A stretch of DNA of 64,000 bases, from the NCBI GenBank assembly GCA_963818475.1, contig CAWFSF010000006.1, positions 960,001 through 1,024,000 of the forward strand, in the 5' to 3' direction. Below, piece by piece: positions 1 to 64,000 of the stretch. Made by a program: the position numbers and the translations under genes. Numbering within the stretch: position 1 is the first letter of the stretch; each line of letters starts with the position of its first letter. This stretch comes from Nitrospirota bacterium. GTDB lineage: Bacteria > Nitrospirota > UBA9217. Below the pieces are notes generated by a model, which saw only the letters and a list, made by a program, of their open reading frames with translations, searched no databases and was not told the origin of the DNA.

Positions 1-106
1 ATTAATGCACGGGGACCGGCTCATTGTTGCGCATTGCGTTCGATCGCTGGCCATAAAAAACGAGGGCAGCAGGTTTGCATTATACTTTGTTCGCGTCAGT
101 CCCGGA

Positions 107-858
107 TTAGTATGGCCGAACCATGATCCTGGTGTGGCATTTGAGGCAAAGGTCTCCGATGTTGGTTGATTCAACAGCCAGGAGCGCCTTTCCGTTCGAA
201 GAGTGCGGCCTATGACAGCTCAGGCATGAAAATTCTTTGTTCTGTTTCAACGGGTCGGGTCGTCCCCGTGTCGGGTGAAGGTCATTGCTTCCGTATCCTC
301 TGCGAGGACATGCTTGCCGTCGGACTTGCCGGGATGGCAGTCAGCGCAGAGCCGTTGCACCGGTTTTTCGAGCAGTGAAGCGTTGTCCGACGCGTGCGGC
401 GCGTGGCATGCGGTGCATTGTCCCATCGCAACAGGAGCATGTACGTTTTTTTTGGTAAAGGCGGCTTTGTCGTGGCAGGCATAGCAGAGGTACGGCATCT
501 CGGAGTTCAGGAGCTTTGCATTTTTGCTCGCATGAGGATTGTGGCAACCGGTGCATCGTTTGCCGATGGCTGCATGGACGACCTTTCCCTTAAAGCGCGA
601 TTGGTCATGGCACCCGTAGCACAGCTCAGGCTGCGCTGAAGAAAGCCCTTTACCGATCTTATTCATTTTCCTGTGGGGGATCACCCGTGCATCGATTGCT
701 GAGTGGCACGTGGGGCAGCCCATGTCAAGAGCAGCATGAACGCTTTTCCCCTGCGTGATATCCCCATGGCATTGCAAACAGCCGTCTTCCGCGGAAGAGA
801 GAGGCGCGGAGAAGAAGAGGGTTGCGAGAAGGAGGAATAAAAAGAATACCGTGCGCAT
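107..858 (-). CDS. Periplasmic multiheme c-type cytochrome (9 CxxCH), one frameshift near 300
   Basis: ORF 247..942 has a signal peptide from ATG858 (SD AAGGAG) and 7 CxxCH motifs, several in doubled CxxCHxxH style. A shifted frame continues ...EFSCLSCHRPH...DLCLKCHTRIMVRPY* to a stop at 107-109. Confidence 0.85.
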
Positions 859-1000
859 GTCCTGCTTCTCCTTTATGAAAAACGTGCCAGGAAAATAACT
901 ATGATCACAAGTCTCAGCATGTGCCGGAAACAATAACATCATCGCCTTAAAAATTCAAGCGCCTTCATCCAAAAAAACCAAAAATTAAACCAAAAATAAA

Positions 1001-1029
1001 TTGACATTATCAGCGTGCGGGACTAATAT
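1001..1029 (+). promoter_or_regulatory. sigma70-like promoter of the porin-cytochrome operon
   Basis: TTGACA (1001-1006), 17 bp spacer, TAATAT, preceded by A-tracts. Confidence 0.5.
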
Positions 1030-1056
1030 GCTGCGACTTAAGTATCATTCTTATAA

Positions 1057-2509
1057 ATGGGGATGTTCTTGAAAAATAATAGTATATTCTCTTGCACAGC
1101 TTTGATCCGTCTTTTTATCATCTTCTTTGCTGGTCTCGGTGTCTCTCTTTTGGGCGCCGGTTCTTTGCTCGCAGCGACCTCCGCTCAAACGCTGTCCCCG
1201 GCCGGACAGCCCACTGCAGAAAACCGGGTTGCCGTGGACGGATACCTCTCGACGCGGTATGTCTACCGGTCGGCCACGTTTCTCGATCCGGCAACGCTCA
1301 TCGACAGAACGGTGAGCGACCAGGACCTTTTCGGTGAGCTGCGTTTCGATATAAGGATGCCGAAGACCAACCGTTTCGAATTTCATTTTTTAGGTACTCT
1401 GCGAAAAGATCTTGATGGCAACAGCGATCTTACCGGTTTTTATCCTCTCGAAGATATCGGCAATACCTACCGCACCGAAACTCATGGCTACCTCTACGAT
1501 GCCCATCTCGGGATCAACGATCCGCTCCCGTTCCTGACGCAGGTGAGGGTCGGCAGGCAGGCGGGTCTGCGCGACGAGCCGGTGTTCTTTGACGGTCTCT
1601 CAACGGATATCCGTATGGGTTCCTTGCTGAGCCTCTCGCTGTATGGCGGAGCAGCAGTTCGTTTCTATGAAACAGACACGCACTGGGGTAATGATACCCT
1701 GGGCGGGGCAGGACTTGATGTTACTCCTGGACAGAATACAAAACTCAGTTTTGATTATCTCACCATAAAGAAAAAAAGCGCACTCCCCGCAACGATCGAT
1801 CAACAGGACAATATGGTTTCACTGAAACTCTGGCAGAGCATCGCATCGTTCATGAAGGCCTCGGTCAAGTACCGGTATCTTAACAGCGATCCCCGTGATG
1901 TGAGCGTTCGGGTGGTGAGCATGATCGCTCCTGCGGACATGGAACTGAACCTTAATTACTTCAAACAGTTCAGAGTGGAAAATGTCGTGGCCAACGAGCT
2001 CTCGCTCTACTACGACGTGCTGGGACAGTCCTCGCCGTTTCAGAGCTACGATGTGAAACTGCGCAAGCAACTGGGTGCGCACTACGCCGTTGACCTCGGT
2101 TACTTCAAGCGGTCTCTTCAGGAAGAGTCGCAGATAAGTTCTTTTGACCGTGATTTCAGCCGAGTCTTTATGCTGCTCGAGATCATGGACCTGCCTGCGG
2201 ACCGTGTTTCCTTTACGCTCACCGGCGAACGATGGTTTACCGAGGGGAGGGACTACCATTCAGGCGGGCTGGACATCGGCTATCGATTCAAGAACATGAA
2301 GAAAGCCGGTGTGAATGTCGGCAGCGTCTTACAGCCTGTACAAATACGATTACTACACTGAGCTTGGGTTTCGTCAGAAGGTCCAAACCTATTATATGAA
2401 CGGCAAGGTCCCGCTCGGCAAAGGCGTTTCGATCAACAGCAGCTATGAATACGAGGACAGCATCGAGAAATATCAAACGTTCAAACTGGGGATGCGTTAT
2501 GATTTTTAG
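1057..2509 (+). CDS. Outer-membrane beta-barrel (porin of a porin-cytochrome conduit), frameshift near 2320
   Basis: ORF 1057..2361 has a signal peptide and amphipathic beta-strand pattern. ORF 2315..2509 supplies the C-terminus ending ...KLGMRYDF (terminal Phe, BAM-type). It lies directly upstream of multiheme cytochromes. Confidence 0.75.
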
Positions 2510-3047
2510 CGGCCAAAGGGTTAAGAAATATAGCATGATCTTGGTGGTTGCCGGGTTTGCCTTGAGCGCCAGCATCTTGTCGGGCTTGTGCGATAAATCT
2601 TTTGCTCAAACTGCTGTGAAGCCGCCTGCCGGAGCTGCAGCTGCTGTGCCGGACAAGATACCCTTTCCACGGCCGGATTCGCACAAGGGGAACTGGATAG
2701 AATATCACGGCGCGTCAGCCGGTTTAGATCTCAACGCAGGGGAGTCGACGTGCCTCACCTGCCACGAGCGGAATGATTGCATCTCGTGCCATAACACGCG
2801 GCCACCGCGGGACCATACGCAGACCTGGCGCACGCTGAGCCATGGTTTCATGGCAGAAGGGAACAGGGAACGCTGTTTCACGTGCCACAGGCAGGATTTC
2901 TGCGTGCGCTGCCATAACGAGACAGCGCCTCGCTCCCACACTGCCGGGTGGCTGGGGGGAGCGAACCTGCACTGCACCGTGTGTCATTTCAACGGCACTT
3001 TGCCTGGCGACGGCTGCGGTGTATGCCATAAAAAGCCGCCGCATTGA
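2499..3047 (+). CDS. Hexaheme c-type cytochrome
   Basis: Signal peptide; CLTCH, CISCH, CFTCH, CVRCH, CTVCH, CGVCH. The start overlaps the porin 3' end. Confidence 0.88.
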   Translation: MIFSGQRVKKYSMILVVAGFALSASILSGLCDKSFAQTAVKPPAGAAAAVPDKIPFPRPDSHKGNWIEYHGASAGLDLNAGESTCLTCHERNDCISCHNTRPPRDHTQTWRTLSHGFMAEGNRERCFTCHRQDFCVRCHNETAPRSHTAGWLGGANLHCTVCHFNGTLPGDGCGVCHKKPPH

Positions 3048-3099
3048 TAATCGCGAGCTTGATGCTAACGCAGGCAGCGCGCATTTAAGGAGTGTATGC

Positions 3100-4674
3100 A
3101 TGATTAAGCCGCTATCTCGACGTCTTGTTGCTTTATTCATATGTGCGGTGACGGTTGTCGGCTGCAGTTCGAGTCCGGGGCCCGATACGATCTCCTCCGG
3201 GTCTGGCCAGAGCCAGTGCACAACCTGTCATGCTCCGGGCAGTGCGATCGACCCGCTGACGACGAACAGCACCGGGACCTTTGGCAAACATGTTGCTCAT
3301 GTAACCGGCATGGGTTTCGCCTGTGAAACGTGCCATTTCAACTATACGAATCTCAGCACCCATGCGAACGGAACGCTGGACACGACGAGCCCCGCTGTTC
3401 TCGTTGTTTATTTCGACACGTCTAACCCCACGGGGGGCTGGAACAATGCCGCGGGAACTTGCTCTTCGTTAAACTGCCATGGTACTGATGCCCTCGACTG
3501 GTACGGAACGAGTGCGGCTAATTATCAGAGCTGCACCTCGTGCCATTCCTATGCGCTCGGTGCCAGGCGCATTGTTACCGGCACAAGCGGCGATTTCCGC
3601 GCCAATCCCGCTATCGTATCCAATCATGTCACGACGACCGGAGATCCTGCTCCTGCCCAGTGCAAGGTCTGTCACGATCTGTCTGCGCATACATCCGGGA
3701 CCGTACTTCTGCTGAATTCTGACGGCGGCGCAAGTATTGTTTACAATGCGGCAGCGCCGGCAAGCCTTGAGCCGTTCTGTTTGAGCTGTCACGATACGGG
3801 TGGCGCTGCATCGACCTTTGCAGCAGGAGGGTCGTCTCTCAAGCCGTTTAACGATAATAACACCCTGGGGAGCGTGCCGAATGTTGCCGGCAACAAGATC
3901 CAATCGTATTGGGCCGGCACTAACAACCGTCACAAGACATTCGGGTTGACCTGCGCGGGGACCGGAGCAGCAATAACGGGATGCCACGGCAATAGCGGGA
4001 AGATCAATATGCATGGTTCGGTTTCAAAAGGACTTTTGACGCAGAACCTGACCTTGGGAGTGGTCTCGGCGGTTTCCACTACCGTGCCCTATGACTATGA
4101 TTACAAGCTCTGTTTTGATTGCCATGCCAATTTTCTGGCAGTCTCTCCGCAGGTGGTTCTGGGCTACAAAAAAGGCGGCAATTACGACGTCACTGGGGTG
4201 GTCCCGCTTACTTCGTACTCGACGTCTACAACGACGATCCAATCGTTGTTCCGGGACCAGTATGTCGACAGTTCGCCCGGCGTACCGTTTTACAATGACT
4301 CGATCCCTCTACTGGAACCCTATGCGTATCTGCCGCTTCATAGCTATCACCTGCTCAGTGTCGTGACCAGCACCATGTTCATACCGGATGCAAATTGGAT
4401 GACGTGGAAATACCGCGGTGACGCCTCGCAGGCAGGCAGGATAACCTGCGTGACGTGCCATAATGTCCATGGCACGAACGGCCTTTCAGCCCGGAGCACC
4501 TTTGATGAGTTCGGGATCGCGAGCGCGGTATCGGGACCGGACCAGTACAGCACCATGCCCTTGAATAATTATAACGATGCCACGGTCATGGTGTCCTATC
4601 CCATGAACTGCGCTGTTGATTGTCATTATATGGCAGGCCAGACCTTTTATTGGAACACTCCTGCTAATGAGTAA
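3100..4674 (+). CDS. Multiheme c-type cytochrome lipoprotein with a CxxxxCH/CxxCH module
   Basis: SD AAGGAG before ATG3100; lipobox VVGC; 7 CxxCH plus CSSLNCH, CAVDCH and CAGTGAAITGCH; Thr/Ser/Gly-rich. Confidence 0.85.
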   Translation: MIKPLSRRLVALFICAVTVVGCSSSPGPDTISSGSGQSQCTTCHAPGSAIDPLTTNSTGTFGKHVAHVTGMGFACETCHFNYTNLSTHANGTLDTTSPAVLVVYFDTSNPTGGWNNAAGTCSSLNCHGTDALDWYGTSAANYQSCTSCHSYALGARRIVTGTSGDFRANPAIVSNHVTTTGDPAPAQCKVCHDLSAHTSGTVLLLNSDGGASIVYNAAAPASLEPFCLSCHDTGGAASTFAAGGSSLKPFNDNNTLGSVPNVAGNKIQSYWAGTNNRHKTFGLTCAGTGAAITGCHGNSGKINMHGSVSKGLLTQNLTLGVVSAVSTTVPYDYDYKLCFDCHANFLAVSPQVVLGYKKGGNYDVTGVVPLTSYSTSTTTIQSLFRDQYVDSSPGVPFYNDSIPLLEPYAYLPLHSYHLLSVVTSTMFIPDANWMTWKYRGDASQAGRITCVTCHNVHGTNGLSARSTFDEFGIASAVSGPDQYSTMPLNNYNDATVMVSYPMNCAVDCHYMAGQTFYWNTPANE

Positions 4675-4782
4675 CGACGCCAGAATGAACAGCGGAAAAA
4701 CGACATGGCTATGAACGGCTTAAAGTGTAACCCATGTCCCTGAACTCTTTTGTTACCTATGTCCTTGACTCGTACACACCGG

Positions 4783-4900
4783 GCGAAAATTCTTAACGCC
4801 AGGCTCGGTCGTCCTCGGTACATTTCGGAAACTCGCCCTTCGGATTCAGAAAGTCCGAAATGCTTTACCCTCGGACTCGGTCGCCTGGCTAAATTTTCGC
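4783..4900. repeat. Long imperfect palindrome between convergent genes (MITE/REP-like or terminator)
   Basis: Nested arms GCGAAAAT/ATTTTCGC, GCCAGGC/GCCTGGC, CATTTCGGA/TCCGAAATG. Confidence 0.55.
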
Positions 4901-4930
4901 ATGGAAACCATGCAAGAAGCAACTACCCTT

Positions 4931-5782
4931 TTATGCCTGTTCCCGCCATTTTACCGCAGTCGTGACCCACTTGTCGTCAACATGTCTTTCCATTAGTTCA
5001 AGCCCCGCCAGCTTCATAGCTGCAGTAACCTCCTCATCCTGTCCGGTGAGCATGCCGGAGAGCACGGCAATGCCCGACGGAGCTAAATGCGCGGCAATGT
5101 CCGGCGCAAGCTTGATCAGCACCAGGGATATAAGGTTCGCGGCGATAAGATCATACTGGCCGGGAACGTCAGCCACGCTGCCGCTCCGTATCTCCACCTG
5201 TTCCGTCTTGTTCACTATGCAATTCTTGATCGCCGCGTCCACGGCAAGCTGATCGGTGTCCACGCCAAGGACCTCTTTAAATCCGAGCTTTACCGCTGCT
5301 ATGGCGAGTATCCCTGTGCCCGTTCCGATGTCCAGGAACCGTTCCTGTTTTGTCCGGGGCGCGAGGCGTTCCATGAGCAGCAGGCATGACCGCGTGGTCC
5401 CGTGGTGGCCGGTGCCGAAGGCCATGGCCGGGTCGACGATAAGATTGATCCTGCCGTCCTTCGGCTGTTCCCAGGGCGGCAGCACGGTAAAGCGTTCGCC
5501 GATATCGATGGCAGTAAACGACCTCTGCCAGGTGGCGTTCCAGTCCTGGTCCGGCACAAGAACATGGCTGAACGAGACGTGCTCCCTGCCGGAGGAGTCG
5601 AGGAGCGCCTGTATCACGCTTAACTCGCTTGTTATGGTGTCGATATCCGCCGTGTGCGGGAAATACGCGATCATCGCAGTTCGCTGTTCGATCACACCGA
5701 GGGTGCCGAGTTCGGAGAGCTTCTGGACCAGTGCGTCTTTATGGGCGTCGGGTATGTGGATGGTAAACTCGTAAAAGGGCAC
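4931..5782 (-). CDS. prmA: Ribosomal protein L11 methyltransferase
   Basis: DQDWNATW, DPAMAFGTGHHGTT, SAM motif LDIGTGTGILAI. Confidence 0.95.
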   Translation of the reverse strand: MPFYEFTIHIPDAHKDALVQKLSELGTLGVIEQRTAMIAYFPHTADIDTITSELSVIQALLDSSGREHVSFSHVLVPDQDWNATWQRSFTAIDIGERFTVLPPWEQPKDGRINLIVDPAMAFGTGHHGTTRSCLLLMERLAPRTKQERFLDIGTGTGILAIAAVKLGFKEVLGVDTDQLAVDAAIKNCIVNKTEQVEIRSGSVADVPGQYDLIAANLISLVLIKLAPDIAAHLAPSGIAVLSGMLTGQDEEVTAAMKLAGLELMERHVDDKWVTTAVKWREQA

Positions 5783-5824
5783 GGGCAGGCCTTTCTTGTG
5801 CGGTTTCAGAGATTAATCGTGGCC

Positions 5825-5854
5825 ATTGTAACAGGCAGCTGCAGGATCTGTCAA
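5825..5854 (-). promoter_or_regulatory. sigma70 promoter of prmA
   Basis: Minus-strand TTGACA (5854-5849), 18 bp spacer, TACAAT (5830-5825). Confidence 0.6.
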
Positions 5855-5891
5855 TCAGCGTATCTTTCTGTGATTCAGTGTGATATTTCCC
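5827..5891 (+). repeat. Left copy of a ~60 bp direct repeat bounding the island
   Basis: TGTAACAGGCAGCTGCAGGATCTGTCAATCAGCGTATCTTT...GTGATATTTCCC matches 18819-18876. Confidence 0.8.
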
Positions 5892-6249
5892 GGACAAGCC
5901 GGAACCCAAAACGAGACATAGTCTAAGCATTTCTCCGAAATGCCCCTAAGGATTATTGACAAAGCCCTGCAGTATATATAAGCTTATACGAAAGTATAAC
6001 TGGAATTCAAAAAAAATAAACGCCATTAACACGAAAGCATTTGATTTCAGAACAAGCGCGAAACATTACTGAATGTAGCTACCGTGAAACTTATTGTGTC
6101 GAATTGTACCGCATCCATCTCAGTGTGTGTCTGAAGTGACTCTCTCGCGTGGTCAACAACTTATAACTCCGATCGGAAGTAAATAGAAGCGGATAAAATT
6201 GATACATTTACGGCCTGACCTCCTGAGTTTTATCAATTGAGGAACAGCC

Positions 6250-7642
6250 ATGAGCAAGGTTTGGTACAATTTTTTCGAATGCAATGCCGCTTCGCGAGAT
6301 ATCCTTAGAAAGGATGTCATTGAATATCTCGTGCAGTCGGGCATAGAGATGCTCGAACTTGATCATGATAATCAGTGTGGAATTGGACTTCTTTTTTTTC
6401 ATGAGTTCTCGGATCGGCTGTGTAAATTCATAGGAGATGTCAGCCGGAACGGCATCAGGAGGGTGCTCTGCGCTCGCTTATGCCCGGTCCGCGTTAGAGA
6501 GCGATAATCCCTGGAAATTGCTGCAAGCAGGCGTTTCCGATGTCATTGCTCTCGATTCCTCAGTCGATATCTCGGAAAAGATAAGCACGCGCCTTGAACG
6601 CTGGATCGCAGTAGAGCATCTGATCGATAGCCCCGCGGTCTGCGAATCCCTTATCGGACAAAGCCCGGCATGGCGGTCGGTATTGCGGCAAGTTGTTGAA
6701 GTCGCGCACTTTACCGATTCAGCGGTATTGATCACCGGGGAAACCGGAACCGGCAAGGAGCTTGCTGCGCGTCTGATCCACACCGTCGATCCCAGGAAGG
6801 ACAAGGGCGACCTCGTCATTCTTGACTGTACGACCATTGTCCCGGAATTGTCCGGCAGCGAGTTCTTCGGCCACGAACGCGGCGCCTTCACGGGCGCCGT
6901 CGCATCGCGCGACGGCGCCTTTGCGATGGCAAATAACGGGACATTGTTCCTTGATGAGGTGGGAGAGTTACCTCTTAAGCTGCAGGCGCAGTTGCTTCGG
7001 GTAGTGCAGGAAAAGACATTCAAGCGCGTTGGAGGGAATGCCTGGCATTCCACGAACTTCAGGCTCGTTTGTGCAACAAACAAGGACTTGACGAAGGAGG
7101 TTCAACGCGGTGAGTTCCGCAGCGACCTGTATTACCGAATCGCCAACTGGACCTGCACGCTGCCGCCGCTGCGGGACCGGAGCGAGGATATCCTTCCTCT
7201 GGCCCGTCATTTTATAAGCGAACTGACCACTGGGAAAGATATGCCCGAACTGGACAAACTCGTTCGTGAATGCCTGCTCGTGCGAACGTATCCCGGCAAT
7301 GTGAGGGACCTGAAACAGCTTATTTCCAGGATCATGTGCAGATATACGGGAAAGGGGATGATCACCGTGGGAGACATCCCCGAGGAAGAACGGCCGCATG
7401 GAGCGATCAGCTCTGCTACCTGGTGCGACGGCCAAATGGAAAATACCATCCGCCAGGCATTGCTCCAGAATGTAGGGCTGAGAGAGATCCGCGGCGTCGT
7501 GGAAAAAACCGCCATTGATATGGCCATCAATGAGGCTGACGGCAATCTGCAGCGCGCGGCCAAAAAACTGGGCGTGACCGATCGTGCGTTGCAGCTGAGG
7601 CGTGCAGCGGATCGCTCCCGACTGGAAACGGGGACAAACTGA
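6250..7642 (+). CDS. sigma54-dependent transcriptional activator (bEBP) with atypical N-terminal domain; frameshift near 6465
   Basis: ORFs 6250..6507 and 6437..7642; Walker A GETGTGKE, GAFTGA, LFLDEVGE, FRSDLYYR, YPGNVRDL, C-terminal Fis-type HTH. Confidence 0.92.
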
Positions 7643-7692
7643 TGCTGCGCGACACATCAGGCGGAGTGGCGAAAGCCGTTGCGGACCTGTTG

Positions 7693-8463
7693 TTATCGTT
7701 GGATACGCGCCGGATGTCTTGGGTGAGAACCTGCGATCAGACGCATGATATTGCCGCCGAGGACATTGTCTTCATCCGATCTCGACAATTTCAGTGCATA
7801 TATCTTCTCCATTTCAACTTCGGGATGGAGCCAGGGGCCGTCGGTTCCGAACAATATCTTATGTGGCCCGGCCTGATAAACTGCTGCTTTAAGCTGATCA
7901 AAGAACCTTACGCCTGACGTATCGGTAATAATATTCGGATATCTTGACAAAAGTTCAATGAACATTCTCTGCACTCTTGAATCGTCATTAAATGTCCCGA
8001 GATGGGGGATGATGAAGGTCACGTCCGGATACTCGGAGGCCAAAGTTGGAATGATGGCTACTTCTCCCATGATGTCATACAGCACGGGTAGCGACAGCGC
8101 CCGGGCAGTCTCGCAGACTTCTCTTGTTATGACGGCGTCACGGCGGTGAACCTTGATGCCGCAAAATCCGTATTCTACGACAGTTTCCTTTACCATCCGG
8201 TGTATTCTTCCCCTGTCGCGAAACGCATGAACGAATGCAAAGCCGTAGAATCGGACAGGATCCCGCGCAATAATGCCCGCGACCTTCCTGTTCGCGGTCT
8301 GATAGTCCGAATGGAAAGGCGAGAAGAGGATGGTTCGGGCGATGCCGGCTTCTGATGCGCGCTGCAGATACCGCTCAAGCGGCAAATTTAATTGTCCTGG
8401 ATCTGTAAAATCCGCTCCAGTGCCGGCATGGCAGTGGGAATCAATGATTAGTGTCGGTTCCAT
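7693..8463 (-). CDS. Amidohydrolase_2 family metallohydrolase
   Basis: IIDSHCH, GIKVH, IIPHLG, ILFGTDGPW, VLGGNIMRL. Confidence 0.9.
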   Translation of the reverse strand: MEPTLIIDSHCHAGTGADFTDPGQLNLPLERYLQRASEAGIARTILFSPFHSDYQTANRKVAGIIARDPVRFYGFAFVHAFRDRGRIHRMVKETVVEYGFCGIKVHRRDAVITREVCETARALSLPVLYDIMGEVAIIPTLASEYPDVTFIIPHLGTFNDDSRVQRMFIELLSRYPNIITDTSGVRFFDQLKAAVYQAGPHKILFGTDGPWLHPEVEMEKIYALKLSRSDEDNVLGGNIMRLIAGSHPRHPARIQR

Positions 8464-8469
8464 AGAAAA

Positions 8470-8815
8470 CGGGCGCTATCCTTCTGCGGTCGTCCCTGAA
8501 TGGAGGTCCCGCTTCGGTCCTGATACCTCTCTTCCAATTGAGAGCGCCGCGCAGGGAACATGATCGCAGGCCGGTCGGGAGCAGGAATGGCGGTGTCGCT
8601 AATAACGGCGACATCCGCCGCGAGCATCTCTGCGTTATCGTTCAGAAAAGAGCGCAAATTGGGGCTGCCGATCGCTTCCTCACCCTCAAAAATACATCTG
8701 ATGTTGACCGGGAGCCGACCGGATCGTCCGGAGATACGACTCGATCGCCTTTACGTGGCAGAACAATTGTCCCTTGTCGTCTGATGAACCACGTCTGTAA
8801 AGGTAATTATCATGA
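8470..8815 (-). pseudogene. Internal fragment of an M20 family dipeptidase
   Basis: Manual translation gives YLYRRGSSDDKGQLFCHVKAIE, then a frameshift, then LPVNIRCIFEGEEAIGSPNL..ADVAVISDT. Only ~110 codons, with no N- or C-terminus. Confidence 0.75.
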
Positions 8816-8819
8816 TACT

Positions 8820-10592
8820 TCATGCGAGTATCTGCTTTGCGTGTGAGTACGAATTCCCGATCCTGCTTCCGTATTTTTCATACTGACCGAAGCCGTTGTA
8901 GTACTTGGCAAATTCCGGCCACTTATGCTCACGGAGATGTTTGATGAGATATCCTTTCTTCGGTGCTTTCTTTTGCTTGCAGAAGTCAAAGAAGCCGAGA
9001 ACATGAGCCCGTTCACTGGCCTGGAAGGCATCATACATCGCGCGCGGAGATGAGTATCCGATCAACCGATAGTTGGCAACCAATATCTGCGGGCCGCCGA
9101 TGCTTATACATCGTAAGGCAATATCTTCACCGGCAAGCCTTGACGCGAGGGATAGGACCCTATATTCGAGTGCTTGATTACCGTGAAATGCCTTGAACGC
9201 TTCGGTTACGTTTTCCCTGAACTGGTGATTATGCCAGCTCTTGCCTGACATCCCATTATGCCCCCAGTGCCGGAAATACTGATTGTAGGTATTCTGATTG
9301 GATTTCCCCCACAACTTATAGAATAAGTGGTTTTCAAATCTGATGATTGCCTTGCCAGTTGTATGGCTTCGGCCTCCGCTTTCGATCTGCCAAACCGCGA
9401 GAGCGGTCTCAGCTTCGATCCTAAGCTCGCTTGCCGCTGCCCGCATTAATCCCCCAAGGCGATTGTATGTTCTTGCCAGGCTTTTGCGGACTGAGGTCCA
9501 TTTCGGATTGATGGTTACCGAAGTACCGGGCTTTAAAGGCGAGGCCTTTAATCGAGAAGAATCTTTATAAAAAGAAGCTTGTTGGTTGCTCTGTTCTGAA
9601 TCCAGCTCTAAAAGCCCTGTATCTTCGAATTGCGAACCAGTCGCTTGATCTGCAAGCTCTTCCCAGGTTTCAGGTTCTTTGAAATCTTTATGGTCGGAGA
9701 ATTCCATGCCGGTGTATCCGGGGGTGATGCTGCTTTCCTGATCCTCAAAATATTCAAATGACTCGAAATCTTCAGACGACTCAGGGTAAGTCTCAAATTC
9801 CTTTGCAGTCGCCCTTGCCCGATTCCGCCAGGAATCCGGGATCGGGTTCCCGAGTCCTATCTTATATCCGAGTCCGCCGTCTTTCAGGCGTAGATTAGTA
9901 ACAGCCCAGTGGCCTACGTGATACCAGATGTCCGGCCCGGGACAATTCTCACGGGTACTGGCTGCCTGACGGTGAGCGAAGATGTGCGTCAGCCCGATCT
10001 TCTTTATAAGGTGTTTGACAAGGAAACGACCCGCCTCGATCTGCGCCTGTGACAGCTTGTGGCAGCCGTACTTGCCTGCCTCCCAGCATTTTCCCCTTAC
10101 ATTGGGAAAGTTTCCGGCAAATTCGACAGCCACGCTTTTTCGATTAAATCCATTCGATGCCCAGAGAAGGGCGGATACGGGATGCAGTTGGAGTATTCTG
10201 CCATTTGGCAGAATGGCATAATGCGCCGTAACTTGGTTATATCGATCAGGGTTGTTGCCCCGGCTGAATGCCATCTGATGCAACACCAAAGCCTTCACCG
10301 TGCTTGGATCACGGCGGCCTTTGCGCCTGTCTTTACGAGCGACATTCGTGCGGTCCTCTATCCGAAGCCCGCTCGTCCCGACGACTTCCTGCTCCGTATC
10401 CGGCAATTCAAGAACATCCAATTCGAAATTGTCTTCAAAGTCTTCCTGGTTCATTTTGGTGTCAGGCATTTCACTGTCTTCTGATTCGAATAAATCCTCA
10501 AAGTCTTTCTGATCATCATCGGCAAGCTCGAGCGTGTCTTCGGATTCTTCGTATTCAAAAGGCTCTTCTTCTATCTTCGGTCTATAACTCAT
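8820..10592 (-). CDS. Acidic-leader protein with N-acetylmuramoyl-L-alanine amidase (Amidase_2) and N-acetylmuramidase (DUF3380-like) domains
   Basis: Amidase motifs LVLHQ, AHYAI, VEFAG, FAHRQ, NCPG. Muramidase motifs QIESGG, IRFENHLF, SIGGPQIL..NY..GY, FAKYYNG. Two Glu/Asp-rich segments and no signal peptide. Confidence 0.85.
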   Translation of the reverse strand: MSYRPKIEEEPFEYEESEDTLELADDDQKDFEDLFESEDSEMPDTKMNQEDFEDNFELDVLELPDTEQEVVGTSGLRIEDRTNVARKDRRKGRRDPSTVKALVLHQMAFSRGNNPDRYNQVTAHYAILPNGRILQLHPVSALLWASNGFNRKSVAVEFAGNFPNVRGKCWEAGKYGCHKLSQAQIEAGRFLVKHLIKKIGLTHIFAHRQAASTRENCPGPDIWYHVGHWAVTNLRLKDGGLGYKIGLGNPIPDSWRNRARATAKEFETYPESSEDFESFEYFEDQESSITPGYTGMEFSDHKDFKEPETWEELADQATGSQFEDTGLLELDSEQSNQQASFYKDSSRLKASPLKPGTSVTINPKWTSVRKSLARTYNRLGGLMRAAASELRIEAETALAVWQIESGGRSHTTGKAIIRFENHLFYKLWGKSNQNTYNQYFRHWGHNGMSGKSWHNHQFRENVTEAFKAFHGNQALEYRVLSLASRLAGEDIALRCISIGGPQILVANYRLIGYSSPRAMYDAFQASERAHVLGFFDFCKQKKAPKKGYLIKHLREHKWPEFAKYYNGFGQYEKYGSRIGNSYSHAKQILA

Positions 10593-10599
10593 AAGCGGC

Positions 10600-10856
10600 C
10601 TCCCTGTTCATTGCGTACGAGAAAGTGCACATAGAGCGATATCTTGCTGCGGCCATTGCTCCGCAGCTTGTCCATCTAAACGGAATCCCATGATTTCCCG
10701 CCGGAACTACCTGATCGGTCTCGACAAGCTAGATGTCGGTATTTGGATCATCGATCCTGATGGAGGCCGCGCCTCCGCGTTCACCTGACTCACTTCCAGA
10801 ACAGCAGATGCAGAACTAAGCTTGCCCTCATTTGACGTGATAGAAATAGTAGCCAT
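10600..10856 (-). pseudogene. Degraded small gene remnant
   Basis: SD AGGAG and ATG10856 (MATISITSNEGK...). Coding-like text continues across frameshifts and stops (IRIDDPNTDI*LVETDQVVPAG). Confidence 0.3.
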
Positions 10857-10931
10857 CGTATTTCTCCTGTAAGTTGGTGTGGTTCGAAAAAATTCACTCC
10901 AACGCTATTTTTCTTACTCGCAAAGAGGTCT

Positions 10932-11921
10932 TCAATTAATTATTCGTTCGTAAAGCCCCGCAACTTGTTTCCCATTGCTACATTTCAGCCAAAGCCTTCT
11001 GACGAAGTGGATTTTCTGCCTTGTCCCCAGGTGAGTGACCGGGCTCGATCCCGCGGCTGGAAGCTTCCCCCCTAAGTGCACAGGATTCGAATCATTCAGT
11101 TTCACTACAAATTCGTAAGCTGGAAATAGATCCACATATCCAAGAAAACCAATATCAACGTAGTTGCGCGCTACTCGCTTGATAAAGAAGGTGCCCTCGT
11201 AATCGATTTTGGCGTTCAATAGAAACTGCCCGACTTTCTTAATAGTCTTTGATGTTGGACATGCCGGCCCTTGCGATCCTTTGACACGAATCATTATCTC
11301 CTTCGCCGGTGTGACGCCCAAAAACGAGAAATTCATCGGTGACGTAGACGAGGTTCCTCTACACAAAACGAGGCCAGTCATGCAATCAACTTGAATGGTA
11401 GGGTCAATGCGATGATTTTGATAGATGATGCGAGGCTTATCCAGGTCCATCTTTGTCTCAGAATGCATTCTTGATGACGCATTAATATCCGGGCTCAATG
11501 ATCGTTGATCGGTAAGACCGCAAAAAAATTGTGTGACGAACATAGTCTTTCCCGCCATGCTAGGGTCCAGCTTTACGATAGAGTCAGGAACCTTCCTGGT
11601 CAGGCCTGAAACATCTCTCGGAATGAATGCATTCAACCAAACTGTGACGGTGCGAATACGATTTTCGCATGTCGGCAGCGCATCAGTCACTTCATCGAGT
11701 GCAGACTCATATTCCCAATCTGAGGTTTCGGTGCCACGAAATAGCGACTCGTCTTGCAGTTGATCATCCGATTCAGAATCAAACGACCAGCTTTCCTCTT
11801 CGCCGTATTCTGGGAAGATGTCCTGTGTCTCCTCCGAGAATTCGTCGAACGACTCAAGCGTATCTTCGAACTCGAAGTTGGTCTCCAAGGGTTCGATGTC
11901 AAATTTATATACGTTTTTCAC
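10932..11921 (-). CDS. Acidic-leader protein with an unknown C-terminal domain (DUF3238-like, tentative)
   Basis: GGAGG 5 nt before GTG11921; leader YKFDIEPLETNFEFED; domain with WLNAFIP, TDQRS, SSRMHS, DLFPAYE. Confidence 0.75.
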   Translation of the reverse strand: MKNVYKFDIEPLETNFEFEDTLESFDEFSEETQDIFPEYGEEESWSFDSESDDQLQDESLFRGTETSDWEYESALDEVTDALPTCENRIRTVTVWLNAFIPRDVSGLTRKVPDSIVKLDPSMAGKTMFVTQFFCGLTDQRSLSPDINASSRMHSETKMDLDKPRIIYQNHRIDPTIQVDCMTGLVLCRGTSSTSPMNFSFLGVTPAKEIMIRVKGSQGPACPTSKTIKKVGQFLLNAKIDYEGTFFIKRVARNYVDIGFLGYVDLFPAYEFVVKLNDSNPVHLGGKLPAAGSSPVTHLGTRQKIHFVRRLWLKCSNGKQVAGLYERIIN

Positions 11922-12066
11922 ACCCACCTCCAAAATTTCGCTCAACTCATTCTTTTAGATGCCGCAGCGGTTTTCGTGCGTTACGGCCTTGCCGCCTGAT
12001 TCACCCTGCGAAAGTGAGGCGCGCACCACTCCTCGGGTTACGCCCGACCCCCTCTGTTCGAATAGT

Positions 12067-13605
12067 TCAGCGGGCCTTCTTCCCGACAGCCATCTCAAGC
12101 GCCCGAATCCCTTCAGCGCGGAGGTGGTCGACAAACGATCGAAAAGCATGACGTGTACCGTGGATTTGGATGGGACCTTCGGTGACCGGGTCTTTAACAT
12201 CGCGCAATCGAGCGAAGAGCCCATCGGCAATCCCCTGCTTAACCGTGACATCGACCTCCTGGTACGCGATCTCGCCCAACTGGCCCCACCGCCACTCGAG
12301 TGGTGATGCGCCACCTCCCCCGGGCAAGGGAACATTTGCGCCTGCTGAGCGATCTTCCTTGGGCACGAACCCCCTGGCAGCAAAAACAGGTGTTCCAAGA
12401 GCTTGCTTGACAGCATCAGTCCGCTGCGAAAGTGAGAGAGAACGACCTGCCAGCTTGCGGCCGACGCCCCGAACTCGCTCGAGGTCGCGAAGCGACGTGA
12501 TGACAGCGGCAGTCGCCATCATCTTGGTAGTGGATCCCGCGGCGCTTGTTCCGAGATGAGAGTCACCGACCGCGGTCCATCGGTAGCCGCCCTGAATTCT
12601 CTTCCCATCGTGATCCATGTCCGAGACGACGCGAAGGCCTCGGTTGTCTAGATTGTGCAACGCCAGGCTTACGATGTCGCCCAAGGAGAAAGTCCTTACC
12701 GCCTCCCCGCCGAGTTTTGAAGCGCGCTCCTTGATCTTCGCCTTGGTGAGCCACGACAACCACCATGCTAATGGAGGGAGCCGCTGACGCTCGTCCAGAC
12801 GGTCGTACATAAACTTGGCCATGTAACGGAGGAAGCGATCGGTCGAGTCGGGTATATGGCGCTCGTACCACTCTCGAATTGACGCGCGAGGCGTGCGTAC
12901 GTGGCCGGCAGCGAACATGTCTGTGAGGAAGTGATGGCCGAAAGCCTCCTTTGTCAGCGCTCTTCGCCACGCGCTCTGGCTAGCCTGCTCGCCGGCTTGA
13001 AGCGAATCGGCGATAGCTTTCGAATGCCATAAGACGTAGGCCTCCCAGGCACTGCCGCCAGCGGAGAAATGGGACAGGTTGCGGCTGGCGAGGACGTAGT
13101 ACCGCTCACGAACAGCGTCTTTGACCTTGTCTGGCACCTGCGGCTCCGGTACCTTTGGCTTGTGTCTCTTCAGATCGAGTGCCTGCCATCGGACCCAGGC
13201 GATCATGGCTCTCCCGGTTGGTGTGCGGGTGAGGTCCTGCATCTCGTCGTAGGTCCCGAAGTAGTCCCCCGCAAGGGCCACCACCTCTCCGAAGCTCAAG
13301 CGCTGGCCGCGTTCGCCGTAGACAATCGTTGTTGGTTCTCGACCCGAGGCCAAGTCACCAATGTCGCGATGCTCCGATCCGATGAAGTGTTGAACAGCAT
13401 CCGCTGGCTCTAGTGAGAGCTGAGAGGCCCCGTTCTCGAATCCCTCGTTGAGGCCCAGATCGAATAGCTCGTCAAGGAACTGCGCTTGGCCGGCCTCTTC
13501 CTCCCATTCCCAGTCGGCCAGCTCGGTATCAAACGTTTCGGACTCTTCATCGAATTCCGAATTAGTCTCAAACGGCTCAGACTCGATATTAAGCTCGTAC
13601 CTCAT
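12067..13605 (-). CDS. Acidic-leader zinc metallophospholipase C (Legionella PlcA/B/C and Pseudomonas fluorescens PLC-like)
   Basis: FIGSEH, LSFGEVVALAGDYF, NLSHF, FGHHFLTDMFAAGH (family signature pattern), HNLDN, W..VGD. Confidence 0.75.
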   Translation of the reverse strand: MRYELNIESEPFETNSEFDEESETFDTELADWEWEEEAGQAQFLDELFDLGLNEGFENGASQLSLEPADAVQHFIGSEHRDIGDLASGREPTTIVYGERGQRLSFGEVVALAGDYFGTYDEMQDLTRTPTGRAMIAWVRWQALDLKRHKPKVPEPQVPDKVKDAVRERYYVLASRNLSHFSAGGSAWEAYVLWHSKAIADSLQAGEQASQSAWRRALTKEAFGHHFLTDMFAAGHVRTPRASIREWYERHIPDSTDRFLRYMAKFMYDRLDERQRLPPLAWWLSWLTKAKIKERASKLGGEAVRTFSLGDIVSLALHNLDNRGLRVVSDMDHDGKRIQGGYRWTAVGDSHLGTSAAGSTTKMMATAAVITSLRDLERVRGVGRKLAGRSLSLSQRTDAVKQALGTPVFAARGFVPKEDRSAGANVPLPGGGGASPLEWRWGQLGEIAYQEVDVTVKQGIADGLFARLRDVKDPVTEGPIQIHGTRHAFRSFVDHLRAEGIRALEMAVGKKAR

Positions 13606-14701
13606 GACTTACCTCCAGGATTTTTGCCTTCGCGCTCCTGTTTCGTGCGATGCGCGCGAGCGCGTCCACCGCAAGGTCGATATCGCCTTGCCTGAGGAGT
13701 GCCGTAATGAGAAAACTGATGCGTGGGCGATGGCCATTGCGCCCGCGATGCAGTACCGTCCGAATCCCACATTGCAGCAGGCGGTCGTAAAGCGTTTCCG
13801 CGTCAAGCCCGGATGCAGGCACGAATGTCTGGACCGGGAACAAACCGCCGCTGGTTAAGAAACCGGCATGTGCCATGCGACTGCGGAAACGACGCACCAG
13901 ATGGGCGAGACGCAATCGCAGCTGGTCGCCATACTTCAGGTTTGCAACAAGAGCATGCTCAGCGGCATGGACAACTGCAAGGGAAGGCGGGCTGCAATGA
14001 ACCCTCGTTTCGCTCTTCTCTTCGAACCAGCCCACCATCCTGCTGCTTCCTGATAGGGCGGCTGCAGGAACGCCGAATCCCTTGGCCATCGAACTCGCCA
14101 TCAGCACATGAGGGTTCTGTGCGTTATTGCTCCACTGGAGTATGCCGCCGCCACCCATGCCATAGGGGGTTTTTTTTTCCGGCGAATGCCCCAATATCCC
14201 GAGTGATTGTGTGTCGTCCAGGATCAGCAGCCCGCCCGCGTCCCGGGCAAACGCCGCATATTCTGAAACAGGCGCGGGCTTTCCGCAGGCCGGACAAAAG
14301 CCGTCGGACAGGATCACCGGCCGCCTGCGGTGATTCGAATCATTTTTCATTACTGCCTTAAGGGCATCAGGGCGATAGTGAGCAAAAGTCCTGACGGGAA
14401 CACCGCGCGATGCGGCGCGTTCCACTCCCCACCGGGCGATCGGGTAAACACCCGCGTCCATGTAAATGGCGCTGTCATACTTGTCGAGAATGCCGAAAAG
14501 GTCCCAGAACAAATGCAGGGTGGAGGGAGCAAGTACTGCCCGCTCGCAACCCTGCAGCTCCGCCAATTTCCGGGCAATCGCGCGTGCTTCCCGGGGCTCT
14601 TGCAATGCCGCAGGGGCGCCAAACGTCAGCGTCTCCCACGGACGAAGGCTGCGGCTCGGGTGATGCATGCCGAGATAGAGCGCAGAACTGAAATCCATCA
14701 T
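13589..14701 (-). CDS. PLP-dependent class I/II aminotransferase fold (AONS/BioF-like)
   Basis: DFSSALYLG, LILDDTQSLG, SMAKGFG (PLP lysine); overlaps the next gene. Confidence 0.85.
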   Translation of the reverse strand: MMDFSSALYLGMHHPSRSLRPWETLTFGAPAALQEPREARAIARKLAELQGCERAVLAPSTLHLFWDLFGILDKYDSAIYMDAGVYPIARWGVERAASRGVPVRTFAHYRPDALKAVMKNDSNHRRRPVILSDGFCPACGKPAPVSEYAAFARDAGGLLILDDTQSLGILGHSPEKKTPYGMGGGGILQWSNNAQNPHVLMASSMAKGFGVPAAALSGSSRMVGWFEEKSETRVHCSPPSLAVVHAAEHALVANLKYGDQLRLRLAHLVRRFRSRMAHAGFLTSGGLFPVQTFVPASGLDAETLYDRLLQCGIRTVLHRGRNGHRPRISFLITALLRQGDIDLAVDALARIARNRSAKAKILEVSHEVRA

Positions 14702-14711
14702 GACGTGCTGC

Positions 14712-16193
14712 CTATCTGCGCTGCAACTGCATCTCCAAACGCCTGCTCAAATGGACCGACGGTTTAGTTGCATCCACCTTGCCGTTCACGACGGGATTAG
14801 CCAGGTCAACGCCAGTGGCGATCCGATAGGCGTGCGCATAGCTCTGGATCTCGCTTCTCCAGTACAGTGCCCAGTTCCTCGCTTCCTCGGCGTCGTTTAC
14901 GTTGTTCCAGTCGCCGTAACGGATGGACAGGAGTATCTGCTCGCCGAATACGCCCAGGTCGCTGAAATGCATGGCGGAGACATCCGTCCATCCCTGAATG
15001 GTCTTTAACGCGTCAACTGCGGACATCCAGCCTTCACGGTAGGGCATCATCGGTCTGCGGCCGAGGAACTCATGCATCTCAGGCCTCGACAGCAGCCATT
15101 GCTGCATCAGCATCTCCACGCGGGCCTGGAAAGGCAGGTCCCCAAACTGATTGTGTGCGCCCTCCGCAAGGAGCATATGCACTTCCTTAAGCGCGTTCAG
15201 GAGCGGGAACGGGTCCGGGACCATCAGCTTGTTGTTTTCTTCCTTGAAGAAGATCATGCATCTGTTTAGGAGGTTGTGAAACGCTTCGATGAACTTCGAG
15301 CGGCTGTCGGCGGTTTGCAATACCGGAACCGCCTTGCCTATGAGCGTAAGCCCGTACTCATGATCGTACTCATAGGCGCGGCGCTGCATGGACAGGCGGT
15401 TGTGCTCGTCTTGAATGTAACCCCAGAGCAGGTTGCTGAGAGGACGAAGCGGACTGAGCGTGAGGTTTGCCAGAGGGTCCCTGGACGACATCTTCTTGTT
15501 CTGGAACCGCAGGCTGATCGCATTGATCGCCTGGGCAAGCATTCCCTCTTCGTGCCAGTATGACCAGATCAACTCGATCATACACGGGTTATTCACCCGG
15601 TTATCGATGACAAGATTACTGTCGTCGCAAAAGATGCTTTTAAGGCCTGTCTGCAGATTTAAGTTGTTCAGAATTCTTTTGAGATAGGGAAGTTGAGGAT
15701 TGCCATCAAAGTATTGATCCACCAGGTTCTTCAGCTTGTCCATCAGGTCTGCTGGAGTATCTATCTCCCACCCGAGCCGCTTCTTTTCGTTCTCAAAATC
15801 GCCGTCAAGTCGCACGGTATCCAGTGCATTTGGCTGCTCTCTCGTGATGTCGATTCTTACGGAGGAGCACGCATACAGCATCAGGAAAAGCTCTGTTGCG
15901 GCCTTAAGTGAATCGTAAGAATGTACTCCTTTAAAGCACCTGTCCGTGTCACTTTTTTTATCAAGCCCTGCCTCGGTGATTTTTTTACTGATGTTCGCAT
16001 CGACATTCTCTTGTTTAAACTCCTGACATGCGGCTGACTCAGGAGCGGGCCTCTCAGGACATATGGCGCATTTTAAAAAATCTTGATAGTTACTAAAACT
16101 GATGGTTTTTGTCCGGAGTCTTATTGCAGTGTTCAGTGCTTGCCCGGGTGTTTCGTATCTTTTAGATTCAAGGCTAAAAATGTTGTCAGTCAT
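14712..16193 (-). CDS. Hypothetical protein (putative system core component)
   Basis: 493-aa ORF with SD AAGGAGG; helical, Trp-rich C-terminal half (IELIWSYWHEEGML, RRAYEYDHEYG); operonic spacing. Confidence 0.85.
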   Translation of the reverse strand: MTDNIFSLESKRYETPGQALNTAIRLRTKTISFSNYQDFLKCAICPERPAPESAACQEFKQENVDANISKKITEAGLDKKSDTDRCFKGVHSYDSLKAATELFLMLYACSSVRIDITREQPNALDTVRLDGDFENEKKRLGWEIDTPADLMDKLKNLVDQYFDGNPQLPYLKRILNNLNLQTGLKSIFCDDSNLVIDNRVNNPCMIELIWSYWHEEGMLAQAINAISLRFQNKKMSSRDPLANLTLSPLRPLSNLLWGYIQDEHNRLSMQRRAYEYDHEYGLTLIGKAVPVLQTADSRSKFIEAFHNLLNRCMIFFKEENNKLMVPDPFPLLNALKEVHMLLAEGAHNQFGDLPFQARVEMLMQQWLLSRPEMHEFLGRRPMMPYREGWMSAVDALKTIQGWTDVSAMHFSDLGVFGEQILLSIRYGDWNNVNDAEEARNWALYWRSEIQSYAHAYRIATGVDLANPVVNGKVDATKPSVHLSRRLEMQLQRR

Positions 16194-16208
16194 GACATCC
16201 TCCTTTTG

Positions 16209-17531
16209 CTATATTCCCGTTGAGTGTAGTTCTCTTAACGGCCGTTCACTCGACCGCTTCGAGCAGTTCGCTGAAGTATCGAGCGCGTTTTTCAGCGCCC
16301 ATTGTTTGAGCAACTCTGCCAGTATGCCGCTTTCCTTTTCCGGCGTTATCCTTCCATCACCCCGTGCCTGCCCGATTGCCGCGAAAACCAGGGACGGCTT
16401 CTCTGTCAGCATTTGTTCTGGTGAAGATCGCCATGACTCATAGAGTTCCTGCAACTGCTGAGGCCGGTGTTTACCGCACCTGAGTACTTCCATTACCGAG
16501 CTGCCGCGTAAAGACTTCGGCCTGTGGTTCACGAGCAATGTCACAAAACCCGGCATGGTGGAAAGCAGGCTCGAGATCGCCCGCCTCTTTTCCTCGGGAA
16601 GACCCGCAGCCGGATACAGGGTTTCCCATAGTTGAGATAGCCTTGCCCACTGCGGGTGAGGGTAAAGCGCATTCCCGATTGCGCAGCTAAGTTTCACGCG
16701 TATCCACGGAAACGGGTGCGGGTCATCGAGTGTGAACCTGAAAACAAAGGCGCGGGGGAGGCTGACCACGCTTATGAGTCCGAGCGTGGAAGCAATGCCT
16801 ATTTTCGCAATTGCCCAGAAGTCTGCAAGGATCTCGGAAATCCAGCGATCCCAGAGGCTCCAGGCGATGGCTTGATCGCCGCCGCTCTTCTGCAGACCCT
16901 GAAGTACCTCCCGTACGGACTTTACCAGGTCGAGCAGCGCTGAGCCCTGATGTCCTACCTCGTGTATCAGTGAAGAGGCGATCCCGCTGCCGACCATCCG
17001 CTCGCGGGGGACACGGATGACGGCAACAGGGTTTTGAGCGCCGCCCGGCAACCTCGTTCGTGCCCGCCGGATCGCCGCGCCGTGGCCCCGGTCAAGATAG
17101 CATACGACCGGAGGAGGCTCATAATAATGGCCTTCGATCCGGAGCGCGTCGGCTGAAACAACATCGAGGCCGGAAAGCCAGATCCCTGTTTCCTGTTCGC
17201 TCCGCTGATTCAGCACATCCGCAAAGATGTCGAATTGAGATAAGACATTATTGAATCTCATCCGCAGAATCGTGAATCTTCGCTGCGCTTCCGTCGCAGA
17301 AATACGCTCAACCCCGCCTTGTTCGAGCCAATGGTAGTAGCTGTGGATCATCTCCCGTAGCTGCGCATTTCCGGTCGCAATAGACTTTTCAATTGCATAG
17401 AGCGCGTTCGGTGAAATAGCCGCTGCCGGGACCATGGGCATGGTGAGAGAAAATGACCTCACCCTGTCCAGCCGCGCCAACAGCGCACGTGCTTCCTGCA
17501 AGAGGAAGGAATGAGCTACGCTGCCGTTCAT
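16209..17531 (-). CDS. HExxH gluzincin-like metallopeptidase or hypothetical protein
   Basis: LIHEVGHQ, downstream WISEILAD, DPHP; ATGA overlap with the upstream gene. Confidence 0.75.
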   Translation of the reverse strand: MNGSVAHSFLLQEARALLARLDRVRSFSLTMPMVPAAAISPNALYAIEKSIATGNAQLREMIHSYYHWLEQGGVERISATEAQRRFTILRMRFNNVLSQFDIFADVLNQRSEQETGIWLSGLDVVSADALRIEGHYYEPPPVVCYLDRGHGAAIRRARTRLPGGAQNPVAVIRVPRERMVGSGIASSLIHEVGHQGSALLDLVKSVREVLQGLQKSGGDQAIAWSLWDRWISEILADFWAIAKIGIASTLGLISVVSLPRAFVFRFTLDDPHPFPWIRVKLSCAIGNALYPHPQWARLSQLWETLYPAAGLPEEKRRAISSLLSTMPGFVTLLVNHRPKSLRGSSVMEVLRCGKHRPQQLQELYESWRSSPEQMLTEKPSLVFAAIGQARGDGRITPEKESGILAELLKQWALKNALDTSANCSKRSSERPLRELHSTGI

Positions 17532-18217
17532 GCATAGATACCATAGAGAATTATTTTATTGCCGCGGCGAAGCCATCGGCCGCTGCTCCGGGGGCGGCGC
17601 CCGCCTGCGCCCGAAGAACCATAGGGACGCTGCATTTTGCTGATCAGGCCTGGCGCGTGCCGCTTTGCGGCCTCAATTACCGCCGTTTTTGCAGCATTGA
17701 CCGGGGGCACCGAAGGCGACGCAGCGGCTGCGTTCTGGGCTGCAGAGCCGGCAAGGCGGACAACCCTGCGGGCAACTTCGAATTCTTGATCTTCCTGGCT
17801 CAGTCCCTCGAGTTCGAGGCCGAACATGCTCCCTGCCGACGATGCGAGCTTACTACCGATTGCAGTGCCGATGCCTGGCGCAACCATTGATCCGAGAGCG
17901 CCTCCGGCAATCGGAAGCGCTTTTTTGATAACGCCCTTGAGCATGCCTCCCAGGGGAGAAGCGACTCTTTTTATACCTCTTCCAATTTTCCTGAATACCC
18001 CTCCCAGAAACTGGTCGAGTTCCGCTTCGTCTGAAATTTCAAGAAGCTGAGAGGCCAGCTCCATCTCTTCGCCTTCACTGAATGGACTCTCCTGGTCGCC
18101 GACTTCGCCGGAGTCGAATTCAAAATCTTCGCCTTGCAACCCTTCTTCTGGATCAAACTCACCTTCGAAGCTTTCTTCAGGTTCAAATTCCGCCTGTGTA
18201 CGATCTAAATCGTGCAT
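17528..18217 (-). CDS. Acidic-leader glycine-zipper protein with a basic C-terminal GRWLRRGNKIILYG motif
   Basis: SD AAGGAGGAG before ATG18217; acidic N-terminus, amphipathic FLGGVFRKIGRGIKRV, AGGALG..PGIGTAIG glycine zipper. Confidence 0.85.
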   Translation of the reverse strand: MHDLDRTQAEFEPEESFEGEFDPEEGLQGEDFEFDSGEVGDQESPFSEGEEMELASQLLEISDEAELDQFLGGVFRKIGRGIKRVASPLGGMLKGVIKKALPIAGGALGSMVAPGIGTAIGSKLASSAGSMFGLELEGLSQEDQEFEVARRVVRLAGSAAQNAAAASPSVPPVNAAKTAVIEAAKRHAPGLISKMQRPYGSSGAGGRRPRSSGRWLRRGNKIILYGIYA

Positions 18218-18268
18218 GATTTTCTCCTCCTTGTATAAGTATGTGTAGTAGACGCTATGGAGGGAATT

Positions 18269-18285
18269 AGCAAGATACATGCCGG
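18269..18285 (-). promoter_or_regulatory. sigma54 (-24/-12) promoter of the island operon
   Basis: Minus-strand CCGGCATGTATCTTGCT gives GG-N10-GC with TTGC, about 50 nt upstream of ATG18217. Confidence 0.75.
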
Positions 18286-18314
18286 GGTTAACATATGGAA
18301 ATTGCATATGAGGA

Positions 18315-18373
18315 GGCGAAGTTCGTTTCGGAATTGGCCAGACTTGAGAGGAATGTGGCGAAGCCGTCTTCGG
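18315..18373. promoter_or_regulatory. Two palindromic sites, putative upstream activating sequences
   Basis: GGCGAAG-N5-TTCGG at 18315-18331 and 18357-18373, 42 bp apart. Confidence 0.55.
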
Positions 18374-18441
18374 GATCGAAAGCAAGCGGATGGCATACGG
18401 TAACGTCGGATGCTGCTCTCTCAAGCCGTGCGCGCTTTATT

Positions 18442-18704
18442 CTCTCATAAAAAGTACAATCGATAGAAGCAATAAGGAGGTCCATCATGAAAAAACTCGT
18501 CCTGGTATTGCTCCTGATCCCTGCAGCCGGCTGGCGCGCCGGTCCATCATGGTGGATTCCATAATGAGTTGTCCGGGCTTAAAGCCAAAAAACGACATCA
18601 TCGCCGTCGGAGAACAGGTTCTTTATCTGCACCGATAACCGCGACTGGTCCTGCATCAGGGACGTGTTCGCTCCGGAGGTGCTCTTCGACATGACCTCCC
18701 CGGC
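18442..18704 (+). pseudogene. Degenerate 5' duplicate of the SnoaL/NTF2 gene at 21313
   Basis: Long near-identical blocks with 21252-21533 (e.g. ...GTGCTCTTCGACATGACCTCCC); frameshifted and truncated. Confidence 0.85.
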
Positions 18705-18818
18705 CAATATATATGCACTGTCAACGATTATTGTAGTAGGTAGAAAATTGCGGTTTATTAAGAATCAAAGTAGCCCACGAATAAACAGTAAAGGCCCTAT
18801 CTCAATCGAGGTAAGGCC

Positions 18819-18876
18819 TGTAAAGGTAGCAGCAGGATCTGTCAATCAGCGTATCTTTTTCAGCGTGATATTTCCC
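18819..18876 (+). repeat. Right copy of the direct repeat bounding the island
   Basis: 27 bp identical core GCAGGATCTGTCAATCAGCGTATCTTT, plus GTGATATTTCCC. Confidence 0.8.
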
Positions 18877-18898
18877 AAAGACAGGGACTATGAACAGA

Positions 18899-20236
18899 TC
18901 AGCCGTCGGGCGGTTCGCAATAGCATGTTTTGTTTCTGCCGCCGTTCTTTGCCGTATACAACCCCTTGTCAGCCTTGTCGAGCAGCTCGTTCACGCTCTG
19001 AGCGTCCCGGGGATAGGTGCAGATGCCCCCGCTGATCGTGATCCTGAGAGGGGTGTCTGCGATACCCGTGAATTCCGTGCTCTCGATCTTTTTCCGGATG
19101 CGCTCAGCCACCTCCCGCTCCGCACCGTTGCTGTCCGGCATGAGCATGGCGAACTCCTCGCCGCCGTAACGCGCCACGGTGTCCATCTGCCGTGCATTCG
19201 CCTTCAGGATGTCGGACACCGCCCTGAGCAGGGTGTTGCCTTTCTCATGGCCGTAGGTATCGTTCACCTTCTTGAACTGATCGAGATCGAAGAGGATGAC
19301 GCCGAAGTTCGAATTGCTCCGCCTGGCCCGGGACTCCTCCTTTTTCAGCTCGTCCATGAAGTGCGCGTAATTGTTCAGACCGGTGAGGCGGTCCGTGATG
19401 GAACCCTCGTGAAGTTTCCGGTTGGCCTCGTGAAGCTGTTCGGTCGACCGCTTCATGTCCGCGACCATCTGGTTGAACGATGCTGCCAGTTCTCCTATCT
19501 CGTCCCGGGTATCGATCTCCACGCGGCTATCAAGGTCGCCTTGCGCGACGCGGTCTGCTGCGTGCTTCAGCAGTATGAGAGGACGGGAGATGGTGCCGGA
19601 GAAGAGAAAACTCAACAGGGCCGCTATCACCAGCGCTGCCGCGATGCCGATCAGGCTGATCCTCAGGAGGACCGTCCGGAATGCCATCCACCCTGAATCG
19701 AGTTGGGAGTGGAGTTTTTCAATCGAGGCTATCAGAGGTTCGTTCGAATAGACGATCTGGCCGTATCCGGCGACGTGTTTCTCTGATCTGATCGTAAAAG
19801 AAATGCGCTCCCCCTGCTCGGTTTTTTCCGCAATGATAGGTTGTTTCTTCAGCCGCGCAAGGCTCACATCGAGCTTTGTTCCAAAAGCTTTATTCTGCCG
19901 GGTCCCATCGGTCAGGATCATGCCCTTCGAGTCGGCCACGATAAACGAAATGAACGGCAATCCGATCTTCATATCGTTGATGATGCGGTTGACCCTGCTT
20001 ATATCGGTTTGATAAACCGGAATAAAGAGATGCCGACTCAGATACTGGGCGGTATTGAACAGCGTTTTCCCATGGTTCTCCCGGAAAAAGACCGCGCTCG
20101 TGTCTTTGACGTTCTTTTTGAGCTCCGCACCTTTTTTAACACTAATGAAGGCGAAGGATGCGACCAGGATCAGCATGATCGCGACGCTGCTGATGCCGAA
20201 GAAGAGGGCGTATTTTTTGTTGATGTTGAACTTCAT
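18899..20236 (-). CDS. Membrane diguanylate cyclase (2 TM, HAMP, GGDEF)
   Basis: DEIGELA HAMP, TDRLTGL, DLDQFKKVND, RYGGEEF, RxxD I-site RQMD. Confidence 0.93.
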   Translation of the reverse strand: MKFNINKKYALFFGISSVAIMLILVASFAFISVKKGAELKKNVKDTSAVFFRENHGKTLFNTAQYLSRHLFIPVYQTDISRVNRIINDMKIGLPFISFIVADSKGMILTDGTRQNKAFGTKLDVSLARLKKQPIIAEKTEQGERISFTIRSEKHVAGYGQIVYSNEPLIASIEKLHSQLDSGWMAFRTVLLRISLIGIAAALVIAALLSFLFSGTISRPLILLKHAADRVAQGDLDSRVEIDTRDEIGELAASFNQMVADMKRSTEQLHEANRKLHEGSITDRLTGLNNYAHFMDELKKEESRARRSNSNFGVILFDLDQFKKVNDTYGHEKGNTLLRAVSDILKANARQMDTVARYGGEEFAMLMPDSNGAEREVAERIRKKIESTEFTGIADTPLRITISGGICTYPRDAQSVNELLDKADKGLYTAKNGGRNKTCYCEPPDG

Positions 20237-20239
20237 GAT

Positions 20240-21169
20240 TTAGTCCTCGTCTGAAAGCAGCTGTTTAAGATCTGCGAGAGAGTTCCGGTCTTCCTGCGTC
20301 AGTCGTTCAAATTTTGTCATCTTCAGCGCCGTGGCCAACGCAGTCCGTCCCTGACCGTTCCCGGACATATCGACCAGCGTTATCTCAACGGCTTCCCTGA
20401 GCACGCGCGGAAAAGAGGGGTGAAACGAGCCGAGCAGGCGAATGACCGGCGCGGTACGGTGAATGACCCGCAACTGTGACCGTTCCTTCGGGCGAAGCTC
20501 GTCCCAGTCGCTGCTGCTGAAAACGCCGGCGTCCGCCTGGTTCCTGATGACCCGGAATGCCTGGTTGATCGCCTCGCCTGCAAACGCATACCGGACCGCA
20601 TCTTTGGGCGCATCTTCGTCCGTTGATCCACGCAAGGATAATTTGTTCTTTTTCAGTTCGGCTTTTGCCATGGCGTATCCCGCTGTGGACGAAGGCGTCC
20701 CGAAAACAACGGTCTTTCCCCGCAGATCGCTCAGCTCTTGCAGGGAGCTTTGTTTCCGTACGAAAAATACCGCTGAGTGTTCACGGGCCGCTCCCTGTAA
20801 AGCGACGACCGCGGGCACGAGTTCATGAGGTTCCATTTCCACGATCGGGAAAGCGGAGGTGATGATGAAATCCAGCGTTCCTTCTTTGATACGGGCGCGC
20901 AACTGGTCCAGGTCCTTTGCGACGAAGACGGTCACGTCCTTTATCCCGGACCGCCTGAGACGACGTTCCAAATATTCCACGAAAGGATCGAAATCCTGCA
21001 GGAGCTGTCCCGGATTCGCGCCGATAAGCCCGATCCTGAATTGCGTTACCGTATCTTCTGCTGAAGCCGCAGGACCGTAGAAGCAGGCGACTAATGCGAT
21101 AAGAAAAGCAAGGATTGTTCTTTTAAGAGTTGCCAGGTTGCGAGGTGCAATTCCCTTTGTGCCCTTCAT
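20240..21169 (-). CDS. PhnD/SsuA-type periplasmic substrate-binding protein
   Basis: Signal peptide; SVFFVRK.S..L.DLRGKTVVFG.PSSTAGY; ADAG. Confidence 0.85.
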   Translation of the reverse strand: MKGTKGIAPRNLATLKRTILAFLIALVACFYGPAASAEDTVTQFRIGLIGANPGQLLQDFDPFVEYLERRLRRSGIKDVTVFVAKDLDQLRARIKEGTLDFIITSAFPIVEMEPHELVPAVVALQGAAREHSAVFFVRKQSSLQELSDLRGKTVVFGTPSSTAGYAMAKAELKKNKLSLRGSTDEDAPKDAVRYAFAGEAINQAFRVIRNQADAGVFSSSDWDELRPKERSQLRVIHRTAPVIRLLGSFHPSFPRVLREAVEITLVDMSGNGQGRTALATALKMTKFERLTQEDRNSLADLKQLLSDED

Positions 21170-21312
21170 GCGGAATACTATACCATTAAATATAAGTTGC
21201 GACAATAAGGATATGGGATCCAGCATGATTCTCTGGACACGGAACCCTTCACTCTCACAAAAAGTAACAATCGATAGAGCTATGATAGAAACAATAAGGA
21301 GGTCTGTCTGTC

Positions 21313-21858
21313 ATGCAAAGACCCGTCCTGGTATTGCTCCTGATCCTTGCAGCCGGCTGCGCACCGGTCCATCACGGTCACAGTGGATTTCAAAATGAAT
21401 TGTCAAGGCTGAAAACCCAGAACGACATCATCGCCATTGGGAACAGGCTCTTTATCTGCACCGATAACCGCGACTGGTCCTGCGTCAGGGACGTGTTCGC
21501 TCCCGAGGTGCTCTTCGACATGACCTCCCTGGCAGGGGGCAAGCCCGAAACGAAAACGCCTCAGCAGATCGCTGACATGTGGGACGAGGGGTTGAAGGCC
21601 CTCAAGGCCATCCATCACCAGACAGGGAACTATCAGGTCACGATGGCCAACGGGAATGGGGCTAACCTGTTCTGCTACGGCATTGCCTATCATTACCTCC
21701 CGAATCCCACGAACCAGAATACCCGGGTCTTCGTCGGCAGTTACGATCTCCATCTCGTCAAATGGGACTGCGGCTGGAAGATCGACAGGTTCAAGTTCAA
21801 TTTGAAGTTCATTGACGGCAATAAGGACCTCGAAGGTTCGGCGAAAAAGGATTTGTAA
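21313..21858 (+). CDS. SnoaL/NTF2-like lipoprotein
   Basis: Lipobox LAAGC; D.RDW..F, HHQTGN, GSYD....WKI. Confidence 0.85.
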   Translation: MQRPVLVLLLILAAGCAPVHHGHSGFQNELSRLKTQNDIIAIGNRLFICTDNRDWSCVRDVFAPEVLFDMTSLAGGKPETKTPQQIADMWDEGLKALKAIHHQTGNYQVTMANGNGANLFCYGIAYHYLPNPTNQNTRVFVGSYDLHLVKWDCGWKIDRFKFNLKFIDGNKDLEGSAKKDL

Positions 21859-21875
21859 TATGTCCCTATGATGTG

Positions 21876-21911
21876 CAAAAAAAAGGGAAAGCCGATTCGG
21901 CTTTCCCTTTT
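21876..21911. terminator. Bidirectional intrinsic terminator
   Basis: AAAAGGGAAAGCCG-ATT-CGGCTTTCCCTTTT between convergent genes. Confidence 0.8.
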
Positions 21912-21995
21912 AATCCTGACGCGCAGCGCAACGGCCGGTTTCCCGTCGTCCACTAAAGCGCCTTGTTTGTCCTCAATGACCCTGCCTTTTTTAAA

Positions 21996-22499
21996 TTAGT
22001 CCTGATAGTAATCGTCAGCGCCTACCTTGCTTGTGTGGCCCGGCAGCCCGGAATTTTTCCAGCCATTCAAGGTGCGATAACCCAGACCCTGGGTTTTATT
22101 AACATCGCCTTCAAAACCTTTGAGCATGTTCGAAACATTCGTATAGCCGGCGGCCTCAAGTGCCAGGGCGGCAGCAACACTTCTTGCACCGGAGCGGCAC
22201 ATGGTGATGATATGGGTAGCTTTGGCAGTCCCAAAGAGTTCGTTGACGTCGGAAATGAACGACGGGTTGAGAATGAACTGACCATGGTTCTCAATCTCCC
22301 AGGAGAGATTTACCACATTGGGTACGTTGGGATGACCGACCCAGATAAATTCTGCCTCAGTGCGGACATCGAGAATGTAGGCTCCGCCATTCATTACTGC
22401 ATCATACGCCTGGACCGGTGTCACATCGTCGTATGCTGAAGCGGCAGTAGCAGCGAGAATCATTGCGATTCCGATTACCAGTGAGTATAATTTTTTCAT
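21996..22499 (-). CDS. Exported rhodanese-domain protein
   Basis: Signal peptide; LDVRTEAEF..GH, active loop CRSGARS, GFEG. Confidence 0.9.
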   Translation of the reverse strand: MKKLYSLVIGIAMILAATAASAYDDVTPVQAYDAVMNGGAYILDVRTEAEFIWVGHPNVPNVVNLSWEIENHGQFILNPSFISDVNELFGTAKATHIITMCRSGARSVAAALALEAAGYTNVSNMLKGFEGDVNKTQGLGYRTLNGWKNSGLPGHTSKVGADDYYQD

Positions 22500-22805
22500 G
22501 GTTTTCTCCTTTAGTTAATGGTTTTACCTCTGTCGTTATAACCTGCCAATATTCCATTTTTAAATCAAGACTTGCGTATCCTGCCTTCGCCGTTGAATCG
22601 ATGAATCACGGCGAAATAAATAAATTCGTCTCTGTTGAAATCCTCCCTCCTCTCCGACAAATGTAGACAGAGTGTAGTATAACTATAGGTATATGTAAAT
22701 ACCCCGGTATGGTTATTTTTAGGGTATTCTTAAAAGCTCAATTTGAGAACAAAGTGTTTTCGAGATACCGTATAGATCAATTGGGGTCAGATCGGACATC
22801 CCATC

Positions 22806-22873
22806 GCACCTGTCACTTCTGGCAGGTGACAGTAAACGGAAAATCAATTACAATACTGCAATAAATTGTAGAG
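22806..22873 (+). repeat. Palindromic ~65 bp repeat, copy 1
   Basis: GCACCTGTCACTTCTGGCAGGTGACAG...AAATTGTAGAGG matches 26173-26238. Confidence 0.7.
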
Positions 22874-22994
22874 GTTTCTTTCGCATCCCCATCTATACCT
22901 TGCCTTTTGACGCAATTTCCTGTAATTTCGTGTTTGTATACTGTTTTTGAGCACATTGTTTTAAAGCGCGGCAGTCACGCCAACGGAGGGTGGA

Positions 22995-23967
22995 ATGAAA
23001 ACGATGATGGTTTGGATGGCTGCATTGTTATTGGCGGCTCAACTGGGAGGAGCGGGCGAGTCCATTGCTCAAGATGCTATTCCTTCCGTTGAACCAAGTA
23101 GTATCGAGGATCATAGCGGCAATGATCCAGCCAAGCCGACGGTGCAAACGGGAGATGCGGACGCCAACTCATCCGACGAATGCACTGAAAGTCCATTCGG
23201 CTCGTATAAAGTAAACTATTTCAGCCTCAGCGACTGGCCTGCCAGTGATAAAGCCGTAATAAAATTTCAATTGAGTATTAAATACCAGGTCCTCGACCGC
23301 GATGTCCATATCCCGTTTACAGAAAAGAAAATGGGCCTGTACTTCGCCTATACGCAGAAATCATTCTGGGATATCGGGAAGGATTCAGGTCCCTTCGAAG
23401 AAAGTAATTACAATCCGGAATTTTTCATTTCCTTCAAACCGAAAACCATGGAAATCGGCAGGCTAAAAATTCATGAAATTCTGCTCAGCCCGTACGAGCA
23501 TGAGTCTAATGGCGTTGACGGTGGCACTTCGCGAAGTTGGAACAGGAATTACGCCGCAGTTCGTCTCGGATACGCTCCAGGGACCAAATATGATAAGGCT
23601 GATGCCTTTACAGACGATATTGTAGAATTGAATTTCAAAGTATGGCATGCCTGGGGTTATTCCGACAACGATGCCTATCTCCAGTCAACAGGCAGCACGA
23701 AAAGTTTTCTTGATTACGCGGGTCATGGTGAAATACGGCTGAAAATAAGAAATATAGCGCCATGGCCCGGGGACAACCAGCTGCGATCTGTACACGAGGG
23801 TGTTTCACGACAGTAACAAGAATGGCTATTCAGCGGAATTTCAACAAAAAATCTCAGGAACAAATTTTTCCGCTTATATCCAGTATTGGCGCGGCTATGG
23901 TGAGAGTCTCCTGAGATTTGATCGCTTTGAAAGAAGTTTATATGTCGGGCTTTCATTCTGTCTTTAA
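22995..23967 (+). CDS. pldA: Outer membrane phospholipase A (OMPLA), frameshifts near the 3' end
   Basis: KFQLSIK, AYTQKSFW, PFEESNYNPE, catalytic HESNG...SRSWNR. The shifted tail reads YWRGYGESLL...YVGLSFCL*. Confidence 0.85.
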
Positions 23968-24195
23968 CAGTTATATTAGAGGGCCTTTATTTGTCACCAT
24001 ATCAAAGGGGCTGATTCAGCTCGTTGCTGCATTTTTCAAAAGACTTTTTCAACGTTGCATTACTCTCGCTCTGCCCCATCACTCTCTCAATAAATGGGTG
24101 ACCCCGAGGCCTCTGAATAACTAATGTTTTTAAGTCTGACCAGCATCGGCCCTGATGCTGGCCATGGCGCATATGCTGTGGAAAGACCGCAAGAA

Positions 24196-25032
24196 ATGAA
24201 ATACAATGCTTCTCGAAAAACTAAAGTGCTGCGCACGCGGGTCCTGATCCAGAGCGTTCTGCTCATTATCGTCCTGGGCCTGCTGTGGTTCCTCTCGCAG
24301 GACCGCTTTCGGGGAGCAGGTCGGACGGAAACCGCCGGGACAAGGGAGCCCGCGCCCCTGGTGACAGCGCCGGCCAAGCCCCGTGGTCCCATCTTCTTTG
24401 TAGCATTACAAGGCGAAGGAACAGCGAGCCAAAGGAATGAGGTCATTGTCCTGCTCAAAAAGATAAACCTCCCCGAAGGTTATGACCGGGCCCCAGTGAT
24501 CAAGGCCAACGGATCGTACTGGCTGGCCTCCCCTCTGGGGATATGGCTGGTGACGTGCAAGAGCGTTCAGGCAGCCGCCGGGAGGGAGCAGGGACCTGGG
24601 GGCGGACAGCTCGAGATCATGCTGCAGTCCCGTAGCCCCCTGCAGGGGAACAGCTGGCTCCTTGCGGAAGATCCCTTTCCTCCGCAGATGTGGCAGCAGA
24701 AGGAGGTTACGGCAAAGGGCGTCGATCTCCGGGTGATCATCACCACGCACAGCGACGAGTTCATGCTGGATTCCATCTATCTTCCCGACAAACAGGACGA
24801 GGATGCCGACGGCCCGGCACAGGTGCGGATCGATATCCATCGGAAGCAGAAGAACGAAACAGGATGGACGAAGATCAACAGCTTCATCACGAACAGCGAG
24901 GTCCGGTCGTATATCGATGTAGATGGCGACGGGGTGCCCGAGATCATCAACGTGGAGTGGTACGATGAAGGTGTCCTGCGCTCGTTCTATCCCGAGATCA
25001 AGGTCATAGCGATCGATCACTCTGGCGTGTAA
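24196..25032 (+). CDS. Hypothetical membrane-anchored protein
   Basis: Single N-terminal TM; DVDGDGVPEI Ca-binding-like motif near the C-terminus. Confidence 0.7.
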   Translation: MKYNASRKTKVLRTRVLIQSVLLIIVLGLLWFLSQDRFRGAGRTETAGTREPAPLVTAPAKPRGPIFFVALQGEGTASQRNEVIVLLKKINLPEGYDRAPVIKANGSYWLASPLGIWLVTCKSVQAAAGREQGPGGGQLEIMLQSRSPLQGNSWLLAEDPFPPQMWQQKEVTAKGVDLRVIITTHSDEFMLDSIYLPDKQDEDADGPAQVRIDIHRKQKNETGWTKINSFITNSEVRSYIDVDGDGVPEIINVEWYDEGVLRSFYPEIKVIAIDHSGV

Positions 25033-25334
25033 TCGTGTCATCACTCAGTATCGACACTCGTCGAGCTTGATTGGCTTCCTCGCTTGCAGTGTTCGTCGTC
25101 GTTTAACTATCGGTTCTCATCGATGTAAGTCGACCCTCGTCGTTCCTTGTCGGCACTTAAAGTCGTCTCTCGTCGGGAGTTTTATTCGGCGCTACCCAAA
25201 CAAGGTGCAGCCAGGGGGACGTTGTTGTTGAAATTGCGTGGGGAGATTCTTAGGTCTTGCGGCTTGACAATTGCACCCGCTCGGTCTTGCGTTTTGACCG
25301 TTCTCAGCATCTCGAAGACGTTGATTGGGGGCCT

Positions 25335-26075
25335 ATGATTGACGGACAGCATCAGAAGCCATTGTACGCGACGCTGGCGCTGCGAATTAAAGCCAGTGTC
25401 ATTGACTCGACAATTCTTCTCGCCTTGATCATTCTGATCCCCCTCACGATAGGCCAATTCCCCGATCATCCCGGCCTTCGGGCCTTCCTTATGTACAGCC
25501 CCTTGCTGTTCCTTGAGCCCTTGCTGGTCACGTTCACCGGCAGCACCATCGGCCAGCGAGTGATGGGCATTGCGATTGTCGATCACGAGCGCGGATCACG
25601 ATTGGCGCTTCCCTTGTCCTTTGTCCGCTACTTTATCAAGGTCCTCCTGGGCGGGCTTTCACTGGTATGGATGTTTTTCACCAGCAAGAGACAGGCGATC
25701 CACGACCGCCTGGTTGGGACCGTCGTGATCTTGTCGTCGCAGAGGATCGCGAAAAAACCGTCCTTCGCTGCTGAAGGCGAGGGTGCGCTGGAGCCGGAGC
25801 CTGAGAATACCTATCCGTCCATCCTGCGCAGGTTTGTTTTCTTCCTGCTCTGGTATTGTGCCGCGACCCTGCTGCTGTCGTCGCTCTTTTTGGGCGTGAC
25901 TTATCTGCTCTCACCCGGCAGTATCAGTGACGACCTTGATCTGCCGAAATCCGTGGAACGAGTGGAGCATTATCTCGACAGCATCCTGTTCCTGTTCATG
26001 GGAGCGTTAGCCGCGAAAGGAAGGTTGCCGGGCGCGCGAAAAATTGCCACGCTCCCCGACCCGCCGCTTCAGTAA
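25335..26075 (+). CDS. RDD family membrane protein
   Basis: LRIKASVID, TIGQRVMGI, RQAIHDRLVGT. Confidence 0.85.
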   Translation: MIDGQHQKPLYATLALRIKASVIDSTILLALIILIPLTIGQFPDHPGLRAFLMYSPLLFLEPLLVTFTGSTIGQRVMGIAIVDHERGSRLALPLSFVRYFIKVLLGGLSLVWMFFTSKRQAIHDRLVGTVVILSSQRIAKKPSFAAEGEGALEPEPENTYPSILRRFVFFLLWYCAATLLLSSLFLGVTYLLSPGSISDDLDLPKSVERVEHYLDSILFLFMGALAAKGRLPGARKIATLPDPPLQ

Positions 26076-26172
26076 AACAACGCCATAGACCTCCCCCCTC
26101 ATTCATTGCTTTAATACCTCTTCCTGAGAAGCATCCATAAACAGCTCTTAATCGAAAAAAGACTTTTTGAAA

Positions 26173-26238
26173 GCACCTGTCAGTTCTGACAGGTGACAGC
26201 GAACGAAAAAACCTTTACACTATCGCAAATTGTCGAGG
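26173..26238 (+). repeat. Palindromic ~65 bp repeat, copy 2
   Basis: GCACCTGTCAGTTCTGACAGGTGACAG...AAATTGTCGAGG. Confidence 0.7.
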
Positions 26239-26450
26239 CCACTTTAGACCTGCGCCGACACGCCAGGATATGGGATATGAAGAGCCGGCCTATGTCGATC
26301 TCGGGACCTGGCGGGTAATCCAGGGCATGGCGAGAAAGTAGATTAAGCCAATAGAGTGACCGGATTAGATAAATAAGTCTTGTTTTGAATCTTTATTTTC
26401 AGCAACGATTAACAGCATGTTCATTCTAAAATCGAAAGGAGAAGAGAACA

Positions 26451-26954
26451 ATGAAACAAAGATTGATGATCTGTATTTTTGTAATGCTGCTTGCGCTTGC
26501 CGCTGCCGGTTCTGTTGTGGCCGCGGAACCGAATGATCAGGATGCGCTGGCGGGGCTAACGGTGGGGAAGACGCTGTTCGACATTGACGTCAGCGACCAA
26601 GAGGCGTCCAAACTGGTGCTCTATCTGAGCGTTATCAGCGAGACCCATCAGGGACTACTCAACCAGAACGTTGAACCGGACTTCATCATCGCGTTTCGGG
26701 GAACTGCAGTAAGACTGATTACGCGCGACTACGGTACGGTCGGTGCGAAAGAGCGTGAGGCGAGAGAGACGATTGCCTACCTGATCAGCGATTTGCAGCA
26801 AAAGGGAGTGAAAGTCGAAGCCTGTGCCGTGGCAACACGCATCTTCCAGGTCGACAACGGCAACCTTCTGCCCGGCATCAAGGTTGTCGGCAATACCTTT
26901 ATTTCGCTGACGGGGTACCAAACCAAGGGTTATGCTTTGATTCCGATCATATGA
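26451..26954 (+). CDS. Exported DsrE-family protein
   Basis: Signal peptide; AFRGTAV, GVKVEAC, YQTKGYALI. Confidence 0.8.
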   Translation: MKQRLMICIFVMLLALAAAGSVVAAEPNDQDALAGLTVGKTLFDIDVSDQEASKLVLYLSVISETHQGLLNQNVEPDFIIAFRGTAVRLITRDYGTVGAKEREARETIAYLISDLQQKGVKVEACAVATRIFQVDNGNLLPGIKVVGNTFISLTGYQTKGYALIPII

Positions 26955-27092
26955 TCCTCCGGGAAGGATTGAGGGCAAGGTCTTTATTGCTTGACTCGTT
27001 CTTATTTCAAGCAGAAAACAAGTAGATCGTGTCACTGCGGATCGTCGAGGATCGCTAAGGTGTTCCCGGCGCTATCATCAAGCAAAATTGCA

Positions 27093-27121
27093 GGCCGGAG
27101 AATTTTTCTCCGGCCTTTTTA
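27093..27121 (+). terminator. Intrinsic terminator
   Basis: GGCCGGAGA...TCTCCGGCC followed by a T run. Confidence 0.65.
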
Positions 27122-27554
27122 GTAACCTTGACATAGATGTCATGGATGAAAAAATGATTTAGCTAAAATTGAAACGGGCGATGATTTCTCATCGCCCGTG
27201 ATCTGTTTCCGGCTTATGGTAAGTGTTTTGATTGTCCTTTTACGACTTCACCGCAAACGCCTGCTTCTCACGAATTGACCGCAGGTGCTGACACGACGAA
27301 CCCGGCCGCCGTTCCGAGCAGCCCGCCGACCACGATGCTTACCGAGGAGTGCATAAGGTCGTGTCTTGCGGCTTGACAAAATGCGTGTTACGAAAATAAT
27401 TCTTCGGCTCAAGACTTAGGGCCAGTGGAAGAGACTATCGTATCCATATCGCTTATGTCCAGTGCGGATACACGCTCAAATTGATTGGAATTCATCACGG
27501 AATTCGTTATACTACGCTCAGCAAAAAGATATGTGACATGGAGGGATCATAGTC

Positions 27555-28082
27555 ATGCAGTCAGCGCCGATCAGGTCATTCGAGTATAAAAACGCTTTCC
27601 TTTATATTGTGATCCGGGAGGAACCGGGACTGGGCCCGGACAGCTACATTTACTGCTGCGGAATCAATCTTTCACGGTTCTGCCGGCTTTCCTGGAGAAA
27701 GGGCGGCATCTGCTCCAATCCGTCAGTCAGAGGAATCCAGCTGCTCCGCACTCATGTTTCCGCTTTTGCGGCCAAACAAGGCATGATAGTAAAAAAAGAG
27801 AAAGGCATCGACTCGGCCCTCATTACCCCCCACGGCGAGGGTTGGTATCATGAAAATCCTCTCCGGCTCGAACAGACCACGCCCGGAAGAATACGCGAAC
27901 TCCTCGAATTCAGCGTGATGGATCTGGTGAGGACTGTCCTGGTTGTCTGCGTTCCTGACGCCCGGATCCCGACTGCTTTTCCCGATGCGGTTGCGATGCA
28001 GAAGTACCTTGAATCGCTGTCGGTAGCAGAGGAACGTGAGCGAGTAATGGCCTATGAAAGGGACAATCTTACCGGTGCATAG
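27555..28082 (+). CDS. Hypothetical protein, paralog of 36312..36848
   Basis: Shared motifs IVIRE, C.GI.L.RF, GICSN, GWY.EN, LEFS..DLV. Confidence 0.8.
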   Translation: MQSAPIRSFEYKNAFLYIVIREEPGLGPDSYIYCCGINLSRFCRLSWRKGGICSNPSVRGIQLLRTHVSAFAAKQGMIVKKEKGIDSALITPHGEGWYHENPLRLEQTTPGRIRELLEFSVMDLVRTVLVVCVPDARIPTAFPDAVAMQKYLESLSVAEERERVMAYERDNLTGA

Positions 28083-28581
28083 TGAAGGACGTACGACAAT
28101 ACAAATGATATGCATTGCTCACGCGGAGGCGCGGAGGGCGCGGAGAAATCATAAAGAAACTCGATATGCTACAGATAAAGTTATTAATGGGTTTGAATGT
28201 GCTGAAAAGATTAACACGCTGAATTATGAAGTCTTCTCCGTGTCTCCGCGACTCCGCGTGAAATGACCTTTCTTGAAGGGTAGTATGAAAGAAGGGTCCG
28301 AAGGTCAAGGCAAAGACCTGGAAGCGGCGCTGGAGCAGTTCCGGGCAATCGTGGGGGATTTGGGGTATAAAGGATTGAAGGACGTACGACAATACAAATG
28401 ATACTGCATTGCTCACGCGGAGGCGCGGAGGGCGCGGAGAAATCATACAGAAACTCGATATGCTTAAAATTATAAATGGGTTTGAATGTGCTAAAGGTTA
28501 ACACGATGAATTTTGAAGTCTTCTCCGTGTCTCCGCGACTCCGCGTGAAATGACCTATTCTTTGAGGGTAGAATGAAAGAA
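28083..28581 (+). repeat. Tandem duplication (period ~293 bp), each unit a hairpin with 9-mer arms
   Basis: TGAAGGACGTACGACAATACAAATGATA at 28083 and 28376; arms CACGCGGAGGCGCGGAGGGCGCGGAG and CTCCGTGTCTCCGCGACTCCGCGTG. Confidence 0.9.
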
Positions 28582-28985
28582 CTGGATGATATCACCGGTG
28601 AGATCGTAGATGTAGCGTTAAAGATACACCAAGGGCTCGGACCCGGGTTGTTGGAGTCGGTGTACGAGAGCGTGCAGCTCTTGAAAAGCGCGGTCTGAGG
28701 GTTGAACGGCAGAAATCTATATCCTTTGTGTATGACGACATCCTCTTTGACGAAGGTTTTCGGATTGATCTGCTTGTCGATGATCTGGTTGTGGTGGAAT
28801 TGAAGTCTGTGGAAAAGCTCGCCCCTGTACACAGCAAGCAACTTTTGACATATATTCGTTTGATGAATCTGCCAGTTGGTCTTCTGCTTAATTTCGGAGC
28901 ATCAACCTTAAAAGAAGGACTCCATCGCATTGTTAATAATCTCCCATCCTCCGCGTCTCCGCGCCTCCGCGTGAACCGGAAGTAA
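28573..28985 (+). CDS. GxxExxY protein (PD-(D/E)XK-like), frameshift near 28675
   Basis: MKELDDITGEIVD...LGPGLLESVYE, then RIDLLV...VELKSV...QLLTY..GLLLNF. Confidence 0.88.
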
Positions 28986-29190
28986 AAATGTCCGCCCCCC
29001 TGTGAGACCGAACACAGCTGCGGAGGCTCCCGAAACTAACTTTTTCAAATAACCCGAATATAATGTTTGCTCGCAAGGTACTTACCTTGGTGGTAACAGA
29101 GGAGGTATTTCGTTATCTTCCGGACGCGGGTCATTAGGTCTTGCAGCTGCTATTTGCAAAAATAATTCTCTGGCTGTCCACAATTATTTA

Positions 29191-30126
29191 TCATTGGTCT
29201 CCACCGTTCACAGGCCCAAATACATCGTAAGAATAATTGCTGGTTTTGTGATAAATCCACAACCCGACATATTTCCCATAGGTATATTCTGAAGCATCAA
29301 GATCAGTCCAAGTGCAGATGGGGTCAGACCACGGGCGTGGAGCAGGACTCGTTCCGTTGTCATAGATTTTCATCGTTACGCCAGACGGCGTACCACTGGC
29401 CTCAAAACCCACGTAATGCCCATCGGCAAGCGTATACCTGCAAGAGGGAGAATAATTATGGTCCTTCTTTTGTAAATCGTTATAACCGACAAAAAATGTA
29501 CCTGCATTATAAAGACAGTAAAGCTGGCTCGTAAAGGATAAATCTCTCGCCCACAGGATCATCCCCATAGAGTCGCTGTCATGCATGTTTTTGAACTTTG
29601 CCTGAATCCATTGTGACGTTGTGGTGGTGGAAGTGTTGTAATAGATATTGATACTTTGACCCGATGGCGAACCTTGGAGGTATCCGTCAGCGACAGACCA
29701 TGTTCCATCTGCCTGCGTCCATGCTGATAAACCGCCGGAATAGTCATCGGAAAATGACATTTTGTACGGACCACTTTCTGTTACGGTAAGCGTTGTGCTG
29801 CCTGATATCACGCCTGATGCCGCTTTAATCGTTGCCGCGCCGACACCCGCGCCTGTCGCAAGGCCGCTGACATTCACGGTTGCAACCGTTGTTATGTCAG
29901 AAGACCATATTACTGATGCGGAAAGGTCAACTGATGTGCCGTCAGAGTACGTGCCGGTTGCAATGAACTGGTTTGTTGATCCTTTTGCAATGGACGGATT
30001 GGCCGGCGTCACTGCAATGGTTTGAAGAACCGCCGCTGTTATATTTTCAGCGCCACCCAAGCTTCCGCAGGAAGCCGCTAGTGCGCACAAGTTAATCAAC
30101 AAAAAATATCTAAATGCCTGTATCAC
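29191..30126 (-). CDS. Lipoprotein with an Ig-like (Big_2) domain and a beta-rich C-terminal domain
   Basis: Lipobox LAASC; IAVTPANPSIAKG..QF.ATGTYSDG...WSS...VATV. Confidence 0.82.
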   Translation of the reverse strand: MIQAFRYFLLINLCALAASCGSLGGAENITAAVLQTIAVTPANPSIAKGSTNQFIATGTYSDGTSVDLSASVIWSSDITTVATVNVSGLATGAGVGAATIKAASGVISGSTTLTVTESGPYKMSFSDDYSGGLSAWTQADGTWSVADGYLQGSPSGQSINIYYNTSTTTTSQWIQAKFKNMHDSDSMGMILWARDLSFTSQLYCLYNAGTFFVGYNDLQKKDHNYSPSCRYTLADGHYVGFEASGTPSGVTMKIYDNGTSPAPRPWSDPICTWTDLDASEYTYGKYVGLWIYHKTSNYSYDVFGPVNGGDQ

Positions 30127-30428
30127 GAGACTCCCTTTTCCTCTTTATAAAGAAAGCATAGACACAATAATCTCGTGTGTCAATTCCAACAATAGTATCA
30201 ACTACCCACAGCCGAAACGAAAACAATTTTCCGGCTAAAGGACGGATTCTGGAGTAAGCGTAAGCGCGTGAATACGATAAGTTCTAGCCTTAAGAATCGA
30301 AATTTCTGCATCTTGCTTCACACTGAATAGTCAATTCCTTGAAGCCTCCGAAAACCTCCCGTTGAATTCAGGTCCTGCGCGGAGTTATAATTCACGTAAA
30401 AAGGAACAGTTCTGAAAGGAGGCATATC

Positions 30429-30758
30429 ATGGTCACTACTGCGCTATATGTTCGATTAGAAGCAAAGCTGGGAAAAGAGGCTGAGGTTGAGGCCTTTCTG
30501 AAGGGCGGTCTTCCGATCGTCCAGGAGGAGCCTGGCACGATAGCCTGGTTCGGGATCCGCCTTGGTCCTTCGTCGTTCGGCATCTTCGATGCCTTCCCGG
30601 ACGAAGCAGGACGGCAGGCGCATCTGGCGGGCAGGGTCGCGGCCGCACTGATGGCGAAGGCACCCGAGCTTCTGTCAAGGCCGCCGGTCATCGAGAAGGT
30701 CGATGTGCTTGCGTCCAAGCTACCGGGTGAGAGATATGAAGGTCTGAAGGCAGCGTAA
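30429..30758 (+). CDS. Antibiotic biosynthesis monooxygenase (ABM) family protein
   Basis: LEAK.GKE, EEPGT..WF, FGIFDAF.DEAGRQAHL. Confidence 0.88.
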   Translation: MVTTALYVRLEAKLGKEAEVEAFLKGGLPIVQEEPGTIAWFGIRLGPSSFGIFDAFPDEAGRQAHLAGRVAAALMAKAPELLSRPPVIEKVDVLASKLPGERYEGLKAA

Positions 30759-30922
30759 GGCCTTCGTGCTCTCTTGACTGTAAAACGGATAAGTTGTATC
30801 CTATATCAAAGGGCGGAGGTGGCCTCGTGGCGGGATGTTTGCCGGGAGGGGCCCTTCCGCCCGAGTCGTTTCGGGAGGGGAAGCGTGCGGGTATCTGCTC
30901 CCTACCGGATCAGGAGGCGTCT

Positions 30923-31300
30923 ATGTCGAGGGAACAACAGGAAGCACTGGACCGGGGCATCAACCTGTTCAATCAGCAGCGGTTCTTTGAGGCCCACGAG
31001 GAGTGGGAGCAGGAGTGGCGTCTGATGACGGTAGGTGGTGACAAGACCTTCTTCCAGGGGCTGATCTATGCAGCTGCTGCGTTTGTCCACTACACGCGGC
31101 GCGAGTGCGCCGGGGCGAAGGAGCTGCTGAGCCGGAGCCTTTCGTCCCTGCAAAAGGCCGGCATGGACGGGTACCCCGACATCTGCGTCGGCCAGTTCAT
31201 AAAGGACCTCACCCGGCTGCAGGAGCCCTTCGCGTCCTGCAAGTTCGACCTGAACGAGCGGGGCCTGCCGATCATCCACAGGAGCCTCGTTAATTGGTGA
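30923..31300 (+). CDS. DUF309 domain protein
   Basis: GINLFN..RFFEAHEEWE..W, FFQGLI. Confidence 0.85.
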   Translation: MSREQQEALDRGINLFNQQRFFEAHEEWEQEWRLMTVGGDKTFFQGLIYAAAAFVHYTRRECAGAKELLSRSLSSLQKAGMDGYPDICVGQFIKDLTRLQEPFASCKFDLNERGLPIIHRSLVNW

Positions 31301-31360
31301 TGCGCCTCCCTTTTTTTTCAGTGGGGAGAGGGGGAGAAGGCGATGCAAAGGAGGTGGCGT

Positions 31361-31687
31361 ATGGAAAGCGACCGGTATGAAAAGGATATCCTTACAAAAT
31401 CGTTTTGCGATGACGTGTACTTCGAATTTACCGAGATGCGGCTCCGGCTGCTCACGATGAACGATGAGCTGGCATTGACCTACGGAGAGGACAGCGATCC
31501 CTACAGGACCTTTAAACGGCATATCCAGGAGCTTGCCGATCAGATCGGCTGGCGGCTCGAGATCCTGTCGCATGCATGCCCCTACACCTGGGCGGGATCA
31601 CGTGAGAAGGTTGAGACCGTTGTTTCGGTCGGTGAGTCCGACGTGACGACGGGGCCGGATTTTTCCGGCGGCTATCTGGGCGGATGA
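31361..31687 (+). CDS. Hypothetical protein
   Basis: SD GGAGGT; coding-like composition; ends ...DFSGGYLGG. Confidence 0.7.
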   Translation: MESDRYEKDILTKSFCDDVYFEFTEMRLRLLTMNDELALTYGEDSDPYRTFKRHIQELADQIGWRLEILSHACPYTWAGSREKVETVVSVGESDVTTGPDFSGGYLGG

Positions 31688-32263
31688 CGGCGTGCGTTTC
31701 TGGAAAGACACAGCAAATGCTTTTTACGTACCATCTGCGCCAGGTATCTCAAATGCGAGAGTCCCCAAAAGGTAACCTAATCCCTGCGACATAGGACTGG
31801 GCTTAGCTCGGGCAATTATGACCCTTTCCGCCTTAATAGCGGACCATAAAATCTACGATTCATCCTTCCCCGTTTCTCCGCACCTCTGCGTGAAGCAGTA
31901 AGTGCAGCAGACTAAGCCGTTGTATGCTTACAGCCATCCATACGTCCAACCTTTGTCGCAGAAGTGATGGTCTTTTGCCTGGTGCGATTGTCTTCATGCG
32001 AAGGGTGCTATACTAGAACGAGAACGTACATGAATGATCGGCACACTTGCTTTTGCAAAGGGTACTGCTTGGGTATCAGGAATAAATCTGTATGCCTGCG
32101 TGGAGACCCTTGCTGACCGTGCTGACGAACTGGTGGGTTTTCCCTAGAAATGCACAAGAGGCGGCCCGACGTCGAGCTTCTTGCCTGGTTCCCATGCAAA
32201 AATTTGGCTGTGTATGGTTCATAATGATAGATAACAGATAAGATCAAGGACATAGGTGACACC

Positions 32264-33127
32264 ATGCGCTGGAGAGGGGAACGGCAGAGCGACAACATCG
32301 AAGACCGCCGGGGGATGTCGCTGCGGCGCGGCGTAAAGCTCGGCGGTTTAAGCGGCATTGGCCTGATCATCGCCGTGCTGATCAGCATGTATTTTGGCAT
32401 CGATCCTTCTTATCTGCTGCAGGGAGTTTCCGAAACACAACCGCCTGCCGCTTCTGTCGCGCAAAACGGCGGCCCGGCTGTTCACGACGATCAACGTGAC
32501 TTTGTCGCTGTGGTTTTGGCCGAGACCGAGGACGTCTGGCACGAGGCCTTCCGCGCCATGGAGCGGTCTTATCAACCGCCGAAGCTTGTGCTTTTTACGT
32601 CGGCTGTTGAGTCGGCATGCGGAATAGCCGGTTCGGCAACGGGGCCCTTTTATTGCCCTTCCGATCAGAAGGTCTACCTGGACCTCGGTTTCTTCGAAGA
32701 GCTGCATAACCAGTTTGGAGCTTCCGGCGATTTTGCCCAGGCCTACGTCATTGCCCATGAGGTGGGCCACCATGTACAGACCCTTCTGGGCATCTCGCAG
32801 GAGGTTCGTGAACATCAGTCCCGCGTCAGCTCTTCCGAAAGAAATACATTATCGGTGATGATGGAATTGCAGGCCGACTGCCTTGCGGGGGTTTGGGCCC
32901 ATCAGGCCGAAAAGAGCCGTCATATTCTTGAAACCGGAGACATCGAGGAAGGGCTGAACGCTGCCAGTGCGATCGGGGATGATCGTATCCAGCGGAAGAC
33001 CCAGGGCTACGTGGTCCCGGACGCTTTTACTCATGGAAGTTCGACGCAGCGGGTGCGCTGGTTCAAGCAGGGTTTTGAACTCGGTAATTTTCAAACCTGT
33101 GACACTTTCAAGGCGGAAGGGATGTGA
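32264..33127 (+). CDS. YpfJ-like neutral zinc metallopeptidase
   Basis: MRW...RQSDNIEDRRG, GPFYCP.D.KVYLDL, AHEVGHHVQ, ELQADC.AG. Confidence 0.92.
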   Translation: MRWRGERQSDNIEDRRGMSLRRGVKLGGLSGIGLIIAVLISMYFGIDPSYLLQGVSETQPPAASVAQNGGPAVHDDQRDFVAVVLAETEDVWHEAFRAMERSYQPPKLVLFTSAVESACGIAGSATGPFYCPSDQKVYLDLGFFEELHNQFGASGDFAQAYVIAHEVGHHVQTLLGISQEVREHQSRVSSSERNTLSVMMELQADCLAGVWAHQAEKSRHILETGDIEEGLNAASAIGDDRIQRKTQGYVVPDAFTHGSSTQRVRWFKQGFELGNFQTCDTFKAEGM

Positions 33128-33186
33128 GCTCCGGGCACAGGGGTCTTGAACTTGGAGAGCGGCAGAAAAAAAGGAGGTGAGGAGAG

Positions 33187-33376
33187 GTGGTAGAGAACGC
33201 GCTAAAGAAGTCGGGCGGGCCTGATGCATGGGATGCGGCACAATACCACGTAGTCGTAAAAGGGGACACTCTCTGGAAGATCGCGGAGAAATTCTACGGG
33301 GACGAAGCTCTATAAAGATATCTTTGAGGCGAACCGGGACATTCTCAAAGACCCCGAGCTCATCAAGGCGGGATAA
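33187..33376 (+). pseudogene. LysM-domain small protein, frameshifted and truncated
   Basis: YHVVVKGDTLWKIAEKFYGD, then shifted LYKDIFEANRDILKDPELIKAG*. Confidence 0.7.
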
Positions 33377-33420
33377 GGACGAGGCACATGTTTTGACACT
33401 GCTACCTAAGGAGGAACTGT

Positions 33421-34095
33421 ATGAAAAGGATGGCTGTTATAGTGTTCGCTTTGTGGGCATGTGTTTCTCTGATCGCCCTGCCTGCTTGTAAGACCATTAA
33501 TCCCTATACCGAGGAGAAGCAGACATCCAAAGCCACCGGGGGTGCGGCCATAGGCGGTGTTGTGGGCGCCATGTTAGGCGCGGCGACGGCCAGCAAGGGA
33601 AAACGCACGGAAAGGGCGCTGCTTGGCGCCGGTGTCGGCGCTATTGCCGGCGGAGGCGCGGGGTACTATATGGATGTGCAAGAGGCCAAATTGCGCCAGA
33701 AACTGGAGGGAACGGGAGTGCATGTCGTGCGCAACGGCAACAATATCAGCCTCGTGATGCCGGGCGACGTTACCTTTGAGACCAACAGCTCAAGCCTCGA
33801 TTCAAGGTTCTTTAGTGTGCTGGATTCCGTAGCCACGGTGCTGCAGGAATATAAATCCACGCTGGTCACCGTGGCGGGACATACCGACAACACCGGTTCG
33901 GCCGAGTATAACAATCAACTTTCGGAAAAACGCGCTACCACCGTAGCCCTTTATCTGCACGGCAGAGGGGTGGTCAAAGAGCGTCTGGCGTCCATCGGCC
34001 ATGGTGAAGCAAATCCGGTAGCCGGCAACGATACTGCCGAAGGCCGGGCCAGGAATCGACGCGTAGAGATCACGTTGGACCCCATAACCAAATGA
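33421..34095 (+). CDS. OmpA-family lipoprotein (YiaD-like)
   Basis: Glycine zipper, YMD.QEA.LR, GHTDNTG..YN..LSE.RA, NRRVEI. Confidence 0.92.
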   Translation: MKRMAVIVFALWACVSLIALPACKTINPYTEEKQTSKATGGAAIGGVVGAMLGAATASKGKRTERALLGAGVGAIAGGGAGYYMDVQEAKLRQKLEGTGVHVVRNGNNISLVMPGDVTFETNSSSLDSRFFSVLDSVATVLQEYKSTLVTVAGHTDNTGSAEYNNQLSEKRATTVALYLHGRGVVKERLASIGHGEANPVAGNDTAEGRARNRRVEITLDPITK

Positions 34096-34114
34096 GCCCT
34101 CAGGAGGGGAACAT

Positions 34115-34457
34115 CAAAGGCCCGGGAAGATCCCAGGCCTTTTTGTTTACGGCTGCGCTTATTGTACGTATCAGGCGGCCTGCGGTCTCGCGATAGGCGG
34201 CGGAGCCATTTCCTTGTAATTGGAATATGCTCAGGGATTCGAGGAAGCGCTGCATAGCTTCCGGAACCAGGGATCCGGCCGGGACCTTGATATCCGGAAG
34301 GCAGGCATTCAGCACCGTCTGGACGAGGTCTCGTGCGCTGAACTCCAGGATCTCCCTGACAGCATTAGGAGACGTGTCCTCGATCAAGAGGGCATTTTCC
34401 TGATACCATCCGTCCCCGTGTTCGCGCTTCGAGTCGCAGGGGATCTCGGCGGTCTTC
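34115..34457 (-). pseudogene. Near-identical partial copy of the 3' half and terminator of gene 36312..36848
   Basis: Sequence matches 36268-36615 almost base for base. Confidence 0.9.
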
Positions 34458-34550
34458 TAAAGCGCAGGACCAACTGGAGAGAGAAGACTGCCCTCACCCC
34501 GAGAGGTTCGTCTCAACCGGGGTTATAAAAAATCCCTCTGTATTATTTTA

Positions 34551-36063
34551 TTATTGAACGGTAAGTCCGCTGGGCGGGGAGGGAACAGTGTCGCTCGCAG
34601 GCGAGCCGTTTTCCGGGCTTAAGACAATCAGCGAGACGGCGTTAGGTTGAAGAGTGAATGTTCGAGTTACGCTGGAGGCCGCCGGCAGAACAGTGTCTTC
34701 GACTGTCTCGAGATCTGATTTGGCCGCGTCGTAACTGACATTACTATGGCTCGCATCCACCAGATACCGCTTTAACCTGATCGTTTTGCCAACGAACTCC
34801 GCAGGCAAGTTCGAAACCGCCAAATCGGTGGAGTAGCTCGCAGTTCCGGTATTTTGGTAGTTCCACACCAGCACTGTCACTAAGTTGGGTCCTTTCGACG
34901 CTAAGGCGCGGACGCCTATGCCATTGACATCCATCTGCCCGGAAGCGCTGATCCGAGTGCCAGCCATCATGCTGAGCATCTTAAAGCTGTTGTATTGTGG
35001 AAAAACCTGAGATCCGCCGTCCTGAATGATGCCTTGTACTGTGGGCGCAGGCCGCCTGACCCTAAAATAGAAGATTTCGCTCAACCCGGCGTCAGGCATG
35101 AAGTAGCTCATCGGTCCGATCATGCCAGCAGCGCGAGTGACCTGCCAAGGTTCAGCCTCTTGAACAGTGTCGAACACGCTGACCGCGTTCCATTCAGTAA
35201 GCATCAATTCGGTGTTGGAAAATCCAGCTGCGCTCAACCAGGAACGAACGGTACTTGCTTTGCTGCGAAGTTTCGCTGGCAAAGCTGCACTATATTCATG
35301 CCAGTCCACTATATCAAGTGGAAGATTATTAGTTTTGCAATAATTGATAAATCCTTGGATCCATGTGGAATTAAGACCTGCGGCAGTCGGCCCACCAACC
35401 TTGGCGGAATTGTCGGCGGCTTTCACACCCTGAGCGGTATATTGATATAGTTTTTCATATCCGCCTAGACCGGCAGGATACAACGTATTGGGATGGTCAG
35501 GCTCATTCCAGACGAGGAAGTATTTAATTCCGTACCCTTTTACGACATTCAGATGGGTGACGGTGTCGCTTATCAACTTTTGCCATTTCACATAATCCTT
35601 GGGGGGGGGTAAGCATATACGGATATGCACTATCCCATGCATTCTGACCGTATGTTGTGTCTGCGAGCCACTGGGGCATGAAAGCAAGCACTACGACAGG
35701 CTCCGCGCCGGTTGCTTTGACGTTTTCTATATTGCCGTCGAGCAAGGTCCAATTATAGATGCCCTCCGCTGTGGAAACCACGTGGAGCATGGCATCCAAT
35801 CTTACCAGTCTGGTTCGGACAGACGCGAGCCTGCTCTGCTCATTACTGGTAAATCTGTCGAAATTTCCTTTTCTGGCCTGACCAAAATTAATAAAGGTCT
35901 TTAGGGATCCGCTGGGCTGAGTCACATCGACAGATATGGATGCCGCCTCGGAACTTTTCGCCAAGCCGAGAAGGCCGAAGAAGATGAGCGCGAAAAAAAA
36001 TACTCCGGTGAAATAGAGGCTGTTTTTATTTGCAAAAAATTGTTTTATTTTATTATTATACAT
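34551..36063 (-). CDS. Secreted GH39-like glycoside hydrolase, frameshift at a G9 tract (35601-35609)
   Basis: ORFs 35524..36063 and 34551..35687; WNEPD acid/base, KVGGP, DIVDWH, LTEWN nucleophile. Confidence 0.82.
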
Positions 36064-36267
36064 TGCTCAGATGTTTGTACTGTTTTGGCATAGACACCTA
36101 GGGTACATGGTAACCCTAAGTGATGCACTTATTGAATCGCGATTTTTCCCTGCATATTTCCCACATATCTGCGTGTATTAAACATAGCCGGAGTGGACCC
36201 CTCTGTCAAGACAGCAAGTGTCGAGCTTAATACTTTCGCTATTGTGACACATCTCTCAATGAAATAC

Positions 36268-36298
36268 CAAAGGCCCGGGAAGATCCCGGGCCTTTTTG
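36268..36298. terminator. Terminator-like hairpin
   Basis: AAAGGCCCGGGA-AGA-TCCCGGGCCTTTTT. Confidence 0.7.
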
Positions 36299-36311
36299 TG
36301 TTTTTGCCGCA

Positions 36312-36848
36312 CTAACTGTAAGTATCAGGACATGCGGCCTGCGGTCTCGCGATCGGCGGCGGAGCCATTTCCTTGTAATTGGGTATGCTCAGGGATTCGA
36401 GGAAGCGCTGCATAGCCCCGGGATCCAGGGACCCGGCCGGGACCTTGATATCCGGAAGGCAGGCATTCAGCACCGTCTGGACGAGGTCTCGTGCGCTGAA
36501 CTCGAGGATCTCCCTGACAGCATTGGGAGACGTGTCCTCGATCAAGAGGGCATTTTCCTGATACCATCCGTCCCCGTGTTCGCGCTTCGAGTCGCAGGGG
36601 ATCTCGGCGGTCTTCGTCACAATGCCCCGCTGGAGAGCAAAGTAGGAAACATCGGCCCGAAGCTGCTGAAGTCCCTTGAATGCCGCGTTGGAGCAGATAC
36701 CGGTCTTTCCCCAGCAGATGGGGTCGAACCTGGGCAGGCTGATGCCGCTGCAGAAGACGTAGCTCCCGGGACGGTGTTCAGACTCACGAATGACGATGGA
36801 GAAAAAATCATTTTTGTATTCCCATGAAGCGATGGCTGTGGTATGCAT
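36312..36848 (-). CDS. Hypothetical protein, paralog of 27555..28082
   Basis: SD AGGAGGT; Cys-containing motifs shared with 27555..28082. Confidence 0.8.
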   Translation of the reverse strand: MHTTAIASWEYKNDFFSIVIRESEHRPGSYVFCSGISLPRFDPICWGKTGICSNAAFKGLQQLRADVSYFALQRGIVTKTAEIPCDSKREHGDGWYQENALLIEDTSPNAVREILEFSARDLVQTVLNACLPDIKVPAGSLDPGAMQRFLESLSIPNYKEMAPPPIARPQAACPDTYS

Positions 36849-37004
36849 GATACGCTACCTCCTGTGATGGGGCCAATTTAACACCAATTTAGTCCTGTTT
36901 AGCATCCAGTATAGCCGAAGCCTCTGCCTGGCGCAAGTAAAAAAGAATAATTCTAATCTGAAGTTGTGAATTGACATCTCCTGATAATGCAGGCAATTAT
37001 CCTG

Positions 37005-37292
37005 CTCAGGTGGGCATGTTAGGTTCGGTCAATACTGTTTGCAGAAGGGGAGTCGAAAGTCAGGAAGATCGAGGGTCATGCTTGATTTCGACGTAAAGGC
37101 ATCGTCAGAAGAGCCAAAGCCAGTTGGACTGAAATCTCACGTGTCATCTTCGGGGAAACAAGAGGGGACGTCGTTTCTAAGTTTACCACTCCCTTATCGT
37201 GAATGGGCGCGGTTGATGCCTCCGGCGCCACGTGCGGGGGGGTGCAACGGACCTTGACATGACGTCAAGGTCGAGGCCGAGGCCCCACCTCA
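37005..37292 (+). ncRNA. Candidate structured noncoding RNA, family unrecognised
   Basis: Intergenic, with TTGACA at 36971. Nested stems with G-U pairs favour the + strand, and there is a pseudoknot-type AGGCATC/GATGCCT pairing. Confidence 0.5.
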
Positions 37293-37344
37293 TTGGCTCC
37301 GTGCTGGTCGCTGACAAGATCACGATCGGTAATCTACATCTTTA

Positions 37345-38413
37345 TTAACTGTACGTCAGTTTTCGCTCAAGGTCTTTCGAGCGAGAGATGCGCTTTGCCT
37401 CTTCGAGCGTTATGAGTTCCGCTCTGCAGAGCTGAATGAGATGCTGGTCCATTGTCTGCATGTCGTATTCGTCGCGTCCCTTTTCGATATACTGCTCGAT
37501 CTCGTCGAGGTGATTGTCCCTGATGCACGCCTTAATGGTGGAGGTCGCATACATCACTTCAAGGACGGGAATGACCGTGTCGTCTTTTTTCCCTCGTACA
37601 AGCCTCAGAGAGATAATTGCTGATCAGGCTCTCTGCCAGCCTCTGCCTGATATTCTCATGCGCCTGGGGCGGGAAATAACCGACGATACGGTTGATGGAC
37701 GAAGCCGTATTATGGGTATGAAGCGTGGACAATACCAGATGCCCCGTCTCGGCGGCCTTCACACAGGCGTCTATGGTTTCGAGGTCACGCAGTTCTCCGA
37801 CCATGATGACGTCCGGATTCATGCGCATTGCAGACCGTAAAGCAACGCTGAAACTTTCCGTATCGATGCCTACTTCCCTCTGGATGATACAGCTTTTGTT
37901 CGAAGTGAACAGGAACTCGATCGGGTCCTCGATCGTAATGATATTGTAATCGAAATTATCATTGATGAACCTCATCATCGAAGCGAGCGTCGTTGATTTG
38001 CCGTTGCCGGTCGGCCCGGTGACGAGGATCAGGCCGTTCGGGACCTGCGCAATCCTGCCGAGCACCGGCGGAAGGTTCAACTCCTCGAAGGTGCCTATCT
38101 GGTGAGGGATAACGCGCATGACAACGCCGAGATTGCCGCGCTGACGGAAGATGCTCACCCGGAAGCGGCCGACATTCGCCAGAGTATAGGAAGTATCAAG
38201 TTCCTTCAGGTCTTCGGGCAGCTTCCGGTTGTGCTGCGCCATGACCGCGTTTGCGACGAACTCGGTATCCTGTTTCGTCAAGTTCGCGAGCTTGGAGCGG
38301 ATAAGATGGCCGCGTGCCCGGAACATCGGCGGGTTGTCGACCTCAAAATGAATATCCGAGACCTTTTTTTCGAAGGCAATGTTAAGAATCTGATTAAATA
38401 TTGCAATGTCCAT
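37345..38413 (-). CDS. pilT: PilT/PilU-family type IV pilus retraction ATPase, frameshift near 37600
   Basis: SDIHF, GPTGNGKSTT, ITIEDPIE, PDVIMVGELRD, AAETGHLV; the tail ORF 37345..37557 contains MQTMDQHL. Confidence 0.88.
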
Positions 38414-38468
38414 GGCGCCTTTGTACCTCCGCGTTTTATCTTAACCTGAGACAACAACAACCATTTCT

Positions 38469-40267
38469 CTATGATTTTTGAGACGCTTTCGCCATCTGTC
38501 TGCGGAAAAGCGCATATTCCAGAGCAATGCCGACCTGCTGGGCAAGGATCTCGAGTATATCGAGCTGCACCGGGGATGCCTCTTTCTTCCCGAAATCCCC
38601 GTATACGATCGCTACGACCTTTCGATCGCATATCACGGGCAGCAGGACGAACAGCCGGACTCAGGGGCTTGCCTATTTCTTGAAAGAGTCCCTTGAGCGC
38701 TTCATCGCCGCTCTCTCCGTAATACACCAGTCCTTTTTCGAGCACCTCCCGGAAAACCGAAGGTTTTGCAATCGGTATCTTCAGCCTGTCCGCCTGGGTC
38801 GGCCCCATGCTTTTTTCGGAACTCACTCCTATGGCCCTTTCGCCGGTCAATTCCGAAGGACGGACAAAGAACGTGACCGCGCGTTCGAACATCTCGGCAA
38901 CAGCTGCGAGCATCACCAGCGCCGCATCGGAAGGGTTGGTGATCTCGCGAAGCGATTTGATGTCGTCTTTCAGTTCTTTCACGTACCGGTCCGTGGCATC
39001 GAGCCGGTGCTGAAAACCTTTGATATAGGACTTGAAGACGCCGAGAAACTTGATCGTATCCGTGGATGTACGTTTCTCTCCTGACCTCTTTCAACGGCTT
39101 CGGGAGAACGGCCCTGACGCCGTCATGGTACGATTGCAGGATGAAATTAGCTCTCCTGAGGGGAGGCGAGCTGCAGGAGAGGGACCGCGGAGTACTGTCC
39201 CTTCACCCGATCCCGCATGCTGATGATCTTTTCCTCGGAAAACCCGCCCTCCGATCCCGCGGGGCTGTCGAAAACGACCACCGGCATTCTCATGGCAGAG
39301 AGACACTGCGATACGATCCGTTCGAGGTCCTTTTCGTCGTCTGTTGCAAATACGGGTATTCCTTCCTCTTTACAGATGGTCATAACCGAATGCCTGATCA
39401 GTTTATCATTGCTGAACAGGACGACAGCTTTGCCTGCCTGCTGCGCCACAGCGTCGGGCGCAGCCTTGCGATCCATGGATCTCCTGAGGAAAGAAACAAA
39501 TGCCTCCTGCTCTTCGGAAGAAAAACCCGCGAGTATTTCCTTTATGTTCTGGCGATGGATCTCGACCGGATCAAAGATCTCCATTTCGGAAACAGGCCGG
39601 GGTATTTTCTTCTCAAGCCGATCGATATCGGCAAGCCCGAGATCATCCGCGGTAATGGTCGAACGTTCTTCTTTTGTTTCACCGGCGTTTTCCGCTGGAA
39701 GGACATCGGCATAGAGTGCCTCAAAGGACGGAACCTCTTTTCCGGCTCGCGCGGTCACGTTCCCGCTCGTCAAAGATACGAAGTGCATCCATCAAGACCA
39801 TCTGGGCATCGACCCACATCTGTCCAGATCCCGATAGGCTCCGCCTTCCGGAGAGAAACGACGATCGTATCCGTATCGAACGTAAAGGTGCCCTTGGTCC
39901 AGCTCATCAGCTCAACGATCGTCATCTCGACCAGCTTTTTGAGTCCTCTCAGAGCGTCTTCCTGCTTCAGCTTGCCCATCTGCATCAATGTAGCCATAAG
40001 CGGTCTACGGTTCTTGACGGCATCCTTCGTGACGCCCAATGCCTGCTTGAGATCGTCAATGGTTATGGCGCCCGTCTTTACCAGAACGGTCCCGATGCGG
40101 ACGCTGTTGTTGATATGATTTGCACCGACAATATATCCGCTTCTGAAAACAATCTTGCTCTCCCCCTTGCTCCCCTTAACGGAAAAAATGCCCGACTTCC
40201 TCGTTGTGTGGACCAACTGGATAATGTCTACTATATGCAGATGTTCCAGATCTCCGGTAAACGCCAT
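38469..40267 (-). CDS. DUF4388 domain protein with a C-terminal GAF-like region, split by several frameshifts
   Basis: MAFTGDLEHLHIVDIIQL..RKSG (DUF4388). ORFs 39770..40267, 39147..39788, 38702..39094 and 38278..38982 chain together to ...RRQMAKASQKS*. Confidence 0.75.
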
Positions 40268-40771
40268 GTCTCTCGTATTGCTCCTTGGTAATTATCCGCT
40301 TAGGGTACTGAAATATTTGCCTTGAAAGTACACGTTTCATCAACAATATGCAATCGACTATCGTACAGCCCCAGCCCCAGGTCGACTTCCTCTATTTGGA
40401 ATGGGATTATCCAAATATCCGGTTGGTATGCAGAGGGGATAAGTACGGTGGATTATATAATGATAGAGGATAAGAATCAAGTGCGCTTCTAAAAACATTT
40501 AAGAAGAAACATAATAATTAGGAATTGGCAAAAATCATCAGGTCGTTTTTCTTGATAGTGCATTTTTTTGCTTTCATACTGTCTTGTGGCAATTGCAAGT
40601 AAGCTTACCCGTCCACGTTGAGTTGACAGAGAAGAGAGATTGGGAGCGGGACGGGATGCCTTTATCATACGTTTTCAAGGCATTTTGCAACCCCCCTGGT
40701 TACACCACCGGCCCCCCAGCGTCGATCATTGTCCATCGGCGTATTTCCGGGGGTGAAATTGTTTTTTTCCC

Positions 40772-40801
40772 TTGACAAGTCCGCAAGTTACATGGTATCT
40801 T
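40772..40801 (+). promoter_or_regulatory. sigma70 promoter of the rplU operon
   Basis: TTGACA, 18 bp spacer, TATCTT. Confidence 0.55.
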
Positions 40802-40848
40802 AGCGACTCTTAAATAAGCTTAGATGGATTTTTGAAGGAGGAGTCAGC

Positions 40849-41160
40849 ATGTACGCAGTTATAGCGACCGGCGGAAAACAGTACAAGGTTTCGCCCGGTG
40901 ATGTGGTAAGAGTGGAAAGCCTTGAGGCCAAGAAGGGCGATACCCTCGAGATAAAGGACGTTTACATGATCGCCGACGGCGACAAGATAAGCGTTGGCAA
41001 GCCGATGCTGGCTTCAGCCAAGGTCACGGTCGAAGTGGTGGACGAGGACCGCGGCGAGAAGCTGCTCATCTTCAAGCACCGGCGGCGCAAGGGGTATCGC
41101 AAGACCATCGGTCATCGGCAGAACTATACGGCAATCAAAATCAAAGAGATCACGGCATAA
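40849..41160 (+). CDS. rplU: 50S ribosomal protein L21
   Basis: MYAVIATGGKQYKV...GHRQ. Confidence 0.98.
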   Translation: MYAVIATGGKQYKVSPGDVVRVESLEAKKGDTLEIKDVYMIADGDKISVGKPMLASAKVTVEVVDEDRGEKLLIFKHRRRKGYRKTIGHRQNYTAIKIKEITA

Positions 41161-41302
41161 TAAATCACAAAACACAAATTACAAATAACAAATCACAAAC
41201 AATGTCGAAATCACAAATCCAAGTTTGCAAACCTTTGAAATTTGGTTATTGGAATTTGAAAATTATTTAGGATTTGGCGCTTGGAATTTGGATTTTGTAT
41301 TT
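41161..41302. repeat. Inverted array of heptamers between rplU and rpmA
   Basis: AAATCAC/AAAACAC/AAATTAC/AAATAAC units followed by complementary TTGGTTA/TTGGAAT/TTGGATT units. Confidence 0.8.
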
Positions 41303-41316
41303 CCGGAGGATTTACA

Positions 41317-41577
41317 ATGGCACATAAAAAGGGAGTTGGCAGTTCACGGAACGGCAGAGACAGTAATGCACAGCGCCTCGGCGTAAAGCGCTACGACGGC
41401 GAGCTGATCAATGCAGGCACCATCATCATCAGGCAGCGCGGCACCAAGATCCACCCGGGCACGAACGTGGGCAAGGGAAGCGACGATACGCTTTTTGCCA
41501 AGGTCACCGGCGTGGTGAAGTTCGAGCGCAAAGACAAAACGCGTAAAAAGGTGAGCGTGTACGCAGCAGCAGTGTAA
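41317..41577 (+). CDS. rpmA: 50S ribosomal protein L27
   Basis: [16 protein letters not shown]. Confidence 0.98.
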
Positions 41578-41607
41578 AAACTCATCCTGATTTCAGTATC
41601 CTTTACA

Positions 41608-41636
41608 AGGCGGCATGAAATTTATGCCGCCTTTTC
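41608..41636 (+). terminator. Intrinsic terminator
   Basis: AGGCGGCAT...ATGCCGCCTTTT. Confidence 0.75.
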
Positions 41637-41773
41637 TGTTTGCACGTTCGGACCCTCTATGACAGGGGATCGTGGGCTGACGGCTCCACAATGGTCTCCT
41701 GACACGCTTTTTCCGCTCATGCTGCTTGCATTTTAATGCCGTTATCTGTATATTTCTCACAGGGTTAATAACG

Positions 41774-42847
41774 ATGTCAAATTTTATAGACAGGGTAAAG
41801 ATCAACATCAGGGCCGGCCATGGAGGCAAGGGATGCATCGCCTTCCGGCGCGAGGCCTATGTTCCGCGCGGCGGTCCGAGCGGCGGGGACGGGGGAAAGG
41901 GCGCTGACATCATCATCCGTGCCGATTCTCAACTGGGCACGCTCATCGACCTCAGATATCAGCAGAATTATTTTGCCAAGGATGGTCTTCCCGGCAGCGG
42001 AAAAGAGCAGACCGGCGCCGATTCCGAGGATATCATCATCCGCGTTCCCGTGGGCACGCTGGTGTACGATACCGTGACTCCGGGAGTGCTGGTGGACCTG
42101 GACGAGGACGGCAAGGAGTTCATTGCCGGCAAGGGGGGAAGAGGCGGCAAGGGCAATGCCTTTTTCAAGACAGCCACCAAACAGACGCCCCGGTACGCCC
42201 AACCCGGAGAGCCGGGTGAAGAGCGGCAGCTCTTTCTCGAACTGAAGCTTCTGGCCGATGTGGGACTGGTCGGTTTTCCCAATGCCGGCAAATCGACGCT
42301 CATTTCGACGATCTCTGCAGCCAAACCGAAGATCGCGGATTATCCCTTTACGACACTTACGCCGGTGCTCGGTGTGGTGAAGCCTGAGGGCCGAAAAGGC
42401 TTCGTGGTCGCCGACATCCCGGGCTTGATCGAGAATGCCCACAAAGGCGCTGGATTGGGATTCGAGTTCCTGCGCCATATCGAACGGACAACGATCCTGC
42501 TGCATATGGTGGACGTTTCCGGCATGGTGCCGGGCGACCCGGTCGAGAACTTTGAAAAGATCAATAATGAGCTTGCTCTGTACAGTGACAAGCTCTCGGG
42601 AAAGTATATGGCGGTGGCAGCCACCAAGATCGATGCGGCTATCCCTGAGCAGGTAGAGGAGCTGGAGCGGTATTGCCGAGAGCATAAGTATATGTTCTTC
42701 CCCGTATCATCGGCAACGGGCAAGGGTATCGCAACCCTGGTTAACTTCCTGTCTGAAAAAGTGGAAGAGGGGCGTAAAGAGCGCGAAAAAGTCGCCCAGG
42801 TTGTTCCGAAGGAAGCAAAACAGGAAGTAAAAGTAGAAGGTGAATAG
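41774..42847 (+). CDS. obgE: GTPase ObgE/CgtA
   Basis: Gly-rich Obg domain, GFPNAGKS, YPFTT, DIPGL. Confidence 0.97.
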   Translation: MSNFIDRVKINIRAGHGGKGCIAFRREAYVPRGGPSGGDGGKGADIIIRADSQLGTLIDLRYQQNYFAKDGLPGSGKEQTGADSEDIIIRVPVGTLVYDTVTPGVLVDLDEDGKEFIAGKGGRGGKGNAFFKTATKQTPRYAQPGEPGEERQLFLELKLLADVGLVGFPNAGKSTLISTISAAKPKIADYPFTTLTPVLGVVKPEGRKGFVVADIPGLIENAHKGAGLGFEFLRHIERTTILLHMVDVSGMVPGDPVENFEKINNELALYSDKLSGKYMAVAATKIDAAIPEQVEELERYCREHKYMFFPVSSATGKGIATLVNFLSEKVEEGRKEREKVAQVVPKEAKQEVKVEGE

Positions 42848-42963
42848 CTATCTGCAAGTCGCTGTATTTACGGTGAAATAAAACATTAAGATTATCTTGA
42901 ACTATTCGATATGTCTGAATATCTGAAACCAGAAGGGCGTTACACCAGAGAAAACTACTTTTG

Positions 42964-43076
42964 TCCGCAGATTTCGCAGATGGACGCAGATTTTAAAAAA
43001 GACATAATTTAGTGCTTGTTTTAATCTCTGAAATCTGCGTCGCTTAGAGGCGCCTACTTTTGGATTCTGCGGATAG
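42964..43076. repeat. Inverted array of CGCAGAT-containing 9/10-mers
   Basis: TCCGCAGATTTCGCAGATGGACGCAGATT ... AATCTCTGAAATCTGCG..CTGCGGA. Confidence 0.65.
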
Positions 43077-43131
43077 ATATATTGACCTGAGCAGTTAAGA
43101 TTATCCTGAGCTGTGGTTTGCGGATTCAACC

Positions 43132-44295
43132 ATGATCACATTGGGTCTTAGCATGAAGAACGCTTCAGCCGATAAAAAAGCTATCCTGTCCAAAGCGCGC
43201 CGCGTGGTGGTCAAGGTGGGCAGCGCAGTCCTGACCTCCTCGGGCGGGGGGCTTGACCAGAAGAGGATCGAGCAGCTCGCCAAAGAGATCGTTTCGATCA
43301 TGGACGGGCGGCGCGAGGTGGTCCTGGTCTCGTCCGGGGCTATTGCCGCCGGCCTGGCAAAGCTCGGCCTGAAGAAGACCAAAGGCATGCCCCTTCCTTT
43401 GAAGCAGGCTGCTGCTGCCGTGGGTCAGTCGGGCCTCATGTGGATGTATGAAAAGACCTTCGGCGCCCATGGCAAAAAGGTCGCCCAGGTACTCCTTACG
43501 CGCGAGGACCTGTCGAACCGGAGCAGGTTCCTGAACGCCCGCAATACCCTCCAAACTCTCCTCGAATACGGCGTCATCCCCATTATTAACGAGAACGATA
43601 CGGTTGCCGTGGACGAGATCAAGTTCGGGGACAATGACAACCTTTCAGGAATGGTCGTGCAGCTTACCGATGCGGACCTCCTCGTGATACTCTCGGATAT
43701 CGACGGGCTTTATACTGCCGATCCCCGGATTCACCCTGATGCCCGGTTCATTCCCCTTGTTGAAAAAATAACCGCAGAAATGGAACGGGGCGCGGGAGAT
43801 GCACTGTCCGGAGTTGGTACGGGCGGGATGCGCTCCAAGATCATGGCTGCGAAAAAGGTCGGCGCCTACGGTGTGCCGATGGTCATCCTGAACGGTAAAA
43901 AGACCGGCATGCTTGCCGCGTTGTTCGACGGCAGGGAAGCGGGGACGCTGTTCCTTCCCCGGCTTGAAAAAATGGACAGTCGCAAGCACTGGATCGCATA
44001 CACGGCAGCTTCGAAGGGCGGCATCGTGGTGGACGACGGGGGACGCGATGCCCTGGTACATAAAGGAAAAAGCCTGCTGCCGGGCGGGGTGGTCAGTGTT
44101 GAGGGAATGTTCAAGGTGGGCGATTGTGTGAACTGTCTGGACATCAGGGGCACGGTGTTCGCACGGGGGCTGACGAAATATTCTTCAGGAGAACTCGACA
44201 GGATCCGCGGCCTGAAAACATCGCAGATCGAGTCGGTACTGGGTCATAAGGATTATGATGAAGTGATCCACCGGGATGATCTGGTGATATTGTAG
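43132..44295 (+). CDS. proB: Glutamate 5-kinase with PUA domain (alternative start 43153)
   Basis: VVKVGS, VSSGAIAAG, NENDTV, FGDND, GTGGM. Confidence 0.97.
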   Translation: MITLGLSMKNASADKKAILSKARRVVVKVGSAVLTSSGGGLDQKRIEQLAKEIVSIMDGRREVVLVSSGAIAAGLAKLGLKKTKGMPLPLKQAAAAVGQSGLMWMYEKTFGAHGKKVAQVLLTREDLSNRSRFLNARNTLQTLLEYGVIPIINENDTVAVDEIKFGDNDNLSGMVVQLTDADLLVILSDIDGLYTADPRIHPDARFIPLVEKITAEMERGAGDALSGVGTGGMRSKIMAAKKVGAYGVPMVILNGKKTGMLAALFDGREAGTLFLPRLEKMDSRKHWIAYTAASKGGIVVDDGGRDALVHKGKSLLPGGVVSVEGMFKVGDCVNCLDIRGTVFARGLTKYSSGELDRIRGLKTSQIESVLGHKDYDEVIHRDDLVIL

Positions 44296-44311
44296 CGGAG
44301 GGAACAACGGG

Positions 44312-44821
44312 ATGAAAAGGCTGATCCTGTCACTATTGCTGATATTTTTGTTCACGCCCCGTGCCTCTGCTGCGCTCAAGCTGAATGATCCTGCTCCGCT
44401 CTTTTCTCTTCTTGACGTGACCGGGAAGGAGTTCTCTTTAGGGGACGTGGTTGGCGCCGGAAGCACAAAAAAAGGCAACGGTGTTATCGTGAGCTTTTTC
44501 GCCTCCTGGTGCGGGCCCTGCAGGCTCGAACTTCCGATCATGAATTCGCTGGTCAAAGAACTGCGGAGCAAAGGGATCACGGTGGTGCTTATCGACTTCA
44601 AAGAGAGCCTTACTACGATGAGGGCCCTGCTCAAAGAGCTGCAGGTGGACCAGCCCATTGTTCTGAGCGACATTGATGGAAAAACGGGCGAGAAATACGA
44701 GCTCCGGTTCCTGCCGACGACGTTCTTTATCGGGGCTGACGGGAAATTAAAGGACGTCATCTATGGCGGGATAGACAGTGCAAATGAATTGCGGGCCGGT
44801 GCGGATAAGCTTTTAAAGTGA
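44312..44821 (+). CDS. TlpA/ResA-like thiol-disulfide oxidoreductase
   Basis: Signal peptide; [13 protein letters not shown]; LPTTFFI. Confidence 0.9.
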
Positions 44822-44851
44822 TCATCATGATCGTGCGTGCAGGAGGAATCA

Positions 44852-46110
44852 TTGGACATCAAACAATACGTATCCGATAAGGCAAAAAAGGCCAAGGCCG
44901 CATCGCGGGTCCTGGCGAACTGCTCGACAGAGATCAAGAATAATGCGCTCTTCAAAATGGCGGCCGGGCTCGAGAATGGAAGCCGGGACGCTCATTGCTG
45001 AAAATAAGAAAGACCTGGTTGCTGCCGAACAAAAGGGCCTGTCCAAGGCCATGATCGACCGCTTGACCCTGGATCCGGACAGGATCAAGGCCATGGCTGA
45101 TGGTCTGCGCGAGGTCGCGGCGCTTCCCGATCCCGTAGGCGAAGTGACCAGGATGTGGCGGAGACCCAATGGGATGCAGAGTCGGCAAGATGCGGGTCCC
45201 CATCGGGCTCATCGGGATCATTTACGAATCGCGGCCGAACGTGACCGCTGATTCAGCCGCGCTGTGCCTCAAATCCGGCAACGGCGTACTGCTCCGGGGC
45301 GGCTCCGAAGCCGTCCATTCCAATACCGCGATCGCGAACATTTTGTCACGAGCTGGGGCCGAAGCGGGCATCCCCGAAGGAGCAATATCGTTCATCGAGA
45401 ACCCTGACCGCGCCTGTGTCATGGAGATGCTCAAGCTGAACGGGGTCGTTGACCTCATCATTCCGCGCGGCGGCGAGGGGCTGATCCGCATGGTATCGGA
45501 GAACTCGACGATCCCGGTCATCAAGCACGACAAGGGCGTGTGCCACGTGTATGTGGATTGCAGGGCCGATGCGGCCATGGCAGGCGAGATCTGCTTTAAC
45601 GCCAAGGTCCAGCGGCCGGGAACCTGCAACGCCATGGAGACCATGCTGGTGCACAAGGACCTCAGCGCATCGTTCCTGCCGGCGATGCTCGATCGCTTCA
45701 TGAAAGCAGGAGTGGAGATCCGGGGATGCTCCCGAACGAAGACCTTCGTGCCTGCGGTGAAAGCTGCTACGGACAAGGACTGGGACACGGAATATAACGA
45801 CCTGGTGCTGAACGTGAAGATCGTGGACAGTATGGAGGACGCCATGGAACATATTGCTCTGCACGGTTCCCAGCACTCGGAAGCGATCGTGACCGACGAT
45901 TACGCAAAGGCCCTGCGGTTCCAGCGGGAGGTGGACGCCTCCGCCGTGTTCGTGAACGCCTCGACGCGCTTGAACGACGGGTTCGAGTTCGGGCTCGGCG
46001 CAGAGATCGGCATATCGACCACCAGGATCCATGCGCGCGGGCCCATGGGACTCGAGGAGCTGACCTCGACCAAGTTCATCGTGTTCGGGAATGGGCAGAT
46101 TAGAAAATAA
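44852..46110 (+). CDS. proA: Gamma-glutamyl phosphate reductase, two frameshifts (~44980, ~45175)
   Basis: SD AGGAGG with a TTG start; [35 protein letters not shown]. Confidence 0.93.
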
Positions 46111-46163
46111 CGGTTCATTCGCATTTAAGCAGAAAGACTTGTAAAACCGAAATCCAGGATCAA

Positions 46164-46270
46164 GAATCTCTTTGGAGGAGAAAGAGGGAAGTGGGCGAAA
46201 AGGGGTAACCGCATTTTAATAAGAGTTAATCCCCATTTCACCATCCTTCTCCATTTCTCCTGAAAGGTTC
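46164..46270. repeat. Inverted array of purine-rich ~9-mers
   Basis: GGAGAAAGAGGGAAGTGGGCGAAAAGGGG versus CCCCATTTCACCATCCTTCTCCATTTCTCC. Confidence 0.6.
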
Positions 46271-46392
46271 TCCTGTGAGTTTCTCTGAAGTAAATCCATG
46301 AAAGAGCCCAAATAATTTCTGCACGGGACGAGTGATGGTTTTAGACATACATCCGCGGTCCGAAATCCGCATCCCGAAAATCCGGAGGTCGT

Positions 46393-47052
46393 TTGTCACA
46401 GAGGATCGGCATTCTCGGAGGAACCTTTAATCCCATTCATTACGGCCACCTTGCCGCGGCAGAGGAAGTATGGAGCCGGCTTGAGCTGGATCAGGTTCTG
46501 TTCGTTCCCTCGTTCTTGCCTCCTCATAAAAAGAACGAGGTCATTCCCTCGGCAGCTCAGCGACAGGAAATGGTTGTACTCGCTATCGCCGGGAATCCTC
46601 ATTTTTCACTTTCCGACATTGAAGTGAAGCGCGAGGGGATGTCCTATTCAATCGACACCGTCCAGGAGCTGCTTCACCTTCACCCGTCAACTGATTTCTA
46701 TTTCATCACCGGGCTCGATTCCTTTCTGGAGATCCAGACATGGAAGGAATGGGAACGGCTGCTTTCACTCTGCAGATTTATCGTGCTTTCCCGTCCGGGG
46801 TATGTCTTTTCCGACCTGGCTTCGATCGACTTCATGAGTACAGCCGCTAAAGAGCTGCATGCGCTGGACCAGGGTGCATTAACGCGGGCAGTGCTGGAGA
46901 CCGGCAGGAGCACGGTTCATCTGGAACAGATACCGCTCTATGATATTTCTTCCACGGATATCAGACAAAGGGTTAGACAGGGGCGTACGATCAAATATCT
47001 CTTGCCTGAGTGCGTGGAAACTTATATAATCAAAAATAAATTATATGGTTAA
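46393..47052 (+). CDS. nadD: Nicotinate-nucleotide adenylyltransferase
   Basis: GGTFNPIHYGH, ISSTDIR. Confidence 0.96.
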   Translation: MSQRIGILGGTFNPIHYGHLAAAEEVWSRLELDQVLFVPSFLPPHKKNEVIPSAAQRQEMVVLAIAGNPHFSLSDIEVKREGMSYSIDTVQELLHLHPSTDFYFITGLDSFLEIQTWKEWERLLSLCRFIVLSRPGYVFSDLASIDFMSTAAKELHALDQGALTRAVLETGRSTVHLEQIPLYDISSTDIRQRVRQGRTIKYLLPECVETYIIKNKLYG

Positions 47053-47422
47053 TTCCCTTGAAATCGCCCAGCTGATGGCTGAGGCGGCAGACGAAAAAAA
47101 AGCATACGATATTCTGATCCTCGACCTCCGGGGCCTGACCTACCTTGCCGATTATTTTGTGATATGCTCGGGAAGTAACACCACGCAGGTTGGGGCGATT
47201 GCTGACCAGATAACGCAGGTTCTTGCCAGGCAGGGGGTCCATACCTCGCACATTGAGGGGCAGGCAGGGTCGAGCTGGGTGCTCATGGACTATGGCGACG
47301 TCGTGGTTCATATCTTCGACGACCAGGCCAGGATCTACTATAGCCTTGAAAAGCTCTGGAATGACGCACCCCGGGTGCGGCACCGGGTCGGCCGTCGCAC
47401 GCTGCAAGGCGCCTCTTCATGA
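47045..47422 (+). CDS. rsfS: Ribosome silencing factor
   Basis: DYFVICSG, WVLMDYGDVVVHIF, YYSLEKLW. Confidence 0.96.
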   Translation: MVNSLEIAQLMAEAADEKKAYDILILDLRGLTYLADYFVICSGSNTTQVGAIADQITQVLARQGVHTSHIEGQAGSSWVLMDYGDVVVHIFDDQARIYYSLEKLWNDAPRVRHRVGRRTLQGASS

Positions 47423-47889
47423 GGTTCGGCATCGTCTGCATGGGCAGGACCCGTGAACCCTTCATTCAGGAGGGGATACAGAAATATCTGCGGTACCTGG
47501 GGCCCTATGCAGAAGTAACGCTCAGGGAATTGAAGGAAGAAAAGATCCAGGACCTCCGTGAAGCACCGGTCGTCAGGAAAAAAGAAGCTGAAAAGATCTT
47601 CAAAGCTCTTCCTGCCGGAGCCGTCCTTGTTGCTTTGGATGAACGCGGTGAAGAATACACATCTCATGAGTTCGCTTCTTTTGTGAATGACCTGCTGGAG
47701 TCCGGTGTCCGGGATGTGCTGTTCGTGCTCGGCGGCGCCATGGGGCTTGATGAGACGGTCACCGGGCGGGCAAAAAAAGTGATCGCCCTGTCCCGCTGGA
47801 CCCTGACGCATGAGATGGCCCGGCTGGTATTGCTCGAGCAATTGTACCGGGCTTTTACGATCATCAAGGGAAAGACGTACCATTACTGA
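47419..47889 (+). CDS. rlmH: 23S rRNA m3Psi1915 methyltransferase
   Basis: LDERG, LGGAMG, LLEQLYRA, YHY. Confidence 0.96.
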   Translation: MRFGIVCMGRTREPFIQEGIQKYLRYLGPYAEVTLRELKEEKIQDLREAPVVRKKEAEKIFKALPAGAVLVALDERGEEYTSHEFASFVNDLLESGVRDVLFVLGGAMGLDETVTGRAKKVIALSRWTLTHEMARLVLLEQLYRAFTIIKGKTYHY

Positions 47890-47957
47890 TCACGCGGCCG
47901 GTTCGGGTGCTGGTGGTTGCAGAAACGTGGTAAAACGCTCATGAGAAAGGGTACCTG

Positions 47958-49265
47958 ATGAGATTTATAGTATCTATTCTGCTTATTGTTGCGGCAATGG
48001 TCATACTGCTGCTCGTTGAATTCAACCAGGGCATGATCACGATCAGCCTCCTGCCCTCCAAGACCTACGAACTATCCAAGTCATCGTTCTTCCTCATCTC
48101 TCTGGCCGCTGGCGCAGGTCTCGTCTTTTTGCTGTATTTTACGCGAGATGTCCGGCGGTTTCTGGGCGGTCTCAAATTCCAGCGGGATCAGAAAAAACAG
48201 GCACGTATCCAGGAACTCTATACCAAAGGGCTGAACTCCCTGCTGGCCAAACGGAACCCGGAAGCGACCTCGTTTTTCCAAAAAGTGCTTTCGATAAATC
48301 CGAACCATGTGGATACGCTGCTTCGCATGGGGATCACGCAGCTCCGTCTGAAGAATCCGCACGAGGCTATCCGGCTGCACCAAAAAGCACTCTCTCTGGA
48401 CAGCAACAATCCTGAAGTACTGTTCTCGCTCGCCGCCGATTATGAAGAGGCGAAGCGTTATGATGATGCGCTGAAGGTGTATAAGGAGATCCTTTCCCGG
48501 GATTCGTCAAACCTGTCCGCGCTGATCAGGATGCGTGACCTCTATCAGCGGCTGAACCAGTGGGAAGAGCTGTATGCGACCCAGCGCCAGCTGTTGTCCA
48601 ATCACTTGTCGGCCTCGGAACAGGAGGTGGAGCATAGAAAATTCGTCGGCTTCAAGTACGAGTTCGGACGCTCCCTGCTCGAGTCTGGAGACCTGGAGCG
48701 GGCAAAAAAGATATTCCGCGGCGTGATCAAACTTGACAAGGATTTTATCCCCGGCTATCTCGGTCTCGGCGAGGTCTATCTGGAGGAGCGGAAACCGAAG
48801 GAAGCCGCTGAATTGTGGGAAAAGGCATACAAAATGACCTCCTCGAACCTGCTCCTGCTCCGTCTCGAGGACCTCTACCTGAAGCAGGGTGAGCCGGGAA
48901 AGGCCATCGAAATTTACACGCAGGCTGTTTCGTGGAAGCCTCAGGACATCGCGCTCAAGTTCTTCCTCGGCAAGCTCTACTATCGTCTTGAGATGATCGA
49001 CGAGGCATTCGACACACTGTCGTCCGTGGACTGGGGAGACAAGGAACTGCCCGATGTCCATAAACTGCTCGGCAACATCTATCTGCGCAGGGGTTCGCTT
49101 GGCCTGGCGGCAACGGAGTTCAAAAAAGCGCTTGGATTCCGCAAGCAGATCATCATTCCCTATGTCTGTTCAAGCTGCGCACTGAAGACGACAGAATGGA
49201 CAGGGCGCTGCCCGAACTGCGGCAAATGGAACACCTTTGAGGTCAATTTGGAGAAAACCTGCTAG
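47958..49265 (+). CDS. LapA/LapB-like protein: N-terminal TMs, TPRs, C-terminal rubredoxin-type Zn ribbon
   Basis: TPR repeats; CSSC...W.GRCPNCGKW. Confidence 0.82.
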   Translation: MRFIVSILLIVAAMVILLLVEFNQGMITISLLPSKTYELSKSSFFLISLAAGAGLVFLLYFTRDVRRFLGGLKFQRDQKKQARIQELYTKGLNSLLAKRNPEATSFFQKVLSINPNHVDTLLRMGITQLRLKNPHEAIRLHQKALSLDSNNPEVLFSLAADYEEAKRYDDALKVYKEILSRDSSNLSALIRMRDLYQRLNQWEELYATQRQLLSNHLSASEQEVEHRKFVGFKYEFGRSLLESGDLERAKKIFRGVIKLDKDFIPGYLGLGEVYLEERKPKEAAELWEKAYKMTSSNLLLLRLEDLYLKQGEPGKAIEIYTQAVSWKPQDIALKFFLGKLYYRLEMIDEAFDTLSSVDWGDKELPDVHKLLGNIYLRRGSLGLAATEFKKALGFRKQIIIPYVCSSCALKTTEWTGRCPNCGKWNTFEVNLEKTC

Positions 49266-49436
49266 CTTATTTTGGCGGACCGACTGCCACGCTCCTTGCA
49301 ACTACCCCCCTCTCAGGTATCTCATCGGACAGTTCAGCCGCGCACTGCGATTGCTTCCCGTTGACAGTCTGATGTTTTGCGAGATATGCGGTTCTGCCGG
49401 CATGTCCAGAGCCCGCTTTATTAGTGAGGAAATTTG

Positions 49437-50981
49437 ATGCAAGATAAAAACGTTGTCCTGGTCGTGCTCGACGGATGGGGCATCAACGCACATAAAGACG
49501 GAAATGCCATCGCTTCTGCGCAGGCGCCGGTCTATAAGAAGCTGGTCACGGAGCACCCGCATACTGCGCTCAGCGCCTCAGGAGAGGCTGTTGGGCTGCC
49601 TGACGGCCAGATGGGAAACTCCGAGGTCGGCCACCTGAACCTTGGGGCCGGGAGGGTCGTGTACCAGGACTCCACCCGGATCAGTAAAGCGATCAGGGAC
49701 GGCGAGTTCTTTAAGAATGCGGTTCTCCTTTCCGCCATGGAGCAGGTGAAAAAGAGCGGCGGCGCGCTCCATCTCATGGGGTTGCTCTCTGATGGCGGTG
49801 TGCACAGCCGCATGGACCACCTGTATGCGATGCTTGACCTGGCAAAGTCCCAGGGTATCACAAAAGTATTTTTTCATGCGTTCCTCGATGGCCGGGATAC
49901 GCCTCCTTCGAGCGCTTTGGGCTACATCAGTGCGCTTGAGGAGCACTTGAGCAAGATCGGTATCGGGGCGATCGCGACGATCTCGGGACGGTACTACGCG
50001 ATGGACCGTGATAAACGCTGGGACCGCGTGAAAAAAACATACGAGGCAATGGTCCTGGCAGAGGGGATGCGCCAATTCTCCGCAGCCGAAGCCGTGCAGC
50101 AGAGCTATGAAAACGGCAAGACCGACGAATTTCTGATTCCCACGGTGATCCTGGATAAAAGCTCGCATGGACCGATCGGCCCCATCCAGGACGGCGATGG
50201 GATTATCTTCTGCAATTTCCGTTCTGACCGCGCCCGTGAGATCACCCAGGCGCTCACCGCAGCCGAGTTTCAGGGGTTCAGCCGCGCCAGAGCGCCCAGG
50301 CTCGCAAGCTTTGTCTGCCTCACCACCTATGATGAGTCGTTCGACCTCCCGGTGGCGTTCGCGCCCATGCGTTTGACCCACATCCTGGGCGAGGTTCTGA
50401 GCAGCCGGGGGGTGCGGCAACTGCGCATCGCCGAGACCGAAAAGTACGCCCATGTGACGTTCTTCTTTAACGGCGGGGAGGAGGCCCCCTTTCCCCTTGA
50501 GGACCGTATCCTGATACCGTCACCCCGTGATGTGGCCACCTACGATAAAAAACCGGAAATGAGCGCGCGCGAGTTGACGGACGCACTGGTAAAGAATATT
50601 CTGTCACGCCAGTATGGTTTTATCCTGGCAAATTTCGCCAATCCCGACATGGTCGGCCATACGGGTGTGATGGAGGCTGCCGTAAAGACTGTCGAAGTGC
50701 TGGATGAGTGCTTGGGCCGGGTGTTGCAGGCTGCACACGATACGGGAACGGTGGTGGCCATCACTGCCGACCATGGGAACATCGAACAAATGAAGGACCC
50801 CGAGAACGGCCAGCCTTTTACTGCACACTCCACCAATAGGGTGCCTTTTATTCTGGTCGGAGAGAAGGTACGGCTGAAAGAGGGGGGGCTGCTGGCCGAT
50901 GTAGCGCCCACGGTGCTCGCGCTTAAAAAAATAGTAAAACCGGACGAAATGACGGGCAATAATCTGATCCTTGACGCATAA
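49437..50981 (+). CDS. gpmI: 2,3-bisphosphoglycerate-independent phosphoglycerate mutase
   Basis: LDGWG, MGNSEVGH, GRYYAMDRD, NPDMVGHTG, ADHGN. Confidence 0.97.
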   Translation: MQDKNVVLVVLDGWGINAHKDGNAIASAQAPVYKKLVTEHPHTALSASGEAVGLPDGQMGNSEVGHLNLGAGRVVYQDSTRISKAIRDGEFFKNAVLLSAMEQVKKSGGALHLMGLLSDGGVHSRMDHLYAMLDLAKSQGITKVFFHAFLDGRDTPPSSALGYISALEEHLSKIGIGAIATISGRYYAMDRDKRWDRVKKTYEAMVLAEGMRQFSAAEAVQQSYENGKTDEFLIPTVILDKSSHGPIGPIQDGDGIIFCNFRSDRAREITQALTAAEFQGFSRARAPRLASFVCLTTYDESFDLPVAFAPMRLTHILGEVLSSRGVRQLRIAETEKYAHVTFFFNGGEEAPFPLEDRILIPSPRDVATYDKKPEMSARELTDALVKNILSRQYGFILANFANPDMVGHTGVMEAAVKTVEVLDECLGRVLQAAHDTGTVVAITADHGNIEQMKDPENGQPFTAHSTNRVPFILVGEKVRLKEGGLLADVAPTVLALKKIVKPDEMTGNNLILDA

Positions 50982-51054
50982 AAATGCCTGTCTGCTGCCT
51001 CTTCTGAAATGGTCTTACGCATGTGTTGCATTATAACGGAAGTTCCACAGAGGA

Positions 51055-51786
51055 GTGCAGATCATGCATCTGCTCCGTCGCTTTCTCGACCTTGTACTGC
51101 CTTCATCATGCGCCTATTGCAGCTCTCCGGTCGGGGATTCAGGGGTCCCGTTCTTCTGCTCCACCTGCTGGAACGATTTTTCAGTGCTCCCTGGCCCGTT
51201 CTGTCCCTCCTGCGGCAAGCCCTTTGACTCCCCCGAGGCGTTGATCCACAGCCCGGACCACGAGTGCCATGCCTGCAGGCTGGAGCCTCCCCGTTTTGAC
51301 CAGGCGTTGTCCGTTGGATATTTCGAGGGATCTCTCCGGGAGGCGGTCCACCAGTTCAAATATCGGCCCTGTCAGGCTCTTGGCAAGCCACTCGGCGTCT
51401 GGATGTGCGGGAACCTTCGCGTGCTGACCTCCATCGATATCATCATGCCGGTGCCGCTTCACAGATCGAGACTGAGGCAGCGCGGATTCAATCAGGCGCT
51501 TCTTCTTGCCCATCCGCTCAGTATGGCCGGCGATATATCGCTTTGCTATGACAACCTCTGGAGGATACGGCCGACGAGACCGCAGGTGGAGCTTTCCGGC
51601 AAAGACCGCGTCAGGAATGTTGCCGGTGCATTCGCCCTTCGGCGTCCGCTGGATGTCTCCGGCCTGTCCGTTCTTCTTGTTGATGATGTGTTCACCACCG
51701 GCGCTACTTTGAATGAGTGCGCGGATGTCCTTAAAAATGCCGGTGCCGCTTCAGTAAATGCATTGACGCTCGCCCGCGCACTCTGA
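51055..51786 (+). CDS. comF: ComF family protein (Zn ribbon plus phosphoribosyltransferase)
   Basis: CxxC pairs, PVPLH..RGFNQ, LVDDVFTTGAT. Confidence 0.92.
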   Translation: MQIMHLLRRFLDLVLPSSCAYCSSPVGDSGVPFFCSTCWNDFSVLPGPFCPSCGKPFDSPEALIHSPDHECHACRLEPPRFDQALSVGYFEGSLREAVHQFKYRPCQALGKPLGVWMCGNLRVLTSIDIIMPVPLHRSRLRQRGFNQALLLAHPLSMAGDISLCYDNLWRIRPTRPQVELSGKDRVRNVAGAFALRRPLDVSGLSVLLVDDVFTTGATLNECADVLKNAGAASVNALTLARAL

Positions 51787-51858
51787 TCGTTCAACAGAGC
51801 GGTATGCACGAGGTACAGTTTTGTGCACCATAGTTTTTCGAACAGAAGGAGCAGGGTA

Positions 51859-53244
51859 ATGCCAAGAGGTCTAGCGGTTCTTTTTCTGATGTGCCTCATT
51901 GCAGGTTCCATTGGTTGTGCTGCACCGCGTCATGCACCACGTTACTTTGACGCCAGCAATCCGGTTCAGAAGGTTGCCCTTCTTCCCCTGAAGAATGACA
52001 CCTCGGATGTCGACGGGCCCGAGCTTATGAGAAAAAAGATGTCCGATATGCTCTACGAACACGCTTATGTTGTCATGGACACCAGGGAGAGCGATCAGAT
52101 CCTGCGGGACCGTATGGGGATCACGCTCGGCGGCCAACTGGACATGACCACAGCCCAGAAACTGGGCGAAGAACTGGGCGTGCAAGGCGTTCTCTATGGG
52201 ACCCTGATGGACTTTGGTGAAACGACGACCGGGTTCTACAACGTCAGGAAGGTGAGGGCAACGTTCAAGCTGGTTAATACCGTGACCGGTCAACCCGTCT
52301 GGCAGGGCGGACTCGGCGTCAAAAGTGAAGTGCAGATGGCCGGCCGGACCGGCGGAGCGGCTACGTTGCTTGGGCGTGCCTCTGACGCGCGCGACAAGGA
52401 GGTCCCCTGGGTCATCATCGACAGCGTGAGGACCAACGACTCGAATCTGGGGCATAACCTGGCGTTCAATCTGGGGGCAAAGCTTCTGACCAAGACAATG
52501 GGCATTCACCTTGATTTTGAAGCAACCCAGCTGGCGAAACGGGTCACGCAAAACCTGCCCTGGGGGCCCGGACCGGAGGCCGTTGCAATGGCCGGGGCTG
52601 CTCCAGAAGGACGGCTTAATCGGGCGCCCGGGATGAGCATGCCGGAGCCGCCGATATTCACCTATCTCGACTATGGAAAAATGAGTTTCTCCGCAAATCT
52701 CATTTATACTGCTACCAATAATAAGGACAACAATACTTCCCGCATGGAAATCCCCTTTGCGCGGTCAGGAGAAAAACTCAGAATGGAGATGGATCTGGCA
52801 GCCATGGCTCCGAGTGGAACACTGCCGCAAGCCATGAGCAAAATGACGACCATACGCCGTGGCGACAAGAAAGTCAGCTATACCCTGTATCCGAACGCGA
52901 AAAGATACCTTGCCCGATCGGAGGCGGCTGACAATAAGGACCAGAAAGAAATGCCGGTCATTGAAAAGAAAAGGATCGGTAGTGAGGTAATTGACAAACA
53001 CCGCACGGACAAGTATAAAGTAATGATACGCTATCGCAACGGAAGGGTCGAGGAGGGATTTATCTGGAACGCCAAGGACCTGGACGAGTTGACCATCCGG
53101 AGCGAGGTCGAGAACAGCGATTGCCGTACCACCATGGAGTTTAAAAATATTGTACTCAAGACGCCGGCAGCCTCATTGTTCGAGGTCCCGAGCGATTATA
53201 CTGAAGCCCAGAATGCCATGGAACTGATGATGGATGCAAAGTGA
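51859..53244 (+). CDS. Lipoprotein (DUF799/GNA1162-like N-terminus, DUF4412-like C-terminus)
   Basis: Lipobox-like SIGC; VALLPLKN, LGEELGVQGVLYG; C-terminal LFEVPSDY. Confidence 0.7.
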   Translation: MPRGLAVLFLMCLIAGSIGCAAPRHAPRYFDASNPVQKVALLPLKNDTSDVDGPELMRKKMSDMLYEHAYVVMDTRESDQILRDRMGITLGGQLDMTTAQKLGEELGVQGVLYGTLMDFGETTTGFYNVRKVRATFKLVNTVTGQPVWQGGLGVKSEVQMAGRTGGAATLLGRASDARDKEVPWVIIDSVRTNDSNLGHNLAFNLGAKLLTKTMGIHLDFEATQLAKRVTQNLPWGPGPEAVAMAGAAPEGRLNRAPGMSMPEPPIFTYLDYGKMSFSANLIYTATNNKDNNTSRMEIPFARSGEKLRMEMDLAAMAPSGTLPQAMSKMTTIRRGDKKVSYTLYPNAKRYLARSEAADNKDQKEMPVIEKKRIGSEVIDKHRTDKYKVMIRYRNGRVEEGFIWNAKDLDELTIRSEVENSDCRTTMEFKNIVLKTPAASLFEVPSDYTEAQNAMELMMDAK

Positions 53245-53287
53245 ACAGCGTGCGCAGGCACGAATCCGCAGGCGGAGGAGAGACATT

Positions 53288-54268
53288 ATGAATAAAATGA
53301 GGCACGTAACCACTATCATGCTGTTGGTCGTATCGCTCGTACTGACACTGAGTACCCAGAGCGGTTGTGCGTCAATGTCGGGTGCGGTGAAGGATGATAC
53401 CACTCGAACCAAGACCTCAAAAGAACTTCCCCAGTCAAGCACGGTATCCGATTATAAAGGCCCGAAACTCAGAGTCGGCGTAGTCAATTTCCAGAACAAA
53501 ACCCCTTCGCGGGTCCTCGGGATCGGTGAAGCTGCTGCTGATGTTCTGGGTACCATCCTGCAGAGAACCGACCGGTTCATCGTCATTCCCCAGCAGGACC
53601 TGGATTCCATCCTGGAACAGCAGCGTATGGGGGCTACGGGTACGATCAATCCGGAGACAGCCGCTGAAATGGGGAAAATTCTTGGGCTGAATGCGATCGT
53701 GACGGGCGCTGTTACGGCTTATTCCGAAGCAGAAGAGGGCAGCGATTTTATCGTCGGCAGGAGCAAGACGCAGATCGCACGGGTGACCGTTGATTACCGC
53801 ATTGTCGACACGACTACGGGCGTCCAGCTGATGGCTGATTCCGGGGCGGGAGAATATCGAAAAAAGGTCATGACCGTGCTTGGTGCCGGAAGCAAAGCCA
53901 GCTATGATTCCGACCTCCGTGACGGTGCGCTCAGGGATGCCCTGAACAAGGCCATGGTCAATATGATGCAGAAACTGGGATCCAGAAAATGGAACGGAAG
54001 GATCGCCCAGGTTGACGGCAACAGCCTCTATATTAACGCAGGCCAAAAAAGCGGTTTGAATGTGGGAGACAAACTTGATGTGTTCAGGCCGGGCAAGGAG
54101 ATCATTGATCCTGTCACCAAAATGAAACTGGGAACAACCGAGAGCAGGATCGGTCAGGCCATTGTTCAGCAGAATGATATCGGCGACTCCGCGGACCTTT
54201 CCATAGCAGCGCCGACCTCCGGAACAGGTTTCAGGGCCGGCGATATCGTAAAGCTTGGGACAAAGTAG
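53288..54268 (+). CDS. CsgG/HfaB-family lipoprotein with a FlgT-like C-terminus
   Basis: VGVVNFQN, LD.IL.QQ, A..GKILG, RIVDTTTG, YINAG...GL.VGD. Confidence 0.82.
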   Translation: MNKMRHVTTIMLLVVSLVLTLSTQSGCASMSGAVKDDTTRTKTSKELPQSSTVSDYKGPKLRVGVVNFQNKTPSRVLGIGEAAADVLGTILQRTDRFIVIPQQDLDSILEQQRMGATGTINPETAAEMGKILGLNAIVTGAVTAYSEAEEGSDFIVGRSKTQIARVTVDYRIVDTTTGVQLMADSGAGEYRKKVMTVLGAGSKASYDSDLRDGALRDALNKAMVNMMQKLGSRKWNGRIAQVDGNSLYINAGQKSGLNVGDKLDVFRPGKEIIDPVTKMKLGTTESRIGQAIVQQNDIGDSADLSIAAPTSGTGFRAGDIVKLGTK

Positions 54269-54471
54269 CCTGACGGTCAACGGTGCGGCTGAGAGCAGTT
54301 GGACACGGATACCAGAAGTAGGAGCTTCTAAAACGAAATCGGATAAGAGCCGGATAACGAAGGATTTTTTTGATACGAGGTTCACCTAATAAGTGAATGC
54401 TTTAGAATTTATCCGTGTTAATCAGATATTCATCCGCCTCTTCCGTGTTCAAAAATAGTTGTTTTAGAATT

Positions 54472-54507
54472 GGCCGCCCGTTGCTATCGGGCGGCCTTTT
54501 ATTTTTC
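54472..54507 (+). terminator. Intrinsic terminator
   Basis: GGCCGCCCG...CGGGCGGCC followed by TTTTATTTTT. Confidence 0.75.
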
Positions 54508-54524
54508 TGACAGATGAATTGGGC

Positions 54525-54579
54525 TTGACGCGGGAATGCAGACATGATATAAATGTGAAAATTGAAAATGGTTATCAAT
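54525..54579 (+). promoter_or_regulatory. sigma70 promoter and Fur-box-like palindrome upstream of fur
   Basis: TTGACG, 17 bp spacer, TATAAA (extended TG); ATTGAAAATGGTTATCAAT at 54561-54579. Confidence 0.75.
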
Positions 54580-54587
54580 ATCAAACT

Positions 54588-55028
54588 ATGCGGAAAAAAC
54601 CGACAGAGCATCTGACCGAGTATCTCGCTGTAAAAGGGCTCAAATCGACATCGCAACGCGATAAAATCCTGAAGGTTTTTGTCGATTCCGGACAACACCT
54701 GAGTGCTGAAGAGCTTTTTCTCAGGGTGAAGAAGCTCCATCCCGGCATTGGGTATGCCACGGTGTACCGGACGCTGAAACTTCTTGCTGAAGCGGGGCTT
54801 GCACAGGAACGACGATTCGAAGATGGTTTCACCCGTTACGAACATGCGAACACTGATACGCACCACGACCACCTCATTTGCACACGGTGCGGTGCCATCA
54901 TCGAGTTCGAAAATGAACGAATTGAACAGCTCCAGCAAGACGTAGCCAAAAAGAACCGGTTTAAGGTTCAAACGCATAAGCTGGAACTGTACGGGCTCTG
55001 TGCAGAATGCCAGGAGAAAAAGAACTAA
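54588..55028 (+). CDS. fur: Ferric uptake regulator family protein
   Basis: HLSAEEL, ATVYRTLKLL, HHDHLICTRCG, GLCAEC. Confidence 0.93.
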   Translation: MRKKPTEHLTEYLAVKGLKSTSQRDKILKVFVDSGQHLSAEELFLRVKKLHPGIGYATVYRTLKLLAEAGLAQERRFEDGFTRYEHANTDTHHDHLICTRCGAIIEFENERIEQLQQDVAKKNRFKVQTHKLELYGLCAECQEKKN

Positions 55029-56128
55029 TACAAACGCACTAAGTAATGTTACAAAGTCGCCTGATTTTGTGCTTTGACCACGAGTCAAGCGTCCTCTGGA
55101 CCGTTGCCCAGATTGCATCAAGGTTTTCGAACCACCGGTTGGTGGTTGATTCATAGCGAATCTGTCGCCATATCCGTTCCTGCATATTCAAAGCAGGCTG
55201 ATATGGAGGTAAGTACACAATCCGGAGTCGCTTATGTTTTCGGAGGAACTCCCAGATCGGATCACCCTTATGCCAACGAGCGCGGTCAACATACAGCCAG
55301 ATAGTGTAGCCGCGAAGCTGGCTATAAAGGTGCCGCAGCACTTTGAGAAAGCCTTCTCGGTTGCCACGTTCCGTTTGGATCAAGCCGGCACGACCCAGAA
55401 GAGGAGCCACCCAGCCGGAAACATTCAAACGTTTCTGATGCTGGCTGGTTGTTGGAACTTTCAGCCGTTTTCCGATAAGTGCCCAGACGCGCCCAAGCCG
55501 AGGGTGCAGAGTAAAACCGCATTCGTCCTGAAAGACCACGGTTTCTTTAAGACCCAGCTTTTTGAGTTTTTTTTAGATTCCGGGCGAATTTCTTCGCGTC
55601 TTCTGCCTTTGCCTGGAGATAAACGTGATTTGCACGTTTTAACCGATACCCAAGTTGGTGCATCCAGTATTGGGCCTGACGAACTTTCAGTTTTATCCCG
55701 AACTGGCGCTGTAAATGGGTTGCCAAAGTGGGGCCATCCCATCGAACACGATTTAAGCCAAACTTCTGGGGCGATTCCTCCAGTTGAAGCTCTAGCTGAG
55801 CTACAACCTTAGGAGTCATCCGAACTGGACGGCCTGACTGCTTTTTCGGGACAAGGGCTTCTACTCCGTCCTTGTTTACCGCCCGCGTCCAGCGGTTTAC
55901 ATTCATCCGGGTCTGGCCGAGGACCTCTGAGATCCACCCCGGTCGTTGCCCTTCCAGTACCAAGAGAAGGGTGGCTATCTTTATGCCGATCCATGCGCCC
56001 GGCACCTTCTCTGCAAGTGCCAGTAATTGCTCTTTGGACACCTTGATTGGGCTTAAAGGGGACGTTTTCATTCCCCCAACATAACATAAATGAAGGTTAA
56101 AATGTAACAATATTTACTGCGTTTGTAT
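55028..56128 (-). mobile_element. IS630-family insertion sequence
   Basis: Terminal inverted repeats 55025-55053 and 56103-56131 (3 mismatches in 29, counted including the target bases); TA duplication within a CTAG target. Confidence 0.93.
55039..56071 (-). CDS. IS630 transposase (HTH orfA and DDE orfB joined by a frameshift at an A-tract)
   Basis: orfA has a winged HTH. orfB has FQDECG, VDRARWH, LPPYQPALN.QE.IW. An A8 run lies near 55566-55573. Confidence 0.9.
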
Positions 56129-56188
56129 TAGATCTACAGGTGAGATGAAATAGGTTTTAAGTTTATTGAAAGCGAGGATGTCTGCCGC

Positions 56189-58174
56189 ATGCATGACCAT
56201 GGCTCTACTAAAAGCGACCACTACCGCAACTCCAACCTGCATAAGGTTCTTCTTATCGGCAATCCGAATGTGGGAAAAAGTGCGCTTTTTGGCCTGCTCA
56301 CCGGGACCTATGTCACTGTTTCCAATTACCCGGGGACTACGGTTGAAGTGACCTACGGGAACGCTGAATTGAACAAAATACGAACACTCGTGATCGACAC
56401 ACCCGGTGTGAACAGCCTGATTCCCATGTCGGAAGATGAAAAGGTCACCCGGGATATTCTTCTCACGGATAAAGCTGGTGTCGTGGTCCAGGTTGCCGAT
56501 ACCAAAAATCTTCGACGAGGTCTTCTGATAACGCTTCAACTTGCGGAGATGTCGGTTCCCTTTATTCTGGACCTGAACATGGATGATGAGGCCAGAAGCC
56601 GCGGCATCGTTATTGACCAGAACAGGCTTTCAGAACTCCTCGGCATCGAAGTGGTCAAAACCGTTGCCATACGGCGCAGCGGCATTGATAAACTGTTAAA
56701 AGGCATCCAGCATCCCCGGCCATCGATCATCGATGTGCGTTATGACGATGCCATAGAGGGGGGAGTGAGGGATATTTCGTCTCTCCTGCCGGAAGCGTAC
56801 ATAGCGCGGCGGGCGCTTGCGCTTATGATCCTGTCAGGAGACGAGAGCCTGAATGCATGGCTCCATGCGAACATGCAGGACCATGTGATCGCCGAGATAG
56901 AAAGGATCAGGCAGGCTGTCCAGTCAAAATTCAATAACTCACTTGGTTATCTGATCAACCAGCGCCGAATGAAAAAAGCCGACGAGATCCTGGCGCAGGT
57001 CCTGACCCGTCACGAAGCCGGAAAGAGTTCTGCTGTTGCTTTCAACATCGGCAGGTGGTCCATGCATCCGGTCTATGGGTTGCCGATCCTTCTGGGGGTC
57101 CTGTATATCGTGTATCAGTTTGTCGGCGTTCTGGGCGCAGGCACTGCTGTCAATTTTCTGGAAAAGACCGTTTTCGGCGTCTATTTGAACCCCTGGGCCA
57201 TCAAGATCGTTCATTTTATTCTGCCGGTCCCGTTCCTGCAGGAAATGATCGTTGGAGATTATGGACTTTTTACCATGGCGCTTACGTATGCCATCGCCAT
57301 CGTTCTGCCGATCGTGGGGTTCTTCTTCATCGCGTTCGGTCTGCTGGAAGACTCGGGATATCTTCCGAGACTCGCCGTTATGGTGAACAGGGTGTTCAAG
57401 ATCATGGGGTTGAACGGCAAAGCGGTACTGCCGATGATCCTCGGCCTGGGATGCGATACCATGGCAACGCTCACGACCCGTATTCTGGAGACCAAGAAGG
57501 AACGAATTCTCGTGACGCTCCTTCTGGCGCTCGGAGTTCCCTGTTCAGCACAACTGGGCGTGATCCTTGGACTGGTTGCCGGGCTTTCGGGCCTGGCAAC
57601 GATTATCTGGCTCGGTACGCTTCTGGCGGTCATACTGCTCGTGGGCTATCTTGCGGCAAAGATCATTCCTGGAGAACCATCGGATTTTGTCCTCGAACTG
57701 CCGCCTATACGAGTTCCGCAACTGGCCAACATCATGGTAAAAACCCTTGCGCGCGTGCAGTGGTACCTGAAGGAAGCTGTGCCGCTGTTTATGCTCGGTA
57801 CGTTCATCCTGTTTATTGCTCATAAAGTGGGTGCTCTCGCGTATATCCAGGCGATGACCGACCCGATCGTGGTCAATTTCCTTGGTCTGCCGAGCAGGGC
57901 TGCAGAAGCCTTTGTCATTGGATTTTTGCGTCGAGATTATGGAGCTGCAGGGCTTTTTATGCTTGCCAAGGAGGGTTTGCTTGACCCCATCCAGATCGTG
58001 GTGAGTCTTACGGTAATGACTTTGTTCGTGCCGTGCATCGCCAACTTTTTCATGATGGCCAAAGAACGCGGCATGAAAACGGCGCTGTATATGGTTGCCT
58101 TTATCTTCCCCTTTGCCTTTGCAGTAGGGGGGGCGCTGAACTGGGTGCTCAGGACCTTCGACATACAATTGTGA
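56189..58174 (+). CDS. feoB: Ferrous iron transporter B
   Basis: GNPNVGKS, NYPGTTV, DTPG, LEDSGYLPR, PCSAQ, gate TMs. Confidence 0.96.
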   Translation: MHDHGSTKSDHYRNSNLHKVLLIGNPNVGKSALFGLLTGTYVTVSNYPGTTVEVTYGNAELNKIRTLVIDTPGVNSLIPMSEDEKVTRDILLTDKAGVVVQVADTKNLRRGLLITLQLAEMSVPFILDLNMDDEARSRGIVIDQNRLSELLGIEVVKTVAIRRSGIDKLLKGIQHPRPSIIDVRYDDAIEGGVRDISSLLPEAYIARRALALMILSGDESLNAWLHANMQDHVIAEIERIRQAVQSKFNNSLGYLINQRRMKKADEILAQVLTRHEAGKSSAVAFNIGRWSMHPVYGLPILLGVLYIVYQFVGVLGAGTAVNFLEKTVFGVYLNPWAIKIVHFILPVPFLQEMIVGDYGLFTMALTYAIAIVLPIVGFFFIAFGLLEDSGYLPRLAVMVNRVFKIMGLNGKAVLPMILGLGCDTMATLTTRILETKKERILVTLLLALGVPCSAQLGVILGLVAGLSGLATIIWLGTLLAVILLVGYLAAKIIPGEPSDFVLELPPIRVPQLANIMVKTLARVQWYLKEAVPLFMLGTFILFIAHKVGALAYIQAMTDPIVVNFLGLPSRAAEAFVIGFLRRDYGAAGLFMLAKEGLLDPIQIVVSLTVMTLFVPCIANFFMMAKERGMKTALYMVAFIFPFAFAVGGALNWVLRTFDIQL

Positions 58175-58280
58175 AAAAAGTGATTCAGTATATGCAGGAC
58201 GAGCTGATCCCGTGTCATAATACTGATTTTGAACTGATTGATGCATCACTTGTTTCTACGATCATGAGGAGGGATTAGCC

Positions 58281-58989
58281 ATGTCAGAACTTAAAAGAAT
58301 TGACACTCTTGAGGGGAAAGCCGGCCATCCTGCACTCTGCGTATTGCCTGAGATCGAAAAAGAAGATGAACTGTTTGAGATCATATGGACATTAAAAGAA
58401 GAAGGAAATCTTACGTCTAGAGCAGATCATTCAGAGCTGTACGATAAAAGAATGTGAATCCATCCTCGCGGATCTGGCCAAGCATGGATGGATAGAGCTG
58501 AAAGGTCAAACTATTGAACTTCTCCCGAAGGGAGAGCAAAGAGCGCGTGAGCTTGTTCGGAGGCATCGTTTATCGCTTCGATTGTTCTATGATCTTTTTG
58601 CCCTGGATGGTGCAGAAGCAGAGGCATGCAAGTTTGAGCATATCCTTTCGCCCGAAGTAACAGACAGCGTCTGCACGTTGCTTGGACATCCGCCGAATTC
58701 TCCGGACGGCAAGCCGATACCGCGGGGGCAATGCTGTACCATGTTCCGGCAGGAAATGAAGCCGCTCGTAGCGCCGCTTGCTGACCTTATGCCCGGGGAA
58801 CAGGGAAAGATCGTCTTTATTACTCCGGGTTCCCATTCCCGTCTCGACAGGCTATCTGCAATGGGAGTTGTTCCGGGAAGCGTTGTAAAACTGCATCAGA
58901 AAAAACCATCCTATGTGCTGCAACTGGGGGAGACCATGATTGCTGTTGATAAGGACATTACCAAAGAGATATTTGTGAAAAAGGTCTGA
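58281..58989 (+). CDS. DtxR/MntR-family metalloregulator fused to a FeoA domain, frameshift near 58415
   Basis: Manual translation gives RRHRL, EACKFEH, LGHP..SPDGKPIP; C-terminal RLSAMGVVPG. Confidence 0.85.
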
Positions 58990-59113
58990 AGAGATGCGGA
59001 GCGCGGACGAGGCTGAGACTCCAGGGACAGCGATACACTGAAATGAGAGTTCTCTCAGCGACGCCTGTCTGGTTTTCTTTAAAAGAGCAGGGTATTCAAA
59101 AATTGACAGCGAG

Positions 59114-59701
59114 ATGCTTTTATGCTTTAATGAACCAATGAACAACAGCATTACAGGTTTTAATCTGCCCGACATCCTCCTGCTGATCGCCATGCAGGGC
59201 CTGACAGGAGAACTTGAACTGGAGTCAGGGAATAATATCGGCAGCATGCTTTTTTATCAAGGGCGCATCCTTCACGCGTTATCCCCCTATTCGCGTGCTA
59301 TAGGCGACTTACTTGTGGAAGAGGGCCTCGTTACCGAGTCGGAACTGATCGATACGCTGAAGCAGCAGAAGACCCAGACCCATACACCGCTCGGTTGCTT
59401 ATTCCTGAATTCGGGACGGGTAAGCTTCGAGACCATTGAAATGATGGTCCATGCACAGATTCGCGATGCAGTAAAAGAGTTCCTGTCCTGGGAGCGCCTG
59501 TCCTTCGGTTTCGTAAAAAAAGAGATTCAGCCCTATGATAAAATCAACATGGTAGTGCACGAATTCATCCCGCCGGCAGTACTTACGTCTGCAAAACTGT
59601 ACCTGTGCGACGCTTACTGCAAATCAGCAATCCCCACCTGCCGCTTCTTCAACCAAAGCATCCTGAACAGCCGAGAGCATGGTGTACTCAGCGCGATCTG
59701 A
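59114..59701 (+). CDS. DUF4388 domain protein
   Basis: FNLPDILLLI...TGEL.L, IGDLLVEEG. Confidence 0.78.
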   Translation: MLLCFNEPMNNSITGFNLPDILLLIAMQGLTGELELESGNNIGSMLFYQGRILHALSPYSRAIGDLLVEEGLVTESELIDTLKQQKTQTHTPLGCLFLNSGRVSFETIEMMVHAQIRDAVKEFLSWERLSFGFVKKEIQPYDKINMVVHEFIPPAVLTSAKLYLCDAYCKSAIPTCRFFNQSILNSREHGVLSAI

Positions 59702-60236
59702 CTTTCTTAAGTGCAGCCCGCAATAATCCACGAGCTTCATTAAAGAGCTCGACCATGTCCTTCCGGCGAAAATCAGGATAGGTGTGCTCGAGGGCTACGA
59801 ACGTCCTGCCTTGTTCCCGATACTGGAGCGTAACTTCAGCATAGATATGCCGGCCGATATACACCCGGTGCGAAAAATCCTTGGTTGATGCAAGGACCAC
59901 TTTGGCTTCAGTGACATACCCCGGGTCGATGTTGATGCGGCGATTGCCGCTCACTGCGTGGGAAAGACGCTTCTCGATCAGGTTGGTCATGTTCTTTACC
60001 AGGGCAAGCTGTTCAGGATCCAGCAGGAGTTCAAAGAATATGAAGGTTCGCAGGAGGCCTGTGCCCATCTCTTGTTGATAATATTCAGTCTGGTCCCATG
60101 CTACGATTGGCGCACGCATATCCAGAGGGCCAAATTCCGTGCACAGGAGCTCAGCACATTCATCGAAGAGGGGCCGTTCACGAGAAATCATGCCGACGAA
60201 CAATTTAACCGGAATGGGTTGACGTATATTAGCCAT
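59688..60236 (-). CDS. DUF4416 family protein
   Basis: TEYYQQEMG, RRINIDPGY, LASTKDFSHRVY, HTYPDF. Confidence 0.85.
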   Translation of the reverse strand: MANIRQPIPVKLFVGMISRERPLFDECAELLCTEFGPLDMRAPIVAWDQTEYYQQEMGTGLLRTFIFFELLLDPEQLALVKNMTNLIEKRLSHAVSGNRRINIDPGYVTEAKVVLASTKDFSHRVYIGRHIYAEVTLQYREQGRTFVALEHTYPDFRRKDMVELFNEARGLLRAALKKVRSR

Positions 60237-60495
60237 GACGCACTGTTTCTTACTCAATAATGTAGCGGGATAAACCTGCAGGCCCTGTCCCGGCCTACAG
60301 GCAAAGATTAATAGAGACCGCGCTTAATACGATGGTATTTATCCGCATAGTGGACCTTGTCATCTTACCCATCATCATTTTTGGATTATAGCACAGTACT
60401 CTCCTATAATAAACCAGATCTGTATCCAGCTCAGGCTCCTTCATTGGAGACTGTTTTACTCTTGACAAGGATGTAATCTTTGATATAGTAGCGCA

Positions 60496-60903
60496 ATGGA
60501 GATTACTCGAGAAGGTGATTACGGGATACGAAGTGTCCTATATTTGGCACGCCAGCCGTTCAAAAAGATCTGCTTTGTCAACGAGATCTCGGAAGAGTAT
60601 AAAATTCCCCGCAGTTTTCTAGCTAAAATACTTCAAAAACTCGTAAAAGCCAAGATCGTTCGTTCCTACCGCGGGGTGAAGGGCGGATTCTCCCTTGCAA
60701 AACAAGCCAGGGATATCTCCGTTCTGAATGTTCTGGAGGCAATCCAGGGAAAGCTTGCTCTTAATATCTGCCTTGCAGATAAAAAGCTGTGCAACTTTTC
60801 CCGACATTGTCCGGTTTGTTCTGTGTGGGCAACAGCGCAGTCCAAGGTTGTTGAAGTCCTTAGTAAAGCTAATTTTGAAGATATGGCGAGAGGCAAGGGA
60901 TGA
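60496..60903 (+). CDS. Rrf2-family transcriptional regulator (3 Cys)
   Basis: DYGIR, FLAKIL, RGVKGGF.LA, C..C...CPV. Confidence 0.92.
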   Translation: MEITREGDYGIRSVLYLARQPFKKICFVNEISEEYKIPRSFLAKILQKLVKAKIVRSYRGVKGGFSLAKQARDISVLNVLEAIQGKLALNICLADKKLCNFSRHCPVCSVWATAQSKVVEVLSKANFEDMARGKG

Positions 60904-61000
60904 GCGGTGTAAGCCAGACAGGGGATCAAAAGACATCGCCTGAGCAGAGCTTCAGACAGTATCGTTCTTGATAGATTTTGGCAGATACACGGTGAAATAT

Positions 61001-61042
61001 AAAAACCGCTCCTCGGGCAAAATGCCGGGAGCGGTTTTTTTT
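61001..61042. terminator. Bidirectional terminator
   Basis: AAAAACCGCTCC...GGAGCGGTTTTTTT between convergent genes. Confidence 0.8.
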
Positions 61043-61052
61043 AACGTAATGG

Positions 61053-61409
61053 TCAGCAGCCGACGGGAGCTTTTTTTACCGCAGCAGGCTTTTTCTCGGC
61101 GGCGAAACTTTTTATATACAATACGAGTGACTGCATATCCTCGGATTTAATATCAAGTGCTTTTCCCTTCAGGTTTTCAGTAATGCAGGAATTAATTATG
61201 ACTTCGAGGTCTTTTTTCGCGGCAGCTTTTTCCATGCCTTTCCCGTCTTTATGACAGGTATTGCACGATTTCTCCGTTGTTCCCAGTTTGGGGTCGTTAA
61301 ACAATGCCTTACCCTTATCGACCGTAGCTTCATGACTTGCAGCGAAAACAAAGCCTGAACTACATACAATAACCAGCACAGCGAGTAGAACGAGTTTAAG
61401 CGCTTTCAT
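61053..61409 (-). CDS. Monoheme cytochrome c
   Basis: Signal peptide; GKALFNDPKLG, SCNTCH. Confidence 0.88.
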   Translation of the reverse strand: MKALKLVLLAVLVIVCSSGFVFAASHEATVDKGKALFNDPKLGTTEKSCNTCHKDGKGMEKAAAKKDLEVIINSCITENLKGKALDIKSEDMQSLVLYIKSFAAEKKPAAVKKAPVGC

Positions 61410-61659
61410 AGCATCCTCCTAGCATGATATAAAAAAAATGCTGTTTCTTCCTGTTGTATTTCCCGGGCAGGCATTATACGTGCTGTAAACATAGCATATC
61501 CCGTCGCGATGTCAATGGTGACCGTGATATTTGATTATTCCGCTGTTCGCCGGTTTTGCTACTTAACTGCAATATCTTTGAGTTGACAAACCGCAAGTAT
61601 GCTGGTAGTATTCCTGCGAAAAAAGTTCTAAAAAACAGTGCATTATGTCATGGGGGAAA

Positions 61660-62466
61660 ATGTCCACCATTATTACGCTGACGAGTGATTACGGGACAAA
61701 AGACGCTTTTGCAGCGAGTATGAAAGGCGTGGTATATAAGGTCAATCCCCAGGCTCAGATCGTGGATATAACTCATGAAATCGGCCCGCAGGACGTATGG
61801 GAGGCGGCTTTCACTTTGCGAGCGGCTGCTCAGTATTTTCCGAAGGGCACCGTGCATCTTGCTGTGGTTGATCCCGGCGTCGGGAGCGGCCGCCGGCCGA
61901 TCATCGTGGTAACCGAAAGCTATTATTTTGTCGGACCGGACAATGGTTTGTTCAGCCTTATTTATCAGGAAGCAGAGCGGATCCGGGTGCATCATATCAC
62001 TGCGACGCATTATTTTCTCCCGAATCCCGGCCCGACTTTTCATGGGCGGGACATTTTTGCTCCGGTAGCAGGATGGCTGGCTAAAGGGATTCCTTCGGGC
62101 AACTTTGGCGAAGAAATCACAGACTATGTAAAGTTGAACGTACCCGTACCGAAGATTTCGCAAAGCGCGATCGAAGGCCATGTCGTACATGTCGATCGTT
62201 TTGGAAATATTATCACGAACATTTCGTATAAGCATGTTCAGTCGCTGCTTCCCGAGGGTGCGGTTCTGAACACAATACAGGTCGCGCTCATGGGGAAAGA
62301 GATCAGGGGCCTTAAACATTATTATGCAGAAGCGGCACCAGGAGAGTTGAGTGCGATCGTGAACAGTTCAGGCAATCTTGAGATATTCATGTTCAAACAA
62401 AACGCCCGCGCTGCGCTGTCTGCAAAACGCGGCGAAATCGTCAGGATTTCGGTTGCCAGCGCATGA
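61660..62466 (+). CDS. SAM hydroxide adenosyltransferase (DUF62) family protein
   Basis: ITLTSDYG, VVDPGVGSGRR, GPDNG, TFHGRDIF, DRFGN. Confidence 0.92.
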   Translation: MSTIITLTSDYGTKDAFAASMKGVVYKVNPQAQIVDITHEIGPQDVWEAAFTLRAAAQYFPKGTVHLAVVDPGVGSGRRPIIVVTESYYFVGPDNGLFSLIYQEAERIRVHHITATHYFLPNPGPTFHGRDIFAPVAGWLAKGIPSGNFGEEITDYVKLNVPVPKISQSAIEGHVVHVDRFGNIITNISYKHVQSLLPEGAVLNTIQVALMGKEIRGLKHYYAEAAPGELSAIVNSSGNLEIFMFKQNARAALSAKRGEIVRISVASA

Positions 62467-62550
62467 TTCTCCCTCTTATGCCGCGCTCTGTCGTTTGCCG
62501 CCTGCAATATATGCCTTGTTTACCATCACCCGCCGGATTATAATATCGTC

Positions 62551-63861
62551 ATGAAAACATACCACATTATCACCTTTGGCTGCCAGATGAACGAGCACGA
62601 CTCCGAACGAATGGCCGGCATCCTGAAAGGCCAGGAATACGTTCAGGCGACTGATGCTGCGACTGCGGATGTGATCATATTAAATACCTGCAGCATTCGG
62701 GAAAAAGCGGAGCAGAAATTCTACAGCGAACTGGGACGCCTGCGGACCTTAAAGCAGGAGCGGCCTGAACTTACGATCGCGGTTGCCGGATGCATTGCCC
62801 AGCAGGAAGGGAGGAAGATCCTGTCCCGTGCGCCGTATGTGGATATGATCTTCGGCCCATCTGATGTGGCAAGAGTGTCTGAACTGTCACAATTTGCGAA
62901 TACCTGGAAAAATCCGCTTATTGAGGTCGATGGTGATCCGGACTATCACCGGAAACAGATCCCGACGCAGCGCACCGACCGGCAGAAGGCCTGGGTCTCG
63001 ATCATGTATGGTTGCGATAATTTTTGCACCTATTGTATTGTGCCTTATCTGCGGGGGCGGGAACGCTCCCGTCCGCCAGCGGACGTTGTCAGCGAGGTCC
63101 GCGAGTTGGCAGAACAAGGCTATAAAGAAGTGACACTGCTCGGCCAGAACGTGAATTCCTATGGAAAAGGGGGGCACGATTCAGCGGATTTCCCGGGTTT
63201 GCTTGCCATGCTGAATGACGTTCCCGGCATAGAGCGTATCAGATTTGTCACGTCTCATCCCCGCGACCTGTCAGCAGAGCTCATCATGGCACTTCGAGAC
63301 CTGCCAAAGGTGTGCGAGTCCCTGCACCTGCCCGTGCAAAGCGGTGCGGACCCGATTCTGGCTGCCATGAACAGAAAATACACCCGCGCTGACTATCTGG
63401 ACCGCATACAACGGCTCCGTACCGCAGTTCCGCAAATCGCGCTTACTTCCGACATTATTGTGGGTTTTCCCGGTGAAACTGAGCAGGATTTTTCCCTGAC
63501 CCTGCGGATGCTTCGCGAAGTTGAGTATGACGGTGTTTTTGCATTCAAGTATTCAAAACGGCCAGGCACCGCCGCACTTTCCTTGTCCGGCCATCTTCCT
63601 GATGATGTCAAGGAAGCACGGCTGGCTCAGGTGCTGGACCTTCAGAAAGAGATCTCGCGCAGAAAAAATGCCGCTGCTGTCGGCATGATCTTCGAAGTTC
63701 TTGTTGACGGGCAGAGCAGGAAGGGCGGGCAGCTCACGGGCAGGACGCGCGGCAACAAAGCGGTTAATTTTAACGGTCAGGATTCCCTGATAGGACAACT
63801 CGTCATGGTCCGAGTTACTGATGCCGGGGAAAGTTCGCTGAGCGGTGAAGTATGCGCGTAG
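62551..63861 (+). CDS. miaB: tRNA-2-methylthio-N6-dimethylallyladenosine synthase
   Basis: TFGCQMNEHDSE, NTCSIREKAE, CDNFCTYC, TRAM domain. Confidence 0.97.
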   Translation: MKTYHIITFGCQMNEHDSERMAGILKGQEYVQATDAATADVIILNTCSIREKAEQKFYSELGRLRTLKQERPELTIAVAGCIAQQEGRKILSRAPYVDMIFGPSDVARVSELSQFANTWKNPLIEVDGDPDYHRKQIPTQRTDRQKAWVSIMYGCDNFCTYCIVPYLRGRERSRPPADVVSEVRELAEQGYKEVTLLGQNVNSYGKGGHDSADFPGLLAMLNDVPGIERIRFVTSHPRDLSAELIMALRDLPKVCESLHLPVQSGADPILAAMNRKYTRADYLDRIQRLRTAVPQIALTSDIIVGFPGETEQDFSLTLRMLREVEYDGVFAFKYSKRPGTAALSLSGHLPDDVKEARLAQVLDLQKEISRRKNAAAVGMIFEVLVDGQSRKGGQLTGRTRGNKAVNFNGQDSLIGQLVMVRVTDAGESSLSGEVCA

Positions 63862-64000
63862 CCTTTACGACCCTGGGATGCAAGATCAATCAGTATGAAA
63901 CGGATGCAATCCGGCAGGAAATGGTATCGCGCGGAAATACGGTGGTTCCCTTCGAAGCTGAAGCCGATGTTTACATCATTAACACCTGCACGGTAACCGC
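63852..64000 (+). CDS. mtaB: tRNA methylthiotransferase MtaB, 5' part (runs off the window)
   Basis: MRVAFTTLGCKINQYET...ADVYIINTCTVT. Confidence 0.85.
   Translation, partial: MRVAFTTLGCKINQYETDAIRQEMVSRGNTVVPFEAEADVYIINTCTVT

Follow-up and report, generated by a model that had tools for sequence, protein, structure and literature searches.

Acidic N-terminal leaders as the putative tag of an undescribed, widely scattered, sigma-54-controlled gene system

The window, i.e., the whole analyzed stretch of DNA of 64,000 nucleotides, belongs to a 4.66 Mb genome that is 91% complete. It contains an operon (Table 1) in which four conserved genes, designated A to D, are followed by the variable genes E, F and G and an amidohydrolase gene; next comes the gene of a sigma-54 activator, convergent with the operon. 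The start of B overlaps the stop of A, and the start codon of F at 11921 is GTG with GGAGGTG just before it. An earlier note had flagged A, E, F and G as neighbors with a common acidic, Phe-rich leader. All four genes are on the minus strand, and their N-termini (at 18217, 13605, 11921 and 10592) match the sequences quoted there.

Table 1. Features of the operon and its surroundings
Feature	Position in the window	Strand	Remarks
Sigma-54-type promoter-like element, GG-N10-GC	18269..18284	-	~52 nt upstream of A start
Gene A, 229 aa, conserved core protein	17528..18217	-	blastp in 74/80 loci
Leader of A, residues 1-72	18002..18217	-	net charge -26; 27 D/E, 7 aromatic
Gene B, 440 aa, putative zinc metallopeptidase, no known family	16209..17531	-	invariant HEVGHQ; blastp in 80/80 loci
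HEVGHQ of B, residues 190-195	16950-16964
Gene C, 493 aa, all-helical conserved protein	14712..16193	-	blastp in 78/80 loci; pTM 0.84
Gene D, 370 aa, PLP-dependent, BioF/Kbl (alpha-oxoamine synthase) type	13589..14701	-	blastp in 60/80 loci
Gene E, 512 aa, leader and effector domain	12067..13605	-	start overlaps D end
Leader of E, residues 1-75	13381..13605	-	net charge -22
Box 1 of E, IESEPFE	13567-13587	-
Box 2 of E, with DWEWE	13501-13515 (DWEWE)	-
Gene F, 329 aa, leader and distant DUF3238-like domain	10932..11921	-
Leader of F, residues 1-84	11670..11921	-	net charge -26
Box 1 of F, FDIEPLE	11883-11903	-
DWEYE of F	11706-11720	-
Gene G, 590 aa: leader, Amidase_2, internal acidic tract, N-acetylmuramidase	8820..10592	-
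Leader of G, residues 1-76	10365..10592	-	net charge -26
Box 1 of G, IEEEPFE	10554-10574	-
Second, internal leader-like tract of G, residues 264-335	9588..9803	-	between the catalytic domains
Amidohydrolase_2 gene, conserved last operon gene	7693..8463	-	44/53 loci
Sigma-54 enhancer-binding protein	6437..7642	+	convergent with operon; 46/53 loci, mostly opposite strand

For comparison we used homologues of the HExxH protein B from many phyla together with their surrounding genes (80 loci). The order of the loci is the A-D core, variable genes, the amidohydrolase and the sigma-54 activator. Clustering of the genes within 10 kb in the 80 loci revealed as conserved only A-D, the amidohydrolase, the activator and, in part of the loci, an M20 protein. 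The counts for the amidohydrolase and the activator refer to the 53 loci whose sequence extends 7 kb or more past B. The variable genes encode mostly peptidoglycan amidases, muramidases, endopeptidases and peptidoglycan-binding proteins.

The activator consists of an AAA+ domain and a Fis-type HTH, with only about 70 aa N-terminal to AAA+. The promoter-like element upstream of A has two mismatches to TGGCAC-N5-TTGCW, and a single match is not significant given 21 occurrences of the motif in the window versus 32 expected. In the related loci, GGCA[CT]-N5-T[TC]GC is found upstream of A in 40 of 80 cases. The density of the motif upstream of A is 0.29 per kb versus 0.046 per kb overall, i.e., approximately 6-fold higher.

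With cut points of our own choice the leaders are 72-84 aa long and include 23-30 D/E and 7-13 aromatic residues. Their net charge ranges from -22 to -26, and that of the mature parts from +14 to +20. All of the tagged proteins lack a Sec-type hydrophobic N-terminus, and no conserved motif of a cleavage site was recognized where the leaders end. A composition filter (per 50 aa, 18 or more D/E, 5 or more F/W/Y and no more than 3 K/R) is passed by only five ORFs of the genome, and four of them are A, E, F and G, which confirms the common leader. The fifth stretch is internal to an ORF of 1108 aa on another contig. In the comparative set, leader-like N-termini were detected in 76 of 131 proteins of the A family, in 20 of 111 ORFs of the cargo zone (the variable genes) and in a single one of 218 B, C and D proteins.

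The pattern Y-x(3)-I-E-x(0-2)-P-[FL]-E, previously proposed for E, F and G, holds as the box I/F-E/D-x-E-P-F/L-E (box 1), located at residues 7-13 of each protein. Among the 36,660 six-frame ORFs (60 aa or longer) of the whole genome, the regular expression [IFLV][ED]x[ED]P[FLIM]E has seven matches, and three of these correspond to the N-termini of E, F and G. The leader of the protein at 18217 (A) shares the composition but has its own conserved box, MHD[IL]DRT. DWEWE at residue 31 of E and DWEYE at residue 68 of F, also noticed earlier, belong to a second conserved box, E-L-A-x-x-x-W-E-x-E (box 2), which is present in 8 of 111 cargo-zone ORFs versus 2 of 3821 other ORFs of the related loci.

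A cargo leader includes, in order, box 1 (in its extended form M-x(3-6)-hydrophobic-x-hydrophobic-E-x-E-P-F/L), an acidic and aromatic low-complexity tract, often box 2, and then a basic linker or a cationic enzyme. A motif scan of the kind suggested in the earlier note, with a PSSM built from 16 leaders of other loci, ranked E fourth among 82,844 candidate starts but left F and G outside the top 15; a small leader HMM gave an E-value of 8.1 for E. [quoted passage not shown]

Protein A begins with the MHDLDRT box (M-H-D-I/L-D-R-T across the loci), followed by the acidic/aromatic tract, an amphipathic helix EEMELAxxLLEIxDEAELDQFLG and a basic segment. A glycine-zipper segment occupies approximately residues 100-133, and the motif SGRWLRRGNKIILYG is C-terminal. 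No Pfam or NCBIfam family matches A, and its PHROG matches to tape-measure proteins are weak (E 4e-4). The sequence gives no clear sign of a transmembrane pore, since the most hydrophobic 19-residue stretch of A averages just 1.32 on the Kyte-Doolittle scale. We rejected the treatment of A as variable cargo, because it is a core component by its presence in the loci, often in two copies.

The effector domain of E is fused to DUF4157 (PF13699) in 35 of its 120 listed homologues, and box 1 (by the regular expression) is found in 14 of the 120. Among 51 homologues of the F domain, PF11579 is present on nine, PF13699 on five and box 1 on five, and many are bare domains. Since these domains occur in other organisms with this leader, DUF4157, other N-termini or none, the leader is a swappable module. 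In G, Amidase_2 covers residues 97-220 and N-acetylmuramidase (PF11860) residues 395-584; the protein matches PHROG endolysin and amidase families. Its internal tract contains 23 D/E, 11 aromatic and 3 K/R residues. An amidase-trypsin cargo of another locus (L019) has a comparable internal tract. In other phyla, box 1 is found on trypsin-like, M23, VanY, Amidase_2, OmpA and PG_binding cargo. Two further suggestions held up: family and homologue searches agree that the downstream domains of the four tagged proteins are unrelated, and the same leader is carried by different enzymes behind the same core in many phyla, as a modular leader would be.

The acidic tracts might be mere low-complexity linkers or solubility tails with no partner, and the box might go back to one ancestral gene. 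The tract is highly variable in both length and sequence and at times repetitive, G has a similar tract between its two domains, and a short box has modest statistical power. However, non-homologous domains in many phyla share box 1 at one and the same N-terminal position, box 2 is conserved too, and such N-termini are nearly confined to the system (1 of 2675 among all other ORFs of the loci). Common descent cannot account for one tag on unrelated enzymes that have untagged homologues, and we consider this explanation quite improbable. To judge by these comparisons, the leaders are an N-terminal tag of one undescribed, widely scattered gene system under sigma-54 control.

HEVGHQ, E233 and D237 are invariant in 37 B sequences, as is the Arg-rich loop GAAIRRARTRLPGG; the net charge of B is +10. 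The predicted structure of B (pLDDT 87) has two strands before the HExxH helix. B has no match in Pfam, NCBIfam or PDB profile searches, Foldseek and VIA revealed nothing past a generic N-terminal helical bundle, and the closest Atlas clusters with a named family score just 0.77. Relatedness of B to DUF4157 was not detectable (hhalign aligns 7 columns with a probability of 3.7%). HExxH by itself does not prove a protease, but the invariant residues, the strands before the helix and the overlap of A and B make B a likely candidate for a leader peptidase. No chain among 48,161 matches the fold of C with Z of at least 5; homologues of C in other loci have additional beta-rich domains at the N-terminus, which C itself lacks. 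The match of D to the BioF/Kbl type is far below family cut-offs.

In our preferred reading, with a probability of about 45%, the leader would be both an anionic pro-region and a recognition tag for the core, and B its likely peptidase. The conserved core has six parts: A in one or more copies, B, C, D, the amidohydrolase and the activator. In the cytoplasm of the producer, the leader would maintain the solubility of cationic, envelope-active effectors, prevent them from doing harm and mark them for the core, and B would cleave it off. A, with its own acidic pro-region, would be a membrane-active partner that opens the exit in a holin-like way, or may itself be the main toxin. The reading builds on what the loci directly display: the motif and its position, the linkage to the core, modularity, the charge pattern and sigma-54 control elements. 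The complementary charges of leader and mature part and the positive charge of B with its invariant Arg-rich loop support a pro-region. From this we infer cleavage by B, inhibition by the leader, a route out and a target, either the own wall in regulated lysis or neighboring cells. The model leaves C, D and the amidohydrolase without an explained role, and the lack of apparent immunity genes also speaks against it.

Anionic propeptides are known to mask cationic membrane- or wall-active proteins until a dedicated protease removes them, as in zymogens and bacteriocin precursors; bacterial gasdermins are also activated by proteases. The operon resembles such cases in its strongly negative leaders before positive parts and in its protease-like gene. 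It differs in that B is of no known family, one leader serves many enzymes and the cleavage is putative; neither a C39-peptidase transporter nor a Gly-Gly site was seen. Many cargo proteins of other loci have box 1 with little or no acidic tract behind it, so charge masking is not the whole story. This favors an alternative in which the leader is chiefly an export signal, inhibition is incidental, and the core builds a new route for folded wall-degrading enzymes without lysis, with A in the membrane, C as a receptor or chaperone and B as a signal peptidase. The fixation of box 1 at the extreme N-terminus of unrelated cargo in many phyla, the peptidoglycan or membrane targets of cargo without Sec-type signals, and the interchange of the leader with DUF4157 agree with it. 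However, the conserved genes of the loci include no ATPase, channel or outer-membrane component, and neither B nor C is predicted to have a membrane segment or a signal peptide. The phyla with the system are diderm as well as monoderm-type and include Chloroflexota, Actinomycetota and a Clostridia MAG, and any dedicated envelope-spanning machine would have to accommodate both. We regard this alternative as rather unlikely.

Holin-endolysin cassettes mediate lysis, and holin/muramidase-dependent secretion is called type 10. Similarly, signal-less endolysin-type hydrolases are encoded here beside the small, glycine-rich and possibly membrane-active A. In contrast to holin cassettes, there is no recognizable holin, A has no strong transmembrane segment, B, C, D and the amidohydrolase are additionally conserved, and the control is by sigma-54; the hydrolases here share a leader, which endolysins are not known to do. 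The system might instead be a module of regulated suicide or autolysis for abortive infection or altruistic lysis: after a trigger B would strip the inhibitory leader, much like the proteases that activate bacterial gasdermins, and a membrane-damaging A with the wall hydrolases would kill the producer. A protease-like gene adjoins pro-forms of envelope-damaging proteins, immunity genes are not apparent in the loci, and the effectors vary, as they do in conflict systems. The system is distributed patchily, apparently by horizontal spread: 8 of the 401 genomes of the phylum have B, but none of the 63 other genomes of the family. On the other hand, none of the 5027 PADLOC defence models matched, a search of 2.9 million viral contigs yielded no B, and the operon has no defence genes as neighbors in the window. 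A dedicated sigma-54 activator is an unusual means of control among known abortive-infection systems. Suicide seems to us unlikely.

A loading signal for a particle encoded elsewhere (eCIS, encapsulin or vesicle) is very improbable. According to the eCIS literature, cargo such as PVC Pnf/Pdp1 and AlgoCIS Cgo1/2 carry system-specific, disordered N-terminal loading sequences of 50-70 aa that are transferable in principle, and DUF4157 is a trafficking-associated eCIS marker (eCIS_core module). The leader is likewise N-terminal, and the effector domains of E and F elsewhere sit behind DUF4157. However, in this genome we found no Phage_sheath_1, VipB or encapsulin (searches with working controls) and no gp19 tube or DUF4157 (searches without such controls). 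Sheath genes occur in just two of five other genomes carrying the system, and no baseplate, loader ATPase or other particle gene is conserved within 10 kb in the 80 loci. The leader is strictly linked to A-D instead and differs from eCIS loading sequences in its sharp 7-residue box and strong acidic/aromatic bias. Thus the earlier analogies with eCIS and encapsulin loading peptides fail as membership, and the leader is not an eCIS signal here.

The third analogy, with RiPP leaders, fails likewise, since the tagged proteins are mostly folded enzymes of 229-590 aa and not short precursors. A RiPP-style leader that would guide C, D or the amidohydrolase in modifying A, and perhaps cargo as well, ahead of release by proteolysis has in our opinion a very small probability. 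No RiPP recognition element, radical-SAM, cyclodehydratase, LanC-like or C39-transporter family was found in the core with Pfam and NCBIfam. Nevertheless, the acidic leader and Gly-rich region of A resemble bacteriocin precursors in outline, and C, D, the amidohydrolase and sometimes M20 are conserved enzymes without an assigned role.

MIX, FIX and RIX are N-terminal marker motifs of type VI effectors. Their sequences differ from that of the leader, VipB was not found in this genome, and type VI secretion is not expected in Chloroflexota, Actinomycetota or a Clostridia MAG, where the system also occurs. What is alike is the arrangement, a short conserved N-terminal motif on polymorphic effectors with diverse C-terminal toxic domains.

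Seven genes (A to G) are packed tightly on the minus strand between positions 8820 and 18217 of the window. We treat A to D as a conserved core, encoding a glycine-zipper protein (A), an HExxH protein (B), a helical protein (C) and a BioF-like PLP enzyme (D), and E to G as variable cargo. The earlier note reported acidic, aromatic-rich N-terminal leaders on four of the encoded proteins, and all four quoted N-termini are indeed present in the sequence. The short box that was said to be shared by three of them (box 1, I/F-E/D-x-E-P-F/L-E) is found in E, F and G, each time at residues 7-13, and the DWE[WY]E motif ascribed to two leaders reads DWEWE in E and DWEYE in F. Gene F has a GTG start with the ribosome-binding site GGAGGTG just before it. 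The downstream domains are unrelated, as claimed, according to Pfam and to homologue searches of the E and F domains. The four tagged proteins are not all alike, however: E, F and G are cargo, but the fourth leader sits on the core protein A. Pfam assigned Amidase_2 and N-acetylmuramidase domains to G and a weak aminotransferase fold to D, which in NCBIfam scores far under the BioF/Kbl cut-offs; A, B, C, E and F matched no Pfam family. In PHROGs, G matches only endolysin and amidase families.

Positions of the described features in the window, with net charges of the leader and of the remaining protein
Feature	Position	Strand	Length (aa)	Leader charge	Remainder charge
Sigma-54 activator	6437-7642				
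Amidohydrolase	7693-8463				
Gene G	8820-10592	-	590	-26	+20
Gene F	10932-11921	-	329	-26	+14
Gene E	12067-13605	-	512	-22	+14
Gene D	13589-14701	-	370		
Gene C	14712-16193	-	493		
Gene B	16209-17531	-	440		
Gene A	17528-18217	-	229	-26	+17
C-terminal motif of A	17531-17590				
GG-N10-GC element	18269-18284				
Duplicate, copy 1	18480-18704				
Duplicate, copy 2	21306-21533				
Lipoprotein-like gene	21313-21858				

Relatives of B are abundant: more than 5,699 database clusters match it at E ≤0.001, in a search limited to 8,000 candidates. The 119 matches listed besides the window's own protein have 60-87% identity to it, and all 33 listed matches with a source name are called "hypothetical protein". 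Taking one genome per species, we found 228 stretches that encode a B relative and kept the best 80 of them with at most 10 kb of flank. As read from record titles, these 80 loci belong to Pseudomonadota, Planctomycetota, Verrucomicrobiota, Chloroflexota, Acidobacteriota, Nitrospirota, Methylomirabilota, Myxococcota, Desulfobacterota, Bacteroidota, Actinomycetota, a Clostridia MAG and others. Bacteria with the system live in soil and water and span many phyla, with Massilia, Cupriavidus, Methylocapsa, Bradyrhizobium and Paraburkholderia phymatum as culturable carriers; it is also carried on megaplasmids of Ensifer, Rhizobium and P. phymatum, the Ensifer plasmid record having no annotated features. 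Within the phylum of the window B is found in 8 of 401 genomes, and in none of the 63 genomes of its family apart from the source genome; the single window B used as a query gave one weak match among 40 relatives. No B relative was found in viral contigs. Among sequencing runs, no RNA run was listed as carrying the sequence, and two DNA runs share a small fraction of its words. One B homologue of the same phylum (G209:C148:5529-6677) contains an in-frame TGA and may be a broken copy.

By blastp, A is present in 74 of the 80 loci, B in 80, C in 78 and D in 60, with the order kept, while G-like proteins occur in five and E and F in none. Of the 53 loci in which the sequence extends 7 kb or more beyond B, 44 contain the amidohydrolase and 46 the sigma-54 activator, mostly convergent as in the window; the latter matches Sigma54_activat with an E-value of 7e-59 (Pfam). 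All-vs-all clustering of the ORFs of the 80 loci gave no conserved family besides A-D, the amidohydrolase, the activator and the cargo families. A motif of the TGGCAC-N5-TTGC type lies upstream of A in 40 of the 80 loci, at a density of 0.29/kb vs 0.046/kb over all locus DNA. In the window the GG-N10-GC element cGGCAtgtatcTTGCt lies approximately 52 nt before the start of A; this single match alone is not significant. With a promoter element of this type and a nearby cognate activator, the operon has sigma-54 control elements and is predicted to depend on sigma-54.

The specificity of the leader was assessed in the 4.66 Mb source genome (91% complete), where six-frame translation gives 36,660 ORFs of 60 aa or more. 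The pattern [IFLV][ED]x[ED]P[FLIM]E matches these ORFs seven times, three of the matches falling at the N-termini of E, F and G. Five ORFs contain 50 consecutive residues with no fewer than 18 D/E, no fewer than five F/W/Y and no more than three K/R, and four of them are A, E, F and G. The scan with a motif or HMM proposed in the earlier note gave a divided answer: an HMM and a PSSM built from leaders of other loci rank E high, but not F or G. A small HMM of 16 leaders, run against the genome ORFs, proved too weak; it reports E at an E-value of 8.1 and leaves F and G unreported. A PSSM of the box applied to all positions places E about ninth of 4.5 million, which shows that the short box does not discriminate by itself. 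It is the box, the N-terminal position and the acidic tract jointly that give specificity, the short box alone being weak evidence. The leader alignment gave no match in five other genomes carrying the system, in a search without a positive control.

Across the loci we counted an N-terminus as leader-like if 35 residues near a start codon included 10 or more D/E, four or more aromatic residues and no more than three K/R. Such N-termini were found in 76 of 131 ORFs of the A family and in 20 of 111 ORFs of the cargo zone (the segment between D and the amidohydrolase), against 1 of 218 for B, C and D and 1 of 2675 for the remaining locus ORFs. These fractions are lower bounds for real genes because the ORF sets contain spurious frames. 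A second box (E-L-A-x-x-x-W-E-x-E, box 2), which includes DWE[WY]E, closes the acidic tract in 8 of the 111 cargo-zone ORFs vs 2 of 3821 others; an Arg/Pro-rich basic linker or a PG-binding domain comes next. The leaders, 72-84 aa long, are acidic and of low complexity, and their composition suggests disorder. The distribution of leader-like N-termini and of box 2 makes a non-specific linker highly improbable. G has a second acidic/aromatic tract inside the protein (residues 264-335), separating its two catalytic domains.

Cargo N-termini in other loci repeat the pattern M-x(3-6)-hydrophobic-x-hydrophobic-E-x-E-P-F/L. Pfam matched 65 of 81 cargo-zone ORFs. The families are PG_binding_1 (34 ORFs), OmpA (9), Trypsin-like (8), DUF2272 (6), VanY (5), Peptidase_M23 and Amidase_2 (4 each), Peptidase_M74 (3), M15, CHAP and Extensin-like_C (2 each), and Muramidase, Glucosaminidase and Phospholipase D (1 each). 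Six leaderless M20 peptidases look like a further accessory gene. Two APOBEC-like deaminases, with no visible leader, lie directly after D in two Bacteroidota loci (L079:14479-15570 and L082:14460-15584). The two-box acidic leader is specific to this system. The proteins that bear it at their very N-terminus are unrelated, mostly target the wall and carry no export signal.

The cargo domains also occur with other N-termini. The E domain (residues 75-512) has 160 relatives at E ≤0.001. Among the best 120 of them precomputed Pfam annotation gives PF13699 (DUF4157/eCIS_core) in 35, PG_binding_1 in three and DUF2272 in one; by regular expression, box 1 opens 14 of these 120, and another 11 are acidic at the N-terminus but lack it. 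The F domain (residues 85-329) has 51 relatives, including nine with PF11579 (DUF3238), five with PF13699 and two with OmpA; five of the 51 begin with box 1, and many consist of the domain alone. Since the relatives of both domains have such varied N-termini, the leader is one of several interchangeable N-terminal modules. The F-domain homologues P0243-P0252 share other short N-terminal tags, M-Y-[IVL]-[QH]-T-S-[EQ]-G-L-G-Q and M-S-Y-L-Y-x-R, a hint that the DUF3238-like domain may also carry tag families of other systems. Atlas matches of the F domain to eukaryotic ribosome-biogenesis clusters (0.87-0.89) were put down to chance. No match of the E and F sequences to PDB was used.

The predicted fold of B is confident (pLDDT 87, pTM 0.87). 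Little or no variation is seen across 37 sequences in HEVGHQ, E233, D237 and the loop GAAIRRARTRLPGG. B has the zincin pattern, with HExxH on a helix and E233 and D237 on the following helix, where E233 is probably a metal ligand. Searches of B against Pfam, NCBIfam, PDB sequences and a PDB profile gave no informative match, and Foldseek none at E ≤0.001. VIA matched full-length B only to a generic helical bundle (residues 1-108), and the nearest named-family clusters in the Atlas, M48/U49, reach only 0.77. B was also compared with DUF4157/eCIS_core. Pfam was negative, and hhalign against 34 DUF4157-like segments aligned seven columns at HExxH with a probability of 3.7%; as only this motif aligns, homology was rejected. 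C is all-helical in its predicted structure (pTM 0.84). VIA found no chain at Z ≥5 among 48,161 (best Z 4.9), Foldseek none at E ≤0.001, and Pfam, NCBIfam and PDB sequence and profile searches nothing informative. Most C homologues (L003, L006, L008, L010, L022 and others) carry 120-250 extra N-terminal residues absent from C of the window, which look like beta-sandwich, Ig-like or carboxypeptidase-regulatory-like domains. The predicted complex of B, C and the leader of E, each given as an alignment, reached scores of 0.00 and 0.01, where the mark is 0.32, and the tool's verdict was "no answer"; the prediction is control-free and is evidence neither way.

A is conserved along its whole length across the loci. 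From the N-terminus onwards it consists of an M-H-D-I/L-D-R-T box, a variable acidic/aromatic tract, the helix EEMELAxELLEVxDEAELDQFLG, a basic stretch, a glycine-zipper stretch, a helical region and the C-terminal motif SGRWxRRGxKIVLxG. PHROGs gave weak tape-measure matches for A. A profile of A matched only designed helical repeats in PDB, and these were set aside.

An N-terminal tag on polymorphic effectors is a known idea, and the earlier note compared the leader with those of RiPPs and with loading peptides of eCIS and encapsulins. As memberships these analogies fail, since the tagged proteins are too large and the sheath and encapsulin genes were not found. The tagged proteins are 229-590 aa long and have folded enzyme domains, unlike the short precursors of RiPPs. 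As to RiPP recognition or modifying enzymes in the cluster, B and C gave no Pfam, NCBIfam or fold match, and D is only weakly similar to BioF-like PLP enzymes; we give a RiPP-like role very little credence.

There is a resemblance to cargo of eCIS and PVC particles: there an approximately 50-70 aa disordered N-terminal stretch precedes unrelated effectors, and the leaders here are of similar kind though 72-84 aa long. According to PMC8213781, DUF4157 serves as a core or marker domain of eCIS, is N-terminal on eCIS-associated toxins and has a role not known. Passages of two further sources describe disordered, system-specific N-terminal loading sequences of eCIS cargo, for which DUF4157 is dispensable (bioRxiv 10.64898/2026.05.27.728243, PMC11495950). 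In the 91% complete source genome we did not find Phage_sheath_1 or VipB (positive controls worked), encapsulin PF04454 (Linocin_M18; control matched in three genomes), or gp19 tube and DUF4157 (the controls of these searches were silent). An eCIS, type VI or encapsulin signal was rejected for this genome on the missing sheath, VipB and encapsulin genes. Sheath genes are present in two of five other genomes carrying the system; no sheath, tube or baseplate family is conserved within 10 kb in the 80 loci. By Pfam and ORF clustering, the only AAA+ protein conserved in the loci is the bona fide sigma-54 activator, which has an HTH_8 domain, and not a Pvc15/Alg15-like loader. That the leader loads cargo into a particle is accordingly a very remote prospect.

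PADLOC defence models gave no family for any of the seven proteins. Full-text literature searches turned up no paper on the operon, its boxes or DUF3238, although supplementary tables of eCIS-associated or polymorphic-toxin domains in DUF4157 papers may list these effector domains. In none of the tests did the machinery tied to the tag match a known secretion, packaging, defence or RiPP system, a conclusion that depends on negative searches.

A Sec or Tat signal peptide was rejected, since the leaders have net charges of -22 to -26 and no hydrophobic run. B has a net charge of +10 overall. At a probability of roughly 45%, we infer that the leader is an anionic pro-region plus recognition tag, which would be removed by B, with A as a membrane-active partner. 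Several points count against this reading. B is no more than a putative protease, and a search for a cleavage motif in the leaders found none; the scheme leaves C, D and the amidohydrolase unexplained; many cargo proteins carry box 1 with little acidic tract; and a strong transmembrane segment is missing from A. If B gated a suicide or autolysis module, this would overlap in mechanism and differ in role; we think it quite improbable. The leader could also be a true export signal of a new route, which we judge unlikely. On a further reading, the leader would be the address label of a new self-contained release or delivery pathway. The 7-residue N-terminal box and the polyanionic tract would then route folded wall and membrane attackers from the cytoplasm to their target via B and C, which match no known fold, and the glycine-zipper protein A. 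Single- and double-membraned bacteria alike would use the pathway, which would need neither Sec or Tat nor type VI secretion or contractile particles. We regard this as possible but doubtful.

If the leader does route or gate cargo, it would represent a new deployment of peptidoglycan hydrolases that have no export signal, and would tie effector domains of contractile-injection toxins to a second, unrelated deployment system. It would also provide a simple sequence rule for finding effectors, including unknown domains like those of E and F, and possibly a portable tag that keeps lytic enzymes inert until needed.

In some other loci, downstream ORFs (L039:14024, L050:7527 and L003:18993, from Thermoanaerobaculia and a betaproteobacterial MAG) have close to their N-terminus the motif that ends A (G-R-W-x-R-R-G-x-x-I-V-L-x-G), apparently in place of box 1; it may be a second docking element. 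In the cargo zone, Massilia loci (L062:14504-15793, L024:14610) encode a small protein in which a short F-E-M/V leader is joined by a Gly/Arg/Pro-rich linker and a motif that we take to resemble GIY-YIG. A third A-like paralogue follows it, so that the A family also behaves as cargo there.

In the window, GC content is 0.455-0.473 over gene F (10800-12000), about 0.50-0.52 over G, and 0.58-0.61 over D, E and the 3' part of C (12000-15000). This contrast is compatible with cargo genes acquired separately from the core. The first approximately 230 nt of the lipoprotein-like gene are duplicated at 89-96% identity, with one copy adjoining the promoter region of A on its upstream side. The two copies bracket GGDEF and phosphonate-binding genes, and the duplication at the edge of the operon may be a rearrangement scar.
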